Shown here: positions 1 through 53,232 of the stretch, piece by piece | Layout: every line of letters begins with the position of its first letter | How positions within the stretch are numbered: the first letter of the stretch is position 1 | From: a virus | Lineage: Duplodnaviria; Caudoviricetes | Length of the DNA stretch: 53,232 bases | IMG/VR virus record: IMGVR_UViG_3300044615_001001 | Coordinates: 1 to 53,232 of that record | Reading direction: 5' to 3' (one strand) | Translations under genes and position numbers: made by a program | Notes under the pieces: model-generated | Databases searched by the model: none | Told to the model about the DNA's origin: nothing | What the model saw: the letters and a program-made list of their open reading frames with translations, nothing else

Positions 1-126
1 GCCGACCGCGTCGTCTTTCCAGTCGATCGTAGGCTCGGCGCGCTCCTCCGCTTGCTCCTCCGCGTGCAGCTTGCGGAACAGCTCGAGGCGCTCTCTCGTC
101 ATCGGCGTCGTCATGCGTTCTCCTTC
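1..126 (+). repeat. Terminal direct repeat (copy 1), probably assembly overlap
   Basis: Identical to 53106..53231. Confidence 0.9.
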
Positions 127-1082
127 GCTCGCTCCACCTGACGCGTGCTCCACGCGTCGATCTCCGCGCGCTGAGCGTACACGCGGCCCGTGCTCGACGT
201 GCGCACCGGCAGGCCGCGACTCACGTACGAACGTGCCGCACGCTCGCTCGTCTGCATGTGCGCGGCGATCTCCTTCCACCCTTCCAGGTCGTATCCGGGA
301 ATCCGCATTTCCGCTGCCTCCGTGCGCCCGCCTCGGCGCAGCTCGCGAGCCTCGAGCACGCCACGCGCCACGAGGTCTTCGGTCATCTCACGAGTGACAT
401 GGCGAACGACGAGCGTGACGTGCCGCTTCGTCCAGCCGTCGCCCAGCGTCTCCGCGATCGCCTCGTACGTCTGAGGCACGCGACGCCACGTGCCAGCCTT
501 GCGGCCCTCAGTGCGCGACCACACGCGCTTGCCGCCCATGCGCGCCTCGACGATGAAGCGCACGAGCTCCGCGCTCACCTCCTCCGCGCCCACCGTCATC
601 GGCACGCACGCACGCACGAGCGCGCGCTCGAAATCCACGATGTCGTCGCGTCCGCCAGGTGTGCGCACCGTCCCGCCGCCTGCGCCCATGGCCTGCCCGA
701 AGCGTCCGGGATCGCTCGTGGAGCGCACGGGTGCACCGTCGTCGACCACGCGCGCCCACTGCTGCCACGCGGCAGCGAGCGTGCCCCACCGCGGCCGTTC
801 GTTCTCCTCGCCTCGACGACTGCGCTCGATGGCGCGACGGTCCTGCGTCGTGAGCAGCGTGCGGCCTCGATGCACCGCTACCTCGACGCCGTACGTCTCC
901 TCGGCGGCGTCCGCAATCGACGCCGACCACTGCTCACGCATGCGGCGCTGACAGACACGACACGTCACCTCGACGTGCGAGTCCGTGACGTCGACCGCGA
1001 CCATGCCGCAGAGCGAGAAGCGCAGATCGAGGCCCTCGCCCTCGCGGCGCTCACGTCGGAGGTGTAGCGCGCGCGTGGTCAC
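111..1082 (-). CDS. DNA-binding protein with C-terminal MerR/excisionase-like HTH; candidate late-gene regulator
   Basis: C-terminal LEGWKEIAAHM...GLPV...VYAQRAEIDAW motif and an N-terminal CxxC. Lies just upstream of the late operon on the circle. GTG start overlaps the upstream stop. Confidence 0.6.
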   Translation of the reverse strand: MTTRALHLRRERREGEGLDLRFSLCGMVAVDVTDSHVEVTCRVCQRRMREQWSASIADAAEETYGVEVAVHRGRTLLTTQDRRAIERSRRGEENERPRWGTLAAAWQQWARVVDDGAPVRSTSDPGRFGQAMGAGGGTVRTPGGRDDIVDFERALVRACVPMTVGAEEVSAELVRFIVEARMGGKRVWSRTEGRKAGTWRRVPQTYEAIAETLGDGWTKRHVTLVVRHVTREMTEDLVARGVLEARELRRGGRTEAAEMRIPGYDLEGWKEIAAHMQTSERAARSYVSRGLPVRTSSTGRVYAQRAEIDAWSTRQVERAKENA

Positions 1083-1501
1083 GACTGCACCCTCCACCGC
1101 TCAGAACCTCCGACCCACGCAGCGACGGTGCTGCACCTTGGGCATGTCCACATGAACGCGTAGTGCGGCATCGGATACAGGCCCGTTTCCACGCGGCAGT
1201 GAGCAAACGAAGCCATGTCCGCGGCGCACGCCACGCACTGACGTACCAGTGGTCCACGACGGAACGGCGACAGCGACGCGCCGTCGCGCACATCGTCGAG
1301 CGCGGACTCGTACGCGCGGTGAGCAAGACGCGCCCTGCGTCGCGCCTCAATGCGAGTCGCTCGCTTGCACAGCATCGCGCCGTGCCCGTGTTGGCCGAAG
1401 GTGCGCACCTCGCGCGACCAGTCGATGCGAGCGTCGCGAGCCATGGCGTCGGCGTTCTGTGCCTCGCGCCGGAGTCGCAGCAGCGTGTCAGCTGTGGTCA
1501 C
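1079..1501 (-). CDS. Hypothetical protein with C-terminal CxxC pairs; paralog of 1498..1830
   Basis: GTGA coupling; shared GQHG...ARxRARxAHRAY motif. Confidence 0.6.
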   Translation of the reverse strand: MTTADTLLRLRREAQNADAMARDARIDWSREVRTFGQHGHGAMLCKRATRIEARRRARLAHRAYESALDDVRDGASLSPFRRGPLVRQCVACAADMASFAHCRVETGLYPMPHYAFMWTCPRCSTVAAWVGGSERWRVQS

Positions 1502-1830
1502 GACTTGCCCTCGCCGAACGTGAACACGATGCGGGCGCCGTCCATGCGCCGCCCGCAAGGCAACGCCCTCCGCACCTCATTGCGCCACCGACTCAGCGCA
1601 GCGTCATACGCGCGGTGAGCGGCGCGCGCTCGCTTGCGTGCGACGCACCGGAATCCTCGCTTGTACCGCTCGGTCGGCCGCCCGTGCTGGCCGTGCGCGA
1701 TCACTTCCTCTCGCCACACGCGCGCCCACGTGGCCGCTTGCTCGTTGGCCGCACGCACCTCCGCGCGATGCATCAGCATCACGGGCCGCAGCTCGTCGAC
1801 CAGCCTGCGCTCTCCCTCGTCGCCGCTCAT
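1498..1830 (-). CDS. Hypothetical protein; paralog of 1079..1501
   Basis: ATGA coupling; shared motif. Confidence 0.6.
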   Translation of the reverse strand: MSGDEGERRLVDELRPVMLMHRAEVRAANEQAATWARVWREEVIAHGQHGRPTERYKRGFRCVARKRARAAHRAYDAALSRWRNEVRRALPCGRRMDGARIVFTFGEGKS

Positions 1831-2780
1831 GTGGTGGCCTCGGTGTCGAGCACGATGTCTTCCGCGTAGTACGCCACGCCATTCACCAGAGGATCTCCGT
1901 CCTCGTCGAATCCGGTCACCATGCCGAGCCTCTCGTCGCTTCCCGGATGGCGGACGTGCGCGCCGAAGACAAGTCCCCGCTTGGCCGCTTGCACGCTCGG
2001 CTTTCCGCATGACGCGGCCACCAAAGCCAGCGCGTCCTCGGCCGCCTTCCGCCGCACCCTCTCGCGCTCGAGCTCGGCGCGCATGCTGGCCAGCTCGTGG
2101 CGCATCGCGTCGCGCTCGGCCTCCATCCCTTGCGCACCTCTTCGCATCGCCTCGACCTTTGCGATTGCGGCATCCCGCTCCGCGCGCGCCTCATCGACAC
2201 GTGCACGCATGTGGTCAGCGGCCGACGTCTCAAGCAGGAGCCACTCGCTCAGCGCCTCGATGCGCGCCTCCGCGTCGCGCCGCAGCCTCTTCGCCTCGTA
2301 CCCGAGGCTGGCTCTGCGCACGCTGTCGTACGGGTCGCATGCTGCCGCGACGCGCTCGTGCGCATCCGCCTTGACGAGCATGTCCACCGCCTCGCGAATC
2401 CCAGCAGCTGCGCTGTCCGCCCGCGCAGTGTCGCCGCCCTCGCTCGCCGTCACCTCCGCGTCAGCCGCAGGCGTGCCACGCTCTGCCGCATGCTGATCGT
2501 CTGCCGAGGGTGTCACGAGGTCCACGACGCCGCGCACGCACGGCCCCTGCGCTGCTCGTCCTGCGCTACCCCGCTGCTCGGCTCTGCACGCATCGTGGTC
2601 GACGTGGCAGACGCCGGCGCCGAAGTGGCGCTCCGCGTAGGCGCTCACGCTCTCCGAGAGAGACGCGTCCGTCGTCGCCCCTGCCACGGCTGGCGGTGCG
2701 AGTAGACGCGCCTCAAGTGTGACGATGCGCTCCTCGAGCGCCGCGAATCGCTGGCCGGTCGTGCCGAGGTCCTCGGTCAT
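1827..2780 (-). CDS. Hypothetical coiled-coil protein
   Basis: 317-aa ORF coupled to neighbours; A/E/R-rich heptad stretch. Confidence 0.65.
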   Translation of the reverse strand: MTEDLGTTGQRFAALEERIVTLEARLLAPPAVAGATTDASLSESVSAYAERHFGAGVCHVDHDACRAEQRGSAGRAAQGPCVRGVVDLVTPSADDQHAAERGTPAADAEVTASEGGDTARADSAAAGIREAVDMLVKADAHERVAAACDPYDSVRRASLGYEAKRLRRDAEARIEALSEWLLLETSAADHMRARVDEARAERDAAIAKVEAMRRGAQGMEAERDAMRHELASMRAELERERVRRKAAEDALALVAASCGKPSVQAAKRGLVFGAHVRHPGSDERLGMVTGFDEDGDPLVNGVAYYAEDIVLDTEATT

Positions 2781-2998
2781 CGCTCACCTCGCTTGACGTC
2801 GATGTAAGAGCGCATGGTGAGCGCGCACAGCTTCGCGATCTCTGACACCGTGTCCGGATGCGGCTCCACCCCGCAGACGTCGCACGCGATCTCCGCTGCG
2901 AGCCACAGAAGCGTTGCCGACTTCGCGCCGGGGTCGCCCGGCAGCGTGTCCACAGCATCGGTCACAGCCTCGTCGAATGCCGTCGTCGGATTCCTCAT
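2777..2998 (-). CDS. Hypothetical protein
   Basis: ATGA-coupled 73-aa ORF. Confidence 0.6.
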   Translation of the reverse strand: MRNPTTAFDEAVTDAVDTLPGDPGAKSATLLWLAAEIACDVCGVEPHPDTVSEIAKLCALTMRSYIDVKRGER

Positions 2999-3237
2999 GC
3001 GTCCACCCGTCCTCTCGTGCTCTCCACGAGCACGCTCTCCGCAGCCCTCGCGTACACGCGCACCACCGCCGAGCCTGACGCGTCAGCGAGCGCGTGCAGT
3101 CCACTCGCCGCCTCACCAAGCGCGGCCTCTCGCTCGAGGAGGGCGAACGCGACGTCAGACTCGCGCCCAGCCTGACGCGCGTGACGAGCAGCGCGCCAGA
3201 GATGGATGATCGCGTCGAGCGTGCGGCGAGCGTTCAT
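2995..3237 (-). CDS. Hypothetical protein
   Basis: ATGA-coupled ORF starting MNARRTLD. Confidence 0.55.
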   Translation of the reverse strand: MNARRTLDAIIHLWRAARHARQAGRESDVAFALLEREAALGEAASGLHALADASGSAVVRVYARAAESVLVESTRGRVDA

Positions 3238-3506
3238 GCGCGCCTGGTCTGCGTGATAGTCATCGCCATGAAGTGCGCGCGCGGCCTGACGACCTCTCGC
3301 AGCCTGTCGACAATCTCGTGTCGACCGTCGTTGCCCAGCGGAAGCGCCGTGGTGCACAGAAGCACATCGTCTTCCGGCTCGCTGTAGACGAACGTTGCGA
3401 ACATCGGCACGTCATACTCCTTCGCGAGCCTGATAATCTCTGTCATCAGCGGAGCGATGTGCTTGTCGTACGCCATCTCCCGCGGACCTCGGTTGTCACT
3501 GTCCAT
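3234..3506 (-). CDS. Hypothetical phage protein
   Basis: Coupled to the terL stop; MDSDNRG...YDKHIAPLMTEIIRLAKEY. Confidence 0.65.
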   Translation of the reverse strand: MDSDNRGPREMAYDKHIAPLMTEIIRLAKEYDVPMFATFVYSEPEDDVLLCTTALPLGNDGRHEIVDRLREVVRPRAHFMAMTITQTRRA

Positions 3507-4981
3507 CACAGCCACCCTCCTCTCGATGCCGGCGCACGACCGGCAGGTCGTCCCACGTTGCCTGGCGTCAGCACGCCCTCGCTCAGCGCCTTGTGCGCTG
3601 TCACCGTCGCGTCGATCTCGTCGTCCACCTCGGCACTCGACATGCCCGAGAAGTCCAGCGCACGCGACACGTAGCCGCTCACATCCCACGTCGCCGACGC
3701 AGGCACGAGCACGCGCCCGTGATTCCAATCAGCCTCGAGCGCACGAGCGTTCACCAGCTTGTCGCCCTTCGTTGGCTCGTGGCGAACGCTCAGCCCCATC
3801 GAGCGCGCCGTCTCGAGGAGCGCGGCCTCCTGTCCGCCCGTGCGCATGTAGACCTGAGCGCCGAGGTAGCGCATCTGTAGAGCGCGCATCTCCGCGCACC
3901 ACTCCGAGAACGAGCAGCGACGGCGCAGCACCTCGAGCACGAAGAAGCGCGGCGGCTGTCCTGGCTCGGCGTCGAGCTCACGCGCGAGAACGACAGCGAC
4001 CGACCAGTCCGCCGTGGTGCGCGTGGAGTACGCGAGGTCCATACCAATCGCGCACGCGTAGCGGCCGGGCCGCACGTCGTACGTGTGCACGCCTCGCAGC
4101 AGCTTGCCTTCACGTGGACGCGGCGAGCCCATGTAGAGCGCCCACCAGTCGTGCTCCGTGACGAGCAACCTCTGAGCCTCGTAGAACGCGCGGTCGCGGC
4201 CGCCGAACGTAATCAGCGGCTCGCCCGTGTTCACGTCCACGCTCGGAATGTTGATCTCGAGCACATCGACGCCAGCGGCGCGCAACGGCTCAAGCTTGAC
4301 CGCCATCTGCGCAATCAGGTCTGTTGATGTCCAGCGCGTGTGCTCGATGACCACACTCGTTTCGGGGTGGCGACGAGACATCACCGCGGAACTGACCTGC
4401 GACACGATGCGTGATGACACGGCATCGCTCTCGGCCTCCACCTGGTTCTTGTACGGGTCGCAGATCCACACCGCCTTGAGCCCGCTCTGGCCCGTGAGGC
4501 CGCCGTCTCGACCACGTGCGAGCATCCCTCCGCCGCGCGTCGTGTACCACGAGTCAACGGCCTTTGAGTCGCCGCGGAGCTCAACGTTCGCGGCCTTCAC
4601 GATGTCGCGGATCTCGCGGGACTTCTCGTTCGCCAGATCCTGTCCGTACGTCACCAGACCGATTCGATGGTCCGGCCGGCGAGTGATGTGGCGCGCGCAT
4701 GCGTACTGGCCGAGCATCGTCTTTCCGATCTGCGGCGGTGCCGACACGAGCGCGATGACCGGCGCGGCCTCACCGCATGACGCGCGAAACACGCGGTCCC
4801 ACGCGTCAGCGATGGGCGACAGATCGTCGCGCCTCTGGCACGCTGGCCCGAACACCATCCGGCCCATGCGCAACTGGTAGTCGAGCACCGAGTCAGCCCG
4901 CGCAAGACGCAACTCGGCCGCGTGGATGCTCGCTTGAAGCTCCTCGATGGCCCGCGCTGCCTCTGCTGCGGTGAGTGTCAC
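3506..4981 (-). CDS. terL: Terminase large subunit
   Basis: Walker A SAPPQIGKT, HTRW coupling motif, nuclease motifs IGMDLAYS and DDEIDA. Confidence 0.92.
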   Translation of the reverse strand: MTLTAAEAARAIEELQASIHAAELRLARADSVLDYQLRMGRMVFGPACQRRDDLSPIADAWDRVFRASCGEAAPVIALVSAPPQIGKTMLGQYACARHITRRPDHRIGLVTYGQDLANEKSREIRDIVKAANVELRGDSKAVDSWYTTRGGGMLARGRDGGLTGQSGLKAVWICDPYKNQVEAESDAVSSRIVSQVSSAVMSRRHPETSVVIEHTRWTSTDLIAQMAVKLEPLRAAGVDVLEINIPSVDVNTGEPLITFGGRDRAFYEAQRLLVTEHDWWALYMGSPRPREGKLLRGVHTYDVRPGRYACAIGMDLAYSTRTTADWSVAVVLARELDAEPGQPPRFFVLEVLRRRCSFSEWCAEMRALQMRYLGAQVYMRTGGQEAALLETARSMGLSVRHEPTKGDKLVNARALEADWNHGRVLVPASATWDVSGYVSRALDFSGMSSAEVDDEIDATVTAHKALSEGVLTPGNVGRPAGRAPASRGGWL

Positions 4982-5314
4982 TCACGCCCTCCGCGGCACC
5001 TTGAGGCGTCGCGCCTCGGCGACGATCCTTTGAGCGAGTGCCTCGACCGCTTGCCTTGACTCCGGCTGCCGTTCCCAAAGCGGCGTTCTGTTCAGAGGCT
5101 CCATGCCGAACACCACCGGCAGCGAGAACGGGGCCTTCATCACCAGCTGCATGAACGACCGTCCCTCTCGCGCCGCGTGCGTCACGACATACGCAGCATC
5201 ATTGTCGACGTCCGTGTTACTTCCTCCGTCGTATTCCCACTTGAAGCCACGCTCCTTGCACAACGCCTTCACCACATCCGAGATCCGCCACCGCTTCACG
5301 CGCTTGCTCATCAC
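4982..5314 (-). CDS. Hypothetical protein inserted between terS and terL
   Basis: 110-aa ORF overlapping the terS stop. Confidence 0.6.
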   Translation of the reverse strand: MMSKRVKRWRISDVVKALCKERGFKWEYDGGSNTDVDNDAAYVVTHAAREGRSFMQLVMKAPFSLPVVFGMEPLNRTPLWERQPESRQAVEALAQRIVAEARRLKVPRRA

Positions 5315-5865
5315 TCACCTCCACCCTCTCCTGGCGAACGCGGCGTAGCGTCGATCGCGCGCTCGGTCTCGTCGAGCCTGTCGAGAAGTGCCCTCAGTCG
5401 CTCGCGCTGCTCGACTGTCGCGGGGTCGCTGTCGACAGCCTGCACACGCAGCACGTCGAGACCATTCAGCTTCGCCACCAACTCGATCGCGCGAATGCGA
5501 TCGGAGTGCCGCGGCTCGCCCACAATCGGCACACCCTCTGACACACCAATCGTCGCGAGCATGCGACCGTCGGCAATCTCCATGAGTCGCGCCGTCAGCA
5601 TCTCTGCCGTGATCTTCGATTCCGCTGCGCGTTCCAGCTTGATCGCCCTGATGCGGTCCTGCACCTCCGGCTCGTCGAGCAGCTGGCTTGCGGTCACATG
5701 CGCACGGTCGGGAGAGAAGCCAGCGATGGTCGCCGCGCGCTTCCCGTTCATCTGCGCCTCGCCCATGTACGCCTGCACGAACGCCTCGCGCTTGTCGAGC
5801 GCAGGCTGAACCGCCCCGCGCTTCTTGCCTGGCGGACGCTTCCCGTTTGTGACACGAGCGGTCAT
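5311..5865 (-). CDS. terS: Terminase small subunit
   Basis: FVQAY...NGKRAATIAGFS...ASQLL..PEV HTH signature; AIELVAK; adjacent to terL. Confidence 0.88.
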   Translation of the reverse strand: MTARVTNGKRPPGKKRGAVQPALDKREAFVQAYMGEAQMNGKRAATIAGFSPDRAHVTASQLLDEPEVQDRIRAIKLERAAESKITAEMLTARLMEIADGRMLATIGVSEGVPIVGEPRHSDRIRAIELVAKLNGLDVLRVQAVDSDPATVEQRERLRALLDRLDETERAIDATPRSPGEGGGE

Positions 5866-5872
5866 ACCGGAG

Positions 5873-6355
5873 TCATACCGCGTGGCCCGCTCTCACCCTC
5901 TCGACCGCCACATCTCGCGCCTCTGACTCACCATCGAAGCGCACCCGCACCGTCTCGAGCCACGGGTTGACCTGCACCACATCATGACCCTCGTACTGCC
6001 GCACATGCCGCCCGCAGTACTGCGACCGGATGCCGCCAGCGACGACGCCGCGCACCCACCGCTCGCGCCCTCGCGCGTCGTGCACGTACGCCCAGCACGC
6101 GCCGCCCTCGCGCACGTCGAGCAGCCCCGACGCCTCGACCGCAGCGCGCTCGCCGTCCGTCAGCTCGCCGCCCTCGCGACACGTCCGCACGAGCGGCCCG
6201 ATGGGGTGCGCCTGGAGCTCTCGCGGCTCGCGCCATGACACGGATGTCATAGCGTTTCCCGCCACGACGTTGCCCTCAGACGCCCGCTCGTCACTCGGAC
6301 GCGCGGACGTAGCTGCCGACCCGTCTCCGGGCCACCTACCCACCGCCGCGCTCAC
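5873..6355 (-). CDS. Hypothetical protein (start uncertain)
   Basis: ORF within a coupled operon. Confidence 0.45.
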   Translation of the reverse strand: MSAAVGRWPGDGSAATSARPSDERASEGNVVAGNAMTSVSWREPRELQAHPIGPLVRTCREGGELTDGERAAVEASGLLDVREGGACWAYVHDARGRERWVRGVVAGGIRSQYCGRHVRQYEGHDVVQVNPWLETVRVRFDGESEARDVAVERVRAGHAV

Positions 6356-6519
6356 GCGTCCCACCTCGTGACGTGCACCCACTGCGTGCGCCCATCGCTC
6401 CGGCGTCGCTTGACGTACGCCGCCCGCAGGCCGCGCCGCGCCCTCAGCGCGTGCTCGGCGTCGAGGTCGCGTAGCAGCGTCTCGTCGCGCACCATGGCAG
6501 GCTCCTCGGTCTCGCTCAT
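6352..6519 (-). CDS. Small hypothetical protein (55 aa)
   Basis: Read manually: MSETEEPAMVRDE...; ATGA and GTGA coupling on both sides. Confidence 0.5.
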   Translation of the reverse strand: MSETEEPAMVRDETLLRDLDAEHALRARRGLRAAYVKRRRSDGRTQWVHVTRWDA

Positions 6520-7214
6520 CGGGTCACCTCAGCCGTAGCGGGCGAACGCCGACGGCGGCGCATGTCGACGCGGCTGGTCAGCTCCAGCGTGTACCCGACG
6601 CTCTGCCAGCGAGATGCGGCGCGCGGCGTCAGTCGCTGTTCCCACTGAGCCTTCGTGATGTTGCCCAACAGGAGCGTCTTGGTGCGCGAGCCCTGGCGAG
6701 CGTTGATGAGCTCCTCGAGCATCGCGCGCACGTCGTCGAGGCGCTGACGCTCGCCGCCGATCTCGTCGACCACGAGAGCGCGAGCGCGCTTGAGCGACTC
6801 CCATCGCTCGCGGTCCGGCCCGTACTGCGCCGACCACAGCCGCACGAGCTCGCTCGAGAGCACGTAGCGGCCGTCCATGTCAGCGACCCACCACGCTGCC
6901 GCGACGGTCTTGCCGACGCCGCGTTCGCCCACGACGGCCAGCGCGCACGGCCCGTCCTTCGCCGCGCCCCACGAGAGCACGAGATCGGCCGTGAGCGGGT
7001 GTGGCCGCATCTCGTGGACGACCGTCCGCCGCCCGTCGTCGGTCAACTCGCCCGGCAGCTCGCGATCGAGGATCTCTGCGCGTCGCAGTCGACGAGCTTT
7101 GCCCTCCTCGCGCCATCGCTCGTAGTCGCGGCGCGCTTCCCACGCGGCAACCTCGGCGTCACTCGCCGGCCCTCGCAGCCCGACCGACCGCAGCGTCGCA
7201 ATCGCGTCACCCAT
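6516..7214 (-). CDS. DnaC/IstB-like AAA+ ATPase (helicase loader)
   Basis: Walker A GERGVGKT, Walker B LVVDEIG, LINAR, TLLLGN; follows the initiator gene. Confidence 0.85.
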   Translation of the reverse strand: MGDAIATLRSVGLRGPASDAEVAAWEARRDYERWREEGKARRLRRAEILDRELPGELTDDGRRTVVHEMRPHPLTADLVLSWGAAKDGPCALAVVGERGVGKTVAAAWWVADMDGRYVLSSELVRLWSAQYGPDRERWESLKRARALVVDEIGGERQRLDDVRAMLEELINARQGSRTKTLLLGNITKAQWEQRLTPRAASRWQSVGYTLELTSRVDMRRRRRSPATAEVTR

Positions 7215-8070
7215 GACCCACCTCCGTTCGCGCCCATGGCGGGATCTCCTGCACGGCCGGGCGCTCTCGGCTGTGCCCATCGTCGCGAGCCGCATCGAGC
7301 GCGGACCGCCCCCACTCGTTCGGGTTCGCCAGCAGATAGCCGACCGGGTAGCCCTCGACCCGCATGGCCTCGTCGTCGAAGAAGCCATCGATGATGGCCA
7401 CGAGATCGTCGGGCGGCAGCGCGCCGAGGCCGGCCAGCTTGCAGGCGTCGCCGTGGCTTGGCGCGGTGGTCGCGATGCGTCCCGGCACAGCCTTGCGGCG
7501 AGTCTGGTAGCCAGCCTGGATGGCGCGCCTCGCGACCTCGATGCGCCCGGTGTCGACGAGGGTTGTAACCGGGCGCGCGCGCGTCTGAGTGTCACTCACG
7601 CTAGTGAGTGACTGTTCTTGTTCCTGATCCTGATCTTGATCCTGATCAGAGGGTGGCCTGTAACTTACGGGCTTGTTCGACGTCACCGCCGAGCCGGTTA
7701 CTTCGATGTTACGCGTAACATCGCGCGCCTTGGCCATCCCGTTACGGGCGCGCTCCTTCTCTTTCTCGTACTTTTCGCGGGTGATGTTGTGGTCGGCCCA
7801 TTCCCGCAGACGCCACGCTTTCGCCGCGTCGTCGCGCTCCAGCAATCCGGCCGCGGAGAGTTCGTCGAGTTGCTTCCTCGGCGGCGCACCTCCGGCGATG
7901 AGCATCAGGGCCGCATCCGGGACCACCCCGTCCGACAGCTGGTCGGCGCACCACGACAGCATCGACACCCACAGGCCGCGCGCTTGGAGCGACAGGCCGC
8001 ACGTCCGAGGGTGCCGCCAGAACGTCCCCATCACGCGGGCGTAAAAGCCCTTCTTGGTCCTCTCGCTCAT
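7207..8070 (-). CDS. Phage replication initiator / replisome organiser
   Basis: N-terminal LSLQARGLW..LSW winged-helix-like region, DQDQDQDQEQEQ linker, upstream of the DnaC-like gene. Confidence 0.75.
   Translation of the reverse strand: MSERTKKGFYARVMGTFWRHPRTCGLSLQARGLWVSMLSWCADQLSDGVVPDAALMLIAGGAPPRKQLDELSAAGLLERDDAAKAWRLREWADHNITREKYEKEKERARNGMAKARDVTRNIEVTGSAVTSNKPVSYRPPSDQDQDQDQEQEQSLTSVSDTQTRARPVTTLVDTGRIEVARRAIQAGYQTRRKAVPGRIATTAPSHGDACKLAGLGALPPDDLVAIIDGFFDDEAMRVEGYPVGYLLANPNEWGRSALDAARDDGHSRERPAVQEIPPWARTEVGHG
7561..7745. other. Candidate replication origin within the initiator gene
   Basis: Perfect 20-bp palindrome at 7704..7723, several GTTAC/GTAAC motifs, a 9-bp inverted repeat at 7591..7612, four clustered GATC, locally lower GC. 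Confidence 0.5.
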
Positions 8071-8222
8071 CTCGCCTCCCACGTCACCACAGCCACCCCG
8101 CACCTCACCACCTCGCAGCCCTGCGCCTCGAGCTGCGCGACCACCTCGCTCGCCGTCGCCCACGGCACGAGCGCGCGACCGCCGCGCATCGAGGCGAGTA
8201 CCGCTCGCTCTGCGTCGGTCAT
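8067..8222 (-). CDS. Small hypothetical protein
   Basis: ATGA-coupled ORF MTDAERAVL... Confidence 0.5.
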   Translation of the reverse strand: MTDAERAVLASMRGGRALVPWATASEVVAQLEAQGCEVVRCGVAVVTWEAR

Positions 8223-9340
8223 CGCCACCTCGCCGCCGACGCAAGCGCGCGTCCCACGATCTCGGCGCACTGCGCCACCACCGCGTTCCCGCATGCCATC
8301 ACTCGCCAGGAGTCCGGCGCTTGACCTTCTTGCGCAGCATGGCCCGCTTCTGCGCCATCTCCTCGGCCGTCATCGGCGCTGGCACCGTCCAGTCGCACGG
8401 GAGCCCCATCATCCACTCGACGAACCGCGGGTGGAGCGTGCCGCCAACCGCTGTCGCTAGCCCATCCCCCGACCGCGCTGTCAGTCCAGCTTTGTTGTGG
8501 TTGCCCTTGACGGTCGGCGTCGGCAACACCGGCCGTCCCGACGGTTTCGCGGCACCAACCTGAGCGATCAAAGTCGGTCCCCCGCTGCGCTGACGGCGCG
8601 TCCCTCCCGATCCGGTGTTCGCCGTGGGCGTCATCAGCAGTCCCGACGGCTGCCGCGCCCCCACCGCTCCCAGCAATGTCGGCGTCCCGTCTCCGTGTGT
8701 GCTCGGGCCGTTCACCGCCAGCGACGCGACCGGAGTCGGCAGCAGCCCGCGCTTCGCGAGCGTGTCGAGCGAGGCTCGCTCCTTCCCAGCACGCCCGGCC
8801 GAGCCACCCTGGTTGCTGCCGTACCTCTGCGCGGTCGGGGTGGGTAGCAACAAGAAAGAGCCGTCGCCGCTCGTGCGGGGCTCCTGCGTGCGGCCATCCG
8901 TGCGTGCGGCGCGGATCTTCTCCCGCTGCGACACACGTCCACTCCGCATCGAACCCGAGATCGGCAAGGTCGGCCAGCACGTCACGCAGTCCGGCCGTGC
9001 GCAGTCCTGGCACGTTCTCGACGACAACGGCGCGGGGCTCGACGTCTCGGATGATGCGCGCGAACTCTGGCCACAGCCACCGCTCGTCGGCCTGCGCGAG
9101 TCGCTGTCCTGCGACGCTGACCGGTTGGCATGGGAATCCGCCGCAGACCACATCCACCCGAGCTGCTCCACTGGTCACCTCTCTGACGTCTGCGAACCTC
9201 GACGCGCTCGGCCAGTGACGGCGAAGCACGGCGCGGCAGTAGGGGTCCCACTCCGCTTGCCACATCACCGGACCAAGCCCCGCACGCTCGAGACCGAGCT
9301 CCAGGCCGCCAATGCCGCTGAACAGAGAGCCGATCGTCAC
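8219..9340 (-). CDS. DNA (cytosine-5) methyltransferase, alpha polypeptide (motifs I-VIII and X)
   Basis: SLFSGIGG (I), GGFPCQ (IV), ENVPG (VI), PHERRRLF (VIII), GNAVV (X). Confidence 0.9.
   Translation of the reverse strand: MTIGSLFSGIGGLELGLERAGLGPVMWQAEWDPYCRAVLRRHWPSASRFADVREVTSGAARVDVVCGGFPCQPVSVAGQRLAQADERWLWPEFARIIRDVEPRAVVVENVPGLRTAGLRDVLADLADLGFDAEWTCVAAGEDPRRTHGWPHAGAPHERRRLFLVATHPDRAEVRQQPGWLGRACWEGASLARHAREARAAADSGRVAGGERPEHTRRRDADIAGSGGGAAAVGTADDAHGEHRIGRDAPSAQRGTDFDRSGWCRETVGTAGVADADRQGQPQQSWTDSAVGGWASDSGWRHAPPAVRRVDDGAPVRLDGASADDGRGDGAEAGHAAQEGQAPDSWRVMACGNAVVAQCAEIVGRALASAARWR
8299..9171 (-). CDS. Overlapping out-of-frame methyltransferase beta polypeptide (repeated modules + motif IX)
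   Basis: 290-aa ORF nested in the MTase gene; four LPTP-type repeats, then LHPRFVEWMMGLPCDWT (motif IX-like), which is absent from the alpha frame. Confidence 0.75.
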   Translation of the reverse strand: MEQLGWMWSAADSHANRSASQDSDSRRPTSGGCGQSSRASSETSSPAPLSSRTCQDCARPDCVTCWPTLPISGSMRSGRVSQREKIRAARTDGRTQEPRTSGDGSFLLLPTPTAQRYGSNQGGSAGRAGKERASLDTLAKRGLLPTPVASLAVNGPSTHGDGTPTLLGAVGARQPSGLLMTPTANTGSGGTRRQRSGGPTLIAQVGAAKPSGRPVLPTPTVKGNHNKAGLTARSGDGLATAVGGTLHPRFVEWMMGLPCDWTVPAPMTAEEMAQKRAMLRKKVKRRTPGE

Positions 9341-9726
9341 GCCGCCCTCCGTCGCATCCGCTCGCCCGTGCGCACGACCTCGACGACCGTGCGCGGGCCC
9401 GCGTCGCCGCACATCGCGCGGTCCACCTCGAGCGCGTCGATCTGCGAGTCGTCCTCCCACGCCACGCCGTTGAGCGCGTCGAGGATGAGCTTGCACGCGT
9501 TGTCGACGTCGCTGCGTCGCGCGTCCGGCATGTCGAGCCACACGCGCACCAAGAAGCGCCCATCACGCCGCCAGCCACGCGGCCGAGACGCGAGCGCGAG
9601 CAGGCGATGCTCGTGCTGTGCCTTGCGCTGGCCTGCCTCGGTGAAGCGCCGCTTCCCGCGCTGCTGCATGGGGCGCTTCCACGTCGTCGGACGGCCCTCG
9701 ACCACGTACGAGAACGACGCGCTCAT
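9337..9726 (-). CDS. rusA: RusA-family Holliday junction resolvase
   Basis: DVDNACKLILDALNGVAWEDDSQI signature. Confidence 0.9.
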   Translation of the reverse strand: MSASFSYVVEGRPTTWKRPMQQRGKRRFTEAGQRKAQHEHRLLALASRPRGWRRDGRFLVRVWLDMPDARRSDVDNACKLILDALNGVAWEDDSQIDALEVDRAMCGDAGPRTVVEVVRTGERMRRRAA

Positions 9727-10178
9727 GCGGCCCTCCGCGCCGTCACCCAGCGCACGCCATCGGCGCGCCCGACGTACTCGCGAAGCCTTCCGCCGCGTGC
9801 CGCCGCCCGAGCTGCGCGCTTTCTCCTCGCGTCATGGTCGCGGTCGCACTCTTCGCAGCGGAGTAGTCGCGGCGATCTGCCGTTGATGATCCGCTTGCAG
9901 TCGATGCATGTCGGCGCGCGGCGCGGCTGGTGTCCGTAGCGCGCACGCGCGTATTCGCGCATGTACTCGCGGCGCTGGACGCAGAAGATCGCCCATCGCA
10001 CGGGGTCCGCGCGCAGTATCGCGTACCGCCTGCGGGATCGTTCCCTGTCCTCCTCAATCTCGCCTTCTGTGCGGAGCGTCGCCTTGATCGAGAAGGCTGC
10101 GTGGTGGCTCACGTGGTAGTCGCGCGAGTATCCGAGCGACTCCACGAGCTCGTCGTCATCGAAGATCGACAAGCTCAT
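9723..10178 (-). CDS. Hypothetical protein with CxxC...CxxC zinc finger
   Basis: CIDC...CEEC; coupled ORF. Confidence 0.55.
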   Translation of the reverse strand: MSLSIFDDDELVESLGYSRDYHVSHHAAFSIKATLRTEGEIEEDRERSRRRYAILRADPVRWAIFCVQRREYMREYARARYGHQPRRAPTCIDCKRIINGRSPRLLRCEECDRDHDARRKRAARAAARGGRLREYVGRADGVRWVTARRAA

Positions 10179-10393
10179 CGCCACTGCCTCACGCGTCCAT
10201 CGCCGCCCTTGCTGCGCACGCCCAGCGCCACGAGACGACGCTCGCCAGCGCGGCACTCGCGACAGCGGGAGAGCCGCTGTCCCTCGATGCTGTGCGGCAC
10301 CATCTGCACCGACCGTGACCGCTGCATCGCACACGAGCGCGCCGACATGCTGATCGCGTACGGCCCGCACCAGATCCGATCGTCCTCGCTCAT
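10175..10393 (-). CDS. Hypothetical Cys-containing protein
   Basis: Coupled ORF MSEDDRIWCG. Confidence 0.5.
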   Translation of the reverse strand: MSEDDRIWCGPYAISMSARSCAMQRSRSVQMVPHSIEGQRLSRCRECRAGERRLVALGVRSKGGDGRVRQWR

Positions 10394-10665
10394 CACCCCA
10401 CCTCCGCAAAGCACAGCACCAACTGCGCGGGCCTCGGTCGCTCACACGGTGTTGCGGTGCACGTCGCCGCCTTGCGGCGATCGCGCGATGCCTGCGCGCG
10501 CTCGCGACAGCGGCTCATGTACCAAGGATCGAGTCGCCGACTCTGGTAGCGGTCACGGTCCCGCTCCGCCGCCTCGGCGCGCTCCTCGTGCGCACGCTCG
10601 CACACGTCGTCCCACTCGGGACACGCGTAGCCGAGCGCGGCGAGCGTCTCGTCGTCGATGTGCAT
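10393..10665 (-). CDS. Hypothetical protein
   Basis: Coupled ORF MHIDDETL. Confidence 0.5.
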   Translation of the reverse strand: MHIDDETLAALGYACPEWDDVCERAHEERAEAAERDRDRYQSRRLDPWYMSRCRERAQASRDRRKAATCTATPCERPRPAQLVLCFAEVG

Positions 10666-10892
10666 CACTCCCCCATCCATCGAGCAAGCTGCTCGACCGC
10701 CTTGACCCAACTGCGTCGCTGGCACTCGTCGCTGCCAGCGGCAGCGAGTTGGGCCTGTTCGATGTGGTGCTCCACCATCAAGCCGCGCGAGTAGCCGCGA
10801 GCATCGCGCACGTAGTTGCGCGCCTGACTCGTCGGCGGTCCCACGTGGACCACGCCAGCCGCCTTGAGAACGCCCTCGTGGTAGATGCTCAC
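10665..10892 (-). CDS. Hypothetical protein
   Basis: GTGA-coupled ORF. Confidence 0.5.
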   Translation of the reverse strand: MSIYHEGVLKAAGVVHVGPPTSQARNYVRDARGYSRGLMVEHHIEQAQLAAAGSDECQRRSWVKAVEQLARWMGE

Positions 10893-11212
10893 GCGGCCCT
10901 CGCTCTTGCGTCGCGCTCGCGCTTCGCCCGCTGGTGACGACGCCACTCCTCGCGGCGCTGTTCGTCTGTCATCAGAGCGCGCCGCTCGATCACTCGGCGC
11001 CTCGCCCGCTCGGCCATCTCCTCGCGCGCCGCCCACGCCTTCGCGCGGATGCTTGCGAGGTACTCCTCCATCGACACGCCTCCGCGTGCGCGTCGTCTGG
11101 ACGCCTGATACGCGCGCTCCGCTTCCACGTGCCACTGGTGCACGAGCGGGTTGGCGCTGCGCAGCGATGCTGCCGCGACAGCGCGACGCCAGATAGCGCG
11201 CGCTTCGTCCAT
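10889..11212 (-). CDS. Hypothetical basic protein
   Basis: Coupled ORF MDEARAIW. Confidence 0.5.
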   Translation of the reverse strand: MDEARAIWRRAVAAASLRSANPLVHQWHVEAERAYQASRRRARGGVSMEEYLASIRAKAWAAREEMAERARRRVIERRALMTDEQRREEWRRHQRAKRERDARARAA

Positions 11213-11223
11213 CGTCGGCACTC

Positions 11224-11319
11224 TCACGGCTCCGACTCCTCCGGCGCAGTCAAGACGAGCCACGCGAGCGCCACGAGGCACCCGCAGAGCACGAGGAACA
11301 TCCCGGCCTCAAGCGTCAT
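11224..11319 (-). CDS. Small single-TM peptide
   Basis: MTLEAGMFLVLCGCLVALAWLVLT; ATGA coupling. Confidence 0.45.
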   Translation of the reverse strand: MTLEAGMFLVLCGCLVALAWLVLTAPEESEP

Positions 11320-11663
11320 CGCTGCCCCCGCTTGGCGAGCCACGCGGCGCGCGCTTCCTCGAGCTTCTCGGCGCACGCATACGCCGCTTGCCCGTAGGCT
11401 TGCGAGAGAGCGGCCGTGTCGATGCGAGCGGCGATCGGCTGCTCCATGAGCACCCGAAACACTTCGCGTGCCGTGGCGTCGATACGGTCGACTCGGGCGC
11501 GCTCGTCCTCGCCACCGCCGCGAGACGCGTCCACCTCGGCCACGATGGCCTGCGCCGCGTGCGACATGCGCTCGTTCAAGGCCGCTCGCAGCGGAACGCT
11601 GGACCGCTCGACCGCCTCCATTGCGAGCCGCACCAACTCCGACTGCCACTCGTACCTCGTCAT
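11316..11663 (-). CDS. Hypothetical protein
   Basis: 115-aa ATGA-coupled ORF with GGAGG RBS. Confidence 0.6.
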   Translation of the reverse strand: MTRYEWQSELVRLAMEAVERSSVPLRAALNERMSHAAQAIVAEVDASRGGGEDERARVDRIDATAREVFRVLMEQPIAARIDTAALSQAYGQAAYACAEKLEEARAAWLAKRGQR

Positions 11664-12163
11664 CGCACACCTCCCACCACACGAAGCCCACGTTCACGCT
11701 GCGCACGACGCAGCCAGTCGCGGCGCGCGGACATCACGCGCTCGACGTCATCCCACTCGGCCAGCTCGCGCTCGGCCTCCTCGGGCGACACGTAGCCGTC
11801 CGCCTCGTTCGTCGCGGCGACGCTCATCACGTCGCTCAGTTCGCGCACGATCGCGTGCAGGTCGCGCACGTGCTCGACGTCGGCGCGCACGAGTGAGTGG
11901 CGCGGGCCGGCGATGAACGCGGCTAGCGCAAGGCGCAGCGGCTCCGGCGCGAGCGCCGCGCGTGCGATGTCGAGCGTCTTGCCGCCCTTGGGCTTGGCGC
12001 ACTGCGAGAGGCCCGTGCGCGACATGCACATTACCGCGGCGACCTGCTCGTGCGTCGCGTCGCAAGCGTTGCGGCCACGACGCACAGCCTCGGCGGCATC
12101 GCATCGCATCTCGACGAGCGCGCTGTCAGCGCGTGCAGTGACGGTGGTGGTCATCGTCGTCAC
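11660..12163 (-). CDS. CII-like / HTH regulatory protein
   Basis: Directly downstream of cro; HTH-like THEQVAAVMCMSRTGLSQ and a DGYVSPEE motif seen in phage CII-family proteins. Confidence 0.5.
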   Translation of the reverse strand: MTTMTTTVTARADSALVEMRCDAAEAVRRGRNACDATHEQVAAVMCMSRTGLSQCAKPKGGKTLDIARAALAPEPLRLALAAFIAGPRHSLVRADVEHVRDLHAIVRELSDVMSVAATNEADGYVSPEEAERELAEWDDVERVMSARRDWLRRAQRERGLRVVGGVR

Positions 12164-12399
12164 TCCCCCGCCGTCGGAGCGGCGGTCATGGTGGGGGTGT
12201 GCAGGCCGAGCAGCGCATCCGAGGACACGCCGAGCGTCTGGCAGAGACGCCGCAGCGCATCGCCGTCGGGCATGCGGCCGGCCTCGTAGTAAGCGACCGA
12301 CCGCGGAGACATGCCGGCCGCGACGGCGAGCCCCACCTGCGTCAGCCCCTTCGACACGCGAGCGGCACGGAGCCGCTCTCCCAGCGATTCGTTGGTCAT
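12160..12399 (-). CDS. cro: Cro-like XRE HTH regulator
   Basis: LGERLRAARVSKGLTQVGLA...YYEAG..P...L..L..TLGVSSDALLG; divergent from cI. Confidence 0.85.
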   Translation of the reverse strand: MTNESLGERLRAARVSKGLTQVGLAVAAGMSPRSVAYYEAGRMPDGDALRRLCQTLGVSSDALLGLHTPTMTAAPTAGE

Positions 12400-12486
12400 G
12401 CCCGCTTGACTAGCAGAGCTAGCACGGTCGTGCAAGCTCGGCCGTGCACGTACCCGGTTGCTGACGCACCGTGCGAGCCTCCAGCC
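12400..12486. promoter_or_regulatory. cro/cI divergent control region with tandem operators
   Basis: Minus strand reads TTGCAC-17nt-TAGTCA-7nt-ATG; tandem 14-mers agcacggtcgtgca and agctcggccgtgca at 12421..12448. Confidence 0.65.
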
Positions 12487-12948
12487 ATGTCCACGGCCGA
12501 TTGGTCAGGCGTCTCACGACGCATCCGCGCACGCCGCACCGAGCTTGGTCTCAGCCAGCAGGAGGCAGCGTCGCGCGCTGGGATCAGCGTGCGGGTCGCG
12601 GCGAAGTACGAGACCGAGATCCCGCCGTCCGGCCCGGAGCTCGCCACGCTCGAGAAGCTGGCGCGCGCGCTGGACGTGTCGCCCGCATGGCTGCTCTACG
12701 GCGTCGGCGAGCACGTCGCGGAGATCGGCGAGGCCATGCTCACGCAGCTCCGCGGACTCGGTGTGCTGCCTACCGAGGACGAAGTCGCTTGGGTCACGAG
12801 CGCGCCCAACTTCCTGCACATGGACGCGCTTGGCGTCGCGCAGGCGATCCTTGGACAGCGTCGAGGAATCGCGCCGGAGACGGCTGCTATCATCGAGGCG
12901 GAGACGAAGAGGCACGACGATCCAAGCGTGCCGCGGAGGAAGCGATGA
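12487..12948 (+). CDS. CI-like repressor (XRE HTH, no S24 autopeptidase domain)
   Basis: RIRARRTELGLSQQEAA...LEKLARALDVSPAWLLYG. Confidence 0.85.
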   Translation: MSTADWSGVSRRIRARRTELGLSQQEAASRAGISVRVAAKYETEIPPSGPELATLEKLARALDVSPAWLLYGVGEHVAEIGEAMLTQLRGLGVLPTEDEVAWVTSAPNFLHMDALGVAQAILGQRRGIAPETAAIIEAETKRHDDPSVPRRKR

Positions 12949-13547
12949 CGATGCGATGGGGGATGGCGCTGACGGTGGCGCTGCTGTGTGGGTGCGGCGC
13001 GGAGATGCAGGCGGCCGACGCGGGCGATGTCGCGATGCTGCCCGATGTCTGGTGGGGCGATGCTCCGGTTCCGGAGTGCACGCCGGGATGCTCGAGTGTG
13101 CAGATGTGCTGCACGAGCAGCGTCGCCGGCAATCGCTGCGTGGACCACTTCTCAGATCCATCGAACTGCGGCGGCTGCGGCATCGTGTGCCGCGCGACCG
13201 AGTTGTGCATCAACCAGGCGTGTCGCGTGCCTGGAACGCTCGATGCCGGTCCCGTTGACGCGTACGTGCGACAGCCGGACGCGCCGATCATCGGCAGCTG
13301 CTCGCCTGCGTGTGGCGCCGACTTCCAGTGCTGCGGCTCGACGTGCGTGAACCGTGACGGCGCGGGCGGCACCTCGGATTCGTCGTTCGCGAACTGCGGC
13401 GCGTGCGGCCGTACGTGCGACGCGGACACGGCGAACCGCTGCGGTCGCTTCGGCACGATGACGAGGTGCATGTGCGGCGACGGACCATCCTGCGAGGCCG
13501 GCGCGCGCTGTCAGCTCGACAGCGACGGTACGCTGGTCTGCATGTAG
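12945..13547 (+). CDS. Myxobacterial-type cysteine-rich lipoprotein
   Basis: Signal peptide with lipobox LLCGC; two D/S-x-x-NCGxCGxxC repeats; coupled to cI. Confidence 0.8.
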   Translation: MTMRWGMALTVALLCGCGAEMQAADAGDVAMLPDVWWGDAPVPECTPGCSSVQMCCTSSVAGNRCVDHFSDPSNCGGCGIVCRATELCINQACRVPGTLDAGPVDAYVRQPDAPIIGSCSPACGADFQCCGSTCVNRDGAGGTSDSSFANCGACGRTCDADTANRCGRFGTMTRCMCGDGPSCEAGARCQLDSDGTLVCM

Positions 13548-13966
13548 CCGACCTCTCGCAGCCTGCGCCTGATGATCTCGCGGCTCGCGAGCGGCCACAG
13601 TGCGCGCAGCGCATCGACGCTGCCGCGAGTGTCCCGCGCATCGCGCACGAATGCTCGGCGTGGCAGGAGGAGCGCGCATCCGATGCGCGAGCACACGCGC
13701 TCGAGGATGTCGCCGCGCAGACGCGCCCCGCGCACGAGCTCGTGGCCGCACTCGTGCGCCACGTAGTACGCGATCGCGTCGTCAGGCGCGTCGGATGGGT
13801 ACCAGACGATCCCGCCGTCGAGGCGGGGTCGCATGCCTGGTAGCGGCGCTAGCCGCAGTCCGAGATAGCTCACCGCGAACGTGCGCGGATCGCATCGCGG
13901 TCGGTCGTCGAGCCCGCTCTCGACCGTGGCCTGTCGGGCCACCTCCTCGGCCTCGTCCTCGCTCAC
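13511..13966 (-). CDS. ImmA/IrrE-family metallopeptidase (anti-repressor type)
   Basis: VAHECGHEL (HExxH), E..C......LLLP; located beside the XRE repressor. Confidence 0.8.
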   Translation of the reverse strand: MSEDEAEEVARQATVESGLDDRPRCDPRTFAVSYLGLRLAPLPGMRPRLDGGIVWYPSDAPDDAIAYYVAHECGHELVRGARLRGDILERVCSRIGCALLLPRRAFVRDARDTRGSVDALRALWPLASREIIRRRLREVGYMQTSVPSLSS

Positions 13967-14002
13967 GCCAGAACGGACGTGCCGCGCCGTCGCTGACTGA
14001 CA

Positions 14003-14611
14003 TCACTGACGCGTTGGGCGGACCCAATCCAGTCCGTGCACGGCAAACGGCACATGCACCGGCAGGCGGCCGGCAATCGGCACCTCGACGATGACCTCGC
14101 GCGCGTCGAGCATGGAGCGCACGAACGCGCCGCCGTCGCTGACAAAGACGCCCTCGCGCGATTCCGACTCGCTCGCCTGCCACGAGGAGACGGGCAGGTC
14201 GTCAAACCGCGCTTCGATGCGGCACCCGCGGTACCCGCAGTCCACCACGCCGCCATACATCGTCACGAAGACGTCGGGGTCATCCTCGTAGCGCGCGGCA
14301 CGCACGCACAGCCTTGCTCGAGCCTCGCCCCACGGCTCTCCGACGCGGACGGGACGCGTTGACTCGGTGCACGCGATGTCGCGCACGGTGCCGCGCATCT
14401 CGTCAGGCAACTCGCGATACGTCCACACGGTCACGAACGCGTCGGCGGCAGCGTCGCGACCGCTGTCCGTGCCCGCGTCAACGCTGACCAGGAACTCCGC
14501 GATCGTCTGCGTTTCGGCCTCGCGCGGTGGCTCGCTCATCGAGTGCACGGCCAGTCCGCCCACGAGAGCGCCGACGAGGAATCCCACGGCACCCGCTGTC
14601 CCCTGTTGCAT
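14003..14611 (-). CDS. Membrane-anchored exported protein
   Basis: N-terminal TM AVGFLVGALVGGLAV followed by a globular domain. Confidence 0.65.
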   Translation of the reverse strand: MQQGTAGAVGFLVGALVGGLAVHSMSEPPREAETQTIAEFLVSVDAGTDSGRDAAADAFVTVWTYRELPDEMRGTVRDIACTESTRPVRVGEPWGEARARLCVRAARYEDDPDVFVTMYGGVVDCGYRGCRIEARFDDLPVSSWQASESESREGVFVSDGGAFVRSMLDAREVIVEVPIAGRLPVHVPFAVHGLDWVRPTRQ

Positions 14612-14677
14612 GCGCTGACGGTCGCGCTCCGCACCCTCGGAGTCCGTGAGTGTTCGCACGTTTCTTCCGTGCTCGCC

Positions 14678-14712
14678 TTGACGTGCTAGCACCGCCGTGC
14701 ATACTGGGACCC
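14678..14712 (+). promoter_or_regulatory. Rightward early promoter with embedded operator; leaderless start possible
   Basis: TTGACG-16nt-CATACT-7nt-ATG(14713); contains gctagcaccgccgtgca, 15/17 identical to 12418..12434. Confidence 0.65.
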
Positions 14713-15210
14713 ATGGAGGTCGGCATGGACGGCGAGATCAGGACGCAGCGCCTCGGCTGCGCGTGCGTCGGGACGGGCGTGGTCGTGGCGGGCGAGTGGC
14801 GGCACGTGAGCGGCGAGATGCGCTGGACGCGCGTGACGCACCCGTGCCCCGACTGCCGGCGAGCGGACGACGTGGCGAGCCGCGAGACGCTGCCCGCGCC
14901 CGCGCCGCTCGACATGGACTGCTGGCACGACGCGCTCGACATGGGCGACGCTGACGAGGCGTGCCCGTGCTGCGGCGGTGACGGCTACCACGCCGACCGC
15001 GACCCCGACGGCCTCGAGTGCGGCGAGCAGCGCGTGTGCCCGCGCTGCGATGGCCGCGGGCTCGTCGCGAGCGATGCGACGATCGCTGCGTGCCGCGAGG
15101 GGTACGCGTCGATGCCGATCGACGACATCGAGGCAGGCGTGCGCGCGTGGCCGCTCAGCTACGCCGAGGCGCGTCCCGAGCAGCCGTGCAGCGTGCGGGA
15201 GGTGGCGTGA
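14713..15210 (+). CDS. Zinc-finger protein (DnaJ-type CxxCxGxG repeats)
   Basis: CPCCGGDG, CPRCDGRG, CPDC. Confidence 0.6.
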   Translation: MEVGMDGEIRTQRLGCACVGTGVVVAGEWRHVSGEMRWTRVTHPCPDCRRADDVASRETLPAPAPLDMDCWHDALDMGDADEACPCCGGDGYHADRDPDGLECGEQRVCPRCDGRGLVASDATIAACREGYASMPIDDIEAGVRAWPLSYAEARPEQPCSVREVA

Positions 15211-15776
15211 TGGAAGCGTGGCAGATGACGCGCGCGCAATGGAAGGCGCGCGCAGGCGTGCACACGCCGCACATCGGTGAGGTCTCCGCTGTCCAGCTTG
15301 GGCGCATGTCGCGCGCTGCGAGGACGCGATACGACAACGAGCGTCGCGCCGAGTGGCAGGCGTCCGCCGATGCGTCGAGTGAGTACGCGCGCCGCTGCGT
15401 CGAGGCGTACGACGCCGATCCGACCGTGCTCGAGCGCGCGTCCAGCGATGCGCGGTCGGCCATCCACGCCGCGCTTGCGCAGCGCGAGAAGGAATCGCGC
15501 GGCCAGCGGCTACAGGCGCTCGCAAAGCAGAACGTGGACGTGGCCGCAGCCAAGCCTGGCGACCGCGTGTGGTGGGTGCTCGGCGGGCGCTACGTGCGAG
15601 TTGTCGCCGCTCTGCACGTGTCGCTGCGCGTCGTGGTCGGCGACCGTCAGATCCGAGTCAACCGCGGCGAATGTCAGTGGCTCCAGTACAACGACCTCGT
15701 GGCCGCCGAGGCCGCGGGACGCACCGTCGACGAACGGCGCGTCTTCGTGGAGATGGCACGAGGAGACGCATCGTGA
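15210..15776 (+). CDS. Hypothetical protein with a C-terminal SH3/KOW-like segment
   Basis: TGATG coupling with GGAGG RBS; KPGDRVWW...VRVV. Confidence 0.55.
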   Translation: MEAWQMTRAQWKARAGVHTPHIGEVSAVQLGRMSRAARTRYDNERRAEWQASADASSEYARRCVEAYDADPTVLERASSDARSAIHAALAQREKESRGQRLQALAKQNVDVAAAKPGDRVWWVLGGRYVRVVAALHVSLRVVVGDRQIRVNRGECQWLQYNDLVAAEAAGRTVDERRVFVEMARGDAS

Positions 15777-15970
15777 CCGCGCTCGCTGGCGAACTGACGG
15801 TGCGGCAGCTCGGCGAGATGCTGCGTTCGCGCGGCGCGGACAACCTGCACGTGCGGCACGTGGGCAACACGTGGTGCGTGATGCTGCGCGGATGGGTCAT
15901 CGCCACGCCCGATCTTCAGGACGCACTCATGCGCGCGGTGTCGCGCATCGACGGGGAGCGTCGTGGCTGA
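15773..15970 (+). CDS. Hypothetical protein
   Basis: GTGA-coupled ORF. Confidence 0.5.
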   Translation: MTALAGELTVRQLGEMLRSRGADNLHVRHVGNTWCVMLRGWVIATPDLQDALMRAVSRIDGERRG

Positions 15971-16655
15971 CGCGCTGTCGCTCGACCTCGAGACGGTGGC
16001 GGCGCAGACGGCGACGGTCGTCGATCCGTGGCTCGCACGCCGTCGTCACGGGTGGGGCGCGTCGGAGGTGCCTGCGCTGCTGCTCGCGTACGACCGTCGA
16101 GACGACGAGGCGCGCACGGCGCGGCGCTATCATCTCGAGGACGCCGAGGTCACGCGACGCGGCGGCGTGCCGCGCATCGTGGCACGCAAGGCCGGCCTCC
16201 TCGCGAGCGTTCGCCTCTCTCGTGCGATGAGTGAGGGAGCGAGACGCGAGCGCGAGCTTGTCGAGACGTGGGCGCGTGACTGCGGATACGACGGCGTGAC
16301 GATGGCCGATGCGATGCCGCGGGAGTTTCTCCCGCTGCGCGACGACGAGTGCCCGCGACTGACCGCCACGCCTGATGCGTGGTGCCGCGGTCCGAGCGAC
16401 GAACTGATCGCGGTCGAGGCTAAGTGCACGTTCGATTGCCCGAGCGAGTGCGGATGGTACTGGCGCGCTCAGACGCAGGCGCAGATGGCGTGCATGTCCG
16501 CCGCTGCCGCGGTGCTGGTGTGCGGGCCTGGATGGGTGCGCGGCGAGGACTCGCGGCCGATCTCGTGGCTCATCGAGCGCGACGAGCAGGAGATTGCGCG
16601 CATCCGCGATGTGTGCGTCCGCGCGTGGGCGGACGTGGAGAGGGTGAGGCAATGA
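15963..16655 (+). CDS. YqaJ/lambda-exonuclease-like recombination nuclease
   Basis: WLARRRHGWGASE, ATPDA, VEAKC, Q.Q.QMAC motifs. Confidence 0.85.
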   Translation: MADALSLDLETVAAQTATVVDPWLARRRHGWGASEVPALLLAYDRRDDEARTARRYHLEDAEVTRRGGVPRIVARKAGLLASVRLSRAMSEGARRERELVETWARDCGYDGVTMADAMPREFLPLRDDECPRLTATPDAWCRGPSDELIAVEAKCTFDCPSECGWYWRAQTQAQMACMSAAAAVLVCGPGWVRGEDSRPISWLIERDEQEIARIRDVCVRAWADVERVRQ

Positions 16656-17278
16656 CGATCAGCGAGATCCAGAGGACGATGCTTAACGAGGCGCTCCCGC
16701 GCGATCGCGTGGCGCAGCGTGAGCAGGCCGGGCGCGCGCTGTCGTACGTCGAGGGCTGGTGGGTGATCGCGGAGCTCAACCGCGTCTTCCCGTCGGGCTG
16801 GTCGTACGACGCGGGCGACACGCGCGAGGTGGCGCGAGAGCAGGACGACAAGGGGCGATGGCGCGTGAGCTACAGCGCGCGCTGCGTGCTCGAGGCTGGC
16901 GGCGTGCGCATCGTCGATCGCGGCCACGGCCACGGCATCGACAAGCAAGCCGGCATCGCGGTCGAGAGTGCCGAGAAGGAAGCGTGTACGGACGCGCTCA
17001 AGCGGTGCGCGAAGTCGCTGGGCTACAGGCTCGGCCTCGCGCTCTACGACAAGACGCAGGAACACGTCGCCGACGAAGCCGCGGAGCCGCAGGCGCCCGC
17101 GCACACGGCCTCGCAGGAGGCACGCGTCTACGACGACTGGAGCAGCGGAGTCATCCCGGCCGACGAGCTGCGCAAGCTCTGGCCGACGCTGAGTGACGGT
17201 CTGCGCAAGCGGATCAACGAAGAAAAGGCGCGGCGCAAGGCCGCACAGGGCGCGCAGGCGCAGAGCGGAGGTCGGTGA
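16652..17278 (+). CDS. Rad52/Rad22 (Sak)-family single-strand annealing protein
   Basis: LSYVEGWWVIAELNRVF..GWS, DRGHG, AEKEACTDALKRCAKSLG..LGLALYDK. Confidence 0.9.
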   Translation: MTISEIQRTMLNEALPRDRVAQREQAGRALSYVEGWWVIAELNRVFPSGWSYDAGDTREVAREQDDKGRWRVSYSARCVLEAGGVRIVDRGHGHGIDKQAGIAVESAEKEACTDALKRCAKSLGYRLGLALYDKTQEHVADEAAEPQAPAHTASQEARVYDDWSSGVIPADELRKLWPTLSDGLRKRINEEKARRKAAQGAQAQSGGR

Positions 17279-17625
17279 TGAGTGGAAGACCCGAGGTCAA
17301 GATCAGTCTCGCGAGCAAGGGCAAGGACGGCGATCGCGAGTACGTCGATCTGTTCGCGTTCTGGCGGAACGAGCGCGGCCAGCTCGGCGGCAAGGTCGAT
17401 CGCGGCGTGGCTGCGATCCAGATCATCCGCAAGGACGGCACGAAGGAGATCGTGAAGCCCGACGAAAAGGGCTACCTCGACGGTTGGTTCATCAACGCCA
17501 AGGTGGAGAGTGCGGGCGAGTCCGCGCCGCAGCGCACGCAGCGGTCGAGCAACGCGCGTCCACCGCAGTCGAGGCGCGAGGAGCCGGTCGACGACTTCGT
17601 GGACGACGACATCCCTTTTGATTGA
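17275..17625 (+). CDS. Putative single-stranded DNA-binding protein
   Basis: Acidic C-terminal tail DDDIPFD; follows the annealase. Confidence 0.65.
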   Translation: MMSGRPEVKISLASKGKDGDREYVDLFAFWRNERGQLGGKVDRGVAAIQIIRKDGTKEIVKPDEKGYLDGWFINAKVESAGESAPQRTQRSSNARPPQSRREEPVDDFVDDDIPFD

Positions 17626-17656
17626 CCCCACCGAGGTTGCGTTCGCCTCGGTGGGG
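17626..17656 (+). other. 11-bp-stem hairpin between ssb and HNH
   Basis: ccccaccgagg-9nt-cctcggtgggg directly before the HNH RBS; no U-tract. Confidence 0.55.
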
Positions 17657-17667
17657 CAGGAGGCAAG

Positions 17668-18087
17668 ATGGAACGTGAGAAGTGCGAGCGCCTGTTCAAC
17701 AAGCGTGTGACCAAGAGCGATGGTTGCTGGATTCACTCCGGGTCTCGCGCTTCTCACGGGTACCCACAAGCAACCGGTCTGGATGGCAGAACAAACACAG
17801 CGCACCGAGTCTCGTACATGCTCAATGTTGGCGAGATTCCAGCTGGGAAGTTCGTTTGCCACAAGTGCGACAACAGGCTTTGCGTAAGGCCTGACCATCT
17901 GTACGCGGGCACGCACCGAGAGAACATGCGTGACATGCGCGTGCGCGAGCGAAATATCCGGAAGCTCACGCACGAGCAGGCGGCCAGAATCAGGGCCGAC
18001 ACGCGGCCACAGCGGCAGATCGCAGCGGACTACGGCGTCAGCCAGTCCACGGTTTGGCACATCAAGATTGGTCGGACTCACTACTAG
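17668..18087 (+). CDS. HNH homing endonuclease with C-terminal HTH
   Basis: AHRVSY, VCHKCDNRLCVRPDHL..GT..EN, QRQIAADYGVSQSTV; lower GC than neighbours. Confidence 0.9.
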   Translation: MEREKCERLFNKRVTKSDGCWIHSGSRASHGYPQATGLDGRTNTAHRVSYMLNVGEIPAGKFVCHKCDNRLCVRPDHLYAGTHRENMRDMRVRERNIRKLTHEQAARIRADTRPQRQIAADYGVSQSTVWHIKIGRTHY

Positions 18088-18235
18088 GCCACCAGGCCGC
18101 GCGGCTCGTCCGCGCGCTGCGCTCGACAGCACCGCAGTCACGACCCTCCACGGCACCACGGCACCGGGCGATCCGGTGAGCCACGGAAGGCGACTGACAC
18201 GGCGTCTAGCTCAGCGCGGGCACGAGCGGAGGTGA

Positions 18236-18616
18236 GTGATGACGAACGAAGAACTGGCGGACATCCGCGCCTACGTCGCACAGCGCGCGGCAGCGCGAGC
18301 GCGAAGCGAGCACATCGACAGCGACGAGCGGCGCGAGGCTGCGCTGCTCGGGGCGCTCGACGAGGCGACGCGACAGCGCGACGAGGCACGCGTCGGCTAC
18401 GAAGCGGCGGTGCGCGATCTGCTCGCCGAGATCGACCGCCTGCGCGATTCGCACTCAACGCTCGTCAACCGCGTGCTCGACGTGGAGCGCGTGCTCGAGG
18501 ACGTCGGCTGTGACTGCGCGTGCGACCACGCGTCGCTCGAGGAGCACGAGCCCGATTGCCATCCGTGCGTCGCCTGCCGCGTCGCTGACGCGCTGTGGCC
18601 GGAGGCGGGACGATGA
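18236..18616 (+). CDS. Hypothetical protein (Ead/Ea22-like motif + Cys/His-rich C-terminus)
   Basis: LLAEIDRLR; CDCACDH...HEPDCHPCVAC; C-terminus shared with 20972..21307. Confidence 0.65.
   Translation: MMTNEELADIRAYVAQRAAARARSEHIDSDERREAALLGALDEATRQRDEARVGYEAAVRDLLAEIDRLRDSHSTLVNRVLDVERVLEDVGCDCACDHASLEEHEPDCHPCVACRVADALWPEAGR
18470..18601 (+). repeat. ~132-bp direct repeat copy 1
   Basis: First 66 bp identical to 21173..21238; remainder diverged. Confidence 0.9.
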
Positions 18617-18861
18617 CCGCGCCCACGGAACACGACCACCGCGCCGCGATCGCGGCGAACCTGGACCGCATCAAGCTGCCGACCTACGCGGATGCGGTGC
18701 GCGCGCTGCCCGTCATCCCGACGTGCGGTGACTGCGGGTGGCAGGCGTCGGCGCTGTCGAGGACAGGAGCCGTGATCCGCGTGTGCATCAAGAGCAAGGC
18801 GCGCGAGATCGACCTGTCGGCCGCACCGCCGTCGTGGTGCGAACTGCGAGACAAGCGATGA
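18613..18861 (+). CDS. Hypothetical Cys-containing protein
   Basis: TCGDC...C...PPSWCEL; ATGA coupling. Confidence 0.6.
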   Translation: MTAPTEHDHRAAIAANLDRIKLPTYADAVRALPVIPTCGDCGWQASALSRTGAVIRVCIKSKAREIDLSAAPPSWCELRDKR

Positions 18862-19235
18862 CCGACCTGTACGAAGCCCTCCGCGCCGCCATAGCGCCAG
18901 ACGGCCGCGTGCGCCTGACGCTGCCGCTGCTCACGGCGATGCGCGAGGAGGTCGAGCGACGGGAACGCGGCGAGTCGATCGAGGTGTTGCGCGAGCGAGC
19001 GGAGACCGCGGAGCGCGAGCTCGAAGGCGCAGAGCGCGAGGCCGACGAGCAGCGCGAGCGACGCAAGCGCGCCGAGCTCGAGCGCGATGGAGCGCACCAG
19101 CGGGCGGAGAAGGCCGAGCGCGACATGCACAACCTCATCGCCCACGCTCGCGCGTGCCTCGACCCCGAGATCGTCTCGCGCGACCCGGCACACGCGAGGC
19201 TGGCCGCGCTCCTCGAGCGCATCGAGGGCACATGA
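18858..19235 (+). CDS. Hypothetical coiled-coil protein
   Basis: ATGA coupling; E/R-rich. Confidence 0.6.
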   Translation: MTDLYEALRAAIAPDGRVRLTLPLLTAMREEVERRERGESIEVLRERAETAERELEGAEREADEQRERRKRAELERDGAHQRAEKAERDMHNLIAHARACLDPEIVSRDPAHARLAALLERIEGT

Positions 19236-19711
19236 GTGCCGCGCGCACGCTCACCGATGCCGATCCGTGGTTCGACGCGCACGAGGCAGCTGCGTACCTG
19301 CGGCTCTCCGAGTCACGCGTGCGCGACCTCGCGCGTGCTGGCGAGCTGCGCGAGGATGGACGCGGCCCGAAGGGCATCCGGATGTGGCGGCGCTCCACGC
19401 TTGACGCGTGGTTTGTGAGGAGACGAGACGATGCCGAAGCGACGAGACACGAAGCCGACCGCGCACTCAGGCATCCGCTCGACGGAGGGCGGGCACGTGG
19501 TTCGTGTGCGGGTCCGCGACCCTCGGACGGGGCAGGAGGTGGACCGCCCGCGCTTCGTGCCGGGGTCACTGCGGGAGGCGCTGCGCGTCCAGGCCGAGAT
19601 GCGCGCCGAGGTGCGCGAGCGGGGCAGGGTGACGCGCACGAAGCTGTCGGACTACGCGCGCTCGTGGCTCGCGAGAAAGCGGACCGCGCTCTCCGTCGCG
19701 ACGCTCGATAG
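19232..19711 (+). CDS. xis: Excisionase-like HTH protein (ORF extends into int)
   Basis: WFDAHEAAAYLRLSESRVRDLARAGEL...RRSTLDAW; directly upstream of the integrase. Confidence 0.75.
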   Translation: MSAARTLTDADPWFDAHEAAAYLRLSESRVRDLARAGELREDGRGPKGIRMWRRSTLDAWFVRRRDDAEATRHEADRALRHPLDGGRARGSCAGPRPSDGAGGGPPALRAGVTAGGAARPGRDARRGARAGQGDAHEAVGLRALVAREKADRALRRDAR

Positions 19712-20603
19712 GTACGCCGTCGCTCTCGAGGATCACATCATGCCGACGCTCGGCGCGTGGTACGTCGATGCGATCACGCCGGACGCGTGTGTCTCGTGGC
19801 GCGACGAGGCCGCGGCTCGCACCTACGGCGACAGGCGCACGTACGGCGCACGCACCATCAACGGATGGCTCCGCGTGCTCCGCACCGTGCTCGCCGATGC
19901 GTGCGTCGAGCTGCGTCTCGGGCCCTCGCCCGCGTCGAGGCTGCGCGCGCTGCCCGAGCCGCCAGCGTACGACGACAACGACCCGAACGTGCTCAGCGCG
20001 ACCGAGCTCGGCGCGCTACTCGTGGCGCTGCGCGAGACGGCCCCCGCGTGGTACGCGCTGATCGCGCTCATGGGCCTCACCGGCCTCCGCACGAGCGAGG
20101 CTACCGCGCTGCGCTGGTCGGACATCGACGGCGACGTCATCACGGTGCGCCGCTCGGCTGTGCGCGGGCACGTTCGCGAGCGCACGAAGACGGGCGCGGT
20201 GAGACGCGTGCCTCTCGCGCCCGTCGTGGTCGATGTGCTACGAGAGCAGCGTGCGGCGCTCGAGCTGCGCGCCCGCGAAGAGTCGATCGCGCGCGGCGAG
20301 ATCGTGCCGGCGAGCGAATGGGTGTTTCCGTCGGACGTGGGCACACCGCGCTACGGCACCACGCTCGCGCGCCCCCTGCGCCGCGCGATGGTTGCCGCGG
20401 GCATAGAGCGCCGACTCACGCCGCACGGGCTGAGGCGCACCTTGAACGACGTGCTGCGCGTGGTCGCCTCGGCCGACGTCCAGAAGGCGATCACGGGGCA
20501 CAGTAGCGAGGCGATGCGCCAGCACTACGCGCATGTGCGCGTCGAGGAGCGCGCGGCAGCGATCGCACGCGTCGCAGACGTTGTGCGTCTGGAGCGACGG
20601 TGA
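19431..20603 (+). CDS. int: Tyrosine integrase
   Basis: Catalytic residues GLRTSE (R), KTG (K), HGLRR (HxxR), TGH, HY. Confidence 0.95.
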   Translation: MPKRRDTKPTAHSGIRSTEGGHVVRVRVRDPRTGQEVDRPRFVPGSLREALRVQAEMRAEVRERGRVTRTKLSDYARSWLARKRTALSVATLDRYAVALEDHIMPTLGAWYVDAITPDACVSWRDEAAARTYGDRRTYGARTINGWLRVLRTVLADACVELRLGPSPASRLRALPEPPAYDDNDPNVLSATELGALLVALRETAPAWYALIALMGLTGLRTSEATALRWSDIDGDVITVRRSAVRGHVRERTKTGAVRRVPLAPVVVDVLREQRAALELRAREESIARGEIVPASEWVFPSDVGTPRYGTTLARPLRRAMVAAGIERRLTPHGLRRTLNDVLRVVASADVQKAITGHSSEAMRQHYAHVRVEERAAAIARVADVVRLERR

Positions 20604-20611
20604 CGCGGCTC

Positions 20612-20632
20612 CGGGGTACTTGCGGGGTACCG
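20612..20632 (+). repeat. Integrase arm-type site candidate (left)
   Basis: cggggtacttgcggggtaccg, identical to 20787..20807. Confidence 0.75.
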
Positions 20633-20643
20633 AGCGCCGGTCT

Positions 20644-20690
20644 TGAAGCGGGACAAGGGATTCGAACCCTCGACTTCAACCTTGGCAAGG
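20644..20690 (-). other. attP core: 3' half of tRNA-Gly(GCC)
   Basis: Minus strand CCTTGCCAAGGTTGAAGTCGAGGGTTCGAATCCCTTGTCCCGCTTCA contains the anticodon loop, T arm and acceptor 3' strand; 5' half absent; about 40 nt after int. Confidence 0.9.
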
Positions 20691-20786
20691 GTGGCGCGAC
20701 TGAACAGATCGCCAGCGTTTCGAGCGATTTTCCCGAGCAAGACGACGATGCGTGACGGCGCTCGACGGGCGCTGACGGTGCGTGCG

Positions 20787-20807
20787 CGGGGTACTTGCGG
20801 GGTACCG
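20787..20807 (+). repeat. Integrase arm-type site candidate (right)
   Basis: Identical 21-mer to 20612..20632. Confidence 0.75.
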
Positions 20808-20971
20808 CGCTCGCCTGCTGGGGGTGCGCGGGACTCGAACCCGAGCACGACGCGCGCACGTAAGGCAATCCGACGAATCCGAGCGCAAGCGATGCGTCCG
20901 GATTGCGCGCGTTTCGCATGAGAACGAAAGTAACGCGGCGTTTGCTGGCGCAGTCCAGCGGAGGTGAGGCA

Positions 20972-21307
20972 ATGGGCGACAGCGACAAGTGGTGGCGGCA
21001 CACGTACCGTGTGCCATCGGAGCGGTTGCGGGAGCTCCGGGCCGGTCTCGTTGGCCAGACGGACCGAGACGTGGCGGTTGAGCTGCTCGGCGCGGCGGAG
21101 CGCATGGCCGGCGAGATCGAGCGCATGCGAGCCGCGCTCGATGTGTCAGGGGCGCAGGCCAATCTTGCCGAACGCGTGCTCGACGTGGAGCGCGTGCTCG
21201 AGGACGTCGGCTGTGACTGCGCGTGCGACCACGCGTCGGTCGAGGAGCACGAGCCCGAGTGTCGGCCGTGCGTTGCCTGCCGCGTCGCGCATGCGCTCTG
21301 GCCGTGA
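20972..21307 (+). CDS. Hypothetical protein with Cys/His-rich C-terminus
   Basis: GGAGGTG RBS; C-terminus paralogous to 18236..18616. Confidence 0.65.
   Translation: MGDSDKWWRHTYRVPSERLRELRAGLVGQTDRDVAVELLGAAERMAGEIERMRAALDVSGAQANLAERVLDVERVLEDVGCDCACDHASVEEHEPECRPCVACRVAHALWP
21173..21304 (+). repeat. ~132-bp direct repeat copy 2
   Basis: See 18470..18601. Confidence 0.9.
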
Positions 21308-21320
21308 AAATGGCTGGACC

Positions 21321-21351
21321 CACTTGCGCATTTAAGCGCCGGGTGTATATT
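21321..21351 (+). promoter_or_regulatory. Sigma70-like promoter (copy 1), leaderless transcript likely
   Basis: TTGCGC-16nt-TATATT-7nt-ATG; 28/31 identical to 22154..22184. Confidence 0.7.
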
Positions 21352-21358
21352 AAGACCC

Positions 21359-21613
21359 ATGACGGCGAACAAGACCTGGAAGCGCGGCGGCAAGAACGTG
21401 GTTACCGGCCAGGCTGTCGAGTGGAACGGCGAGGAGTACTTCGTGGACTCCTACTACCAGAAGGGTGGCGCGGAGCACTACGTGTACGACGCTGACTCGA
21501 TCGTTGGACAGGTGTCGACGGTCGACGGCGCGGACACTGCGGACTCGACGGCGCGCCTGTTCCGCTCGGCAATCACGAGCGACGACCTCCGCGCGATCGT
21601 CGACTCGCTGTGA
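21359..21613 (+). CDS. Small hypothetical protein
   Basis: 84-aa ORF with its own promoter and GC3-rich codons. Confidence 0.75.
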   Translation: MTANKTWKRGGKNVVTGQAVEWNGEEYFVDSYYQKGGAEHYVYDADSIVGQVSTVDGADTADSTARLFRSAITSDDLRAIVDSL

Positions 21614-21622
21614 TCCAGCGCC

Positions 21623-21673
21623 GAGGTCCTGTGTTTTGAGGTCCTGTGTTTTCGTGACGAGGTCCTGTGTTTG
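21623..21673 (+). repeat. Three copies of the 14-mer gaggtcctgtgttt
   Basis: Copies start at 21623, 21638 and 21659. Confidence 0.9.
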
Positions 21674-21715
21674 GCGCAGTCCAGCGGTTCGCCCGCAGCG
21701 AGTGGAGGTGAGTCG

Positions 21716-21895
21716 ATGACGAAGAGGCAGGCACGACGCATCCGGCGCAAGGCCAACGCGTGGGCCCGCGAGACGCGGCGCTTGATGCTGCATCGCGGCG
21801 AGGGCAAGCGTCGTCAGTGCACAACCGCCGAGCTGCGACGGTGGGCGCGTGAGTGGCCGTGGTTCCGCACCCGGGCTCGCTGGGAGACGTTGTGA
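21716..21895 (+). CDS. Small basic hypothetical protein
   Basis: GGAGGTG RBS; MTKRQARRIRRK. Confidence 0.5.
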   Translation: MTKRQARRIRRKANAWARETRRLMLHRGEGKRRQCTTAELRRWAREWPWFRTRARWETL

Positions 21896-22153
21896 CGAAG
21901 CGCGGCGCACAGAGGGCGCGTGGTCGAGCGAGGGCGCGTCGCCGCGCCATGCTCGGCACTTGCCGAGATCGAGTGGTGGATTCAGCGCATGGCGAATGAC
22001 AGAAGCGTCGCCGTCGTGTTCGCGTTGGCGTCCGAGGCCTTCGCGGTAGCAGCCGAGCGCGCAAACAAGCCGCGCGACGCGTAGCGACGCTGACGATTTT
22101 TCGCCAGCGATTCCGCGCATTTACGCGCCGTCGCGAAAATAGTTGTGGTCGGG

Positions 22154-22184
22154 CACTTGCGTATTTCAGCGCCGGGTCTATATT
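22154..22184 (+). promoter_or_regulatory. Sigma70-like promoter (copy 2)
   Basis: TTGCGT-16nt-TATATT-8nt-ATG(22193). Confidence 0.7.
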
Positions 22185-22192
22185 CACTCCAC

Positions 22193-22612
22193 ATGACGAC
22201 GGGCACGGAGCCCGACGCGAGGAGAGGCAAGACCATGAGCAGCTACACGATCACGGCGAACGGCAAGACGATGGGCACCTACGAGGGCGCGACGCGCGAC
22301 GAGGCGATCCTCGCCTACGTGCGCGATGCCGGGTACGCGAGCGTCGAGGATGCCGCGGAGACGCTCGGGCAGACGGCCGAGGCGTTCCTCGCGGCGCTGG
22401 TCGTCGACGAGGAGCGCGGGCTCGTGGCGGGGTGTCTGGCTGTCGAGGGTGGGCACACTGTAGTGCGCGTCGGCGCTCCGGCGCGTCGCGACATGGGCCG
22501 TCGCCACCGTCACACGTCCACCGGCCAGACCGCGGAGTCTCTCCTCAGCGTCGTGAGCGAGGATGAGGCGGAGAGTGGCATCGCGTCGGGTCGATACGTC
22601 GACGGGCGCTGA
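22193..22612 (+). CDS. Hypothetical protein (alternative start 22235)
   Basis: Follows the promoter; YTITANGKTMGTYEG...DAGY. Confidence 0.7.
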   Translation: MTTGTEPDARRGKTMSSYTITANGKTMGTYEGATRDEAILAYVRDAGYASVEDAAETLGQTAEAFLAALVVDEERGLVAGCLAVEGGHTVVRVGAPARRDMGRRHRHTSTGQTAESLLSVVSEDEAESGIASGRYVDGR

Positions 22613-22720
22613 CCCACCACGATCCTCCGCCCACGCGGAGATGCGCGCCCCGAGAGGATCGCGCCGGCTCGCTACCGGCAGGGCGCATCGCGGCACAGGG
22701 CCGCACGAGGAGAGACGACG

Positions 22721-23104
22721 ATGACGACCACGAGCACCACGATCGGATACCTCGCCACAACCGCCGAGGACTGGCGCGCCGTTGCGCGCGCCGCCGATGC
22801 GCTGGGCGCGTCCGCCGATGACTGCTGGGCGGCATCGGACGACGCGTGGGACCGCGGCGACCTTTCCGCCGCGCGCATGCTCGCTCGCGCCGCGGCCTGG
22901 TTCTCCGAGACGCCCTCGCAGCGTCGCGCCTCGCGCGCGTTTGACGCGCCCGAGTCCAGGGGGCTCGACACGATTGGATCCGACTCGATCGCGACCTCTG
23001 GCGTGCCGTCCGCGCATGACCGTCGGCGACATGACGCGCGACCGGGCGCCTTCTGTGTCTGCGACGCGTGCGCTTACACCGGTTCTGCTAGGGGGGCGTG
23101 GTGA
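22721..23104 (+). CDS. Hypothetical protein
   Basis: GAGGAG RBS; 127 aa. Confidence 0.6.
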   Translation: MTTTSTTIGYLATTAEDWRAVARAADALGASADDCWAASDDAWDRGDLSAARMLARAAAWFSETPSQRRASRAFDAPESRGLDTIGSDSIATSGVPSAHDRRRHDARPGAFCVCDACAYTGSARGAW

Positions 23105-23289
23105 CCGACCGCATGCAGCGCGCGCAGGCCGCCTACGACGCGGCCGAGCCGGATGACACGGAGTGGGTCGAGTGCCCCGAGTGCGGCGGCTCGGGGGGCG
23201 TCTCGGCGTGCGACTCGGAGGGCGAGTACCTCGGGGAGTGCCCGCGGTGCGGCGGTGCGGGCGAGGTGCGGCAGGAGGGCGAGTCATGA
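23101..23289 (+). CDS. Small DnaJ-type zinc-finger protein
   Basis: CPECGGSG...CPRCGGAG. Confidence 0.65.
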   Translation: MTDRMQRAQAAYDAAEPDDTEWVECPECGGSGGVSACDSEGEYLGECPRCGGAGEVRQEGES

Positions 23290-23585
23290 CGACGTGCAAG
23301 GCCTGCGGCGGCGAGTACGTGGCCGGCGAGCGATGCCCCGCCCGAGGCGACGAGGCGCACACGCGCGGCCGTGGGCGGCCCGCCTACGCCGACGACGAGC
23401 GACGCAGCGTGCGTCTCGAGGTGCGTCTCAGCGCCGACGAGGACGCGGAGGTGCGCGCCTACGCCGAGAGGCGCGAGCAGCCGATCGCCGAGGCTGTGCG
23501 TGACGCGGTGCTCAGGGCCGCGCGTCGGGCCACCGCTCCGACCAGCGACGCAGCACCGTCACCTCGTCGTCGTCGAGCGACGTGA
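23286..23585 (+). CDS. Ribbon-helix-helix-like DNA-binding protein
   Basis: GRGRP, then RSVRLEVRLSADE...AYAE....IAEAVRD. Confidence 0.6.
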   Translation: MTTCKACGGEYVAGERCPARGDEAHTRGRGRPAYADDERRSVRLEVRLSADEDAEVRAYAERREQPIAEAVRDAVLRAARRATAPTSDAAPSPRRRRAT

Positions 23586-24291
23586 CCGACCACAGCCACA
23601 CCCCCGGCACGTCCACCGCGCCGCGCTCGTCGAGGCACACGCGCCGCAGGTCGGCCTCCAGGCGCGTGCCACCGTCCTGGCCCTCGGCCGTCTCGGTGCG
23701 CCGCTCGTAGAGCGCGACGTGAGGCAGCACGCGGGCACGTCCCCACGTCCGCGCGTGCTCGGCGATGCCAGCCCGCGCTCGCGACGAGGCCGCCCGCTCG
23801 TAGCACTGCCAGCCGAGCCATCCCGCGTCATGCGTGCGAGACCAGTCCGCCAGCGTCGCCCACGGCCAGCGCGTCCCGCGGTCGCTGGGAGCTCCCAGCG
23901 TCGTTACTGCGACGGGGATGCCGCCCGAGCCAGCGACGCACGCGTCCAGCGTGGCACGCAGTGCCGGGCCGCGACGCTGGTACGGCGCCTCGGCGTCGAG
24001 GATGGCTGTAGAGGCGCGCACGAGCAGCGACGAGGCCGTGAGGCGCGCTGCGACGTCGGCCGGGTCCTTGACGGCGTCGGAGCCTGGGAAGCTGTACACG
24101 TGCACGGCCAGTCCCTCCGCGCGAGCGTCGGCGGCCCACGAGGAGAGTTGCGCGCCGGTCGCGCGCCAGCCGCTCACGGCCTCCGCGCACAGTGCGACGT
24201 GGCGCACGCCAGCGAGACGCAGGCGGCGAGCGGTGCGGCGGGAGAGGCCGCCGCGCTGGAGGTAGACGCCGAGTCCGCGGGGCGCGCTCAC
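23512..24291 (-). CDS. Putative glycoside hydrolase (GH25-like TIM barrel); candidate endolysin
   Basis: GLAVHVYSF and ILDAEA (DxE) motifs, WQCY, GVWLWS; last gene of the late operon. Confidence 0.5.
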   Translation of the reverse strand: MSAPRGLGVYLQRGGLSRRTARRLRLAGVRHVALCAEAVSGWRATGAQLSSWAADARAEGLAVHVYSFPGSDAVKDPADVAARLTASSLLVRASTAILDAEAPYQRRGPALRATLDACVAGSGGIPVAVTTLGAPSDRGTRWPWATLADWSRTHDAGWLGWQCYERAASSRARAGIAEHARTWGRARVLPHVALYERRTETAEGQDGGTRLEADLRRVCLDERGAVDVPGVWLWSVTSLDDDEVTVLRRWSERWPDARP

Positions 24292-24485
24292 CGCACCACC
24301 TCGCGTCGGTCCACGTCGCGCATCGCCGCGATCTCGCGTGCGTAGTGCGCGCGGATGCGGCGGCCCTCCTCATGCGCCGCGAGGATCTCCTCTCGTGTCG
24401 GCGTCCTGACGACCGCGGACAGCCACGCCTGGCCGATGGTCCGCCATCCGCTCATGTCGATCGCGCTCACCAGATCCGCTCCCAT
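24288..24485 (-). CDS. Hypothetical protein
   Basis: Coupled 65-aa ORF. Confidence 0.45.
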   Translation of the reverse strand: MGADLVSAIDMSGWRTIGQAWLSAVVRTPTREEILAAHEEGRRIRAHYAREIAAMRDVDRREVVR

Positions 24486-24649
24486 CTCGCGAGGTCTTGC
24501 GCTCGCGCGTCACGTCGCATCGTCGCGCCCCACTCCGTGCGCACCGCGAGCGTCACCCACTCGCCGATCACCTCGGTCACGCGCCAGATAAAGCGCGGGT
24601 CGTCGGGGTCGCGCAGCTGGTCACCGCGCACGTAGGGCACACGCTCCAT
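24467..24649 (-). CDS. Hypothetical protein
   Basis: GGAGG RBS; 60 aa. Confidence 0.55.
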   Translation of the reverse strand: MERVPYVRGDQLRDPDDPRFIWRVTEVIGEWVTLAVRTEWGATMRRDARAQDLARWERIW

Positions 24650-24662
24650 GCGTCCTCCACCC

Positions 24663-26012
24663 CTACGCGGCGAACGCGCCGCCGATGGGCACGACGGGCG
24701 GCACGATGGCGTCTAGGCTCGGGTCGTCATCCGCGCAGCCGACCTCGACGACGCGCAGATCGCCGACGATGTGACGCGCGGTGCTCTCCCACATGACCTG
24801 CGCTGGCCGCGAGCCGTGGATGCCATACGCGCCTTGTGCGTACGCGGCGGTCCCGCCGAGACAGCCGTTGACCACGATGTCGATCCCGTCGTCGAGCGCG
24901 GTGCGCAGTGGCACGTGGTAGTGGCCGAGAGCGAGCGCGCGGATCGGTGCCTCGCCCTGCGTCGCGCGTGCGCTGTTCCAGCGCCGCAGCTGGTCGGCGA
25001 TGCGGTGCGTGTGCACCGTGCGGCCCGGCTGGCCCGCGCTGATCACGGTGTCGCCGTGCGTGAGCGCGCCGATCGCGCCGCCTGGCGCGGTCCACGTCGC
25101 GTAGGGCGTGACCGGGATCGCGAACGTGACGCCCGAGTCGCGCGCGAAGACCGCCTCGAGCATGCGGTAGAGCACCGTGACCGCCCCGTCCCACTTGCTC
25201 GACACGGCGCGGCCCATCGAGTGCGGCCAGCGGCCGTGGTTGCCAGGCGTGCACACGACATCGACGCGCGAGAACGCTTCGCGCAGATAGGCGATCGTGT
25301 GCGTGAGGATCTGCCGAGCGCCGTCGAGCTGCGACGCGAGCGCGTCGTGGTCGCGTGACGGCCCGTGAATCTCGCCCTCGATGATGTCGCCGCCGAGCAG
25401 TAGGCGACACGTCGTCGCGCCTCGGTGCGCGGGCTTGTACGCCGCGGCCTCGCGCGCCACGTACGCGGTGCGCCTCGCAGCCTCGCGCCAGCCGTAGCGG
25501 CTGCCAGGCACCTCGCGCGAGTCGATGATCTGCCCGTAGTGCAGGTCCGACAGCAGCACGACGACCTCTCGCTCGCCGTCGTACGCTCGCGTGGCGGACG
25601 TGCGGCACGGCCCGCGTACGACACACGGCGTCGATGCGATGGCCTCGGAGAGACGCGTGGCGAGCGTGTCCGTCCAGTGCTCGCGGTCGCCAACGAGTCG
25701 CTCGAGGCGACGCGCGTGGAGCAGGTCGCGCTGCACACCTCGGCGCTCTCCGAGCTCGGCCGGCGAGGGCTGCTCGTCACCGCTCGGCGCGTCGAGCTCC
25801 ATCGCAGCGGCCGCCTTGGAACGCGCCCAGCCGCCGAGGGCTTCGTAGTCGCCGGAGCACGGCCAGTGCTCGTCGGTGTCGACGCGCGCGAGCGTCACGC
25901 GGTCGCGCGACATCTCGACGACGCGCTTGCCCGCGCGGTGCGCGGCCTCGACGACGCAGCCGATCACCCATGCGCGATGGGCAGCGGTGCCCTTGGTGGG
26001 TCGCTCGGTCAC
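24663..26012 (-). CDS. Calcineurin-like metallophosphoesterase
   Basis: SDLHYG, GGDIIEG, PGNHGR, THGD and LGHYH motifs. Confidence 0.88.
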   Translation of the reverse strand: MTERPTKGTAAHRAWVIGCVVEAAHRAGKRVVEMSRDRVTLARVDTDEHWPCSGDYEALGGWARSKAAAAMELDAPSGDEQPSPAELGERRGVQRDLLHARRLERLVGDREHWTDTLATRLSEAIASTPCVVRGPCRTSATRAYDGEREVVVLLSDLHYGQIIDSREVPGSRYGWREAARRTAYVAREAAAYKPAHRGATTCRLLLGGDIIEGEIHGPSRDHDALASQLDGARQILTHTIAYLREAFSRVDVVCTPGNHGRWPHSMGRAVSSKWDGAVTVLYRMLEAVFARDSGVTFAIPVTPYATWTAPGGAIGALTHGDTVISAGQPGRTVHTHRIADQLRRWNSARATQGEAPIRALALGHYHVPLRTALDDGIDIVVNGCLGGTAAYAQGAYGIHGSRPAQVMWESTARHIVGDLRVVEVGCADDDPSLDAIVPPVVPIGGAFAA

Positions 26013-26545
26013 GCGGGCACCTCGACGATGTGGATCGGCGCGCGCACTGACGGGCAATGACGGATCGCAGCTTGGATGGCCGCTCGTGCGCGGTGCCTTG
26101 GAGCCCCGCGCGTCGTCGTCAGCGAGCCGAGCGCGTAGGCCGCACCGCTGCCGATCGACGTGTAGCCGTGCGCGCTGCGGTAGACCGAGAAGTCCGGCTG
26201 CACGACCCATGCTTGCCCGCCGCACGCGACGAGCAGCAGCGAGCCGCTTGAGGGCGAGGACTCGCCGTCGGAGCCAGCCACGCGTGCCTCGATGGCAGCG
26301 GACCGCAGGCCCATCGCGAGCTGGCTCACGTAGTCGCGCGGCGAGTGCGCTCGCTTGCGCGACGGGATCTTGATGCCGCTCAGCCATGTCGTGATGAGCA
26401 CGCCGCCGCAGAAGCCGATCGCGATGCCGTCGCGCTCGCTGATCTTCGGCTCGGCCGACAGCTCCGCTGATTCCTCGTTGCCGATGAACGAGTCGCTGGC
26501 CATCACCACGCCACCCTCGTACTCCACCGCCACGATGCACGTCAT
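26009..26545 (-). CDS. Proteasome-beta/HslV-like Ntn peptidase
   Basis: M-TCIVA...VVMASDS (N-terminal Thr), K at about residue 33, IGFCG, SIGSGAAYALG. Confidence 0.8.
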   Translation of the reverse strand: MTCIVAVEYEGGVVMASDSFIGNEESAELSAEPKISERDGIAIGFCGGVLITTWLSGIKIPSRKRAHSPRDYVSQLAMGLRSAAIEARVAGSDGESSPSSGSLLLVACGGQAWVVQPDFSVYRSAHGYTSIGSGAAYALGSLTTTRGAPRHRARAAIQAAIRHCPSVRAPIHIVEVPA

Positions 26546-26724
26546 GCGTACGCCTCCCCCTGCGTGCGACACCACCACACGAGCGCGACCGTCTGCGACG
26601 CGGTGAGCGTCACGGCGTCGCCGTCGTCGTCATCGATCACGAGCGCGTACACGACCTCGGCAGCGGTGCGCGGGTCGTCGCGCATGCGACGCTTGGCCGC
26701 CGAGATGGCGCGGCGCGAGATCAC
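26542..26724 (-). CDS. Hypothetical protein
   Basis: GTGA-coupled ORF. Confidence 0.45.
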   Translation of the reverse strand: MISRRAISAAKRRMRDDPRTAAEVVYALVIDDDDGDAVTLTASQTVALVWWCRTQGEAYA

Positions 26725-26963
26725 GCCGACTCGCGCTGCGCGATGCGCAGGAGCACGAGGTACGCGATGCACTCGACCGTGAGGTCTTCGCCCGTGCTGC
26801 GATCGAAGCGCGCCAGGCGCATCGCAAGTGCGTCGCGCTCGTGCACCTCACGAAACAGTGTGGACACGTCGGCCACGCCGTCCCACGCCTCCAGCCTGCC
26901 CACGAGCAGCGCGCGCGTTTCCGCGAGCACTGCATCCACCATCTCCTCGCCACTCACGCCCAC
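26721..26963 (-). CDS. Hypothetical protein
   Basis: 80-aa ORF in the operon. Confidence 0.5.
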   Translation of the reverse strand: MGVSGEEMVDAVLAETRALLVGRLEAWDGVADVSTLFREVHERDALAMRLARFDRSTGEDLTVECIAYLVLLRIAQRESA

Positions 26964-27592
26964 GGTAGCCTCCTGTCAGCCACGGAGGGCGAACGCAGCT
27001 CGGGCGCATTGCGGTCGAGCCACGCGATCGCGGTGCGGCCCGCGTGCGACACGATGCCGCCTGCGACGATGGTAGGCGCGCGGCTCGCGAGGAAGCGGCG
27101 CAGGTACGCGACGTCGGCGTCACTCACGCCGTAGCCGTGCATCGACTCGGCGCGGACGCGCGGATACCAGTCCTCGATCGTGCCGTAGCGCCAGTGATGG
27201 AGCTCGAGATTGACGGCGTAGGCCTCGGCCTCGATGCGCGTGCGGCGCGCCTTGCTCACGAGGTAGTCGAAGCCGTGCGCAAGCGTGCTCGTTGCGTCTT
27301 GCTGGTGGATGCGCTCGCACTCGTGGGCGAGCACCTCGATCTGCTGCCAGCACGACCAGCGACCATCGACGCCGACGTCGAACGGCACGAGCACCGTGCG
27401 GCCGAGCGTGGTCACGTAGTTGTCGAGGAACGCGTCGCGGCTCTTCTGGATCTGCACCGTCGCGAGGAACGTCGCGGCGACCTCCATCGCGAGATCGCCG
27501 CGCTTGGGCTTCACGCTCGCGCCGTACTGCTCGCACATGACGCGATAGAAGGCGCGCACCGTGTCCGGCGAGATGTCCGAGTCAGCGATCAC
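26954..27592 (-). CDS. Zincin-like (metallopeptidase-fold) protein with variant motif
   Basis: TTLGRTV, LAHECERIHQ, EAEAY. Confidence 0.55.
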   Translation of the reverse strand: MIADSDISPDTVRAFYRVMCEQYGASVKPKRGDLAMEVAATFLATVQIQKSRDAFLDNYVTTLGRTVLVPFDVGVDGRWSCWQQIEVLAHECERIHQQDATSTLAHGFDYLVSKARRTRIEAEAYAVNLELHHWRYGTIEDWYPRVRAESMHGYGVSDADVAYLRRFLASRAPTIVAGGIVSHAGRTAIAWLDRNAPELRSPSVADRRLPWA

Positions 27593-27695
27593 GCGGCCCT
27601 CCTGTCAGCGCGAGAGCGACGAGCGCGCCGATGACCGACGCGACGCCGCCGAGATAGCCCGCGGCGAGCAGGCCGAGGGCAGCGAGCGCGGTCAC
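27582..27695 (-). CDS. 37-aa hydrophobic membrane peptide
   Basis: Read manually: VTALAALGLLAAGYLGGVASVIGALVALAL; GTGA coupling. Confidence 0.45.
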   Translation of the reverse strand: MTALAALGLLAAGYLGGVASVIGALVALALTGGPRDR

Positions 27696-27910
27696 GGCGT
27701 CACCGCGTCGAGCCACGCGCCGAAGTCCGCGCGCTCGTCATCGGTGAGCGCCGGCACGAACCCAGCGCCGGTGCGTTTGCGCCCGCGCGACGCAGCCCAC
27801 TCGTTCCACCGAGCGTTGATCCACACGATGTACGAGGCGTTCCCGCTGCGCTCCAGTTCGGCACGCCACCCGGTGGTCGCGCGCACGTACGCGGCGAAAT
27901 ACGGCTGCAT
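27692..27910 (-). CDS. Hypothetical protein
   Basis: MQPYFAAY...YIVWINARWNEW. Confidence 0.55.
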   Translation of the reverse strand: MQPYFAAYVRATTGWRAELERSGNASYIVWINARWNEWAASRGRKRTGAGFVPALTDDERADFGAWLDAVTP

Positions 27911-28164
27911 CACGGCCGCTCCGGCAGACACGCCGTCACGACCTCGCCAGCCGAGACGGTCTCGCTGCACGCCCACTCGCCGCCGCTCGTGAGCGCGTCG
28001 CAGTCGGACACGAGCGTCCACTGGCCGCGCGAGTTGCAGAGCTCGACGCGCGAGCCTGAACACCTCGACGCCAGCGTCTGGCAGACGGGCGCAGGGCAGC
28101 CCGTGCACAGCCAGCCGATGACGAACGCCACGGTGAGCGACACCACGAGATCGCCGCGCGTCAC
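27910..28164 (-). CDS. Small Cys-rich lipoprotein
   Basis: Hydrophobic signal with LCTGC lipobox; several further Cys. Confidence 0.6.
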   Translation of the reverse strand: MTRGDLVVSLTVAFVIGWLCTGCPAPVCQTLASRCSGSRVELCNSRGQWTLVSDCDALTSGGEWACSETVSAGEVVTACLPERP

Positions 28165-28349
28165 GACCGACGCTCGAGGCCAACGAAGACGCCGACGAGA
28201 TGCACCTCGCCCGTCTCCGGATCCTCGAACTCGCGTGCCTCGTAGACGGCATCGCGCGCGCCCGATGCGATGCGCACGCGGTCGCCTGCCTGGGTGACCT
28301 CGGCCGTGGTGCCGCCGTGGTCGCCGCCCGTGAGAGTGATGGTGATCAT
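28161..28349 (-). CDS. Hypothetical protein
   Basis: ATGA-coupled MITITLTGGDHGG. Confidence 0.5.
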   Translation of the reverse strand: MITITLTGGDHGGTTAEVTQAGDRVRIASGARDAVYEAREFEDPETGEVHLVGVFVGLERRS

Positions 28350-29788
28350 TCCAGGTAACCCTCGATGACCGCGACGCCACGGATGATCTCGGATGCCGTC
28401 GCGGTTCCCACCGGCATCTTGAGCGCCAGGTGGAACACCTGACCCGACTCGACCACGAAGGGCGTATCCGTCTGCCACTGCACGGGCGCGACGTTCGCGC
28501 CGATCGCCGCGCCGACGGGGATCGACTGCGACCCGATCGGCTTGCGGAAGCTGTTCGCGGCGAGCGTGACGGCCGCGGCGCGACCGAGGAACCACTGCAG
28601 CAACGTGGGCGTCGTCGCGCTTGCGGCGCCCATGACCCACGTGTCGATCTTCACGCCCGTCACGCACAGGGTCATGCCCGTAGGCACCGTGAAGGCGAAG
28701 AGAGCGTAGTCGGTCTCCGCGCCGGCCACGGCAGCGAACTGCCACTGGCCGCCAAGCGTCGTGTAGCCGGCCGCGGTGTTCGAGAGCGTTGCGCTCGCAG
28801 GCGCGGCGCTGTTCGCGTGGTTTGCGAGCTGCGCACCGCTCGTGGGATTGAGCAGCGTCGAGCGCCCCGCGCGCGCGAGGGCGTGCTGGAAGAGACGGCC
28901 CTCGTCGATGTCCTGCTGCATCACCGCCACCTCTGAGTAGAAGAGACGGTTTGCAGTCGCAGGAGCCGTCACGTTCAAGACGCGCAGCAGCAAGGGAAGT
29001 GCGCGCTGCGAGGTGTGCCGGATCTGCGTCTGCGTGTACGAGAGCGTGGCGTCGAGCACGGGCCCGGTCGCTGTCGACCCGTTGCTGTCCCACATCACGA
29101 CGCGGAAGGCGTCGTCCAGCCAGTAGAGATCGAGGTCGTACCAGTACGTCGGCTTGACGTTGGCCGGGCCCGCACCCATCGAGACGCCGGTCGAGAGCGT
29201 CGCCGTGTCCGCGCTGCTCGTCACGTAGACGAGCTCGAGCGCGCCCGACGTGGTGACGCGCAGGCACACGCCATCGACCAGCTGCTCGGTCGTTCCGCTC
29301 GCGGTGGCGAAGCCGACCTGCATCACCGACCCGGCAGCGTTCCAGTCGAATCGCGTCCGAATGCTGTGCCGCAGCACTCCCTCGCGCGGCTTCACGAACC
29401 GCGCGACCGACGTGTGCGCGGCCACCGTGGTTGCCGTGGTCGTGTTGTTCGCGTTCAGCGTGACGACGCCAGGCGAGGCCTGCGTGATCGTCATCGTGGT
29501 CGTGGTCTGTGTCCACTGCTGGGTATTCACGGCCGCGCCGTCGACCGGATCCCAGAAGAGAAGCCCGTTGACCCGCGAGAGCGCGAGTCCGCCGAGGCTG
29601 CCCACTCGCAGCGGGCGCACGACGTCTTCCTCATAGCCGGCGAGCGGCATGCCGCGCTTGGTTGCGACGAGGTCGCCGCTCTCGACGACGCACGGCTCGC
29701 CATCGGTGCCGACGATCACTGCGTGCAGGCCACCAGCGGTGCCCTCGAGCGCCGTGCCACCGTTGCTGAATCCGACCTCAATCGACAT
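28346..29788 (-). CDS. Putative virion/tail-fibre-associated protein
   Basis: 480 aa, T/A/V-rich beta-type composition, next to the collagen-like gene. Confidence 0.7.
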   Translation of the reverse strand: MSIEVGFSNGGTALEGTAGGLHAVIVGTDGEPCVVESGDLVATKRGMPLAGYEEDVVRPLRVGSLGGLALSRVNGLLFWDPVDGAAVNTQQWTQTTTTMTITQASPGVVTLNANNTTTATTVAAHTSVARFVKPREGVLRHSIRTRFDWNAAGSVMQVGFATASGTTEQLVDGVCLRVTTSGALELVYVTSSADTATLSTGVSMGAGPANVKPTYWYDLDLYWLDDAFRVVMWDSNGSTATGPVLDATLSYTQTQIRHTSQRALPLLLRVLNVTAPATANRLFYSEVAVMQQDIDEGRLFQHALARAGRSTLLNPTSGAQLANHANSAAPASATLSNTAAGYTTLGGQWQFAAVAGAETDYALFAFTVPTGMTLCVTGVKIDTWVMGAASATTPTLLQWFLGRAAAVTLAANSFRKPIGSQSIPVGAAIGANVAPVQWQTDTPFVVESGQVFHLALKMPVGTATASEIIRGVAVIEGYLE

Positions 29789-29797
29789 GACGACTCC

Positions 29798-30682
29798 TCA
29801 GGTGAGCTGGATCCAATCGACGTAGAAGAAGCCGCTCGCGACTCCACGCCGACACGCGACGCGAAGATTGAAGCCAACGCCGGCCGTGACCGGGCCGACG
29901 CGCACTTCGAGCTCCTCGACGAAAGCCTCGTCCGCGCTGTGGCTGGCAGTCGCCACGGCAGGCACGGACGCGATGATGCGCGATGTTGTGGTGACGGTCG
30001 GGCTCGAGACGGTCACCGTCGCATCGCGACGACGAGTGCCGAAGTCCACGGTCTCGCGCCCGCGAATGGGCGGGTTGGTCCATGCGATGTCGTAGTCAGT
30101 GCCACTCGCCTTGACCGGCAGCTGACCAGTAGTACCGCCAACAGGCACGCCGGGCCCTGCCGGGCCGGTTGCGCCAGTGGGACCTGCCGGTCCTGTTGCG
30201 CCGGTCGGACCAGCGGGCCCTGTCGCGCCCGTCGCGCCCGTGGCGCCTGTCGGTCCAGGGTCGCCCTGCGGCCCTTGCGGACCAGTCGCGCCTGCCGGTC
30301 CGGTGTCGCCTTGTGGACCCTGCGGGCCAGCGGCTCCGGTGGGACCGGCGGGGCCGGTGGCTCCGGCAGGGCCAGTGTCGCCCGCGGGGCCCTGCGACCC
30401 GGTCGCGCCAGTCGGGCCCGCGGGACCAGTGGCACCCGTCGCTCCGGTCGCGCCTGTGGGCCCCTGAGAGCCGACGAGCGAGGCGAGCCATGCGGCCTCG
30501 TCGCCAACGAAGCCCTCGGCAACAGCCAGCTCGTACGCGCTTTGTCCCGCGGGGCCCTGCGGGCCAGTGCCGCCGAGCGAGAGCGCGAGCTCGACGTCGG
30601 CGCGCGTGACGTCGATCTCACCTCCGTTGACGGTGGTGAGCGTGACGCGCGGCGCGCTGTCCTGCGTGAGTGTGACCCTCAC
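29798..30682 (-). CDS. Collagen-like repeat tail-fibre protein
   Basis: [22 protein letters not shown] followed by a long Gly-X-Y repeat. Confidence 0.9.
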
Positions 30683-31005
30683 GACGTCGTGATCCTCGGC
30701 ACCACCTCGACGAGCACCGTCTCGGTGTGGATCACGGTGGATCCAATGCTGAATCGGAGATCGAAGACGACGTTTCCCGTCCAGTCGACGGTGGTCGACG
30801 CGGGGACCGAGAGAGTGAACTCGCCCGGATCGGTGCCCTGGTCAGCCAGCGTGACGGTCGCGGTGCCAGCGAGCGTGAGCGCGTTTCCGGCGCGAAACTG
30901 ACTCGTGACCGTGTAGCCCGTGAGATTGATCGGAGTGCCGGCGCTGGTCCTCGAGACACCCGAGAAGCTCAGCGTCGCCCCCGCCTTGTGCCTGAAGGAC
31001 AGCAT
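30679..31005 (-). CDS. Ig-like/BppU-type fibre adaptor protein
   Basis: [14 protein letters not shown]...VFDL motif. Confidence 0.65.
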
Positions 31006-31008
31006 ACT

Positions 31009-31233
31009 TCACTCCTCTCCGGCGAACGGGCTCGGAGGCGGCGCAGCGCCGAAGATTCGGTCCATCTCCGCACTGGCCGCACCGGCCGCGGGGAGGTGCG
31101 CGTTGCCGCGTGCGATGAGGCTCTCGATGGTGTCGCGCTCACTCGGCGTGAGGAGCGCGAGCATCTCGGGCGCGGCACGCACAAGAGCCGCGAGGATGTT
31201 GCCGGCGAGCTGCACAGCGGATTCGGGACTCAC
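31009..31233 (-). CDS. Hypothetical protein (lysis region)
   Basis: GTGA-coupled ORF. Confidence 0.5.
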   Translation of the reverse strand: MSPESAVQLAGNILAALVRAAPEMLALLTPSERDTIESLIARGNAHLPAAGAASAEMDRIFGAAPPPSPFAGEE

Positions 31234-31952
31234 TGCGCACCTCCGATCGCGCCGCTCACCCATGCGGGCAGTGCGGGCAGCGAGAGGCCGACGTCGGCGA
31301 GACGCGCTCCGAGCGACGCCCATGCGGACGCCGCGAGAGACAACGCGACCATGAGCGAGCCCATCACGTCGCCACTGTCAGCGAGAGCGGCCGCGCGGAT
31401 CACGCCCTCGTACGTCGCCACCGCGTCGCGCGTTGCGTCCTGCGCGAGCGCAGCTGCGCGACACTCGCTCTCAGCGTCGGCGAGACACGAGGCCTCGCCA
31501 GCGCACGCGTCACGCGCCGAGGTGCACGCGGCCACGAGGGACGCCTGCGACGCCTCGAGCGTGACCGCGGCGAAAGCGTACACGCGCGCGTGAGTCGCGA
31601 GCGCGGACGGTCCGCAGCCAGCCAGTGCACCAGCCAGCACGACGGCCACGACGGGCGCGATCGTGCGCTGTAGGTGCGACTCGTCGAGCTCCTCGAGCGG
31701 GTCAGGGTCGCTCCCGTTCGCGTGCGGCGGAGGCGGAGGCGCGGGCGGTCGCTGCTGCTGCGCCGAGAGAAGCGCGCGCATGAGCGAGAGCACCACGCCG
31801 CCGACAGCGGCCACGCCGGTCAGCAGGTCGGCGCGCTGCTCAGGCGACGACAGCGCCCACACGCCGAAGAGTGCGGCGAAGAGGGCACACAACACGATGG
31901 CGGTCGGCCACTCGATGCGCGGTGCGCGGATGGGCGGTAGAGGCGGCATCAT
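31230..31952 (-). CDS. Multi-TM protein with internal lipobox; holin/spanin candidate
   Basis: Two N-terminal TMs, Pro-rich linker, VVAVVLAGALAGC, C-terminal hydrophobic helix. Confidence 0.5.
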   Translation of the reverse strand: MMPPLPPIRAPRIEWPTAIVLCALFAALFGVWALSSPEQRADLLTGVAAVGGVVLSLMRALLSAQQQRPPAPPPPPHANGSDPDPLEELDESHLQRTIAPVVAVVLAGALAGCGPSALATHARVYAFAAVTLEASQASLVAACTSARDACAGEASCLADAESECRAAALAQDATRDAVATYEGVIRAAALADSGDVMGSLMVALSLAASAWASLGARLADVGLSLPALPAWVSGAIGGAQ

Positions 31953-32296
31953 GACTGTTCCTTCTCATCGATGAGCTGCTGAGTGAGCGACCGATGTCGC
32001 CCGGTGTCGTCGCGCCTCGCGATGCGGATCGGCGCGGGGATGACTCGTCCCGTGGAGATTGCGTCTCGGAGCGATTCGTTTTCCTCGACGAGCGCGTCCG
32101 CCCGGCGCTCGGCCACACGAAGGCTCGCTTCGAGCTCAACGACGCGGGCCTCGAGCCTGTCGACGCGATCGAGCAGCGCGCGCACGAGCGCGGCACTCGC
32201 ATCGGCGCGCTTGCGCAACACGTACGCGACCGCGTTGATGAGCGCGGCGACCGCGAGCGCGATCGTCGACCAGTTCTCCGCAGACAGCGCGTCCAT
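31949..32296 (-). CDS. TM + coiled-coil protein (lysis cassette)
   Basis: IALAVAALINAVAYVL followed by a heptad region. Confidence 0.6.
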   Translation of the reverse strand: MDALSAENWSTIALAVAALINAVAYVLRKRADASAALVRALLDRVDRLEARVVELEASLRVAERRADALVEENESLRDAISTGRVIPAPIRIARRDDTGRHRSLTQQLIDEKEQS

Positions 32297-33033
32297 CACA
32301 GCCCCCCGAGGTACGCCTCGAGCGCGGTGCGCTGAGTCGTCGTTGCGACCGCGTGCGCCATCACAGCGCCCTTGATCTTGCCGTCCCAATACTGGCCGTC
32401 GGGGCCTGAGAAGCAGCCGAGCGAGAGCGTGTTGCTCGACGCCGGTACGGTGGTCGGGATCGTGCCGGTGAAGGTCACCGACTGAGACACGCCATCGATC
32501 CACAGCCGCAGCTTGTCGGCATTCGTCGCGCCGCCGCCATCGAACACCCACACATACGTGCGCTCGGTGGACGCAGCGATGGCCGAGGCGACCTCACCGA
32601 AGTTGGTGCCCGGCGTGCCGAGGTGCATCCGAAGCGCGGTGCCGTTGGTCTGCACTGACCACGATCCGCTCGTGCTCTGAGAGCGCGCGAACGGAACGCG
32701 GTTGCCCGTGGCAACGTCTGGCGTCACGCGCAGCGCGATGGTCAGCGCCGCGCCACTCGCGAGCGACCCGTTGCTCGCGCACGCGAGGTTGTCGTCGCTG
32801 CCGTCGAAGTCGATTCCGGTCGCGCCCTGAATCGGCTGCTGAAGGGACGTGCCGTTGATGACGTCGTTGCCATTGCGCGAGTGATCGCGCGCGAGCACGA
32901 CCTGCGCCCCGGTGCCCAGCACCACCCTGCGGCGATGATCGAACGCGGCAACGAGCGAGCTGCCGAAGATCGTCACGGGCGGAATCGGCGGCAACGTGCC
33001 GTTTGCACGACGACCGCGCAGACCGCGACGCAT
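32296..33033 (-). CDS. LamG/concanavalin-A-like domain protein (paralog 1)
   Basis: DHSRNGN, FDGSDD, LWIDG, WDGKI motifs. Confidence 0.8.
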   Translation of the reverse strand: MRRGLRGRRANGTLPPIPPVTIFGSSLVAAFDHRRRVVLGTGAQVVLARDHSRNGNDVINGTSLQQPIQGATGIDFDGSDDNLACASNGSLASGAALTIALRVTPDVATGNRVPFARSQSTSGSWSVQTNGTALRMHLGTPGTNFGEVASAIAASTERTYVWVFDGGGATNADKLRLWIDGVSQSVTFTGTIPTTVPASSNTLSLGCFSGPDGQYWDGKIKGAVMAHAVATTTQRTALEAYLGGL

Positions 33034-33416
33034 CACCCGAGCCCCGTCGCGTGCATGATGCGCACGACGCCCGACGCGGCCTCGCACTGGAGCGCGAGGT
33101 GCGTGGAGTCTGCGGGAATGCGGACGTGCACGTATCCCTCGCCGTCGGCGACGCTGATGTGCGGTGCGTTTGCCGCCGCCGTCGAGGCCGGAGGCGTGCC
33201 GGTGTTGCGCGTGGTGCGGTCGACGGTCATGAGTGCCGACGTGCCGAATCGGACGTGCGCGCGCGTGCCGCCGCCGTCGAGACGGATGGTCATGTACGAG
33301 CCCGCCGAGAGGCCGAGTCCCGACAGCGTGTACGCCACGCTCGACGTGCCGCCATCGATCGCGTTTGGCGTGCCAGGCGTGAAGTCGCTGGCCTGCCGCT
33401 CAGTCTTGCTGCTCAT
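33033..33416 (-). CDS. Hypothetical virion-associated protein
   Basis: 127-aa ORF in the tail region. Confidence 0.6.
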   Translation of the reverse strand: MSSKTERQASDFTPGTPNAIDGGTSSVAYTLSGLGLSAGSYMTIRLDGGGTRAHVRFGTSALMTVDRTTRNTGTPPASTAAANAPHISVADGEGYVHVRIPADSTHLALQCEAASGVVRIMHATGLG

Positions 33417-33426
33417 GTGTCCCCCG

Positions 33427-34491
33427 TCAGGTCGCGACTCGCGACTCGTAGATCACCAGGCCCTCGAGAGAGCCCGTCTTGATGCCAGGCCCCGTGACGC
33501 GCGTCTCCACGGTCACGATCTCGTCGGTGCTCGACCGTCGGCCGTCGCTCGTCGAGAGGTCTTCGGCGTACACGTCGAGCGCGACGTGCGTGCTCCACGT
33601 GCCCGACGTCGTGGCCGTAACTGTGGCCGTCGCGGTGTCGCCGGATGTTGCCGTGAAGCGCACCTCGAGCGTGTCGCCGCTCGCCGTGACTCTGCCAGTG
33701 GCCGCGACGTACACGCGCCGCAGCGTCTCGCCGATGTACCGGTGCGACGCCTGGATGGTCGGGCCCTCGTCGAAGACTGCGGCCCACGCGCTCGTTGCAG
33801 CGACGCCCTGCCCCTGTGGTCGCGCCCACGCGAAGAGGTGGCGGTCCGTGTAGCTGTGCAGCGTGGTGTCGTTCTGATCGCGCATGAGCGCGACGACGCC
33901 GCCGAGTGACGTGTAGTCGATGCTGCTCGCGATCGGCCAGTCGGGCGCGAGCGTCGCGATGTCAACGGGCGCGTCGTTCGCGTCGAACTCCAGCGCGGCG
34001 CGTCCGAGTGCGGTGCACTGGATGCCATCGACGTAGACGCTGCCGCCGTTCGAGTCCGTGCGCTGAAACGTGAACGTCCGCGCCGCGGCGAGGTCGCTCG
34101 TGTCAGTCGTCCCCGTCAGCGTCTCGGTGTGCTGACGCCACGTCACGCGCGGGAGCTCAGCCGCATCGAACGGCATCACGGTGTGCGTCGAGGTGCCGCC
34201 CGTTGGGTCGGTGAAGACCACGGTCGCGACGGCCGTCGTCGAGCGCAGTGCGAACCGCCACTCGAAATGGCGCATCCACGACGTGCGCTGCACGGGGATC
34301 GTGTACGTGTGCGTGGTGCTCGCCGGAAGCGCGTAGTCGAGCGCCGCGCACGGGATGAGCACGCGCGAGTGGCCGCGCAGGTAGACGAGCCCCTCGCCGA
34401 TGGAGCGGATCTGGTGCGCTCGCACGGGCTTGCCAGACGCGATCCCGGTGCGCGCCGGGAAGGAAAAGCGCACCGGTACAGTCGTGGGCAT
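33427..34491 (-). CDS. Putative minor tail protein
   Basis: 354-aa Thr-rich ORF with GGAGG RBS. Confidence 0.65.
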   Translation of the reverse strand: MPTTVPVRFSFPARTGIASGKPVRAHQIRSIGEGLVYLRGHSRVLIPCAALDYALPASTTHTYTIPVQRTSWMRHFEWRFALRSTTAVATVVFTDPTGGTSTHTVMPFDAAELPRVTWRQHTETLTGTTDTSDLAAARTFTFQRTDSNGGSVYVDGIQCTALGRAALEFDANDAPVDIATLAPDWPIASSIDYTSLGGVVALMRDQNDTTLHSYTDRHLFAWARPQGQGVAATSAWAAVFDEGPTIQASHRYIGETLRRVYVAATGRVTASGDTLEVRFTATSGDTATATVTATTSGTWSTHVALDVYAEDLSTSDGRRSSTDEIVTVETRVTGPGIKTGSLEGLVIYESRVAT

Positions 34492-34500
34492 CGCGCCTCC

Positions 34501-35229
34501 TCAGAGCGTCGAGAGGTACGTGTCGAGGTCGGCGATGTCTTGGTCGGCCGTCGAGTGACCGATCGCGATGACAGCGCCCTTGATCACGCCGTCCCAGAAC
34601 TGCGCCGCGTTGCCGTACATGCCGAGCCAGACGCTGTTCGTGTCAGCGGTCAGCGTCGATGGGATGGTGCCCGTGTAGCTCGGCGACTGGAGCGAGCCGT
34701 TGAGGTACATGCGGAGACGGTTGCTGTTGCCGCTCAGTGAGCCGTCGTAGCGCACGATGATGCGCGACGTGACGCCCGCACTGAGCGCGCTCGAGATCTC
34801 ACCGAAGTTGCTGCCGGGCGTGCCCGCGTGCCAGCGCATGCCGGTCGTGTTGCTCTGCATGCTCCACGTGCCGCTGCCCGCCTGCGACTTGCAGATTGGC
34901 ACTCGGTTGCTCGTGGTAACGTCGGGGTTGACCGAGATGCCAACGATCAGTGTCGTGGTCGCGTCGAGCGTGGCATCGTCCGGAACCTCAAGACGGTCGT
35001 TCGTGCCATCGAAGATCACGCCCGTGCCGCTCGTGTAGGTCGGCTGGTTCGTGGCCTCGGTCGCGTCGTTGCCCTTGCCGGACTGGTCCCCCCACGTGCT
35101 GACGGGCGAGCCGCTCACGCCGGTCACGTGAGTGAGCCACATGCCGAGCGTGCTGCCGAAGATCGACAGCGGGTCAGGTGCCGCAGCGGCGCGCTTGCGC
35201 GCGCACGACATGAGACTCGCGCTCATCAT
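34501..35229 (-). CDS. LamG/concanavalin-A-like domain protein (paralog 2)
   Basis: WGDQSGKGN, FDGTND, MYLNG, WDGVI. Confidence 0.8.
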   Translation of the reverse strand: MMSASLMSCARKRAAAAPDPLSIFGSTLGMWLTHVTGVSGSPVSTWGDQSGKGNDATEATNQPTYTSGTGVIFDGTNDRLEVPDDATLDATTTLIVGISVNPDVTTSNRVPICKSQAGSGTWSMQSNTTGMRWHAGTPGSNFGEISSALSAGVTSRIIVRYDGSLSGNSNRLRMYLNGSLQSPSYTGTIPSTLTADTNSVWLGMYGNAAQFWDGVIKGAVIAIGHSTADQDIADLDTYLSTL

Positions 35230-36167
35230 GTCAGCGCCGAGCCTCCGGTCACCCACCAGTTCGTCCCGTCGCTCACGACGTGCCAGCGGCCGTAATCCGC
35301 GTCACTTGAGCCGGGAAGGTCGAGGTTGGCCGCACTGCCGTTGATGCTCTCCGAGGCGTGCCGCGCCAGCGTGATCTTGTTCGTCCCGGTGTTGGTCTTA
35401 GTGATGCAGAACTGGCGGCCCTCGCCGTCGTCTGTCGGCGAAGGAAGGGTCAGTGTCACCACGCCGGAGCCGGTGTTGACAAAGCACGTAGTGTCCTTGC
35501 CAGGAAGCGTGGTGTTGCTCGAGATCGACTGCACCCGAACCGCATCGGCGCGAATCCACCACGCGTCACCCGCATCGTTGCCGGATTGCAGGTACAGCCG
35601 TCCCTTGTCGCCAGACGTCTGGTGCCAGAAGGAGCCGGGTAGCCAGCCGTACGTTGACACCGAGTCTGTGGCATCAACTGGCGCCCCAGACCGCTGCCAC
35701 ACGGCGCGCGTCTGCGGAGCAAGCGGGAACGTCCACCAGTCTGTCCCGTCACACGTCACCAGGAACGCGGCGTAAGCGTGAGCGTACCCCGTGACGTCTA
35801 CCACGTTGTCCGTGCCATAGAGCACGCGACTCGCGGCCACGTTGTCGATCTTCTCAGAGCCCGCGCGCGCGAGCGTGATCGTCTCACTCGCCGTGCCGTC
35901 GATCTTCTGGATGATGTACATCCGGCCGGCGCTCGGCGTCGGAAGTGTGAGCGTGGTTGCGCCGGATGCGTGGCTGCACTGCACAACGCGATTGCTGTCT
36001 GCGAGCGTGGCGGTCGTGCCGGTGACGAGCGTGTAGCTCCAGCCACCGAGAGCCGCGATCGCCGCCGCAGTCGTGCGGACGCTCGAGCCGCTCTGCACGA
36101 TGCGCACGAGCTCGCTGCCGGTCAGCGCGCTTGCCGCTGACTCGTCGGATGTCTTGGTGTTCGCCAC
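35226..36167 (-). CDS. Tail-fibre protein with duplicated TLP...DGTxWW domain
   Basis: Two internal repeats TLTLP...ITLAR..SE.I....A...DGT[DN]WW. Confidence 0.7.
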   Translation of the reverse strand: MANTKTSDESAASALTGSELVRIVQSGSSVRTTAAAIAALGGWSYTLVTGTTATLADSNRVVQCSHASGATTLTLPTPSAGRMYIIQKIDGTASETITLARAGSEKIDNVAASRVLYGTDNVVDVTGYAHAYAAFLVTCDGTDWWTFPLAPQTRAVWQRSGAPVDATDSVSTYGWLPGSFWHQTSGDKGRLYLQSGNDAGDAWWIRADAVRVQSISSNTTLPGKDTTCFVNTGSGVVTLTLPSPTDDGEGRQFCITKTNTGTNKITLARHASESINGSAANLDLPGSSDADYGRWHVVSDGTNWWVTGGSALT

Positions 36168-36170
36168 TTG

Positions 36171-36851
36171 CTACTCCCGCAGCTCGATGCCGCCGTCTTC
36201 GCGAAGCTCGTAAGAGCCGTCCTCGCGAAGCTCGTAGTTGGTCGTGCCGTCGATCCGCACGTACTGACGCGCCATGACCGAGAGCAGCTCGACAGTGGGC
36301 TTGCTGCCCGAGTGCGAGCACCACACCTCGAAATGCGCGGTGCGGCGCAGTGCGCCCGAGCCGCTGCCGTCGGGGCGCAGCGCGAAGTCAGACGCGAAGC
36401 GCGCGCCGGGCACGTACAACTCGCCGCGCACCGTCTCCGCGGTGGTGCTCGACATCGTGTGTTCGTTCTGCGTCTCGCTTGTCAGCGCGAAGAACGGGCC
36501 GATGCGAATGGGCGCAATGCGCACGCCGATCGTGATGCTGCCGGAGCCGCCGCTGCGCCGGTACCGGATGCGATAGACGACCTTGCTCGAGCCGCCGTCG
36601 CGCGCCTCGATTGGCTCGTACGCCCAGCGTCCGACGAGGACGTGATAGACGCTGTTGGGGTCGGTCTGACGCAGCGTCGGAGTGCCGCCCGTGGGCGTTA
36701 CGATGTTGACGATGTGGCTGTGATGCGCGTCGTAGAGGTGCTGTGTGTTCGCGACGAGCAGGTCACTCACGAAGCCCGCGTCTACACCGTCGTCCTCAGA
36801 GAGCAGGCCCTCGATGCCGCGGACGTAGCCGCTGCGAAACGAGGTGCTCAT
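36171..36851 (-). CDS. Putative minor tail protein
   Basis: C-terminal ELREDG repeats. Confidence 0.6.
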   Translation of the reverse strand: MSTSFRSGYVRGIEGLLSEDDGVDAGFVSDLLVANTQHLYDAHHSHIVNIVTPTGGTPTLRQTDPNSVYHVLVGRWAYEPIEARDGGSSKVVYRIRYRRSGGSGSITIGVRIAPIRIGPFFALTSETQNEHTMSSTTAETVRGELYVPGARFASDFALRPDGSGSGALRRTAHFEVWCSHSGSKPTVELLSVMARQYVRIDGTTNYELREDGSYELREDGGIELRE

Positions 36852-39622
36852 GGTGTGAACCTGTACGGTGCGCGGGTGGTGCTCGACGTGTGCACGCGCA
36901 TGTCGTCGCGCGCGAGGAAGGCATACGACTGGAGCTGCCCGGTCGCGATGCCGCTCGTGTCAGACGGCGAGAAGCACAGATTCCACGTGCTCGATCCAGG
37001 TGTCCAGCTCGCGTCGAGCTCAAGGCCGACGTTGTTGCCGCTCACGCTCGTCACAGTGCCAGTGCGCACCGTCGGCGACTCGACGTCGTACTGGTACAGG
37101 CGCACCTTGTAGCCGACCGCGAAGAAGCTCGCGTCAGCGACGCTGCCGCCAGGCCCGTATTCGTCAGCGTCGAGCGTGACTGTCCACGTCGTGCCCGAGC
37201 CACTCTGCGAGGTGACGCGACCCGTGGGCGCGTAGCCGGCGAGCGTCAGGCCATCAAAGAGCAGCGTGAGCTCCACGCACGGCTCGGCGAAGCGCCACGA
37301 CCGCCCGATGACGGTAGAGCGCAGCGACACGATGCCGCCGCCCGCGCCGTCGATCTGGCGCTGCCGGTCGTATGGCAGTTGCGGGATGGTCGCGAAGACG
37401 CAGTCGCCGATCAGCGCGTCGTAGAAGGGGAGCGTCACGGGCACGCGCGCGGAGAACCGAATACGCGACCACAGCGACACCTTGCCGTAGCAGTGTCCGA
37501 TCAGCTCCTCGGGGGACGGCTCTGCGCCCGCAGGGCGGCTCTTCGGCGCGATGGACAGCGCGAGGTACTGCCGTTGTGCCGCGAGGGCACCGAGGGCCAC
37601 CACGCGCACTGGCTCACCCTTGTGCTCGTCTTCGATCGAGTCGTAGTTCTGCGAGACCTCGAGCCCCGAGAGCATGCCGTCGGGCTCGACGACGAGATCG
37701 CCGAAGCCATCGGACGTGATGATGTCTTCGGTGCCGAGCGCGTGGTCAGCGGTGAGGCGCGGCACAAGCGGACGGATCGTGATCGCGCCCGTGACGGTCG
37801 TGGCGAGGTACGCGCCGAGGAGCCGCAGCTCGTGCTTCACGACGTCGGCGAAGCTGACGTTCGTCGCCCACGCATACCGCCTGTAGAGCAGCCATGAGCG
37901 CCCGCCCGCGGCCTCCTCGACGGCGGCGTTGATCGTCGCCTCGCCGTCGAGGTCAGTGGTCAGCAGGAAAGGCACGGTGCCCGCATTCGCGAGGCTCGGC
38001 GCGAGTCCGGCGAGCGTGCGGAGCATCTGGCCGACGTGGCCGGTGCCGAGGTCGCGAACGAGCGTGACGGTTGGAAGCGATGCCGGCGTGACGATGGTGA
38101 GACCGAAGATGCTCGCGCCCGTCAGCGACAGCGTGAGCGCCTCGCCGCTGAGCGCGCGCATCGAGTCGGGGTCCCACGTGACAGCGCCAGTGCCGGCGTC
38201 TACCGCTGTGACCGTGGCCTCCCACGCGTAACCAAAGCCGTCCTCAGTGATGACGTCCTGCGTGACGCGGATCGTGTCTCCAGCGGCGACGCCAGCCGAT
38301 CGGCCGATGTACAGCCGATGCCACGGGTAGGTCGCGATGTCGGCGGCCGTGCCGGGCACGGTGCCGACTGGAGCATGGAGGCCACGCGGCACGCCGCGCA
38401 GACCTGCCGCAGCGGGTCGCCATCCAGCGTCAGTGAACGGGTATCCGGACCACGTGACGCGCATCTCCTCGCTCGCGCTCACGGAGTCTGCGTAAAGCGA
38501 TCCGGGCGGCGTGCTTGGCGACTGCAACTGTCCGGAGAACCACCCGTCGATCACGCTCCCGCCCATGCAGGACACGTAGCGAGGGTCAGTCGATGCGATG
38601 CGAACGAAGAGCTCCCAGCCGTAACCGACCGGCCGCGCCTCGAACACGAGATCGCCCCATGACGCGACGGTGGCGTTGTCGTTAAGGGCAGTTGTGACCG
38701 CGTTGCAGAACGCGTCCTGCGTCTCCCATCGGCCAGAGAGCACGATGGTCGTGCCCGCGTCGACCTCCGAGCGCGTGGTGTTGTCCGCGCGTCGGAAGAC
38801 AGAGAACCGGAACGGGCTGTGTCCGGGGTAGTAGATCCCCGTGATGACACCGGCGCCCTCTTTCGGGCCGATGTCCGTGTCGAGCAGCGAGGTCAGCGGC
38901 GCGAGCGAGAGGCTCCACGTCGCGCCGTCGCTGAGCGTCGGAGCGGTCCCGACGATGCCGCGCGCGATGAGCGAGCCGCTGTCGTGCGCGTCGGTGCTCG
39001 GCGAGATGGCGTGGCCGTAGATCCACACGCGACGACGCCGGTAGGTGGGCGGCGCGTCGAACATCGCGCAGAGAAGCGTGGAGTCGCCGGTCAGCGTCGA
39101 GGTTGCGACGTAGTGGCTCTGAGCGGTCGTGCGCCACACGCCGCGCGTCACCGTGATCGCGGTCGCGCTGTCGATGGAGTCGACGCGCACGGCCTCGGTG
39201 TCGACGTGATAGACCTCTCCGGCCGTCAGACCAGCGGTGCTGCGCAGCGTCCACGACGTCGCGCTCGCGTCGACAGTGGCCGCGAGGTACGCGACGTCTT
39301 GCGGGACACGCGAGAACACAGACGAGGCTGCGCGGAGGTTCCACGCGATGCTGTCGTCCGTGTCCTCGATCGTGATGCTGCCGAGGCTCGCGCGGTAGTC
39401 CGCGCCAGGCAGGTACACGCTCTCCTGAAAGCTCAGCCCGTCACGTCGCAGGCCGCCCACGCGGCGCACGCCCTCGACGTCATAGCCGTCCTCGGTCGCA
39501 CCGCTGCCGAGCAGCTCAGCCATCTCGTGCGACGAGCAGAACTCGAGCGGGCACCCCTCGACGGCCACGCGCAGATCGAACGCGCCGCCGCCGAGGTCGA
39601 GCACCTGCGTGACGAACGACAT
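36848..39622 (-). CDS. Large tail tip/hub protein
   Basis: 924 aa, second gene after the tape measure. Confidence 0.7.
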   Translation of the reverse strand: MSFVTQVLDLGGGAFDLRVAVEGCPLEFCSSHEMAELLGSGATEDGYDVEGVRRVGGLRRDGLSFQESVYLPGADYRASLGSITIEDTDDSIAWNLRAASSVFSRVPQDVAYLAATVDASATSWTLRSTAGLTAGEVYHVDTEAVRVDSIDSATAITVTRGVWRTTAQSHYVATSTLTGDSTLLCAMFDAPPTYRRRRVWIYGHAISPSTDAHDSGSLIARGIVGTAPTLSDGATWSLSLAPLTSLLDTDIGPKEGAGVITGIYYPGHSPFRFSVFRRADNTTRSEVDAGTTIVLSGRWETQDAFCNAVTTALNDNATVASWGDLVFEARPVGYGWELFVRIASTDPRYVSCMGGSVIDGWFSGQLQSPSTPPGSLYADSVSASEEMRVTWSGYPFTDAGWRPAAAGLRGVPRGLHAPVGTVPGTAADIATYPWHRLYIGRSAGVAAGDTIRVTQDVITEDGFGYAWEATVTAVDAGTGAVTWDPDSMRALSGEALTLSLTGASIFGLTIVTPASLPTVTLVRDLGTGHVGQMLRTLAGLAPSLANAGTVPFLLTTDLDGEATINAAVEEAAGGRSWLLYRRYAWATNVSFADVVKHELRLLGAYLATTVTGAITIRPLVPRLTADHALGTEDIITSDGFGDLVVEPDGMLSGLEVSQNYDSIEDEHKGEPVRVVALGALAAQRQYLALSIAPKSRPAGAEPSPEELIGHCYGKVSLWSRIRFSARVPVTLPFYDALIGDCVFATIPQLPYDRQRQIDGAGGGIVSLRSTVIGRSWRFAEPCVELTLLFDGLTLAGYAPTGRVTSQSGSGTTWTVTLDADEYGPGGSVADASFFAVGYKVRLYQYDVESPTVRTGTVTSVSGNNVGLELDASWTPGSSTWNLCFSPSDTSGIATGQLQSYAFLARDDMRVHTSSTTRAPYRFTP

Positions 39623-40375
39623 TCAGAGGCTCCCGAGGCGCACCGCATCGACACGCACGCGCCACGCGAAGTCGGCGTCACGGTACTGACGCTCGTGCGT
39701 CGAGTCGTCCCAGTCGGGCGTGCGCAGTTGCCAGACGCCAGCGGGCTCAGGGTCGCCGGCCTCGGGCGTGAGGCTCACGAGCTCCTGTGTCGGGCCTGCG
39801 TGCTCCCACAGATGCTGCCACGTCCACGGCACGGCCGACGTGGCTGCGTAGGAGTGCACGGCTGCAACGGGCTCGTGCTGGTGCTCCCACTGCGCCGTGA
39901 CGACTGCGCGCGTCGGGCGCGCAACGTATCCGCGGCCGTCGTCAGCCTCCTTGCGCATCGAGCGCTGAGCGTGACGAAGACCCGTGTACGCGCTGCGCGC
40001 ATCGAGGCGCGGCACGATCACGTAGTAGGGCCGCACGTCGCTCGCGTGCGAGGTTGCGGTCGCGCCCGTCGAGCGCCCGAGGATGCGCCTCATGAGCGTC
40101 CCCGCGCTCGAGCCGGGAAACGCGATGGTGAAGCTGCCGCCGCCGTTGCTGAGCGTGTACGCGTGCGTGGTCGTCGAGTAGCTGACGGTGGCGCTCGCGA
40201 AGCCAGCGGTGACGAGCGCGGCCTGGAGCGCCGCCGCGAACGCCGTGCACGTCGAGTCGACAGACGCGAACGAGACGTGTGCGTAGTGGCCGCTCGCGAT
40301 GCTCACGGGCGTGCCGCCCCACGTGATCGTCGCGGTGCCGACGCGCTCGTGACGCCAGGCCGAGAGGAGGTACAT
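39623..40375 (-). CDS. Putative distal tail protein
   Basis: Directly downstream of the tape measure. Confidence 0.55.
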   Translation of the reverse strand: MYLLSAWRHERVGTATITWGGTPVSIASGHYAHVSFASVDSTCTAFAAALQAALVTAGFASATVSYSTTTHAYTLSNGGGSFTIAFPGSSAGTLMRRILGRSTGATATSHASDVRPYYVIVPRLDARSAYTGLRHAQRSMRKEADDGRGYVARPTRAVVTAQWEHQHEPVAAVHSYAATSAVPWTWQHLWEHAGPTQELVSLTPEAGDPEPAGVWQLRTPDWDDSTHERQYRDADFAWRVRVDAVRLGSL

Positions 40376-40376
40376 G

Positions 40377-42065
40377 TCAGCCTCCGATCAGCGAGGGATC
40401 GACGCGGAAGCCCTCGCGGGCCGACTCGTTGAGCGCGTCGACCACGCCTGCGTACATGTCGCGGCGCGTGACGAAGCCACCGGGGTAGACGTTGATTGTG
40501 ACGGGCTGCGACGGTGCCGCGGTCGTGCTCGCGTCAGTGGGCGTGACGCTCTGAGACGCGCCCGCGCCGCTCGCGTCCTTGCCGCCGCCACCGAACGCAC
40601 CGATCGCGCCGCCGACAGCGCCAGCGGCGACGCCGACAGCGCCCCACGCAGCGGCCGCAGCGAAGTGCAACGCGGCCGTGTCGTACTTGTAGCTAGCGAG
40701 GTCGGCGATGCCGCGCGCGGTCTCCGTGACAGCTTGCACGATCGACTCGATGACGAGCGCCTTGAGGACGCCCTTCACCATGTCCTCGGCGGCCTCAACA
40801 AAGCTCTTCGATCCGTCGAGCCACGCGCCGAGCGCGGACTCGAAAGCGCCAACCATCGTGCCGCCGACGACGTCCGCGATCTCGTTGCCGACCGACGTCA
40901 TGCCGACGCGCATCAGCTCGGACTGCGAGAGCATCGCCTGGCCCGCGCGCTGCTGCGCCTCGCGTGCGTCGCGCCACGCCTCGATCACGTCGTCGATGGA
41001 GCCGCGCCACGAGTCGTTGAAGGTGGCGGATGCCTCGCGCGCTGCGTCTGCGAGCTCGCGCTGCTGCTCGATGGCCTGCCGCTGCATCTCGGCCATCTCA
41101 CGAGCGCGTTCCTTCTCGGCTTCGAAACGCTCCTCCGCCTTCTCGGCGTAGGCGTCCGTGCCGAGGCCTGCCGCGAAGGTCAACGCGTCCGCGCCGCCCG
41201 CGTCTGCGTCGGCGATCATCTGTCGCAGTGCCGCGCCGTTGTCGGAGCGGAACGTGTCGCGCTCGGGGCGAGCGCCACCGCGACTCCGCCCACCCTCGTC
41301 GCCCGTGTCTCCGGGCATGCGACCGGTGGCGATGAAGTCCGCCGCGTCGGCCTCCATGTCCTGCTGCGCCTGCGAAAGCGCGTCGCGCGCAGACGACAGA
41401 CGCTGCTCGGTGAGAGCGCGTGCCTGGCCAACCGCCGTCAGCGCGCGGAGGTTCTGCTCGCTCGCCGCCATCGAAGAGAGGGCGCGCGCCGTCTCGTTGA
41501 GGTTCTGTAGCGTGCGCTCCTGGAGCGCGACCGCAGCCTGCTGCTCCTCGAGCGAACCGAGGCCCATCGCGAGCGTGTCTCGCTGCGATCGCTCGCGGTT
41601 CACGTTGCGGATCGACTCGAGCAGGCTGTCGTACGACGCTGCCTGCGTGTCGATCGTGACAGTCAACTCGGACGTGACGTCGGCCGCAGCAGCGGCGATC
41701 AGGCGGTACGCGGTGAGCCCGAGCGTGGCCGCGCCGAGCGCCACACCAAGCGGTCCCATCGCGCCCGACAGCGCGCCGACAGCGCCGCCGAGCTGAGAAA
41801 TCGCCGCACTCGCGGTGCGGCCAAGTGGCGAGAACTCTCCGAGCGAAGCTGCGAACGCGCCGAGTGCGGCCACGCTCTGACCGGTGCGCTGGCCGACCTG
41901 CTGCACGCTCGTGCCAAGCTGCGCGACCGCGCGCGCCGAGGTCTGCGCCGCTCGCGCGGTGGTCTGCGCAGCCGTGCGATTGGCCTCGGCAACGCGCCCA
42001 ACGTCGCGGATCGAGCCCTCGACGTTGTTGACGCGCACGCCGAACTCGAGATCGAAGTCGCTCAT
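40377..42065 (-). CDS. Tape measure protein
   Basis: Ala/Gly-rich helical protein with C-terminal PVTINVY; synteny. Confidence 0.8.
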   Translation of the reverse strand: MSDFDLEFGVRVNNVEGSIRDVGRVAEANRTAAQTTARAAQTSARAVAQLGTSVQQVGQRTGQSVAALGAFAASLGEFSPLGRTASAAISQLGGAVGALSGAMGPLGVALGAATLGLTAYRLIAAAAADVTSELTVTIDTQAASYDSLLESIRNVNRERSQRDTLAMGLGSLEEQQAAVALQERTLQNLNETARALSSMAASEQNLRALTAVGQARALTEQRLSSARDALSQAQQDMEADAADFIATGRMPGDTGDEGGRSRGGARPERDTFRSDNGAALRQMIADADAGGADALTFAAGLGTDAYAEKAEERFEAEKERAREMAEMQRQAIEQQRELADAAREASATFNDSWRGSIDDVIEAWRDAREAQQRAGQAMLSQSELMRVGMTSVGNEIADVVGGTMVGAFESALGAWLDGSKSFVEAAEDMVKGVLKALVIESIVQAVTETARGIADLASYKYDTAALHFAAAAAWGAVGVAAGAVGGAIGAFGGGGKDASGAGASQSVTPTDASTTAAPSQPVTINVYPGGFVTRRDMYAGVVDALNESAREGFRVDPSLIGG

Positions 42066-42616
42066 GGTCGGCCTCGTCCCTTCTTCGCTGCACGCTCGCT
42101 GAGTTGCTTCTGGCGCTCTTGCTCGCGCTTCTTGCGGTCCTCGCCCATGTCGTGAGCGCGGATCGCGTTGAGCGCGGCGTCGTAGACCTCGAGCCCGCGG
42201 ATCAGCGCGACGGGCGGGTCATTGCCCCACACGAGATGGAGCGATCGTTCTTTCCAGTGGCGGTAGGCGCGCAGCACCTCGCCGATGAACGGATCCTCGT
42301 ACGCGCGCCACGGGCACCCGTCGTACCGCTGGCCGGTGATGGTCTCGACGTTCCGCGCGACCTGCTCTGCCGCGTCCTCGCGCGAGAGCACGCGCAGCCT
42401 GCGCACCTTGCCGTCGCAGTCGCACTGATGGCTGTCGCGCAGCGCGCGCGCCGCTTCGTGCACGCCACGCGCGGCGGGGAGGGCCTTCAGGTGGAGGAGG
42501 TCTTTGCCTGCGCGCTCAACGCCTGCTCCGCACGGAGGCGGGCCTCCATCGACGTGAGCTCGTCCAGCGATGACTGCGGCACCGTGTAGGGCACGGAGCC
42601 GCCCGCGGCTTTTCCC
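42062..42616 (-). CDS. Tail assembly chaperone T frame (probably reached by -1 frameshift)
   Basis: Open -1 frame from the G-GGA-AAA site to the tape measure start. Confidence 0.55.
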   Translation of the reverse strand, partial: GKSRGRLRALHGAAVIAGRAHVDGGPPPCGAGVERAGKDLLHLKALPAARGVHEAARALRDSHQCDCDGKVRRLRVLSREDAAEQVARNVETITGQRYDGCPWRAYEDPFIGEVLRAYRHWKERSLHLVWGNDPPVALIRGLEVYDAALNAIRAHDMGEDRKKREQERQKQLSERAAKKGRGRP

Positions 42617-43038
42617 CGCAGCGTCCGCTCGTAGATGACCGTCCCGATCTCGTAGATGGCGGCGCGGCCGAACGTCTCTTGGATGGCCTCGAGCTCCGAG
42701 TCGCTCCACGCGCACTGGTCGCGGCCGTTCATGCGCATCGTCGGACGCAGGCACGCGCCCACACGCGGGCCCATCTCGTCAGCGTCGCGGATCTCGATGC
42801 AGCCGAGCCAGAACGAGCGCACGACCATCTCACTCGCGTTCGCGCTGCGCTCGACCGCGCCGCAGTCGACGTTGCCCAGCGGGCGCACGACGAACCGCAC
42901 CGCGCGCTGTCCGGGCAGCTCACGGATCTTGAGCGGATCGCGGGTCTGCGCGTAGTCGCGCCGCTCGCTCGGAGAGAGCGCGAGCGCGGGGTCAGTCGCG
43001 CGCACGACCTCGATCGTACGCACCAGCGGATCTGCCAT
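42487..43038 (-). CDS. Tail assembly chaperone (gpG-like)
   Basis: AGGAGG RBS; lies between the major tail and tape measure genes; in-phase slippery heptamer at 42616..42610. Confidence 0.7.
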   Translation of the reverse strand: MADPLVRTIEVVRATDPALALSPSERRDYAQTRDPLKIRELPGQRAVRFVVRPLGNVDCGAVERSANASEMVVRSFWLGCIEIRDADEMGPRVGACLRPTMRMNGRDQCAWSDSELEAIQETFGRAAIYEIGTVIYERTLRGKAAGGSVPYTVPQSSLDELTSMEARLRAEQALSAQAKTSST

Positions 43039-43062
43039 GTCCCACCTCCTCGAATCTTTGCG

Positions 43063-44313
43063 TCAGGAGAACGACAGCCGGAACGGAGCGCGGCGGAATG
43101 CCGTGCTCTGACTCGTCTTGTTTTCGTCCTCGAGCACGCGGCACGTGATCGTCATGCCGCGACGGCCACCCGCGTCGGCCTCGGCGACATCCGTGATCTG
43201 CACGGTGCCGCATTCGATGGCGCGGAAGTCGCCGGCCGCTCCACCGCAGAACGCCGCGAGCTGGTACTTCGTCCGGTTGTCGCGCGCCGTGCGGTACGTC
43301 TTCGCAGTCGTCGACTCGATCGGCATCGTGAACTGGACCTGGGGCGCGTCGCCGCGCTCGCGCCACATCTGCCGGATGCCCTGCGTCCCGTGCGGGCTCG
43401 CGATCGGCGTGTGGCTGATGTTGGGCGTGAAGGTGAACGACGTGAAATCGATCAACGTGCGGGTCGTGCTCGCGATGGGACCGAACAGCAGGCCGCCCTT
43501 GACGAACGCGCTCGGCTCGCCGCCATCGTACGTCGCCTCAGCGATCGCGCTGCCGCCCTGCGGCGTCGCGATGGTGTCGTCGTGGTAGTCGACCGCGCCC
43601 TGTAGCGATGCGGTCCACTGCGGCAGATCGCCGAGCGCCATCGTCACGCCGAACGACGTCGCCTGCATGCCGCAGAGAAGGAAGATGTGCTCGCGGTTGA
43701 CCGCGGCCTCCCACAGCACCTGGAGCGACGTCTGCGCGACGCTCGGCTCCTCGGGCCACACGTGGAGGCTGTTGAGGACCACCGCGAGCGGCGTGGGCGC
43801 GGCGCTGAACTCCCACGCGAAGGTGAGCGCATCGGTGGACACCGTCTTGACCACGTTCCACTGGTACGTGCCGCCGATGTCGACCCACACGTGGCCACCA
43901 GGCGTGAAGCGCGAGCCGTGACCCGACGCGACCGTGAATCCCGTGGCGCTCGGCGAGGGAGATGCCGCGACCGTCGAGCCAGCGCCGGGCGACGTGTAGC
44001 CGCCGAGGATGCTCTCGAGGACCTTGGCCTGCGCGGTCTTGGTGATGGACGCTGCCGCGTTGATCGTCTGGCCGGAGCCGACGAAGTAGCTCGCGAGCTC
44101 GTACGCGGGGCGATCGAAGCCGAGCACGCTCAGGCGTCGCTGCCAGTACCGCTGCACCACCGAACTGTCCTCAAGCATCTGCTGCCCGAAGCCCGGCGTC
44201 GCCTCCATCGTCCGAATGTCGAAGAGATCGCCGATCGTGCCGGTCATGTCGGCCGCGTACGTGCTCTCCACGCCGATACGGACGCGAGCGATGCCCGGAG
44301 TCATGAAGGTCAT
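43063..44313 (-). CDS. Major tail (tube) protein
   Basis: 416 aa, IGVESTY N-terminal motif, synteny; no sheath gene present. Confidence 0.7.
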   Translation of the reverse strand: MTFMTPGIARVRIGVESTYAADMTGTIGDLFDIRTMEATPGFGQQMLEDSSVVQRYWQRRLSVLGFDRPAYELASYFVGSGQTINAAASITKTAQAKVLESILGGYTSPGAGSTVAASPSPSATGFTVASGHGSRFTPGGHVWVDIGGTYQWNVVKTVSTDALTFAWEFSAAPTPLAVVLNSLHVWPEEPSVAQTSLQVLWEAAVNREHIFLLCGMQATSFGVTMALGDLPQWTASLQGAVDYHDDTIATPQGGSAIAEATYDGGEPSAFVKGGLLFGPIASTTRTLIDFTSFTFTPNISHTPIASPHGTQGIRQMWRERGDAPQVQFTMPIESTTAKTYRTARDNRTKYQLAAFCGGAAGDFRAIECGTVQITDVAEADAGGRRGMTITCRVLEDENKTSQSTAFRRAPFRLSFS

Positions 44314-44317
44314 GCGG

Positions 44318-44848
44318 TCACTCCATCCGTAGAGTCAGAGAGATCGGGAACTGGTCGACGCAAGCGATGAAGCCGCGCTGCTCTGCGCGCGTCGGTCCGA
44401 TGACTCGGTGCCCGATCGACGTGAGCGCGCCACCGTCGATGCCGGTCTCCTCGCCAGCCATCGTGAGCGTCAGAGCTCCAGGCCAGCACAGGGCCGCTCG
44501 CACGAGGTGCGAGTCGTCGGTCGCTGTCACGTACGCGCGCTCCGACTCGGCCGAGAAGAGGTCGTTGCCTGCGCGGTAGCGCCGCACGATCTCGCAGATG
44601 CCGGAGTATCGAAGTCGGTCGCCGGGAGCGACCTCGGGCTGCGGTGCAGCGGAGAGGTCGCGAAGGTAGACGAAGCAGGCGCGTCCGAGCTTGATCGCCT
44701 CGGCCTCGTTGCCCGCCTCGCCGCGCTGTGCAGCGGGGGCGCGCTTGAAGAGCCGGTCCTCGGCAAGCGCGCGCGTGCGTCCGGTGACCAGCGTGAGCGA
44801 CTCGTAGATCGCCTCGAGCGCTGGTCGCGTGGACGTCGGGAAGGTCAT
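44318..44848 (-). CDS. Putative tail terminator
   Basis: Synteny. Confidence 0.5.
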   Translation of the reverse strand: MTFPTSTRPALEAIYESLTLVTGRTRALAEDRLFKRAPAAQRGEAGNEAEAIKLGRACFVYLRDLSAAPQPEVAPGDRLRYSGICEIVRRYRAGNDLFSAESERAYVTATDDSHLVRAALCWPGALTLTMAGEETGIDGGALTSIGHRVIGPTRAEQRGFIACVDQFPISLTLRME

Positions 44849-45339
44849 CGCTGGCCCCTCCGTGCCCTGTAGCGGGCGAGTGCGGCTCGCACGGACTCGG
44901 CGATGGTGGCGCGCACCTCGGCGACGAGCGCCGCGCTTGGCGGGCCGCCAGGCCCGACGGGGAGCATGGGACGCGCAGGGATGTTGCCGCGCCCGAACTG
45001 ATGCGTTGCCGCGTACGCCGCGGCCGGACCGCCCGCGTGGATGCTCACGCGTCGCTGGTCGCGCTGGACGCGCGGCGCGAAGCTGTTCTTGAGCATCGCC
45101 GTGACGATGAGGATCTTCGTGCCCGCGGTCTTGCGCGCGCGCGCGATGAGGGTCTTCTCCGACAGCGGTGTCCACGGCCGACCCTGCGGATCGGTCTGCG
45201 TCTCGAAACGCTGCGAGACTTCTTCGTGCAGCACTTCGCCGATGGGCGAGAGCGCGCCGTCGAGGCCCTCGAGAATCGCGGCCGTCAGGTCGCCGACGTC
45301 GCTGCCAGCCTGCGCGGGAGGGACGAGCTCAATGAGCAT
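44845..45339 (-). CDS. Virion morphogenesis (Mu gpG-like tail completion) protein
   Basis: RFETQTDPQGRPWTPLS, YAATHQFG, IPARP. Confidence 0.85.
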   Translation of the reverse strand: MLIELVPPAQAGSDVGDLTAAILEGLDGALSPIGEVLHEEVSQRFETQTDPQGRPWTPLSEKTLIARARKTAGTKILIVTAMLKNSFAPRVQRDQRRVSIHAGGPAAAYAATHQFGRGNIPARPMLPVGPGGPPSAALVAEVRATIAESVRAALARYRARRGQR

Positions 45340-45352
45340 CGCGCACCTCCGC

Positions 45353-45826
45353 TCAGAACAGGCCCTCAGATCGACGCACGCCGCGCGAGTCGACGCCCGC
45401 GAACTGCGGTGCTTCGCCGGCCGCGACCATCGCCGCGATGCCGCTGTCCGCTGCCGCCTCGGTCGCACCAGGCACGGCGGCCTCGCCCGCACGAATGCGG
45501 CCGAGGAGACGTGTGTACTCAGCGAGGAACGCCTCGGCGTCGGCGCTGTTGGGCGCACCGCCGATGCGGAAGAGCCACGCCGCAGCGTAGTAGTCCGTCA
45601 GGTCGGAGATGATGCCGGGCGTTGCCGGCGAGTCGGTCACCGCGGCGAAGGGAACCGAGTAGAGGCGCGCGAGGTCGGCGTCGACCGCATTCGCGGCGCG
45701 CTCGATCGCGTCAGCAAACACGCTCGTGTCCTCGATGCCGTCCTGGTCGACGTCGAGGAGCGCCACCATGCGCGCGGGCCGGACGAGGGCGTCGAGCCTC
45801 GCGCGCGTGGTGTACGGGTGTGCCAT
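45353..45826 (-). CDS. Mu gp36-like (DUF1320) head-tail adaptor
   Basis: AIERAANAVDADLARLYSVP...L..IRAG. Confidence 0.75.
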   Translation of the reverse strand: MAHPYTTRARLDALVRPARMVALLDVDQDGIEDTSVFADAIERAANAVDADLARLYSVPFAAVTDSPATPGIISDLTDYYAAAWLFRIGGAPNSADAEAFLAEYTRLLGRIRAGEAAVPGATEAAADSGIAAMVAAGEAPQFAGVDSRGVRRSEGLF

Positions 45827-45833
45827 GTCGCGC

Positions 45834-46286
45834 TCAGTAGTTGTCGGTGAGGTACACGACGAGCTTGCCGATCGGCACGACGACGCCAGTGCCGCCCTTG
45901 GTGATCTCGAAGCTGAGCTGACTCAGCGCCGTGACCGTGGCGTCGGCAGAGACGACGGTGAGAGGCACGGGAACCCACGCGGTGAAGTTGCCGGTACCCG
46001 TGATCGCCGTCGTCGCGCTGGCCACGGTGGTCTTGCTGCCGCCACCCGCCGCGCGCTTGCTGACGATGATCGTCGCGTTGTTCGTGTTGTCCGCGGTGAG
46101 CGATGCAGCCGGGACGAAGTACGCGGCGAGCACGCGGCTCGAGCGTCGCGCCATGCCGACGGGGACCTCGGACGTTGCCGTCGAGGCCGCGCCGTCGGCG
46201 GCAGTCTTGAGGTGGTCGAACACGACCACCTGGTCATTGGTGCTCGCGAGGAGCTTGCCGATTGTGTGTGCCTGCTGGGCGCTCAT
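45834..46286 (-). CDS. Putative head-associated structural protein
   Basis: 150 aa, T/A/V-rich, downstream of the capsid gene. Confidence 0.6.
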   Translation of the reverse strand: MSAQQAHTIGKLLASTNDQVVVFDHLKTAADGAASTATSEVPVGMARRSSRVLAAYFVPAASLTADNTNNATIIVSKRAAGGGSKTTVASATTAITGTGNFTAWVPVPLTVVSADATVTALSQLSFEITKGGTGVVVPIGKLVVYLTDNY

Positions 46287-46465
46287 GGCTTCCCCTTCTT
46301 GCTCGAGGTGGACGCGTTGACGCTCCCGCTCGCGCTGTCGGCGTCGCGAACGACTCCGGCGCTCACGAGAGACACTCCGATCTCGGGCGAGACGTTGATC
46401 GTCACGCCAGCATCGAAGCGCCGCTCAGCGAAGAGCATCGGGCGGAGGAGCGTCACTCGCATCAC
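46283..46465 (-). CDS. Small hypothetical protein
   Basis: Coupled to the capsid stop. Confidence 0.55.
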   Translation of the reverse strand: MMRVTLLRPMLFAERRFDAGVTINVSPEIGVSLVSAGVVRDADSASGSVNASTSSKKGKP

Positions 46466-47397
46466 GCGACGCTCGTGATGAGGGTGGCCATGTCGTTCTG
46501 CGGGAGCACCTCGTCATCCGAGTGCTCGGCCTGGATCATCACCGAGCCGCCGGGGCCGATGTGCGGGGCCGCGTACTCACGCACGCGCACCTGACCGCCG
46601 AGGCGGAACGTGCACGCGAACGACTCGATGTCCTTGCCGCTCGGGTTGAGCGGAACGCGCGCGATGCCGAACACGGTCGTGCCCCAGACTCGCGAGTAGC
46701 TGCCGCTCGCCGCGCCGGGGTTGGCCGTGTCGCGCTGAGCGTCCGAGACCGCGAGCTCGTCGCAGTCGAAGAACTCGCCGAACTCGGCGCGGCTGATCAT
46801 GCCGCTCGTCGCGCCCTTGAGCGCCAGGAGCTGCGGGTGCACGCGGAGCGTGTGCCACACGTCGATGCTGCACCACGCCACGAGTCGCGACTCCTCGGAG
46901 CTCGGCGCGATGCGGCGGATCGCCGTGAGGATGTCGTCGACCGGCGTCGCCGTGGTCTTGTTCGCCCACACCGCCGACGCCGCTGCCGTCGAGGCGTAGT
47001 TGCCGGTGGTCGTGAACTGCGTCGCCACGCGGAACTCGCGCGCGAGGAGCAGGCTGTTCATCAGCTGCTGCGTCTTGCCCTGGCGCGGGTCGAGTGGCCC
47101 GTTGTTGGCGTCGAGGTCCGCGGAGTTGATCGGGAGCTTGAGGCCGTAGTCGACCACCTTGAAGGTGCTCGAGCTGACGTTGTAGATGCCACTCCGCGCC
47201 TCGGTCTCCGGCCCGAACACGGCCTCGAGGATGTTCGTCGCGTCACGGCGCGAGCGCGTGCGGAACGTGTCCGAACGCATGTCGCAGGACACGACGGGGG
47301 AGAGGAGATCGGCGATGTACTTGCCGTTCTTGTACCCGGTCGCGAAGTCGGTCAGACCGGGATTGATGTGGGCTTCCGAGACGTATGCGCCAGCCAT
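46462..47397 (-). CDS. Major capsid protein (HK97 fold, gpE-like)
   Basis: LTDFATGYKN..YIADLLSP, LLLAREFRVA, PVDDI, LRVHP; AAAGGA RBS; synteny. Confidence 0.85.
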   Translation of the reverse strand: MAGAYVSEAHINPGLTDFATGYKNGKYIADLLSPVVSCDMRSDTFRTRSRRDATNILEAVFGPETEARSGIYNVSSSTFKVVDYGLKLPINSADLDANNGPLDPRQGKTQQLMNSLLLAREFRVATQFTTTGNYASTAAASAVWANKTTATPVDDILTAIRRIAPSSEESRLVAWCSIDVWHTLRVHPQLLALKGATSGMISRAEFGEFFDCDELAVSDAQRDTANPGAASGSYSRVWGTTVFGIARVPLNPSGKDIESFACTFRLGGQVRVREYAAPHIGPGGSVMIQAEHSDDEVLPQNDMATLITSVA

Positions 47398-47431
47398 GAT
47401 GGTTGGTCCTTTCTGCTGCTGAGCGCGTCGC

Positions 47432-47815
47432 TCAGATGAACTGAATCTTCAGGTCGACGAGGATGATGTCGCCGTCGGCGGTGCTCGCGGCGCAGGCCAT
47501 GCCGAGAACCATCGAGGGCGAGCCCGTGGTCTTGCGCGCGAACCCGTCCGTGCCCTCGGCGATCAACTCGTCACCGATGACGATGGCGGCGGCGTTGCCG
47601 TCCACGCGCACCGGGTATTCACCGCACTTGGCGATCTGCACCGGATCGCCAGCGGACGCCGAGTGCATCGTCACGCCGTAGATGAGGCCGCCCGCGCCAG
47701 ACGGATAGACCACCTGCGCTGCGTCGGTGTGGAGCGCAACGAGGCGGTTCGCCTCGACTGCGACGTTGGCGATCTTGGTCACTGCGCCGTTGACGGCGCC
47801 GCCCGTGTAGCTCAT
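47432..47815 (-). CDS. Capsid cement/decoration protein (DUF2190-like)
   Basis: YGVT...GDPV...GDEL...DG...GMA..A..ADGDII.V. Confidence 0.75.
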   Translation of the reverse strand: MSYTGGAVNGAVTKIANVAVEANRLVALHTDAAQVVYPSGAGGLIYGVTMHSASAGDPVQIAKCGEYPVRVDGNAAAIVIGDELIAEGTDGFARKTTGSPSMVLGMACAASTADGDIILVDLKIQFI

Positions 47816-47842
47816 GTGCTGTCTCCTTCTCTGCTCGCGCCG

Positions 47843-49363
47843 TCAGCGCGTGGTCTCGAAGAGGTGCGGGTGCTTTGCCTGCGCTCGACGCAGTGCGGTG
47901 GCCCTGACCTCGTTGGGGCCGTACTTCGGGAACTCCCGACGCACGCCCTCCTCCTCGGCGGCGCGAGCCTCCGAGACGGTCTGCGGAACGCTCGCGTCCG
48001 CGCGCGCGTGACGCGAGAACACATCGCCAGTCGGCACGGTGGACGAGCGGAGCGCGTTGACGATCATCCGCTCACGGACGGCCGTGTCCTGGATTGCCAG
48101 CGTGTCGGCGACGAGCTGCTCGAGCTGCTCGCCGCTCAACGTGGCCTTGGCCTCGACGGCGCGGCGCTGGATGGCCTCGCGCGTGTCGCGCTTGGCGACC
48201 TCGGCGCGCAGACTGGCCACCTCGGCGCGCAGCGCGGGGAGAGCCGTGAGCGCGGCGCGGGCCGCAGTCGCGTCCTGCTGCGACATCGCCGCAGCGTCCG
48301 CGCCAGCATCGGCCGCGGGAGCGCCCTGGCCGAGCGCGCCCTTGAACGCCGCGAGCGACGCCGTGAAGAGGTCGAGCAGCTCACTCGGCGACGCCTCGGG
48401 CTTGCCGAAGAGATCCTGCATGCCGCCGACGACGCTCGACGCGAACGCCTCGAGCGCGGCCTGGTCCTCGAGACCGGGCACCGCCCGCCTGACGGGCGCG
48501 TCGGCTGGAGTCTTCTGCTCGGGCGGAGTCGTGGCGGACATGGCTTCCGCGGGCGGCGGCGCAGCCGGATTGCCGGCCTGCTCCAGAGCCTTCTCGGTCT
48601 TCGCCGCGCTCTTGATCGCCGCGAGCGCGTCCATCACGGGAGACGCGTAGGACTCGGCGCTCATCTCGTCCTCGACGCTCACGCCGAGCGTGGCTGCGAT
48701 CTTGGCGAGCAGGTCGAGAGCAGGGCCGCGAGCGTGCTTCTTGTCGGACATCGTGAGCCTCATCGATCGGAAGTGGATGCCCGCAGTCGCGCGGACGGAG
48801 TTGTTGGGTGCCAGTCCCTCGACAGCCGGAACGTTGGTCAGCGCGTGCTGGAGGAGTCGGCCGTCAGACGAGAAGCCGATCGACCCGTAGGCGAGGCGAC
48901 CAGAGTCGATGTCGCGCGCCACGTCGGGCGAGGTCTCGGCGTAGACGTAGAGATGCCAGCGGCCGGCGCGGTCCTGCACCTCGACGCCCGTGTGCACGTA
49001 GCCGTCAGAGCGCGTCTCGGTCGCGCTCAGCTGCGAGTGCGCGGGTGACGTGCCGCCATCCATCGGCGCAGGGCTGCCCGCGTTGAGGCGCGCAGCCATC
49101 GTCGCGATGAGGTCGCGAGTGACCTGCGAGCCATCGGGCGCGGGCGCGCTCTCCTCGGCCGTCGCATCAAGCCAGCGCCACTGACCGTTCTCGCGGCCCG
49201 ACTCGTCGCGCAGGATGCCGCGCTTCGGGCGGTAGTCGTTGTCGCTCAGCAGCGAGTCGAGCGCGGCGCGAAGCGTGGGATACGCCTCGCCAGCGTCGGC
49301 GTCGCGAAGGCGCACCTCTGCTCCGCCCTTGGTCTCGACGACGACGAGCGGGAGAGTGGGCAT
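47843..49363 (-). CDS. Mu-like prohead protease/scaffold
   Basis: YGSIGF...HALTNVPAVEGL followed by an Ala-rich helical scaffold region. Confidence 0.8.
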   Translation of the reverse strand: MPTLPLVVVETKGGAEVRLRDADAGEAYPTLRAALDSLLSDNDYRPKRGILRDESGRENGQWRWLDATAEESAPAPDGSQVTRDLIATMAARLNAGSPAPMDGGTSPAHSQLSATETRSDGYVHTGVEVQDRAGRWHLYVYAETSPDVARDIDSGRLAYGSIGFSSDGRLLQHALTNVPAVEGLAPNNSVRATAGIHFRSMRLTMSDKKHARGPALDLLAKIAATLGVSVEDEMSAESYASPVMDALAAIKSAAKTEKALEQAGNPAAPPPAEAMSATTPPEQKTPADAPVRRAVPGLEDQAALEAFASSVVGGMQDLFGKPEASPSELLDLFTASLAAFKGALGQGAPAADAGADAAAMSQQDATAARAALTALPALRAEVASLRAEVAKRDTREAIQRRAVEAKATLSGEQLEQLVADTLAIQDTAVRERMIVNALRSSTVPTGDVFSRHARADASVPQTVSEARAAEEEGVRREFPKYGPNEVRATALRRAQAKHPHLFETTR

Positions 49364-49502
49364 GTGCACCTCAAGCGATTGCGGAGACGGGAATTGCACC
49401 CGTGCGTGGCCGGCTTATGAGGCCGGTGCGTTGCTACTTCGCCACTCCGCGATAGGCCGCCGAGATTACGGATGCGCGAGCGCAGAGCCGTCGGCGGGCT
49501 TG

Positions 49503-51176
49503 TCAGTCAGCGAGCGGGCCGGGAGCGGACTCCCAGCCAGCATCCGGCGTCACGCCAGCGATGCGGCCCTCGGTGAGCATGTAGCCGCGCGCCTCGAACT
49601 GCCTCGCGCTGATCGTGGTCAGCGAGCAACGACAGTTGCTCGTGATGATTCCGTTCGCCCCTATCCAGCTGAAAGGCGACTGGAGGTCGAACACATGTCC
49701 AGAGAACGAATGGCGCTTGACGCTGACTACCTTGTCCGTGCCTACGAGGCCGGAGCCTCTGAGAAGAAGCTCGCTGACGAACTTGGCGTCTCGCGCAGTG
49801 CCATCAGGCGCAGACTGGTCGCGCGCAACGTGAAGCCGCGAGGCCGCTCCGAAGCGGAGCTGCTGAAGTGGTCCGCCATCAAGCGAGACAGAGCCCTCGT
49901 CGAGCGCCAGTGCGGCAGAGCGTGGAATGCCGCGAGGGGTCGAGTCCACACGCTTGAGGAGCGCGTCGCCAGAGCTGCCAGCGGCGGACGCCTCATCGGC
50001 AAGCACGAGGACACAATCGCCGGTCTGCTCGACGCCGCTGGCTGTGCCGTGGAGCGCCAGTTTGCCTGGGGCCCCTACAACATCGATCTGGCCGCGCATG
50101 AAGCGCGCGTCGCCATCGAAGTCGTTGGGACTCCACCCGTCCACGCTGGCCGAGATAGAGTCCGCGAACGCACCGAATACCTGCTCAATGGCGGCTGGTG
50201 CGTGCTCTTTGTCTACGTTGGTCCACTGTGGGGTCGCCGCACCGTTGAGATCGACGGTGCGTTCGTAACAAACGAGATCGTCTCCCTCGTGGAGAGAGCC
50301 CGCCGCAACGAACCCGTTCACGGTTGCTATCGGGTGATTCGGGGTGACGGGGAGCCGACGGCCATGCTCCGTAAGTACCTCAACAATCTCCCCGTCGTAC
50401 CAAGCGCGGTAGGCGCCGTCGAAGGTGCCCTCAACGACAACGCCTGACGGGAAGCATCGGAAGCCGAGCGGGGGCGCGTAGTACGCGGCCTCGTCGGTGC
50501 CCTGCCGGAACACGCGGCCGTGAAGCGCGCGGTGCATCGGCCGGACGGCCTCGTCGCCAGCGGTCACGTAGCGAAGGAAGGGGCGCAGCGCGGCGACGTC
50601 GGGATCGTTGACGGCCTGCCATCGGCCAGCGCCGTACGACGTCGCGACGTTCGTTCGCACGACGGTCTCGAGGTAGTGCGGACTCGCGGGCGCGATGCCC
50701 ATCGCTCGCACCTCGTCACGCTCCGCAGCGCGGATCGCCTCGTACACCTCGTCGGTGGTGAGGTCTTGCTCGAGAAGCCGCGCGATGCTTGTGCGTGCCA
50801 CTTCGCGCAGACGCTCTGTCGCGAGACGCCGCGCCACGAAGCCACCTTCACGGTAGCGGTCACGCAGCGCGTCGAACTCCTCTTCGGAGATCAGCCGCTT
50901 CGCGCGGAAGAACGCAACCGCGTCGTCGAACGGCATCGCCAAGAACGGCGACTCACGGCGCGAGGTGACGGCGCGTGCTGCGCTGTCGCTGTCCTCTGCG
51001 AGCTCGACCTCACGCACCATCAACTGGCCGCCGAGCGCCGCTTGAAACGACGTGCGGTAGAGCAGGCCCGCGAGCCTGTCGTCGGTCTGGAGCTGGTCGG
51101 CCCAGCGGGCCACCACCTCGTCGATGTCACTCGGACCACGCAGCGAGCGCGCGTGCGCCGCGAGCAGGTCGAGCAT
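49503..51176 (-). CDS. MuF (gpF/gp7-like) minor head protein interrupted by an intein; 5' end may come from a portal frameshift at 51323
   Basis: LETVVRTNVATSYGAGRW, D..VRPMH..LHG, PPLGFR|intein|CRC. Confidence 0.88.
   Translation of the reverse strand: MLDLLAAHARSLRGPSDIDEVVARWADQLQTDDRLAGLLYRTSFQAALGGQLMVREVELAEDSDSAARAVTSRRESPFLAMPFDDAVAFFRAKRLISEEEFDALRDRYREGGFVARRLATERLREVARTSIARLLEQDLTTDEVYEAIRAAERDEVRAMGIAPASPHYLETVVRTNVATSYGAGRWQAVNDPDVAALRPFLRYVTAGDEAVRPMHRALHGRVFRQGTDEAAYYAPPLGFRCFPSGVVVEGTFDGAYRAWYDGEIVEVLTEHGRRLPVTPNHPIATVNGFVAAGSLHEGDDLVCYERTVDLNGAATPQWTNVDKEHAPAAIEQVFGAFADSISASVDGWSPNDFDGDARFMRGQIDVVGAPGKLALHGTASGVEQTGDCVLVLADEASAAGSSGDALLKRVDSTPRGIPRSAALALDEGSVSLDGGPLQQLRFGAASRLHVARDQSAPDGTARDAKFVSELLLRGSGLVGTDKVVSVKRHSFSGHVFDLQSPFSWIGANGIITSNCRCSLTTISARQFEARGYMLTEGRIAGVTPDAGWESAPGPLAD
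49635..50456 (-). mobile_element. Intein (274 aa) in MuF
   Basis: Cys1 (CFPSG), block B TPNHP, block F HVFDL, terminal IITSN followed by extein Cys; removal restores PPLGFRCRC. Confidence 0.88.
49695..50447 (+). CDS. HTH + DUF559/Vsr-like PD-(D/E)xK endonuclease encoded antisense inside the intein
   Basis: GGAGGT RBS 7 nt before the ATG; YEAGASEKKLADELGVSRSAIRRRL (HTH); QFAWGPYNIDLA...VAIEV.G...H...R..YL..GGWCVL. Confidence 0.78.
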   Translation: MSRERMALDADYLVRAYEAGASEKKLADELGVSRSAIRRRLVARNVKPRGRSEAELLKWSAIKRDRALVERQCGRAWNAARGRVHTLEERVARAASGGRLIGKHEDTIAGLLDAAGCAVERQFAWGPYNIDLAAHEARVAIEVVGTPPVHAGRDRVRERTEYLLNGGWCVLFVYVGPLWGRRTVEIDGAFVTNEIVSLVERARRNEPVHGCYRVIRGDGEPTAMLRKYLNNLPVVPSAVGAVEGALNDNA

Positions 51177-51217
51177 CGAGCGGCCGAGAGACGCGCTCTC
51201 GAGGAGCGCCTCAGCGG

Positions 51218-52651
51218 CTAGTGCGCCCGGTCGTCCGACGACTGCCTGAGCAGTCGCGCGAGCGGATGCGTCGAGGTCTGCGACGTCGCCCCACTCGGCG
51301 TCATCGCGGCCCTCGGAAAAGGGACCTCCGCAGACGCACCCCCCGGCGCGCTTGTGGAGGCTGGGAGGGAAAGAGGCGACCCGCTGTACGCGGGCGGAAG
51401 CTGTGGCGCGGCGAACGCGTCGCCGCCGTCGATCGCGTCGTAGCCGTTCGACGTGCGGAGCTCGTTCTTCGTGCAGAGACCGGCCTGGTACTCCGCGACG
51501 CTCCACGGGCGCTGCGCCTGCACTGCCGTCTCGATGACTGGCACGACGGCGCCGGGGCGATTGAAACGCACGAGCGGCGCGAGCCACTGATCGCAGATCG
51601 TCTCGTCGAGCTCGGTGAGGTCGGCCGCGAGGATGTCGCCGCGCACCTGCGCTTGCGCCTGGCTGCCGTACGTCTGCGCGTCCTTGACCTCGATGCTGAG
51701 GTTGCCGCCGAGTAGCGAGACCGCGTACTCCGTGTTGCAGTAGTCCGCGAACAGCTTGTGCAGTTCGGGGTAGAGCGAGACGGGGATCTCGTTGATCTCG
51801 ACGCCCGTGCGGAACGCCGCGCGCCACGTCGAGGACAACTGCCCAAGCTGGTCAACCACCTCGTCAAGCATCGTCGTGGACGTGCTCGGGTCGTTGACCA
51901 CGCCGTACAGCTGCGGCTGGCCGTACCGCTCGATCATCTCGAGCCACCAGCGCAGCCCGAACCGCTTCGCGAGCGCGAGCGCGAGGAGCGGACGCAGCGC
52001 GCCGCGCTTCTGGAGACGTAGATGCACGCCGCCCGTTGGGCTGTGCACGATGAACTTGTGCGGCCACGAGGACAGCGGCTTGCCGTGGCACTCCGCGCCA
52101 GGCTCGTACACGCACAACTCGCCGTACTCATCGACGGAGAGGCGCGTGGGATCGATGGGGCGCGGACGCGAGACGACCCACCCGCGCGAATCGAGCTGCC
52201 AGTCGTGCTCGAGGACGCCGACGCCGCGGAGGATGCCCTGCGCAAGCTCGGCGCGACGACGCGCGAAGCCAGGCGTCTCGTAGAGGATCGTCGAGACCGA
52301 CTGCGCCGTTGCGAGCGCGTCGCGGTCCTGCTCGTAGCCGACCGGTGGGCGCACTGCCCAGCGCCTCGACGTGATCGCGTGAATGCGCGCAGCGGACACG
52401 CCACGAAGGCGCGAGTCACGCACGAGCGCGCCCTCGTAGATGGCCTGTAGCGGCGAGATCGTGCCGACGTCAGCGGAGCGCAGTGCGCTCACGAGCTGCT
52501 GGCCAGCGTTGACCTCGTACTCCATCGGATCGCTGACCTGCCGCGACGTGCGAGGCACGCCGTACACGCGACCGACGGGAGCGCCGCCGCTGAGCGTCAG
52601 CGGGGCGGCTGCCGCGCGCTTGCTCCACGGGAGCCAGTCGGTCCACGCCAT
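51218..52651 (-). CDS. Portal protein (DUF935, Mu gp29-like)
   Basis: RDSRL....AR, KFIVH, WWLEMIERYGQP, YCNTE....LLGGNL, ETICDQWLAPLV.FN. Confidence 0.9.
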   Translation of the reverse strand: MAWTDWLPWSKRAAAAPLTLSGGAPVGRVYGVPRTSRQVSDPMEYEVNAGQQLVSALRSADVGTISPLQAIYEGALVRDSRLRGVSAARIHAITSRRWAVRPPVGYEQDRDALATAQSVSTILYETPGFARRRAELAQGILRGVGVLEHDWQLDSRGWVVSRPRPIDPTRLSVDEYGELCVYEPGAECHGKPLSSWPHKFIVHSPTGGVHLRLQKRGALRPLLALALAKRFGLRWWLEMIERYGQPQLYGVVNDPSTSTTMLDEVVDQLGQLSSTWRAAFRTGVEINEIPVSLYPELHKLFADYCNTEYAVSLLGGNLSIEVKDAQTYGSQAQAQVRGDILAADLTELDETICDQWLAPLVRFNRPGAVVPVIETAVQAQRPWSVAEYQAGLCTKNELRTSNGYDAIDGGDAFAAPQLPPAYSGSPLSLPASTSAPGGASAEVPFPRAAMTPSGATSQTSTHPLARLLRQSSDDRAH

Positions 52652-52949
52652 GACGCCTCCACGCGCCGCAGGCGCACCGTAAGCGGCTCAACGCGTCCTG
52701 GGGAGGTGGTGGGTGGGCCAGGTCGCGCGAGCCTACCCAAGAGAGGCACGAAAACGGACCTATTGCCAACGGACGAGAGCGGCAGAGTGCGGCAATCAGC
52801 GGCGAGTCATCGCTCGGCTACATCGCGCATCATGTCAGCGAGCGCCGACAGCGCTGACACCCGCGTCAGCCATCGACCACGCACACGCACGCCCTCGACG
52901 CTGACACGCCACCAACCGTCACGGTCGCGCACGAGTCGGATGTCGACGA

Positions 52950-53219
52950 TCACGGGCACTCCGGGTCAGGCCCGTCGCACGAGCTCTCGTTCATCGGCAC
53001 GCGGTAGAACGTCACGCCATCGTCGGACCGCCACCAATGGTCGGGCTCCCCACGATGCGACGCCACGCGTGCGCGCTCCAGCCGATCTACCTCGGCGAGC
53101 AACTCGCCGACCGCGTCGTCTTTCCAGTCGATCGTAGGCTCGGCGCGCTCCTCCGCTTGCTCCTCCGCGTGCAGCTTGCGGAACAGCTCGAGGCGCTCTC
53201 TCGTCATCGGCGTCGTCAT
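52950..53219 (-). CDS. Hypothetical protein (Ead/Ea22-like LLAEVDRL motif)
   Basis: 89 aa with AAGGAG RBS; spans the terminal overlap. Confidence 0.6.
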   Translation of the reverse strand: MTTPMTRERLELFRKLHAEEQAEERAEPTIDWKDDAVGELLAEVDRLERARVASHRGEPDHWWRSDDGVTFYRVPMNESSCDGPDPECP

Positions 53220-53231
53220 GCGTTCTCCTTC
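53106..53231 (+). repeat. Terminal direct repeat (copy 2)
   Basis: Identical to 1..126. Confidence 0.9.
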
Positions 53232-53232
53232 A

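What the first reader, a model, noticed from the sequence alone, without database searches (positions are those of the whole stretch)
49635..50456. Intein whose putative homing endonuclease is a separate gene on the opposite strand (dual-strand-coded mobile intein)
Seen: the MuF frame contains a 274-aa intein (C1 at 50456, TPNH, HVFDL, terminal SN then extein Cys), inserted in the conserved PPxxxxCRC motif. Its central ~170 aa show no LAGLIDADG or HNH motif that I can recognise. The + strand carries a 250-codon ORF (49695..50447) with a GGAGGT RBS at 49682..49687. It lies wholly within the intein, starting 60 nt inside one boundary and ending 9 nt inside the other, in codon-to-codon antisense register. 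It reads as an N-terminal HTH plus a DUF559/Vsr-like nuclease (Q-x3-PY-x-ID-L, VAIEV, H, GW-x-VL); antisense VAIE is the same DNA as sense FDGD. Known: mobile inteins normally carry their endonuclease in-frame between the splicing blocks. Inference: here the nuclease would be expressed independently from an antisense transcript and travel with the intein DNA, while both strands stay stop-free and even blocks B and F are double-coded. That would uncouple homing (needed during replication) from late MuF expression. I know of no description of this architecture but cannot check the literature. Caveats: in-register antisense frames are often open in GC-rich DNA, and the usual EVDG reads EVVG.
Basis: partly seen in the sequence, partly recalled or inferred. 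Interest (0 to 1): 0.95.

Follow-up and report, generated by a model that had tools for sequence, protein, structure and literature searches.

The report
Intein with antisense homing-endonuclease gene
A self-splicing protein insert (intein) in this phage's head-assembly gene carries, on the opposite DNA strand and codon against codon, an intact gene for the DNA-cutting enzyme that probably spreads it; the layout is real and kept by selection, but a 2025 preprint already described it.

Summary
Confirmed. The MuF gene (- strand) holds a 274-aa class-1 intein (49635-50456). A 250-codon + strand ORF (49695-50447) lies in exact antisense codon register, with GGAGGT 7 nt before its ATG.

The open frame alone is not significant in this 69.5% GC window (P=0.25). 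Relatives decide it. In 117 of 118 distinct related loci (GC 0.35-0.71) both frames are open in that register.

In six independent close pairs, the intein centre evolves as a + strand gene: 141 codon changes silent only in + against 32 silent only in -. The splicing ends evolve as - strand coding (66 v 18; 33 v 9).

The + protein folds (pLDDT 85) as HTH plus a Vsr-like nuclease; the best PDB match is I-Bth0305I. The - strand centre has no fold.

Possibly new details: the start codon is the antisense of the block-F His codon, the ribosome site the antisense of D-L-Q, and a promoter-like -10 sits opposite block G. The window's own copy lacks that -10.

The layout is in print (Gosselin, Arsenault, Gogarten, bioRxiv 10.1101/2025.01.02.630785). 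This scan has also noted it on many other genomes. Verdict: a new member of a known kind. Expression, cleavage and splicing are untested.

The parts
49503..51221 (-). MuF-like minor head (head morphogenesis) gene interrupted by the intein. The true start was not determined; the open frame continues upstream to 51827 and overlaps the portal gene.
   Evidence: ORF list. Pfam Phage_Mu_F 9.4e-11 on residues 170-256 of P0003. PHROG head-protein families.
49635..50456 (-). Class-1 intein, 274 aa: Cys1 (50454-50456), block B TPNH (50334-50345), block F GHVFDLQ, C-terminal Ser-Asn, followed by the extein Cys of CRC.
   Evidence: Translation. Intein_splicing 5.1e-05, below the Pfam cut-off. AlphaFold2 model matches mini-intein/HINT structures 2lqm, 2imz and 1am2 at probability 1.0. 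Cys1 stands in 104 of 105 ungapped rows and Asn in 87 of 94 ungapped rows of the family alignment.
50262..50456 (-). N-terminal HINT part (intein residues 1-65). It is also read on the + strand as the C-terminal tail of the endonuclease.
   Evidence: pLDDT 94-98. The - frame is more conserved than the + frame. 66 codon changes are silent only in - against 18 silent only in + (intein residues 1-60). Yet the + frame is kept stop-free over intein residues 26-80 in 75 of 77 loci, against 61.3 stops expected.
49803..50063 (-). Centre of the intein read in the MuF frame (residues 132-218). No predicted fold; it acts as an open, stop-free spacer in this frame.
   Evidence: pLDDT below 50 for most of 132-218. 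No Pfam family. The - frame is poorly conserved there (identity 0.13-0.34 against 0.24-0.67 for +, residue bins 121-240).
49635..49784 (-). C-terminal HINT part (residues 225-274, blocks F and G). Its antisense carries the translation start signals of the endonuclease gene.
   Evidence: pLDDT 81-98. 33 codon changes silent only in - against 9 silent only in + (residues 241-274).
49695..50450 (+). Antisense gene for a 250-aa HTH + Vsr-like (PD-(D/E)xK superfamily) putative homing endonuclease (P0001), stop codon included.
   Evidence: In the intein centre 141 codon changes are silent only in + against 32 silent only in -.
49682..49687 (+). Shine-Dalgarno GGAGGT, 7 nt before the ATG. It is the antisense of the block-F codons Asp-Leu-Gln.
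   Evidence: Sequence. A GGAG-type site with a 7 or 9 nt spacer was found in 49 of 77 family members, 47 of them at the codon opposite the block-F His. The antisense of D-L-Q contains GGAG in 51 of 75.
49695..49697 (+). ATG start codon, the antisense of the CAT codon of the conserved block-F His254.
   Evidence: In 75 family members this His codon is CAT (62) or CAC (13), giving ATG or GTG on the + strand. In the exteins of the same ORFs the ratio is CAT 212 to CAC 379 (Fisher P=6.6e-15).
49722..49823 (+). Helix-turn-helix DNA-binding region of the endonuclease (residues 10-43).
   Evidence: HTH_23 3.4e-4 and other HTH families, all below Pfam cut-offs. Helices 10-18, 23-30 and 34-43 at pLDDT about 90. 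The family profile matches the tandem-HTH protein 2lvs at 6.5e-05.
50001..50342 (+). Nuclease core (residues 103-216) with family-invariant Tyr128, Asn129, Asp131 (50085-50087), Glu142 (50118-50120) and Trp168.
   Evidence: Alignment A1. MTES_1575 7.5e-05 and DUF559 6.5e-04. 13 of 14 family members match MTES_1575. Foldseek lists 3r3p and 1cw0. The Vsr alignment places Asp131 at Vsr Asp51 and Glu142 at Vsr Phe62.
49636..49664 (+). Position of the family's promoter-like element (-35 TTGCTn, 17 nt, extended -10 TGnTAnnnT), antisense of block G. In this window -35 reads TTGCTC, but the -10 position reads CCCTAT, so no promoter is recognisable.

Best explanation
This is a mobile intein of the phage MuF (minor head) gene whose homing endonuclease is a separate gene written on the opposite strand, codon against codon.

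Shown by the sequence and its relatives: the - strand gives one continuous MuF-intein-MuF frame. Only the two ends of the insert (about residues 1-65 and 225-274, the HINT splicing domain) evolve as - strand protein. The middle evolves as a + strand gene for an HTH + Vsr-like nuclease, and in the MuF frame it only has to stay free of stops.

The exact antisense register makes this possible. A stop on one strand is a TTA, CTA or TCA codon on the other, so both frames stay open by avoiding three Leu/Ser codons.

The nuclease gene's translation signals are built into the intein's own conserved blocks. Its ATG is the antisense of the block-F His codon, and its ribosome site is the antisense of Asp-Leu-Gln. 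In many relatives a -35/extended -10 promoter-like element lies opposite block G. Its last 55 or more codons overlap the N-terminal splicing domain. Gene, signals and splicing domain therefore travel as one unit.

Inferred: the MuF precursor is made late and splices to PPLGFR-CRC. The nuclease is made from its own antisense message, binds through its HTH, and cuts intein-less muF alleles of co-infecting or resident phages near the NCRC-coding site. Recombinational repair then copies the intein together with the nuclease gene.
For: Anatomy.

Homology of the + protein:
- 14 relatives at 27-88% identity in alignment A1; two are named 'very-short-patch-repair endonuclease' by their source.
- tblastn matches in 45 phage records (Gordonia 15, Pseudomonas 15, Escherichia 4, Vibrio 3, and others). 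In all 4 records I opened, the match lies opposite the annotated MuF/head gene.
- 13 of 14 members match Pfam MTES_1575, 12 of 14 HTH_58.
- The family profile matches Vsr 1cw0 (2.7e-4) and the DUF559-like 3hrl (7.4e-4).
- AlphaFold2 mean pLDDT 85. Foldseek top hits are the I-Bth0305I catalytic domain (probability 1.0, TM 0.61-0.65 on the target); Vsr follows at probability 0.95.

Family architecture: of 166 loci fetched (118 distinct), 117 have the - frame open in register over the whole match, and 117 have the + frame intact through the nuclease core. GC ranges from 0.35 to 0.71.

In low-GC members the - frame of the intein avoids TTA/CTA/TCA. Aaphi23 has 1 against 12.3 expected, and L148 has 3 against 25. 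Over 69 loci the sum is 119 against 322.7 expected.

Selection in six independent pairs (73-95% nt identity), as codon changes silent only in + versus only in -: centre 141 v 32, residues 61-120 42 v 22, HINT-N 18 v 66, HINT-C 9 v 33. The conservation profile over 77 inteins shows the same crossover.

Start signals.

Promoter-like element: at the I/V/L residue 8 positions before the C-terminal Asn (9th from the intein end), NTA codons are used in 36 of 47 cases against 732 of 6149 in exteins (P=5e-24).

The - strand centre has no fold or family.

In print: the same layout is reported for actinophages.
Against: Nothing shows expression, cleavage or splicing. No RNA run holds this sequence.

The window's own copy has no recognisable promoter. 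The sigma-70 scan found 0 sites. The family's -10 position reads CCCTAT because the - codon there is GGG.

The nuclease active site departs from Vsr and EDxHD:
- The column of Vsr His64 is variable.
- The column of Vsr Asp97 holds a nearly invariant Arg.
- The presumed general-base His (His150 here) is offset by one residue, and by my reading of the alignment it is missing in three relatives, P0006-P0008.

Foldseek E-values are modest (7e-3), and all Pfam scores for P0001 are below the curated cut-offs.

No close DNA relative of this window was found, so selection was measured on other family members, not on this copy. No intein-less allele of this phage was seen (contigs only).

AlphaFold2 confidence in dual-coded stretches may be inflated, because conservation there can be imposed by the other strand.
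Confidence: 0.8

Rival explanations
1. The family is as described, but this window's copy is no longer mobile. The endonuclease gene is silent or catalytically weakened, the intein is inherited vertically, and the antisense frame is still open only because too little time has passed or because GC-rich DNA seldom makes stops.
For: No promoter-like site in 49000-50700. The family's -10 (TAnnnT at nt 25-30 of the + strand, present in 32 of 67) reads CCCTAT here. The open frame is not significant in this window by itself (P=0.25). The preprint reports vertical-looking inheritance for several VSR-like groups. One relative, L032, does carry a premature stop, so decay occurs.
Against: The ORF is complete, with ATG, GGAGGT at 7 nt, and every residue that is invariant in the 14-member alignment. 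35 of 67 other members also lack TAnnnT at that exact place. Promoters of the unknown host may not fit the sigma-70 consensus. The closest protein relative (88% identity, P0004) is also full length.
Confidence: 0.15
2. The antisense ORF is a chance open frame of GC-rich DNA and encodes nothing. Its apparent conservation is only the mirror image of conservation of the intein protein.
For: In-register antisense frames are often open in this window. Some conserved + motifs are mirrors of intein blocks: VIRG of the + protein is the antisense of TPNH (my mapping: intein residue i lies opposite P0001 residue 255-i).
Against: The frame is open in members down to 35-43% GC, where 8-25 stops are expected. 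In the centre, changes silent only in + outnumber those silent only in - by 141 to 32. The protein matches nuclease and HTH families and folds confidently, whereas the - strand centre does not. Start-codon and ribosome-site codon choices are biased against the host's own usage.
Confidence: 0.02
3. The + strand protein, or its antisense transcript, has been taken over for another role, for instance an HTH regulator or an antisense RNA that tunes MuF synthesis, rather than serving as a homing endonuclease.
For: The DNA-binding part is a prominent HTH, doubled in many relatives. The canonical Vsr His/Asp positions are not all kept. An antisense message across a late gene would inevitably interact with its mRNA.
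Against: Asp131 and Glu142 of the nuclease core are invariant down to 27% identity. In 118 of 118 distinct loci the gene lies inside an in-register - strand frame, never free-standing. All 105 rows that reach the junction show the same insertion site. That is the signature of a homing element.
Confidence: 0.03

Closest known systems
Full inteins with an anti-sense VSR-like homing endonuclease in actinobacteriophages (Gosselin, Arsenault, Gogarten, bioRxiv 10.1101/2025.01.02.630785; I read the abstract, sections 8 and 15, and passages of sections 3, 6, 7, 12, 14 and 28; supplements were closed)
   Different: This copy comes from an uncultured lake-water virus with an unknown host, not from PhagesDB. 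The family here reaches phages of Pseudomonas, Cronobacter, Vibrio, Escherichia and Aggregatibacter. [quoted passage not shown] Here the ORF starts opposite block F and ends 3 codons from Cys1, and the overlap is selected. Start codon, ribosome site and promoter are not discussed in the text I could search: 'start codon', 'ribosom' and 'promoter' gave 0 hits.
Anti-sense LAGLIDADG endonucleases in inteins (Synechocystis DnaX, Chloroflexus SpoVR-like; Gorbalenya 1998 and Gogarten 2002, as cited in the preprint; I did not read those papers)
   Same: The endonuclease is encoded on the strand opposite the intein.
   Different: A different nuclease fold (LAGLIDADG) and different host genes.
'Fractured genes': split inteins with a free-standing Vsr-like endonuclease gene between the halves (Dassa et al. 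2009, PMC2677866; abstract start and search passages seen)
   Same: A Vsr-like endonuclease made as its own polypeptide and associated with an intein.
   Different: There the intein and host gene are split into two ORFs and spliced in trans. Here the intein is one continuous frame that reads through the antisense of the nuclease gene.
I-Bth0305I, prototype of the EDxHD homing endonucleases (Taylor et al. 2011, PMC3239194; section 17 and passages read)
   Same: The best structural match of the nuclease core. A Vsr-derived fold, an acidic residue at the Vsr Phe62 position, and a separate N-terminal DNA-binding region.
   Different: It is encoded in a group I intron on the sense strand and uses NUMOD motifs instead of an HTH. 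The Asp at the Vsr Asp97 position is not matched here, and the His is not kept throughout this family.
Canonical bifunctional inteins (in-frame LAGLIDADG or HNH domain)
   Same: A HINT splicing domain interrupted, at the usual place between the N- and C-terminal blocks, by the DNA that carries the homing function.
   Different: The nuclease is not part of the intein polypeptide. Expression is separate, and about 750 nt are read on both strands.

Membership tests
Class 1 intein (HINT domain) | N-terminal Cys/Ser nucleophile directly after the N-extein | tested here: met
   Cys1 at 50454-50456. Cys stands in 104 and Ser in 1 of the 105 family rows without a gap at that column.
Class 1 intein (HINT domain) | Block B TxxH | tested here: met
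   TPNH at residues 38-41. His41 is invariant, and Thr38 and Asn40 are at least 90% conserved in 48 sequences.
Class 1 intein (HINT domain) | C-terminal Asn followed by Cys/Ser/Thr | tested here: met
   ...ITSN|CRC. Asn274 is invariant in A3. The penultimate residue is Ser rather than the common His; in the family it is Ser in 50 rows and His in 25.
Class 1 intein (HINT domain) | HINT fold | tested here: met
   In the AlphaFold2 model residues 1-65 and 225-274 have pLDDT 81-98. Foldseek gives probability 1.0 to RadA, RecA and GyrA mini-inteins, though E-values are only 5e-3 to 1e-2.
Class 1 intein (HINT domain) | Protein splicing activity | not testable with these tools
   Inferred only: the virus record is rated 100% complete, and the insert sits in the conserved MuF motif.
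Inteins with anti-sense VSR-like endonuclease (Gosselin et al. 2025) | Contiguous intein with a complete endonuclease ORF on the opposite strand inside it | tested here: met
   117 of 118 distinct relatives share it.
Inteins with anti-sense VSR-like endonuclease (Gosselin et al. 2025) | Vsr-like fold of the antisense protein | tested here: met
EDxHD homing endonucleases (I-Bth0305I) | Glu and Asp equivalent to Vsr Glu25 and Asp51 | tested here: met
   Glu105 and the invariant Asp131 align to them in the profile-to-1cw0 alignment. The Vsr residue numbers are my count from His69 and Trp68 as named.
EDxHD homing endonucleases (I-Bth0305I) | His equivalent to Vsr His69 (general base) | tested here: inconclusive
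   His150 is present here with a one-residue offset. By my reading of alignment A1, P0006, P0007 and P0008 lack a His there.
EDxHD homing endonucleases (I-Bth0305I) | Asp equivalent to Vsr Asp97 / I-Bth0305I Asp222 | tested here: not met
   By my count the aligned column holds the nearly invariant Arg159. The alignment in that helix is weak, so this is a cautious 'not met'.
EDxHD homing endonucleases (I-Bth0305I) | N-terminal NUMOD DNA-binding motifs | tested here: not met
   The N-terminal region matches HTH families instead.
Pfam DUF559 / MTES_1575 (Vsr-related PD-(D/E)xK) | Score above the curated gathering cut-off | tested here: not met
   For P0001, MTES_1575 scores 23.2 bits against a cut-off of 38.2, and DUF559 scores 20.0 against 20.6. 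At E<=0.01, 13 of 14 relatives match MTES_1575 (best 2.1e-10) and 5 of 14 match DUF559.
Fractured genes (split intein + free-standing endonuclease) | Host gene and intein split into two separately translated halves | tested here: not met
   One uninterrupted - strand frame runs across the whole insert.

The most novel reading that the evidence does not exclude
In this very widespread MuF-intein family the endonuclease is not just lodged in the intein's spacer. Its whole expression cassette is written in the antisense of the splicing blocks themselves: the -35 and extended -10 opposite block G, the ribosome site opposite Asp-Leu-Gln, and the start codon opposite the block-F His. Its C-terminal 55 or more residues lie opposite blocks A, N2 and B. 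The two proteins therefore cannot evolve or move apart. This is an obligately dual-coded, self-contained homing module that spans phages of Proteobacteria and Actinobacteria, and its nuclease is a distinct HTH-Vsr subfamily with an altered active site. I found none of these details in the text of the one paper that describes the layout.
Probability: 0.55. Interest if true: 0.5.

Novelty: new member of a known kind. Interest (0 to 1): 0.3.

Why it matters
The case shows how a selfish element can pack two interdependent proteins into one stretch of DNA. About 750 nt are read on both strands, with selection switching from one strand to the other along the element.

In practice, the antisense nuclease gene is unannotated in the four phage records I opened. 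Genome annotators therefore miss a gene, and may mistake the intein's middle for a domain of unknown function.

For intein biology, it supports the view that splicing domains were invaded repeatedly by free-standing endonuclease genes.

For this window it adds little that is new. The layout has been in a preprint since 2025, and this scan has met it on many other genomes.

Tried and rejected
Chance open frame: tested and rejected at family level. The window alone cannot reject it (P=0.25).

GC by codon position in the window: only a weak lean to the + frame in the centre (+GC3 0.73-0.87 against +GC1 0.63-0.77). Both frames of the intein have GC3 near 0.72, against 0.85-0.88 in neighbouring genes. 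This is suggestive, not decisive.

In-frame endonuclease in the MuF frame: rejected.

Close DNA relatives of this window, wanted for a dN/dS on this very copy: none found.
- Genome contigs with the single protein gave 0 relatives.
- Genome contigs with alignment A2 gave 2 distant loci.
- Metagenome contigs and viral contigs gave nothing above 53% and 46% amino-acid identity respectively.
- Selection was therefore measured on six other pairs of the family.

Recent horizontal transfer: intein identity was compared with flanking extein identity in 10 pairs. Two pairs show a more similar intein (L012/L015: 0.85 against 0.64; L012/L093: 0.83 against 0.60), while the others are alike. Dual coding itself slows change, so I draw no conclusion.

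Promoter in the window: the sigma-70 scan found 0 sites in 49000-50700. Cronobacter ES2 (L002) had no site in the right place. Aaphi23 (L001) has CTTACA-16-TATAAT with TG at 2268-2295, just upstream of the ATG.

Expression: no RNA holder was listed for this stretch.

Intein-less allele in the population: Logan contigs of four lake-water runs were laid on 48900-51400. They were fragmented, showed no joints, and no contig bridged the intein. No conclusion.

Boundary finding: my pattern-based boundaries failed for 39 of 118 distinct loci (truncated contigs, longer inserts or deviant motifs), and two more were mis-set and dropped. So the counts rest on 77 inteins, or subsets of 75, 69 or 67 as stated. 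The first alignment-based attempt cut many C-terminal ends too short.

One locus (L110) has the - frame broken inside the match. One (L032) has a premature + stop. Neither was followed up.

The supplements of the preprint were closed. I could not check whether its cluster tables already list non-actinophage members, this virus, or the overlap with the splicing blocks.

Literature searches for earlier descriptions: 'intein + homing endonuclease + opposite strand'; 'intein, MuF, endonuclease, antisense'; 'intein, fractured genes, Vsr'; 'intein, anti-sense, homing endonuclease, minor capsid'; 'intein + EDxHD'; 'intein + Aaphi23'; 'intein, overlapping gene, antisense strand, endonuclease'. Only the 2025 preprint describes this layout. 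Other papers were judged from the search listings only, except PMC8966425 and PMC3556154, whose search passages I read and found irrelevant. PMC2677866 and PMC3239194 were read as cited above.


Full report
WHAT IS THERE. The window is a complete 53,232-bp virus record, rated 100% complete, with 69.5% GC. On the - strand, downstream of the portal gene, lies a MuF-like head-morphogenesis gene (Pfam Phage_Mu_F 9.4e-11). Its frame reads ...YYAPPLGFR|CFPSGVVVEG...VTPNHP...GHVFDLQSPFSWIGANGIITSN|CRCSL....

The 274 residues between the bars (49635-50456) have the marks of a class-1 intein: Cys1, block B TPNH, a C-terminal Asn, and a Cys as the first C-extein residue. Removing them restores the MuF motif PPxxxxCRC. 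Pfam's Intein_splicing model matches across the insert, from residue 18 to 271 (5.1e-05, below the gathering score).

On the + strand an ORF runs from ATG 49695 to 50447, with its stop at 50448-50450 (250 aa, P0001). GGAGGT lies at 49682-49687. The + codons coincide exactly with the - codons, so intein residue i lies opposite P0001 residue 255-i. This mapping is my arithmetic.

IS IT MORE THAN CHANCE? Not on the evidence of this window alone. In this register a + strand stop is a TTA, CTA or TCA codon in the MuF frame. These make up 1.0% of the extein codons here, so 2.7 are expected in 274 codons and 1 is seen (P=0.25). Other long antisense frames are open nearby. The codon-position GC signal is weak. 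The case rests on homology and on relatives.

THE + STRAND PROTEIN IS A REAL PROTEIN FAMILY.
- P0001 gives sub-threshold but coherent Pfam hits: MTES_1575 restriction-endonuclease-like 7.5e-05, DUF559 6.5e-04, and several HTH families.
- The protein database holds 14 relatives, at 27-88% identity in alignment A1. Two are named very-short-patch-repair endonuclease by their source.
- In their alignment Tyr17, Gly20, Arg34, Arg49, Gly116, Tyr128, Asn129, Asp131, Ala133, Ala140, Glu142 and Trp168 are invariant.
- 13 of 14 members match MTES_1575 (best 2.1e-10), 12 match HTH_58 and 5 match DUF559.
- A profile of the family matches the PDB sequences of a tandem-HTH protein (2lvs, 6.5e-05), E. coli Vsr (1cw0, 2.7e-04), a DUF559-like protein (3hrl, 7.4e-04) and, weakly, I-Bth0305I (3r3p, 0.058).
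- AlphaFold2 with the 14-sequence alignment gives mean pLDDT 85. The model has three short helices (10-43), further helices up to residue 114, and an alpha/beta core from 120 to 216.
- Foldseek against the PDB ranks the I-Bth0305I catalytic domain first (E 7e-3, probability 1.0, TM 0.61-0.65 on the target). Vsr is tenth (probability 0.95).

THE - STRAND MIDDLE IS NOT A PROTEIN DOMAIN. AlphaFold2 of the intein with 48 relatives (A3) is confident for residues 1-65 and 225-274 (pLDDT 81-98). It is moderate for 81-130 (75-91) and below 50 for most of 132-218. Foldseek returns only mini-intein/HINT structures at high probability: RadA 2lqm, RecA 2imz and GyrA 1am2. Endonuclease-bearing inteins appear lower in the list, apparently through their HINT parts. 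Pfam finds nothing else.

THE ARCHITECTURE IS A LARGE, OLD FAMILY.
- tblastn of P0001 against 50,697 phage records finds 45 records: Gordonia 15, Pseudomonas 15, Escherichia 4, Vibrio 3, Haemophilus/Aggregatibacter 4, Rhodococcus 2, Mycobacterium 1 and Cronobacter 1.
- I opened four of them: Aaphi23, Cronobacter ES2, Pseudomonas vB_Pae_BR313c and Gordonia Angelicage. In each the match lies opposite the annotated head or MuF gene, both frames are open, and no gene is annotated on the antisense strand.
- Scans of IMG/VR, genome contigs and metagenome contigs added 79, 2 and 80 loci.
- Of the 166 loci in all (the window's own stretch counted in, 118 with distinct DNA in the match), every one has the match in the exact codon register of a - strand frame. 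In 117 of 118 that frame is open across the whole match; the exception is L110.
- The + frame has no stop before its natural end in 117 of 118; L032 has a premature stop.
- In the 105 rows that reach the N-terminal junction, the first intein residue is Cys (104) or Ser (1). The extein residue before it is most often Asn (75). In the 94 rows with a residue at the last intein column it is Asn in 87, and the +1 residue is Cys in 86 of 93. The insertion site is therefore the same MuF N|CRC motif throughout.

LOW-GC MEMBERS SHOW THAT BOTH FRAMES ARE KEPT OPEN. The count of TTA/CTA/TCA in the - frame of the intein is far below what the extein's usage predicts. Aaphi23 (43% GC) has 1 against 12.3 expected (P=5e-05). 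L148 has 3 against 25.0 (P=2e-08). L060 has 3 against 16.4. Summed over 69 loci with enough extein, 119 are seen against 322.7 expected, and at least one per locus is the nuclease gene's own stop.

WHICH STRAND IS SELECTED, AND WHERE. For 77 inteins with boundaries set by pattern, I compared conservation of the two translations column by column.
- The - frame is the better conserved at intein residues 1-60 (mean pairwise identity 0.36-0.62 against 0.17-0.41) and at 241-274 (0.44-0.50 against 0.28-0.33).
- The + frame is the better conserved at 121-240 (0.24-0.67 against 0.13-0.34).
- The result is the same whether the alignment is built from the - or the + proteins.

Six independent pairs at 73-95% nucleotide identity give the same picture without depending on distant alignment. 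In the centre (121-240), substitutions fall mostly on + position 3 (248, against 152 on + position 1), and 141 changed codons are silent only in + against 32 silent only in -. In residues 61-120 the counts are 42 against 22. In the N-terminal splicing part (1-60) they are 18 against 66, and in the C-terminal part (241-274) 9 against 33. Selection thus switches strand along the element.

THE NUCLEASE GENE REACHES INTO THE SPLICING DOMAIN AT BOTH ENDS.
(a) Its start. In 74 of 75 family members the conserved His of block F (GHVYDLQ) lies 20 or 21 residues before the C-terminal Asn. Its codon is always CAT (62) or CAC (13), which reads ATG or GTG on the + strand. In the exteins of the same ORFs, His is CAT 212 times and CAC 379 times (Fisher P=6.6e-15). 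In loci with GC of 0.60 or more the counts are 31:11 against 112:286 (P=9e-09).

The three codons for Asp-Leu-Gln that follow give CTGGAGGTC or close variants on the + strand. GGAG is present in 51 of 75. A GGAG-type site with a 7 or 9 nt spacer was found in 49 of 77, 47 of them at the codon opposite the block-F His. The window has CAT/ATG and GGAGGT with 7 nt between them.

(b) Its promoter. In the 60 nt between the intein's C-terminal boundary and the start codon, many members read TTGCTn, then 17 nt, then TGnTAnnnT (for example TGCTATAAT).
- TAnnnT stands at nt 25-30 in 32 of 67 members, and TG at nt 22-23 in 33 of 67.
- Sites passing the scan tool's sigma-70 criterion cluster in the first 30 nt: 18 sites, against at most 5 in any other 30-nt bin of the inteins. 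12 of 67 have such a site with its -35 starting at nt 1-3.
- The - strand codon opposite the first two -10 bases, an Ile/Val/Leu residue, is an NTA codon in 36 of 47 cases, against 732 of 6149 in exteins (P=5e-24). In loci with GC of 0.58 or more the counts are 24 of 31 against 193 of 3744 (P=9e-25).
- In Aaphi23 the scan tool itself reports CTTACA-16-TATAAT with an upstream TG at that place.
- The window does not fit. Its -35 reads TTGCTC, but the -10 position reads CCCTAT because the - codon is GGG. The scan finds no promoter in 49000-50700.

(c) Its end. The stop codon lies opposite intein residues 2-29, most often residue 16 (40 of 77); in the window it is residue 4. Intein residues 26-80 carry a TTA, CTA or TCA in only 2 of 77 loci, and in both that codon is the stop itself. 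From extein usage 61.3 are expected (about 1e-27). So the + frame is kept open through blocks N2 and B even though - strand selection dominates there. The last 55 or more residues of the nuclease, including helix 188-203 and strand 212-216 of the model, appear to be needed.

Part of their apparent conservation is a mirror image: VIRG of the nuclease is the antisense of TPNH. The same holds the other way round for DFDGD of the intein, which lies opposite RVAIE with the catalytic Glu142. I cannot say from sequence alone whether intein residues 81-130 (pLDDT 75-91) are a true part of the HINT fold or owe their confidence to that mirroring.

HOW IT MOST LIKELY WORKS.
- Shown: two overlapping, oppositely oriented coding sequences, each under purifying selection in its own part. 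Shown also: a HINT fold at the ends of one, and an HTH plus Vsr-like nuclease fold for the other.
- Inferred: the MuF precursor splices. The nuclease is made from its own message, independently of late MuF expression, and cuts intein-less muF alleles near the NCRC-coding site. Repair then copies the whole module.
- The exact antisense register is the one in which stops on one strand correspond to only three sense codons on the other, all Leu or Ser and replaceable by synonyms. This explains why the register is universal in the family.

ACTIVE SITE. I aligned the family profile to Vsr and read the residue roles from the I-Bth0305I paper.
- Asp131 corresponds to Vsr Asp51, the essential metal ligand.
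- Glu105 corresponds to Glu25.
- Glu142 falls at the Phe62 position, where the EDxHD family has a conserved acidic residue.
- The His64 column is variable.
- His150 can stand for His69 only with a one-residue offset, and by my reading of alignment A1 it is missing in P0006, P0007 and P0008.
- The Asp97 column holds a nearly invariant Arg.

I therefore call the protein Vsr-like within the PD-(D/E)xK superfamily, closest in structure to I-Bth0305I, but I do not file it as an EDxHD member.

WHAT IS KNOWN. Gosselin, Arsenault and Gogarten surveyed PhagesDB (bioRxiv 10.1101/2025.01.02.630785, version dated 2025-10-20). [quoted passage not shown] Minor capsid proteins are among the hosts, and those carry only non-canonical inteins. 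Their predicted structures match Vsr (1CW0) and, by HHpred, 3R3P, with no recognisable structure for the in-frame middle.

They cite anti-sense LAGLIDADG endonucleases in inteins back to Gorbalenya 1998, and Vsr-like endonucleases with split inteins to Dassa et al. 2009 (PMC2677866). The architecture is therefore known, and this window is one more member.

Their text does not mention the start codon, ribosome site or promoter; those terms gave 0 hits. [quoted passage not shown] I could not see their supplements. Seven literature searches found no other description.

Earlier notes of this scan record the same layout on many other genomes: 218 notes in at least 167 genomes hold all five search words, and the 8 shown all describe this layout. 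Several cite the same preprint, and one notes a promoter opposite blocks F/G.

VERDICT. Novelty: a new member of a known kind.
- Confidence that this is a functional-type intein with an antisense homing-endonuclease gene: 0.8.
- The main reservation concerns this particular copy. It has no recognisable promoter, and no close relative was available to measure selection on it (0.15 that it is no longer mobile).
- Interest: 0.3.

Noticed in passing
window 51218-51827: The MuF open frame continues upstream to 51827 and overlaps the 3' part of the portal gene (51218-52651). The real MuF start is unclear.
   Followed up: no
window 49239-49694 (+): The + frame of the endonuclease gene stays open for another 152 codons upstream, back to a TTG at 49239, across the MuF C-extein and beyond. 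I take this as a GC-rich open frame and not as coding. The family's start is fixed at the codon opposite the block-F His.
   Followed up: partly
L001 2268-2295 (Haemophilus phage Aaphi23, AJ560763.1): A promoter-like site, CTTACA-16-TATAAT with an upstream TG (10 of 12), lies inside the last 20 codons of the MuF intein on the antisense strand, just before the unannotated endonuclease ORF. The ORF's ATG stands 60 nt inside the intein's C-terminal boundary.
   Followed up: partly
L032 (IMG/VR) and L110 (metagenome contig): These are the only exceptions among 118 distinct loci. L032 has a premature stop in the endonuclease frame (match position 168 of 221). L110 has the intein frame broken inside the match. 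They may be decaying copies or assembly errors.
   Followed up: no
family loci: Intein lengths fall into two groups, about 267-288 aa and about 300-329 aa, with a few up to 391 aa. In the protein alignment the longer endonucleases carry a second N-terminal HTH repeat. The window has the short, single-HTH form.
   Followed up: partly
L012 versus L015 and L093: The inteins are 83-85% identical in DNA, while 450 nt of N-extein are only 60-64% identical. This could mean recent transfer, or simply slower change of dual-coded DNA.
   Followed up: partly
window 49635-50456: GC3 of the intein is about 0.72 in either frame, against 0.85-0.88 in the neighbouring MuF extein, portal gene and the 47843-49399 gene. 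This fits either foreign origin or the double coding constraint.
   Followed up: partly

Follow-up and report, generated by a model that had tools for sequence, protein, structure and literature searches.

The window considered here is the whole stretch of viral DNA that was analysed (53,232 nt), and the features at the locus lie on its minus strand (Table 1). The portal gene starts at ATG 52651, and its product matches the Pfam family Portal_Mu (PF06074, DUF935) with E = 1.7e-43 over residues 70-379 (model positions 2-304 of 336), the score of 149.7 bits being above the curated cut-off of 23.9; a solved relative is 8rka_A (E = 5.7e-10). Near the 3' end of the gene the minus strand reads GTC CCT TTT CCG (51325..51314), codons 444 (CCT) and 445 (TTT) forming, with the preceding C, an in-phase heptamer of the X_XXY_YYZ type, C_CCT_TTT. 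The string CCCTTT occurs three times in the window, both strands counted, and the 478-codon portal ORF contains just two in-phase X_XXY_YYZ heptamers, both at its 3' end and at most 21 nt apart. The other one, G_GGG_GGT (51344..51338), was considered as a shift site and rejected, being absent from L006, L022 and other lineages. The -1 frame at C_CCT_TTT (CCC TTT TCC...) is that of MuF, open from 51827 to 49503. Thus, the coordinates, ORFs and translations agree with the initial annotation, which had placed the heptamer in phase with the portal gene and its -1 frame in the MuF frame.

Table 1. Features of the portal-MuF locus (positions in the window).
Feature	Positions	Strand	Comment
Portal gene, zero frame	51218..52651	-	477 aa; Mu-type portal, the predicted product of non-shifting ribosomes
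G-rich Shine-Dalgarno-like element CGGGGGGTG	51337..51345	-	13 nt upstream of the heptamer; candidate upstream stimulator
Slippery heptamer C_CCT_TTT	51317..51323	-	proposed tandem -1 slippage (Pro CCU to CCC; Phe UUU to UUU)
-1 frame from the heptamer	49503..51323	-	ends with TGA 49505..49503
Overlap region	51218..51316	-	zero frame: 32-aa S/T/P/R-rich tail ending with TAG 51220..51218
Stem-loop	51272..51315	-	begins 1 nt after the heptamer; possible downstream stimulator
Portal-C-terminus-like segment	51009..51224	-	-1-frame residues 34-105, counted from the shift
First ATG of the MuF frame after the heptamer	51174..51176	-	usual gene-caller start; no Shine-Dalgarno; not conserved
MuF domain, N-extein part	50457..50714	-	Pfam Phage_Mu_F PF04233, residues 372-458 of P0002
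Intein-like insert	49635..50456	-	274 aa, Cys 1 to Asn 274, then Cys +1; before the MuF CRC motif
MuF C-extein	49506..49634	-	CRCSL... to the end

The MuF frame carries the PF04233 domain with E = 1.7e-10 and 42.1 bits, above the curated cut-off of 29.6, and the same domain is present in all 42 MuF homologues found. The predicted trans-frame product would consist of portal residues 1-445 followed by 604 aa, that is 1049 aa in total, or 775 aa without the intein. It had been suggested from the start that the fused product would also need protein splicing, and this holds for the predicted intein, as the insert falls exactly between GFR and CRCS, where intein-less homologues read GFRCRCS uninterrupted. 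The Pfam Intein_splicing match on the insert (E = 6e-4, 20.1 bits) is below the cut-off of 35.8.

For comparison among relatives, we scanned 23 sequences for CCCTTTN from -450 to +250 nt relative to the start of the MuF match. Exactly one site was observed in 18 of the 23 sequences, and in all 18 it is in phase with the upstream open frame and has MuF in the -1 frame. The upstream open frames in the 18 sequences are 437-574 aa long (67 aa in L010, at a contig end); four sequences (L005, L007, L015, L016) lack upstream sequence and hence are outside the heptamer count, as is L020, which turned out to be fused in frame. Collapsing the duplicates left nine lineages with portal identity down to 25%, and the upstream ORFs of the most divergent ones belong to Portal_Mu (E = 1e-49 to 1.8e-57). 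The initial annotation had proposed checking the heptamer in related phages: CCCTTTN is kept, in phase, in all nine lineages, with T as the last base in four, C in three, and A in two. As the lineages share ancestry, counts of nine out of nine are not fully independent.

The codons used at this position are rare in these genes. The proline of the heptamer is encoded by CCT in each of the nine lineages, compared to 28 of 348 (8%) proline codons elsewhere in the same genes; TTT accounts for 20 of 200 phenylalanine codons, and TTA for only one of 532 (0.2%) leucine codons, yet it is used in both heptamers of the leucine type. By this comparison the heptamer is conserved at the nucleotide level beyond the protein requirement.

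The two frames downstream of the heptamer behave differently. In the zero frame, the tails vary from 16 to 49 aa and are dissimilar between lineages, whereas the -1 peptides share the motifs PF(S)E, FADV and (V/I)GRPG; in the window, the -1 reading of the overlap is an acidic linker followed by conserved sequence. Pairwise scores computed on the same bases discriminate only weakly, with 25.5 for the zero-frame tails versus 28.3 for the -1 peptides, the latter being higher in 23 of 36 pairs. The zero-frame tail may itself be under some constraint, as a CGA to AGG/AGA change in the overlap of close relatives retains the portal-frame arginine. In two 93%-identical relatives, five of the six substitutions in the 41-nt "intergenic" gap (51217..51177) are at third positions of the MuF frame. 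At third positions of the -1 frame, the GC content is 0.48-0.58 before the heptamer, 0.68-0.94 within the overlap, and 0.76-0.98 further downstream. Searching the junction against cultured phages, we obtained no match with blastn, and with tblastn just distant Mu-like phages, all below 60% identity.

Two candidate accessory signals flank the heptamer. The upstream Shine-Dalgarno-like element, which overlaps G_GGG_GGT, has a predicted anti-SD duplex of -12.6 kcal/mol, unmatched by any window of equal size in the 1300 nt upstream, a stretch that spans the portal ORF. An equivalent G-rich element is situated 9-13 nt upstream of the heptamer in all nine lineages; it is unequalled among same-sized windows of the 1300 nt upstream in five of them, while in the other four 1-12% of the windows are as strong. 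The bases GGGGGGTG upstream of the heptamer code for Gly-Gly, which is kept in eight of the nine portals, and hence an RNA constraint cannot be separated from a protein constraint here.

The stem-loop drawn in the initial annotation is indeed the minimum-energy fold in the window: over 55 nt it has -27.0 kcal/mol, its pairing extends from 51315 to 51272, and an inner 6+4 bp stem begins 9 nt after the heptamer. L001 and L002, which are close relatives, have the identical stem-loop, but other lineages do not keep its shape. The fold in the window is among the 5-7% most stable when compared with neighbouring windows of the same genes, and unremarkable against shuffled sequences (z = -1.54). Shuffle tests were not significant for the hairpin in a 91-nt window (z = -1.03), nor for 70-nt windows in the nine lineages (z from -1.54 to +1.36), and the stability of 55-nt windows across lineages was not unusual. 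In all nine lineages, the stretch of 40 nt that follows the heptamer exceeds the local mean in stability (Fisher p = 0.0025), the shapes being different. Thus, the upstream element is the more consistent accessory signal of the two; the function of both is inferred.

Natural in-frame fusions of portal and MuF, which the initial annotation had suggested looking for, were found at four loci (L020, L027, L033, L034) and in gp012 of Aphanizomenon phage CL131; they are also described for Microbacterium phages of subclusters EA3, EA5 and EA8 and of cluster EB in the accessible part of PMC7302621. L020 is a single open frame with both Portal_Mu and Phage_Mu_F, and its junction APGGAPAAS-PL-SDG is colinear with APGGASAEV-PF-SEG predicted for the window, that is with the expected EVPF/SEG junction. 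Its DNA contains GGAGGTG, then 13 nt, then CCCTCTA. The initial annotation had inferred that only a minority of portal subunits carry MuF; judging from the fused relatives, a MuF fusion on every portal subunit is tolerated. A search for longer proteins, in which only 8000 candidates were scored so that it is weak evidence, revealed no in-frame fusion closer than L020; it yielded four proteins of 557-609 aa, judged by their length to be intein-bearing MuFs, of which just one has a Pfam intein match.

Three other explanations of the arrangement were weighed against a ribosomal frameshift. Portal and MuF could be two ordinary genes, the former ending at TAG 51218 and the latter starting at ATG 51176, in which case the heptamer would be a by-product of a conserved Pro-Phe. 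This ATG does exist, it is present in all four members of the window's own group, gene callers chose it for the 283-aa homologues, and more distant Mu-like phages and prophages do carry separate genes. However, as had been noticed initially, it has no Shine-Dalgarno sequence: within 22 nt before it, the strongest anti-SD duplex is -1.9 kcal/mol, a value weaker than the -3.0 of the local median and than the -9.3 kcal/mol at the portal ATG. In the majority of homologues with called N-termini extending to this column, its methionine aligns with tryptophan, and the called N-termini of intein-less MuF homologues begin at many different columns (alignment A2). Homologue N-termini also align with the -1 frame of the window upstream of ATG 51176; the frame there, earlier described as protein-like, shows protein conservation at identities as low as 32%, and the conserved sequence begins at the heptamer. 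Across lineages the first start codon downstream of the heptamer is found at codons +30 to +108; L017 and L008 have none for 108 and 97 codons, respectively. Since the rare CCT and TTA codons of the heptamer also speak against a by-product, we consider two separate genes unlikely, although some independent initiation of MuF in the window's own group cannot be excluded, as the ATG is kept there.

An ordinary overlapping gene could also begin before the heptamer, within the portal gene, from a -1-frame codon that is non-canonical or distant. The window leaves room for this, its -1 frame having no stop in the 176 codons before the heptamer and containing GTG codons 183, 264 and 504 nt upstream. 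After GTG 51506, the next ATG, GTG or TTG is ATG 51176, and no CTG or ATH codon lies between CTG 51476 and ATG 51176. The other lineages offer less, as six of the nine lack any ATG, GTG or TTG in the interval from the last -1-frame stop to the heptamer, and in L006 this stop is only 16 codons upstream of it. Moreover, the -1-frame translation upstream of the heptamer is Arg-rich and not protein-like, and the low third-position GC there (see above) also counts against coding, which leaves an upstream start scarcely credible. The comparison thus points to a -1 ORF that is coding from the shift site on without a conserved start of its own. The remaining possibility is a frame change in the nucleic acid, either by RNA polymerase slippage on CCCTTTT, or as an in-frame fusion disguised by a homopolymer error of the assembly. 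There are short C and T runs at the site, and relatives fused in frame do exist. Yet the runs are only 3 and 3-4 bases long, while productive transcriptional slippage generally requires longer homopolymers, and the last base varies (T, C, A) while the X_XXY_YYZ phase holds. The arrangement is common to nine lineages of different assemblies, and contigs of three further DNA runs, none of them marked as a possible source, cover the site and show no differences and no indels, making this explanation very improbable. Contigs of the metatranscriptome run X24 on 51157..51378 also have no indels, but none has 31 letters on both sides of the heptamer, and with possible DNA carry-over the run is uninformative about expression or RNA slippage.

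We therefore return to the programmed -1 shift at C_CCU_UUU fusing portal to MuF, proposed in the initial annotation. It is supported by the conserved in-phase heptamer with its rare codons, by conservation of the MuF frame from the heptamer on without a conserved start, and by the natural fusions. With high confidence we regard the locus as a conserved site of programmed -1 ribosomal frameshifting, located in the head-morphogenesis module of a Mu-like phage, the slippage itself and its efficiency being inferred. The support is computational, without protein data, ribosome profiling or a reporter assay. The host is probably a Nannocystis-type myxobacterium.

The description of the -1 region as a MuF extension stands as far as MuF is present in it, but the region is not solely MuF, since its residues 34-105 resemble the C-terminal end of portals. 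An hhalign comparison of A3 with A4 (probability 85.6%, E = 5.6e-6) relates this segment to the C-terminal ~70 aa of Mu-type portals that are encoded separately, and the tblastn match in phage RS138 extends from MuF back into the portal C-terminus. The profile search of PDB with A3 gave only designed helical repeats with E of at least 0.33, and Pfam, with E values up to 10 admitted, matched none of five proteins over the opening 130-140 -1-frame residues. Probably, the post-shift stretch includes the ancestral portal C-terminus, and hence the unshifted product would be a truncated portal.

The proposed mechanism is as follows. Ribosomes translating the portal gene would arrive at CCU (Pro444) and UUU (Phe445) while being held by the G-rich element 13 nt upstream and possibly also by the hairpin just downstream, and both tRNAs would slip one base back (CCU to CCC, UUU to UUU). 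Those that do not slip would reach the stop 32 codons further on and yield the 477-aa portal with its non-conserved tail, while those that slip would translate 604 more codons comprising the acidic linker, the portal-C-terminal-like segment, and the MuF domain with its 274-aa intein. The resulting product of 1049 aa (775 aa when spliced) may then join the dodecameric portal ring via its portal part; this incorporation is inferred. In this way the portal-borne MuF would enter the procapsid, and the frameshift efficiency would fix its proportion.

A broader hypothesis, for which we see the chances as about even, is that MuF of this clade is made only as a frameshift extension of the portal, without its own start, the shift occurring inside the ancestral portal. 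The ring would then contain two isoforms, a truncated one and a full-length one with MuF (here after removal of the intein), in a ratio determined by a dnaX-like signal, and the junction would have been converted in evolution among split, frameshift-linked and permanently fused states. In this reading L020 resembles a frameshift site that a single added base has made permanent, and L031, with G_GGA_AAA, is a first candidate for a second type of site.

The portal is the unique vertex for DNA entry and exit, and MuF is a cargo or pilot protein, recruited in other phages through binding or by being permanently fused. If the frameshift is real, it provides a genetic means to fix the number of MuF-bearing portal subunits, and a single heptamer becomes an experimental handle on the MuF copy number. 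Gene calls would also be corrected, as ~50-100 conserved residues are now missed and MuF starts are called at many positions, and a well-conserved C_CCU_UUN with an SD-like element in high-GC bacteria would join the short list of bacterial -1 signals.

No description of a portal-MuF frameshift was found in the literature searched, supplementary files excluded. Tail chaperones and some capsid and tail proteins of tailed phages have known programmed frameshifts, while a portal case is absent from the accessible portions of the literature searched; likewise, no portal case is mentioned in what could be accessed of the papers citing the tail-chaperone frameshift. The heptamer terms had no match in the available part of PMC4066793, so there is no measured C_CCU_UUN efficiency to cite.

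The -1 signal of Escherichia coli dnaX has three parts, A_AAA_AAG, an upstream internal Shine-Dalgarno sequence and a downstream hairpin (PMC5389563, PMC5600365, as far as available), and the site in the window, likewise of the bacterial -1 type, is similar in its tandem-slippage heptamer, SD-like element ~10 nt upstream and hairpin just downstream. Unlike dnaX, the heptamer here is C_CCU_UUN and the downstream hairpin is not conserved. The product of the shift also differs, being the longer one as predicted for the portal-MuF site and the shorter one in dnaX. Similarly to the tail assembly chaperones of the lambda G/GT type (Xu, Hendrix and Duda 2004, cited in papers of the literature searched), the proposed conserved -1 shift lies in a morphogenesis operon of tailed phages, would connect two overlapping ORFs and would give a C-terminally extended second product; the partners differ, however, as portal and MuF take the place of the chaperones that precede the tape measure. 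The in-frame fusions have the same covalent order, portal then MuF, and all subunits are fused without recoding, whereas the phage of the window would make both fused and unfused forms. The SPP1 portal gp6 and the MuF-type gp7 provide a further parallel, as MuF enters the procapsid via the portal in few copies (PMC6316719, in the portion available), the link in SPP1 being non-covalent binding of separately made proteins. Finally, despite unrelated proteins and hosts and eukaryotic-type stimulators, the Gag-Pol frameshift of RNA viruses and retroviruses is comparable in that a cargo is fused to a structural protein and packaged at a fixed ratio (PMC5009743, in its accessible part).

In the window, the slippery heptamer C_CCT_TTT lies in phase within the portal gene (codons 443-446 read GTC CCT TTT CCG), and the MuF frame is exactly its -1 frame, as the initial annotation had read the site when it proposed a probable -1 frameshift fusing portal to MuF. 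Only two in-phase X_XXY_YYZ heptamers are present in the portal ORF, G_GGG_GGT at 51344 and C_CCT_TTT at 51323, both at its 3' end; on its two strands together, the 53-kb window contains CCCTTT three times. The site is not an assembly artefact: three DNA runs that carry no flag as a possible source have contigs spanning it, without differences or indels.

Features of the portal-MuF region of the window
Feature	Coordinates	Strand	Details
Portal ORF	ATG 52651 to TAG 51220..51218	minus	477 aa; Pfam Portal_Mu, E 1.7e-43
Slippery heptamer C_CCT_TTT	51323..51317	minus	in-phase X_XXY_YYZ; CCT is codon 444, TTT is codon 445
-1 (MuF) frame	open 51827 to 49503	minus	Phage_Mu_F, E 1.7e-10
Intein-like insert	50456..49635	minus	274 aa; in the MuF frame, directly before the CRC motif
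Second slippery pattern G_GGG_GGT (CCG GGG GGT)	51338..51344	minus	in phase; 21 nt 5' of the main heptamer; opens the same -1 frame
Perfect GGAGG	51325..51329	minus	1 nt 5' of the heptamer
Gene 3' of MuF	49399..47843	minus	weak match to Mu-like prophage I protein (protease/scaffold), E 1.7e-4, below cut-off
Further gene	47432..47815	minus	weak match to phage cement protein, E 1.1e-6

If the heptamer serves frameshifting, it should be conserved in related phages, as the initial annotation pointed out, and this was the case. A search with 289 -1-frame residues (from the heptamer to the intein) yielded 42 MuF homologues, all with PF04233 and most without an intein; 16 of them were aligned, and this alignment and the portal were used to gather related loci from viral, genome and metagenome contigs, the genome contigs yielding a Nannocystis sp. 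MAG (L012, 95% identity at the protein level). Between -450 and +250 nt relative to the MuF match start, 18 of the 23 sequences have exactly one CCCTTTN, which in all 18 is in phase with an upstream open frame of 437-574 aa, MuF being in the -1 frame; in L010 the contig end cuts the upstream open frame to just 67 aa. In four of the 23 (L005, L007, L015, L016) everything upstream is cut off by the contig edge, and the remaining one, L020, is an in-frame fusion. Merging of same-contig repeats and near-identical copies left nine lineages: the window's group, L004, L006, L008, L009, L011, L017, L019 and L022. Their portals are between 58% and 25% identical to that of the window, and in L008 and L009 no portal similarity to the window was detectable by tblastn; the upstream ORFs of L008, L009, L011 and L019 are Portal_Mu (E 1e-49 to 1.8e-57). 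Position seven of the heptamer varies: four lineages have T there, three have C and two have A.

Codon usage was tallied over the nine lineages' portal and MuF genes, the heptamer itself being left out. CCT makes up 28 of 348 proline codons elsewhere (8%) and is present at the heptamer in all nine lineages; TTT makes up 20 of 200 phenylalanine codons (10%) and is used in four of the seven lineages with Phe at this position; TTA, found once among 532 leucine codons (0.2%), is used in both Leu-type lineages. At face value, the probability of CCT in nine of nine is about 1e-10; the lineages share ancestry, though at such divergence synonymous positions have reached saturation. Judging by codon usage, there is selection on the nucleotides at the heptamer, beyond Pro-Phe in the protein.

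The alternative is that MuF is translated from a start codon of its own. The first canonical MuF-frame start downstream of GTG 51506 is ATG 51176, which indeed lacks an evident Shine-Dalgarno (SD) sequence: the strongest anti-SD duplex it can form reaches -1.9 kcal/mol, as opposed to -9.3 at the portal start. The MuF frame had also been described as protein-like upstream of this ATG, and the homologues agree with that. Their called N-termini are scattered over many alignment columns, several reaching 5' of the window Met, and these extensions match the window -1 frame (LLDSASLGRSW / LLESASLGRSM; ARTTAIEAVGRPGSIA / ARATAQAVVGRPGALA); the column of the Met itself holds Trp in most homologues reaching it. 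Substitutions were counted in L001 and L002, two relatives with 93% protein identity, and agree with this too. In the 'intergenic' gap 51217..51177 (41 nt), five of six are at third positions of the MuF frame; within the overlap (106 nt), four of seven are at MuF third positions vs one of seven at portal third positions, and the substitution density is lowest there (0.066 per nt vs 0.105-0.26 in other segments). A contrary observation is a CGA to AGG/AGA change that preserves Arg in the portal frame. No start codon is conserved for the MuF frame across the nine lineages: in six there is no ATG, GTG or TTG from the last upstream -1-frame stop to the heptamer, the first start codon 3' of the heptamer is at codon +30 to +108, and in L017 147 start-free codons span conserved sequence.

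Past the heptamer, the zero-frame (portal) tails are 16-49 aa long, Ser/Thr/Pro/Arg-rich and unlike one another between lineages, and the -1 peptides, acidic and rich in Ala, have in common the motifs PF(S)E, FADV, (V/I)GRPG(A)L, W and LGGQL.V. GC3 in the -1 frame is 0.48-0.58 in the 300 nt before the heptamer, 0.68-0.94 in the overlap and 0.76-0.98 in the 300 nt past the zero-frame stop; the respective zero-frame values are 0.72-0.92, 0.74-0.90 and 0.66-0.81.

A G-rich SD-like element (GGGGGGTG, GGGAGGTG, GGAGGG and similar) is situated 9-13 nt before the heptamer in all nine lineages; the internal SD of dnaX acts at this spacing. Its anti-SD pairing is unequalled by same-sized windows in the 1300 nt scanned upstream in five lineages, and in the other four 1-12% of such windows are as strong. 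As the element also codes for a Gly-Gly kept in eight of the nine portals, constraints on RNA and on protein are inseparable here. The second slippery pattern overlies this element; the window's group has it, L004 and L019 have it in part, and L006, L022 and others lack it. The perfect GGAGG is confined to the window's group and not kept in other lineages.

The 40 nt past the heptamer are more stable than the local mean in all nine lineages (fractions of local windows as stable, 0.01-0.43; combined p 0.0025); 55-nt windows are of unremarkable stability, and z-scores against shuffled sequence span -1.54 to +1.36. The stem-loop drawn in the initial annotation coincides with the minimum-energy fold in the window (paired 51315 to 51272, in the top 5-7% of local windows for stability), its outer stem beginning only 1 nt and its inner stem 9 nt past the heptamer; this particular shape is not shared, as the folds differ among the nine lineages.

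Natural in-frame portal-MuF fusions, a further check proposed initially, do exist. Among 401 genomes from the phylum to which the Nannocystis MAG belongs, 13 yielded MuF relatives, and these genomes together with the metagenome locus L020 show three arrangements. In L027, L033 and L034, one uninterrupted frame encodes first the portal domain and then MuF (L027 and L034 were confirmed to have both Pfam domains), and L020 is a single frame with both Portal_Mu and Phage_Mu_F. The L020 junction, APGGAPAAS-PL-SDG, is colinear with the trans-frame junction predicted for the window, APGGASAEV-PF-SEG; its DNA reads GGAGGTG, 13 nt, CCCTCTA, the slippery run being broken and the frames joined. About 216 extra Glu/Arg/Asp-rich residues (L020:1353-2000), unassigned to any family, separate its portal-C-terminus-like segment from the MuF core. 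Separate portal and MuF genes, with MuF in the +1 frame and starting near the portal stop, are present in L026, L028, L029, L030, L032, L035 and L036. In the MuF-core tree (24 rows; L022 and L035, with only 32 and 68 residues, were left out) a well-supported branch (96/99) sets the split genes, three of the fusions and L031 apart from all frameshift-type rows, with which L020 clusters at moderate support (81/79). Among cultured phages, gp012 of Aphanizomenon phage CL131 is one gene annotated 'portal' that includes the MuF match, and portal and MuF are separate genes in Ralstonia phage RS138 and in Clostridium phage Villandry.

In L031, a more distant myxobacterial prophage (genome G238), the full Portal_Mu ORF ends 61 nt past an in-phase G_GGA_AAA (L031:1207-1213), with GGGGAGGAG 8 nt 5' of it and MuF in the -1 frame. 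Possibly, L031 represents another type of frameshift that arose independently; a GTG four codons past G_GGA_AAA is the competing start for MuF.

Separately encoded Mu-type portals end in ...ATDYDDLRD.LLAAY......L.DVLARA.FMA.LGGRA., and MuF then starts near ...PLPFDEAI.FF. A profile of the first ~135 -1-frame residues of the nine lineages matches a profile of these C-termini (probability 85.6%, E 5.6e-6), window residues 34-105 aligning with the last ~70 portal residues, and the RS138 tblastn match extends from MuF backwards past the stop codon and reaches the C-terminal part of the portal. Thus, the heptamer probably lies inside the former portal. We consider it rather likely from these alignments that the unshifted product would lack the conserved portal C-terminal segment, and that the shifted one would carry both this segment and MuF. 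In RS138 (L023:2001-2135), MuF follows in the portal's own frame, with one TAA and 15 codons between the two.

The intein-like insert is polymorphic, being exactly absent from 96%-identical homologues (such as the 283-aa protein P0003); the open frame in the Nannocystis MAG (95% identical, 537 aa) is too short for it, and an insert seems to be present in four longer homologues (557-609 aa). Many metagenome runs from lake water contain window positions 51000..51600, and among the matches listed 11 of 24 have at least half of the sampled words; together with the Nannocystis MAG as the nearest genome match, this suggests a freshwater myxobacterial host. The surroundings fit a Mu-type head module ordered portal, MuF, protease, decoration, capsid. 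Given the weak protease/scaffold match of the next gene, later cleavage of the portal-MuF fusion is possible.

Under the proposed mechanism, the Pro and Phe tRNAs would slip together from CCU-UUU to CCC-UUU, giving a predicted product of portal residues 1-445 plus 604 aa (1049 aa; 775 aa once the intein is removed) with the junction ...AEVPF|SEGRDD...; through its portal part the fusion would take a place in the ring, so that MuF would be carried into the procapsid. The support is wholly comparative, with no protein or ribosome data for this phage. Full MuF occupancy is viable, as the fused relatives show; the shifting efficiency itself is unmeasured.

In the portions of the full-text literature reached by our search, which left out subscription journals and supplementary files, only tail-chaperone frameshifts were described and none from portal to MuF, and the word 'portal' was not found in the accessible part of a 2016 recoding review (PMC5009743). 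In-frame portal-MuF fusions are reported for Microbacterium phages, according to the part of that paper available to us (PMC7302621), and their protein product resembles the predicted trans-frame product. The signal at the heptamer would work as in dnaX, and the biological logic would be like that of the paired G/GT tail chaperones of lambda and of Gag-Pol. In SPP1, as far as the accessible text describes it, binding of gp6 to gp7 brings gp7 into the procapsid 'in a few number of copies' (PMC6316719); that binding is non-covalent, whereas the window phage would reach the same outcome covalently.
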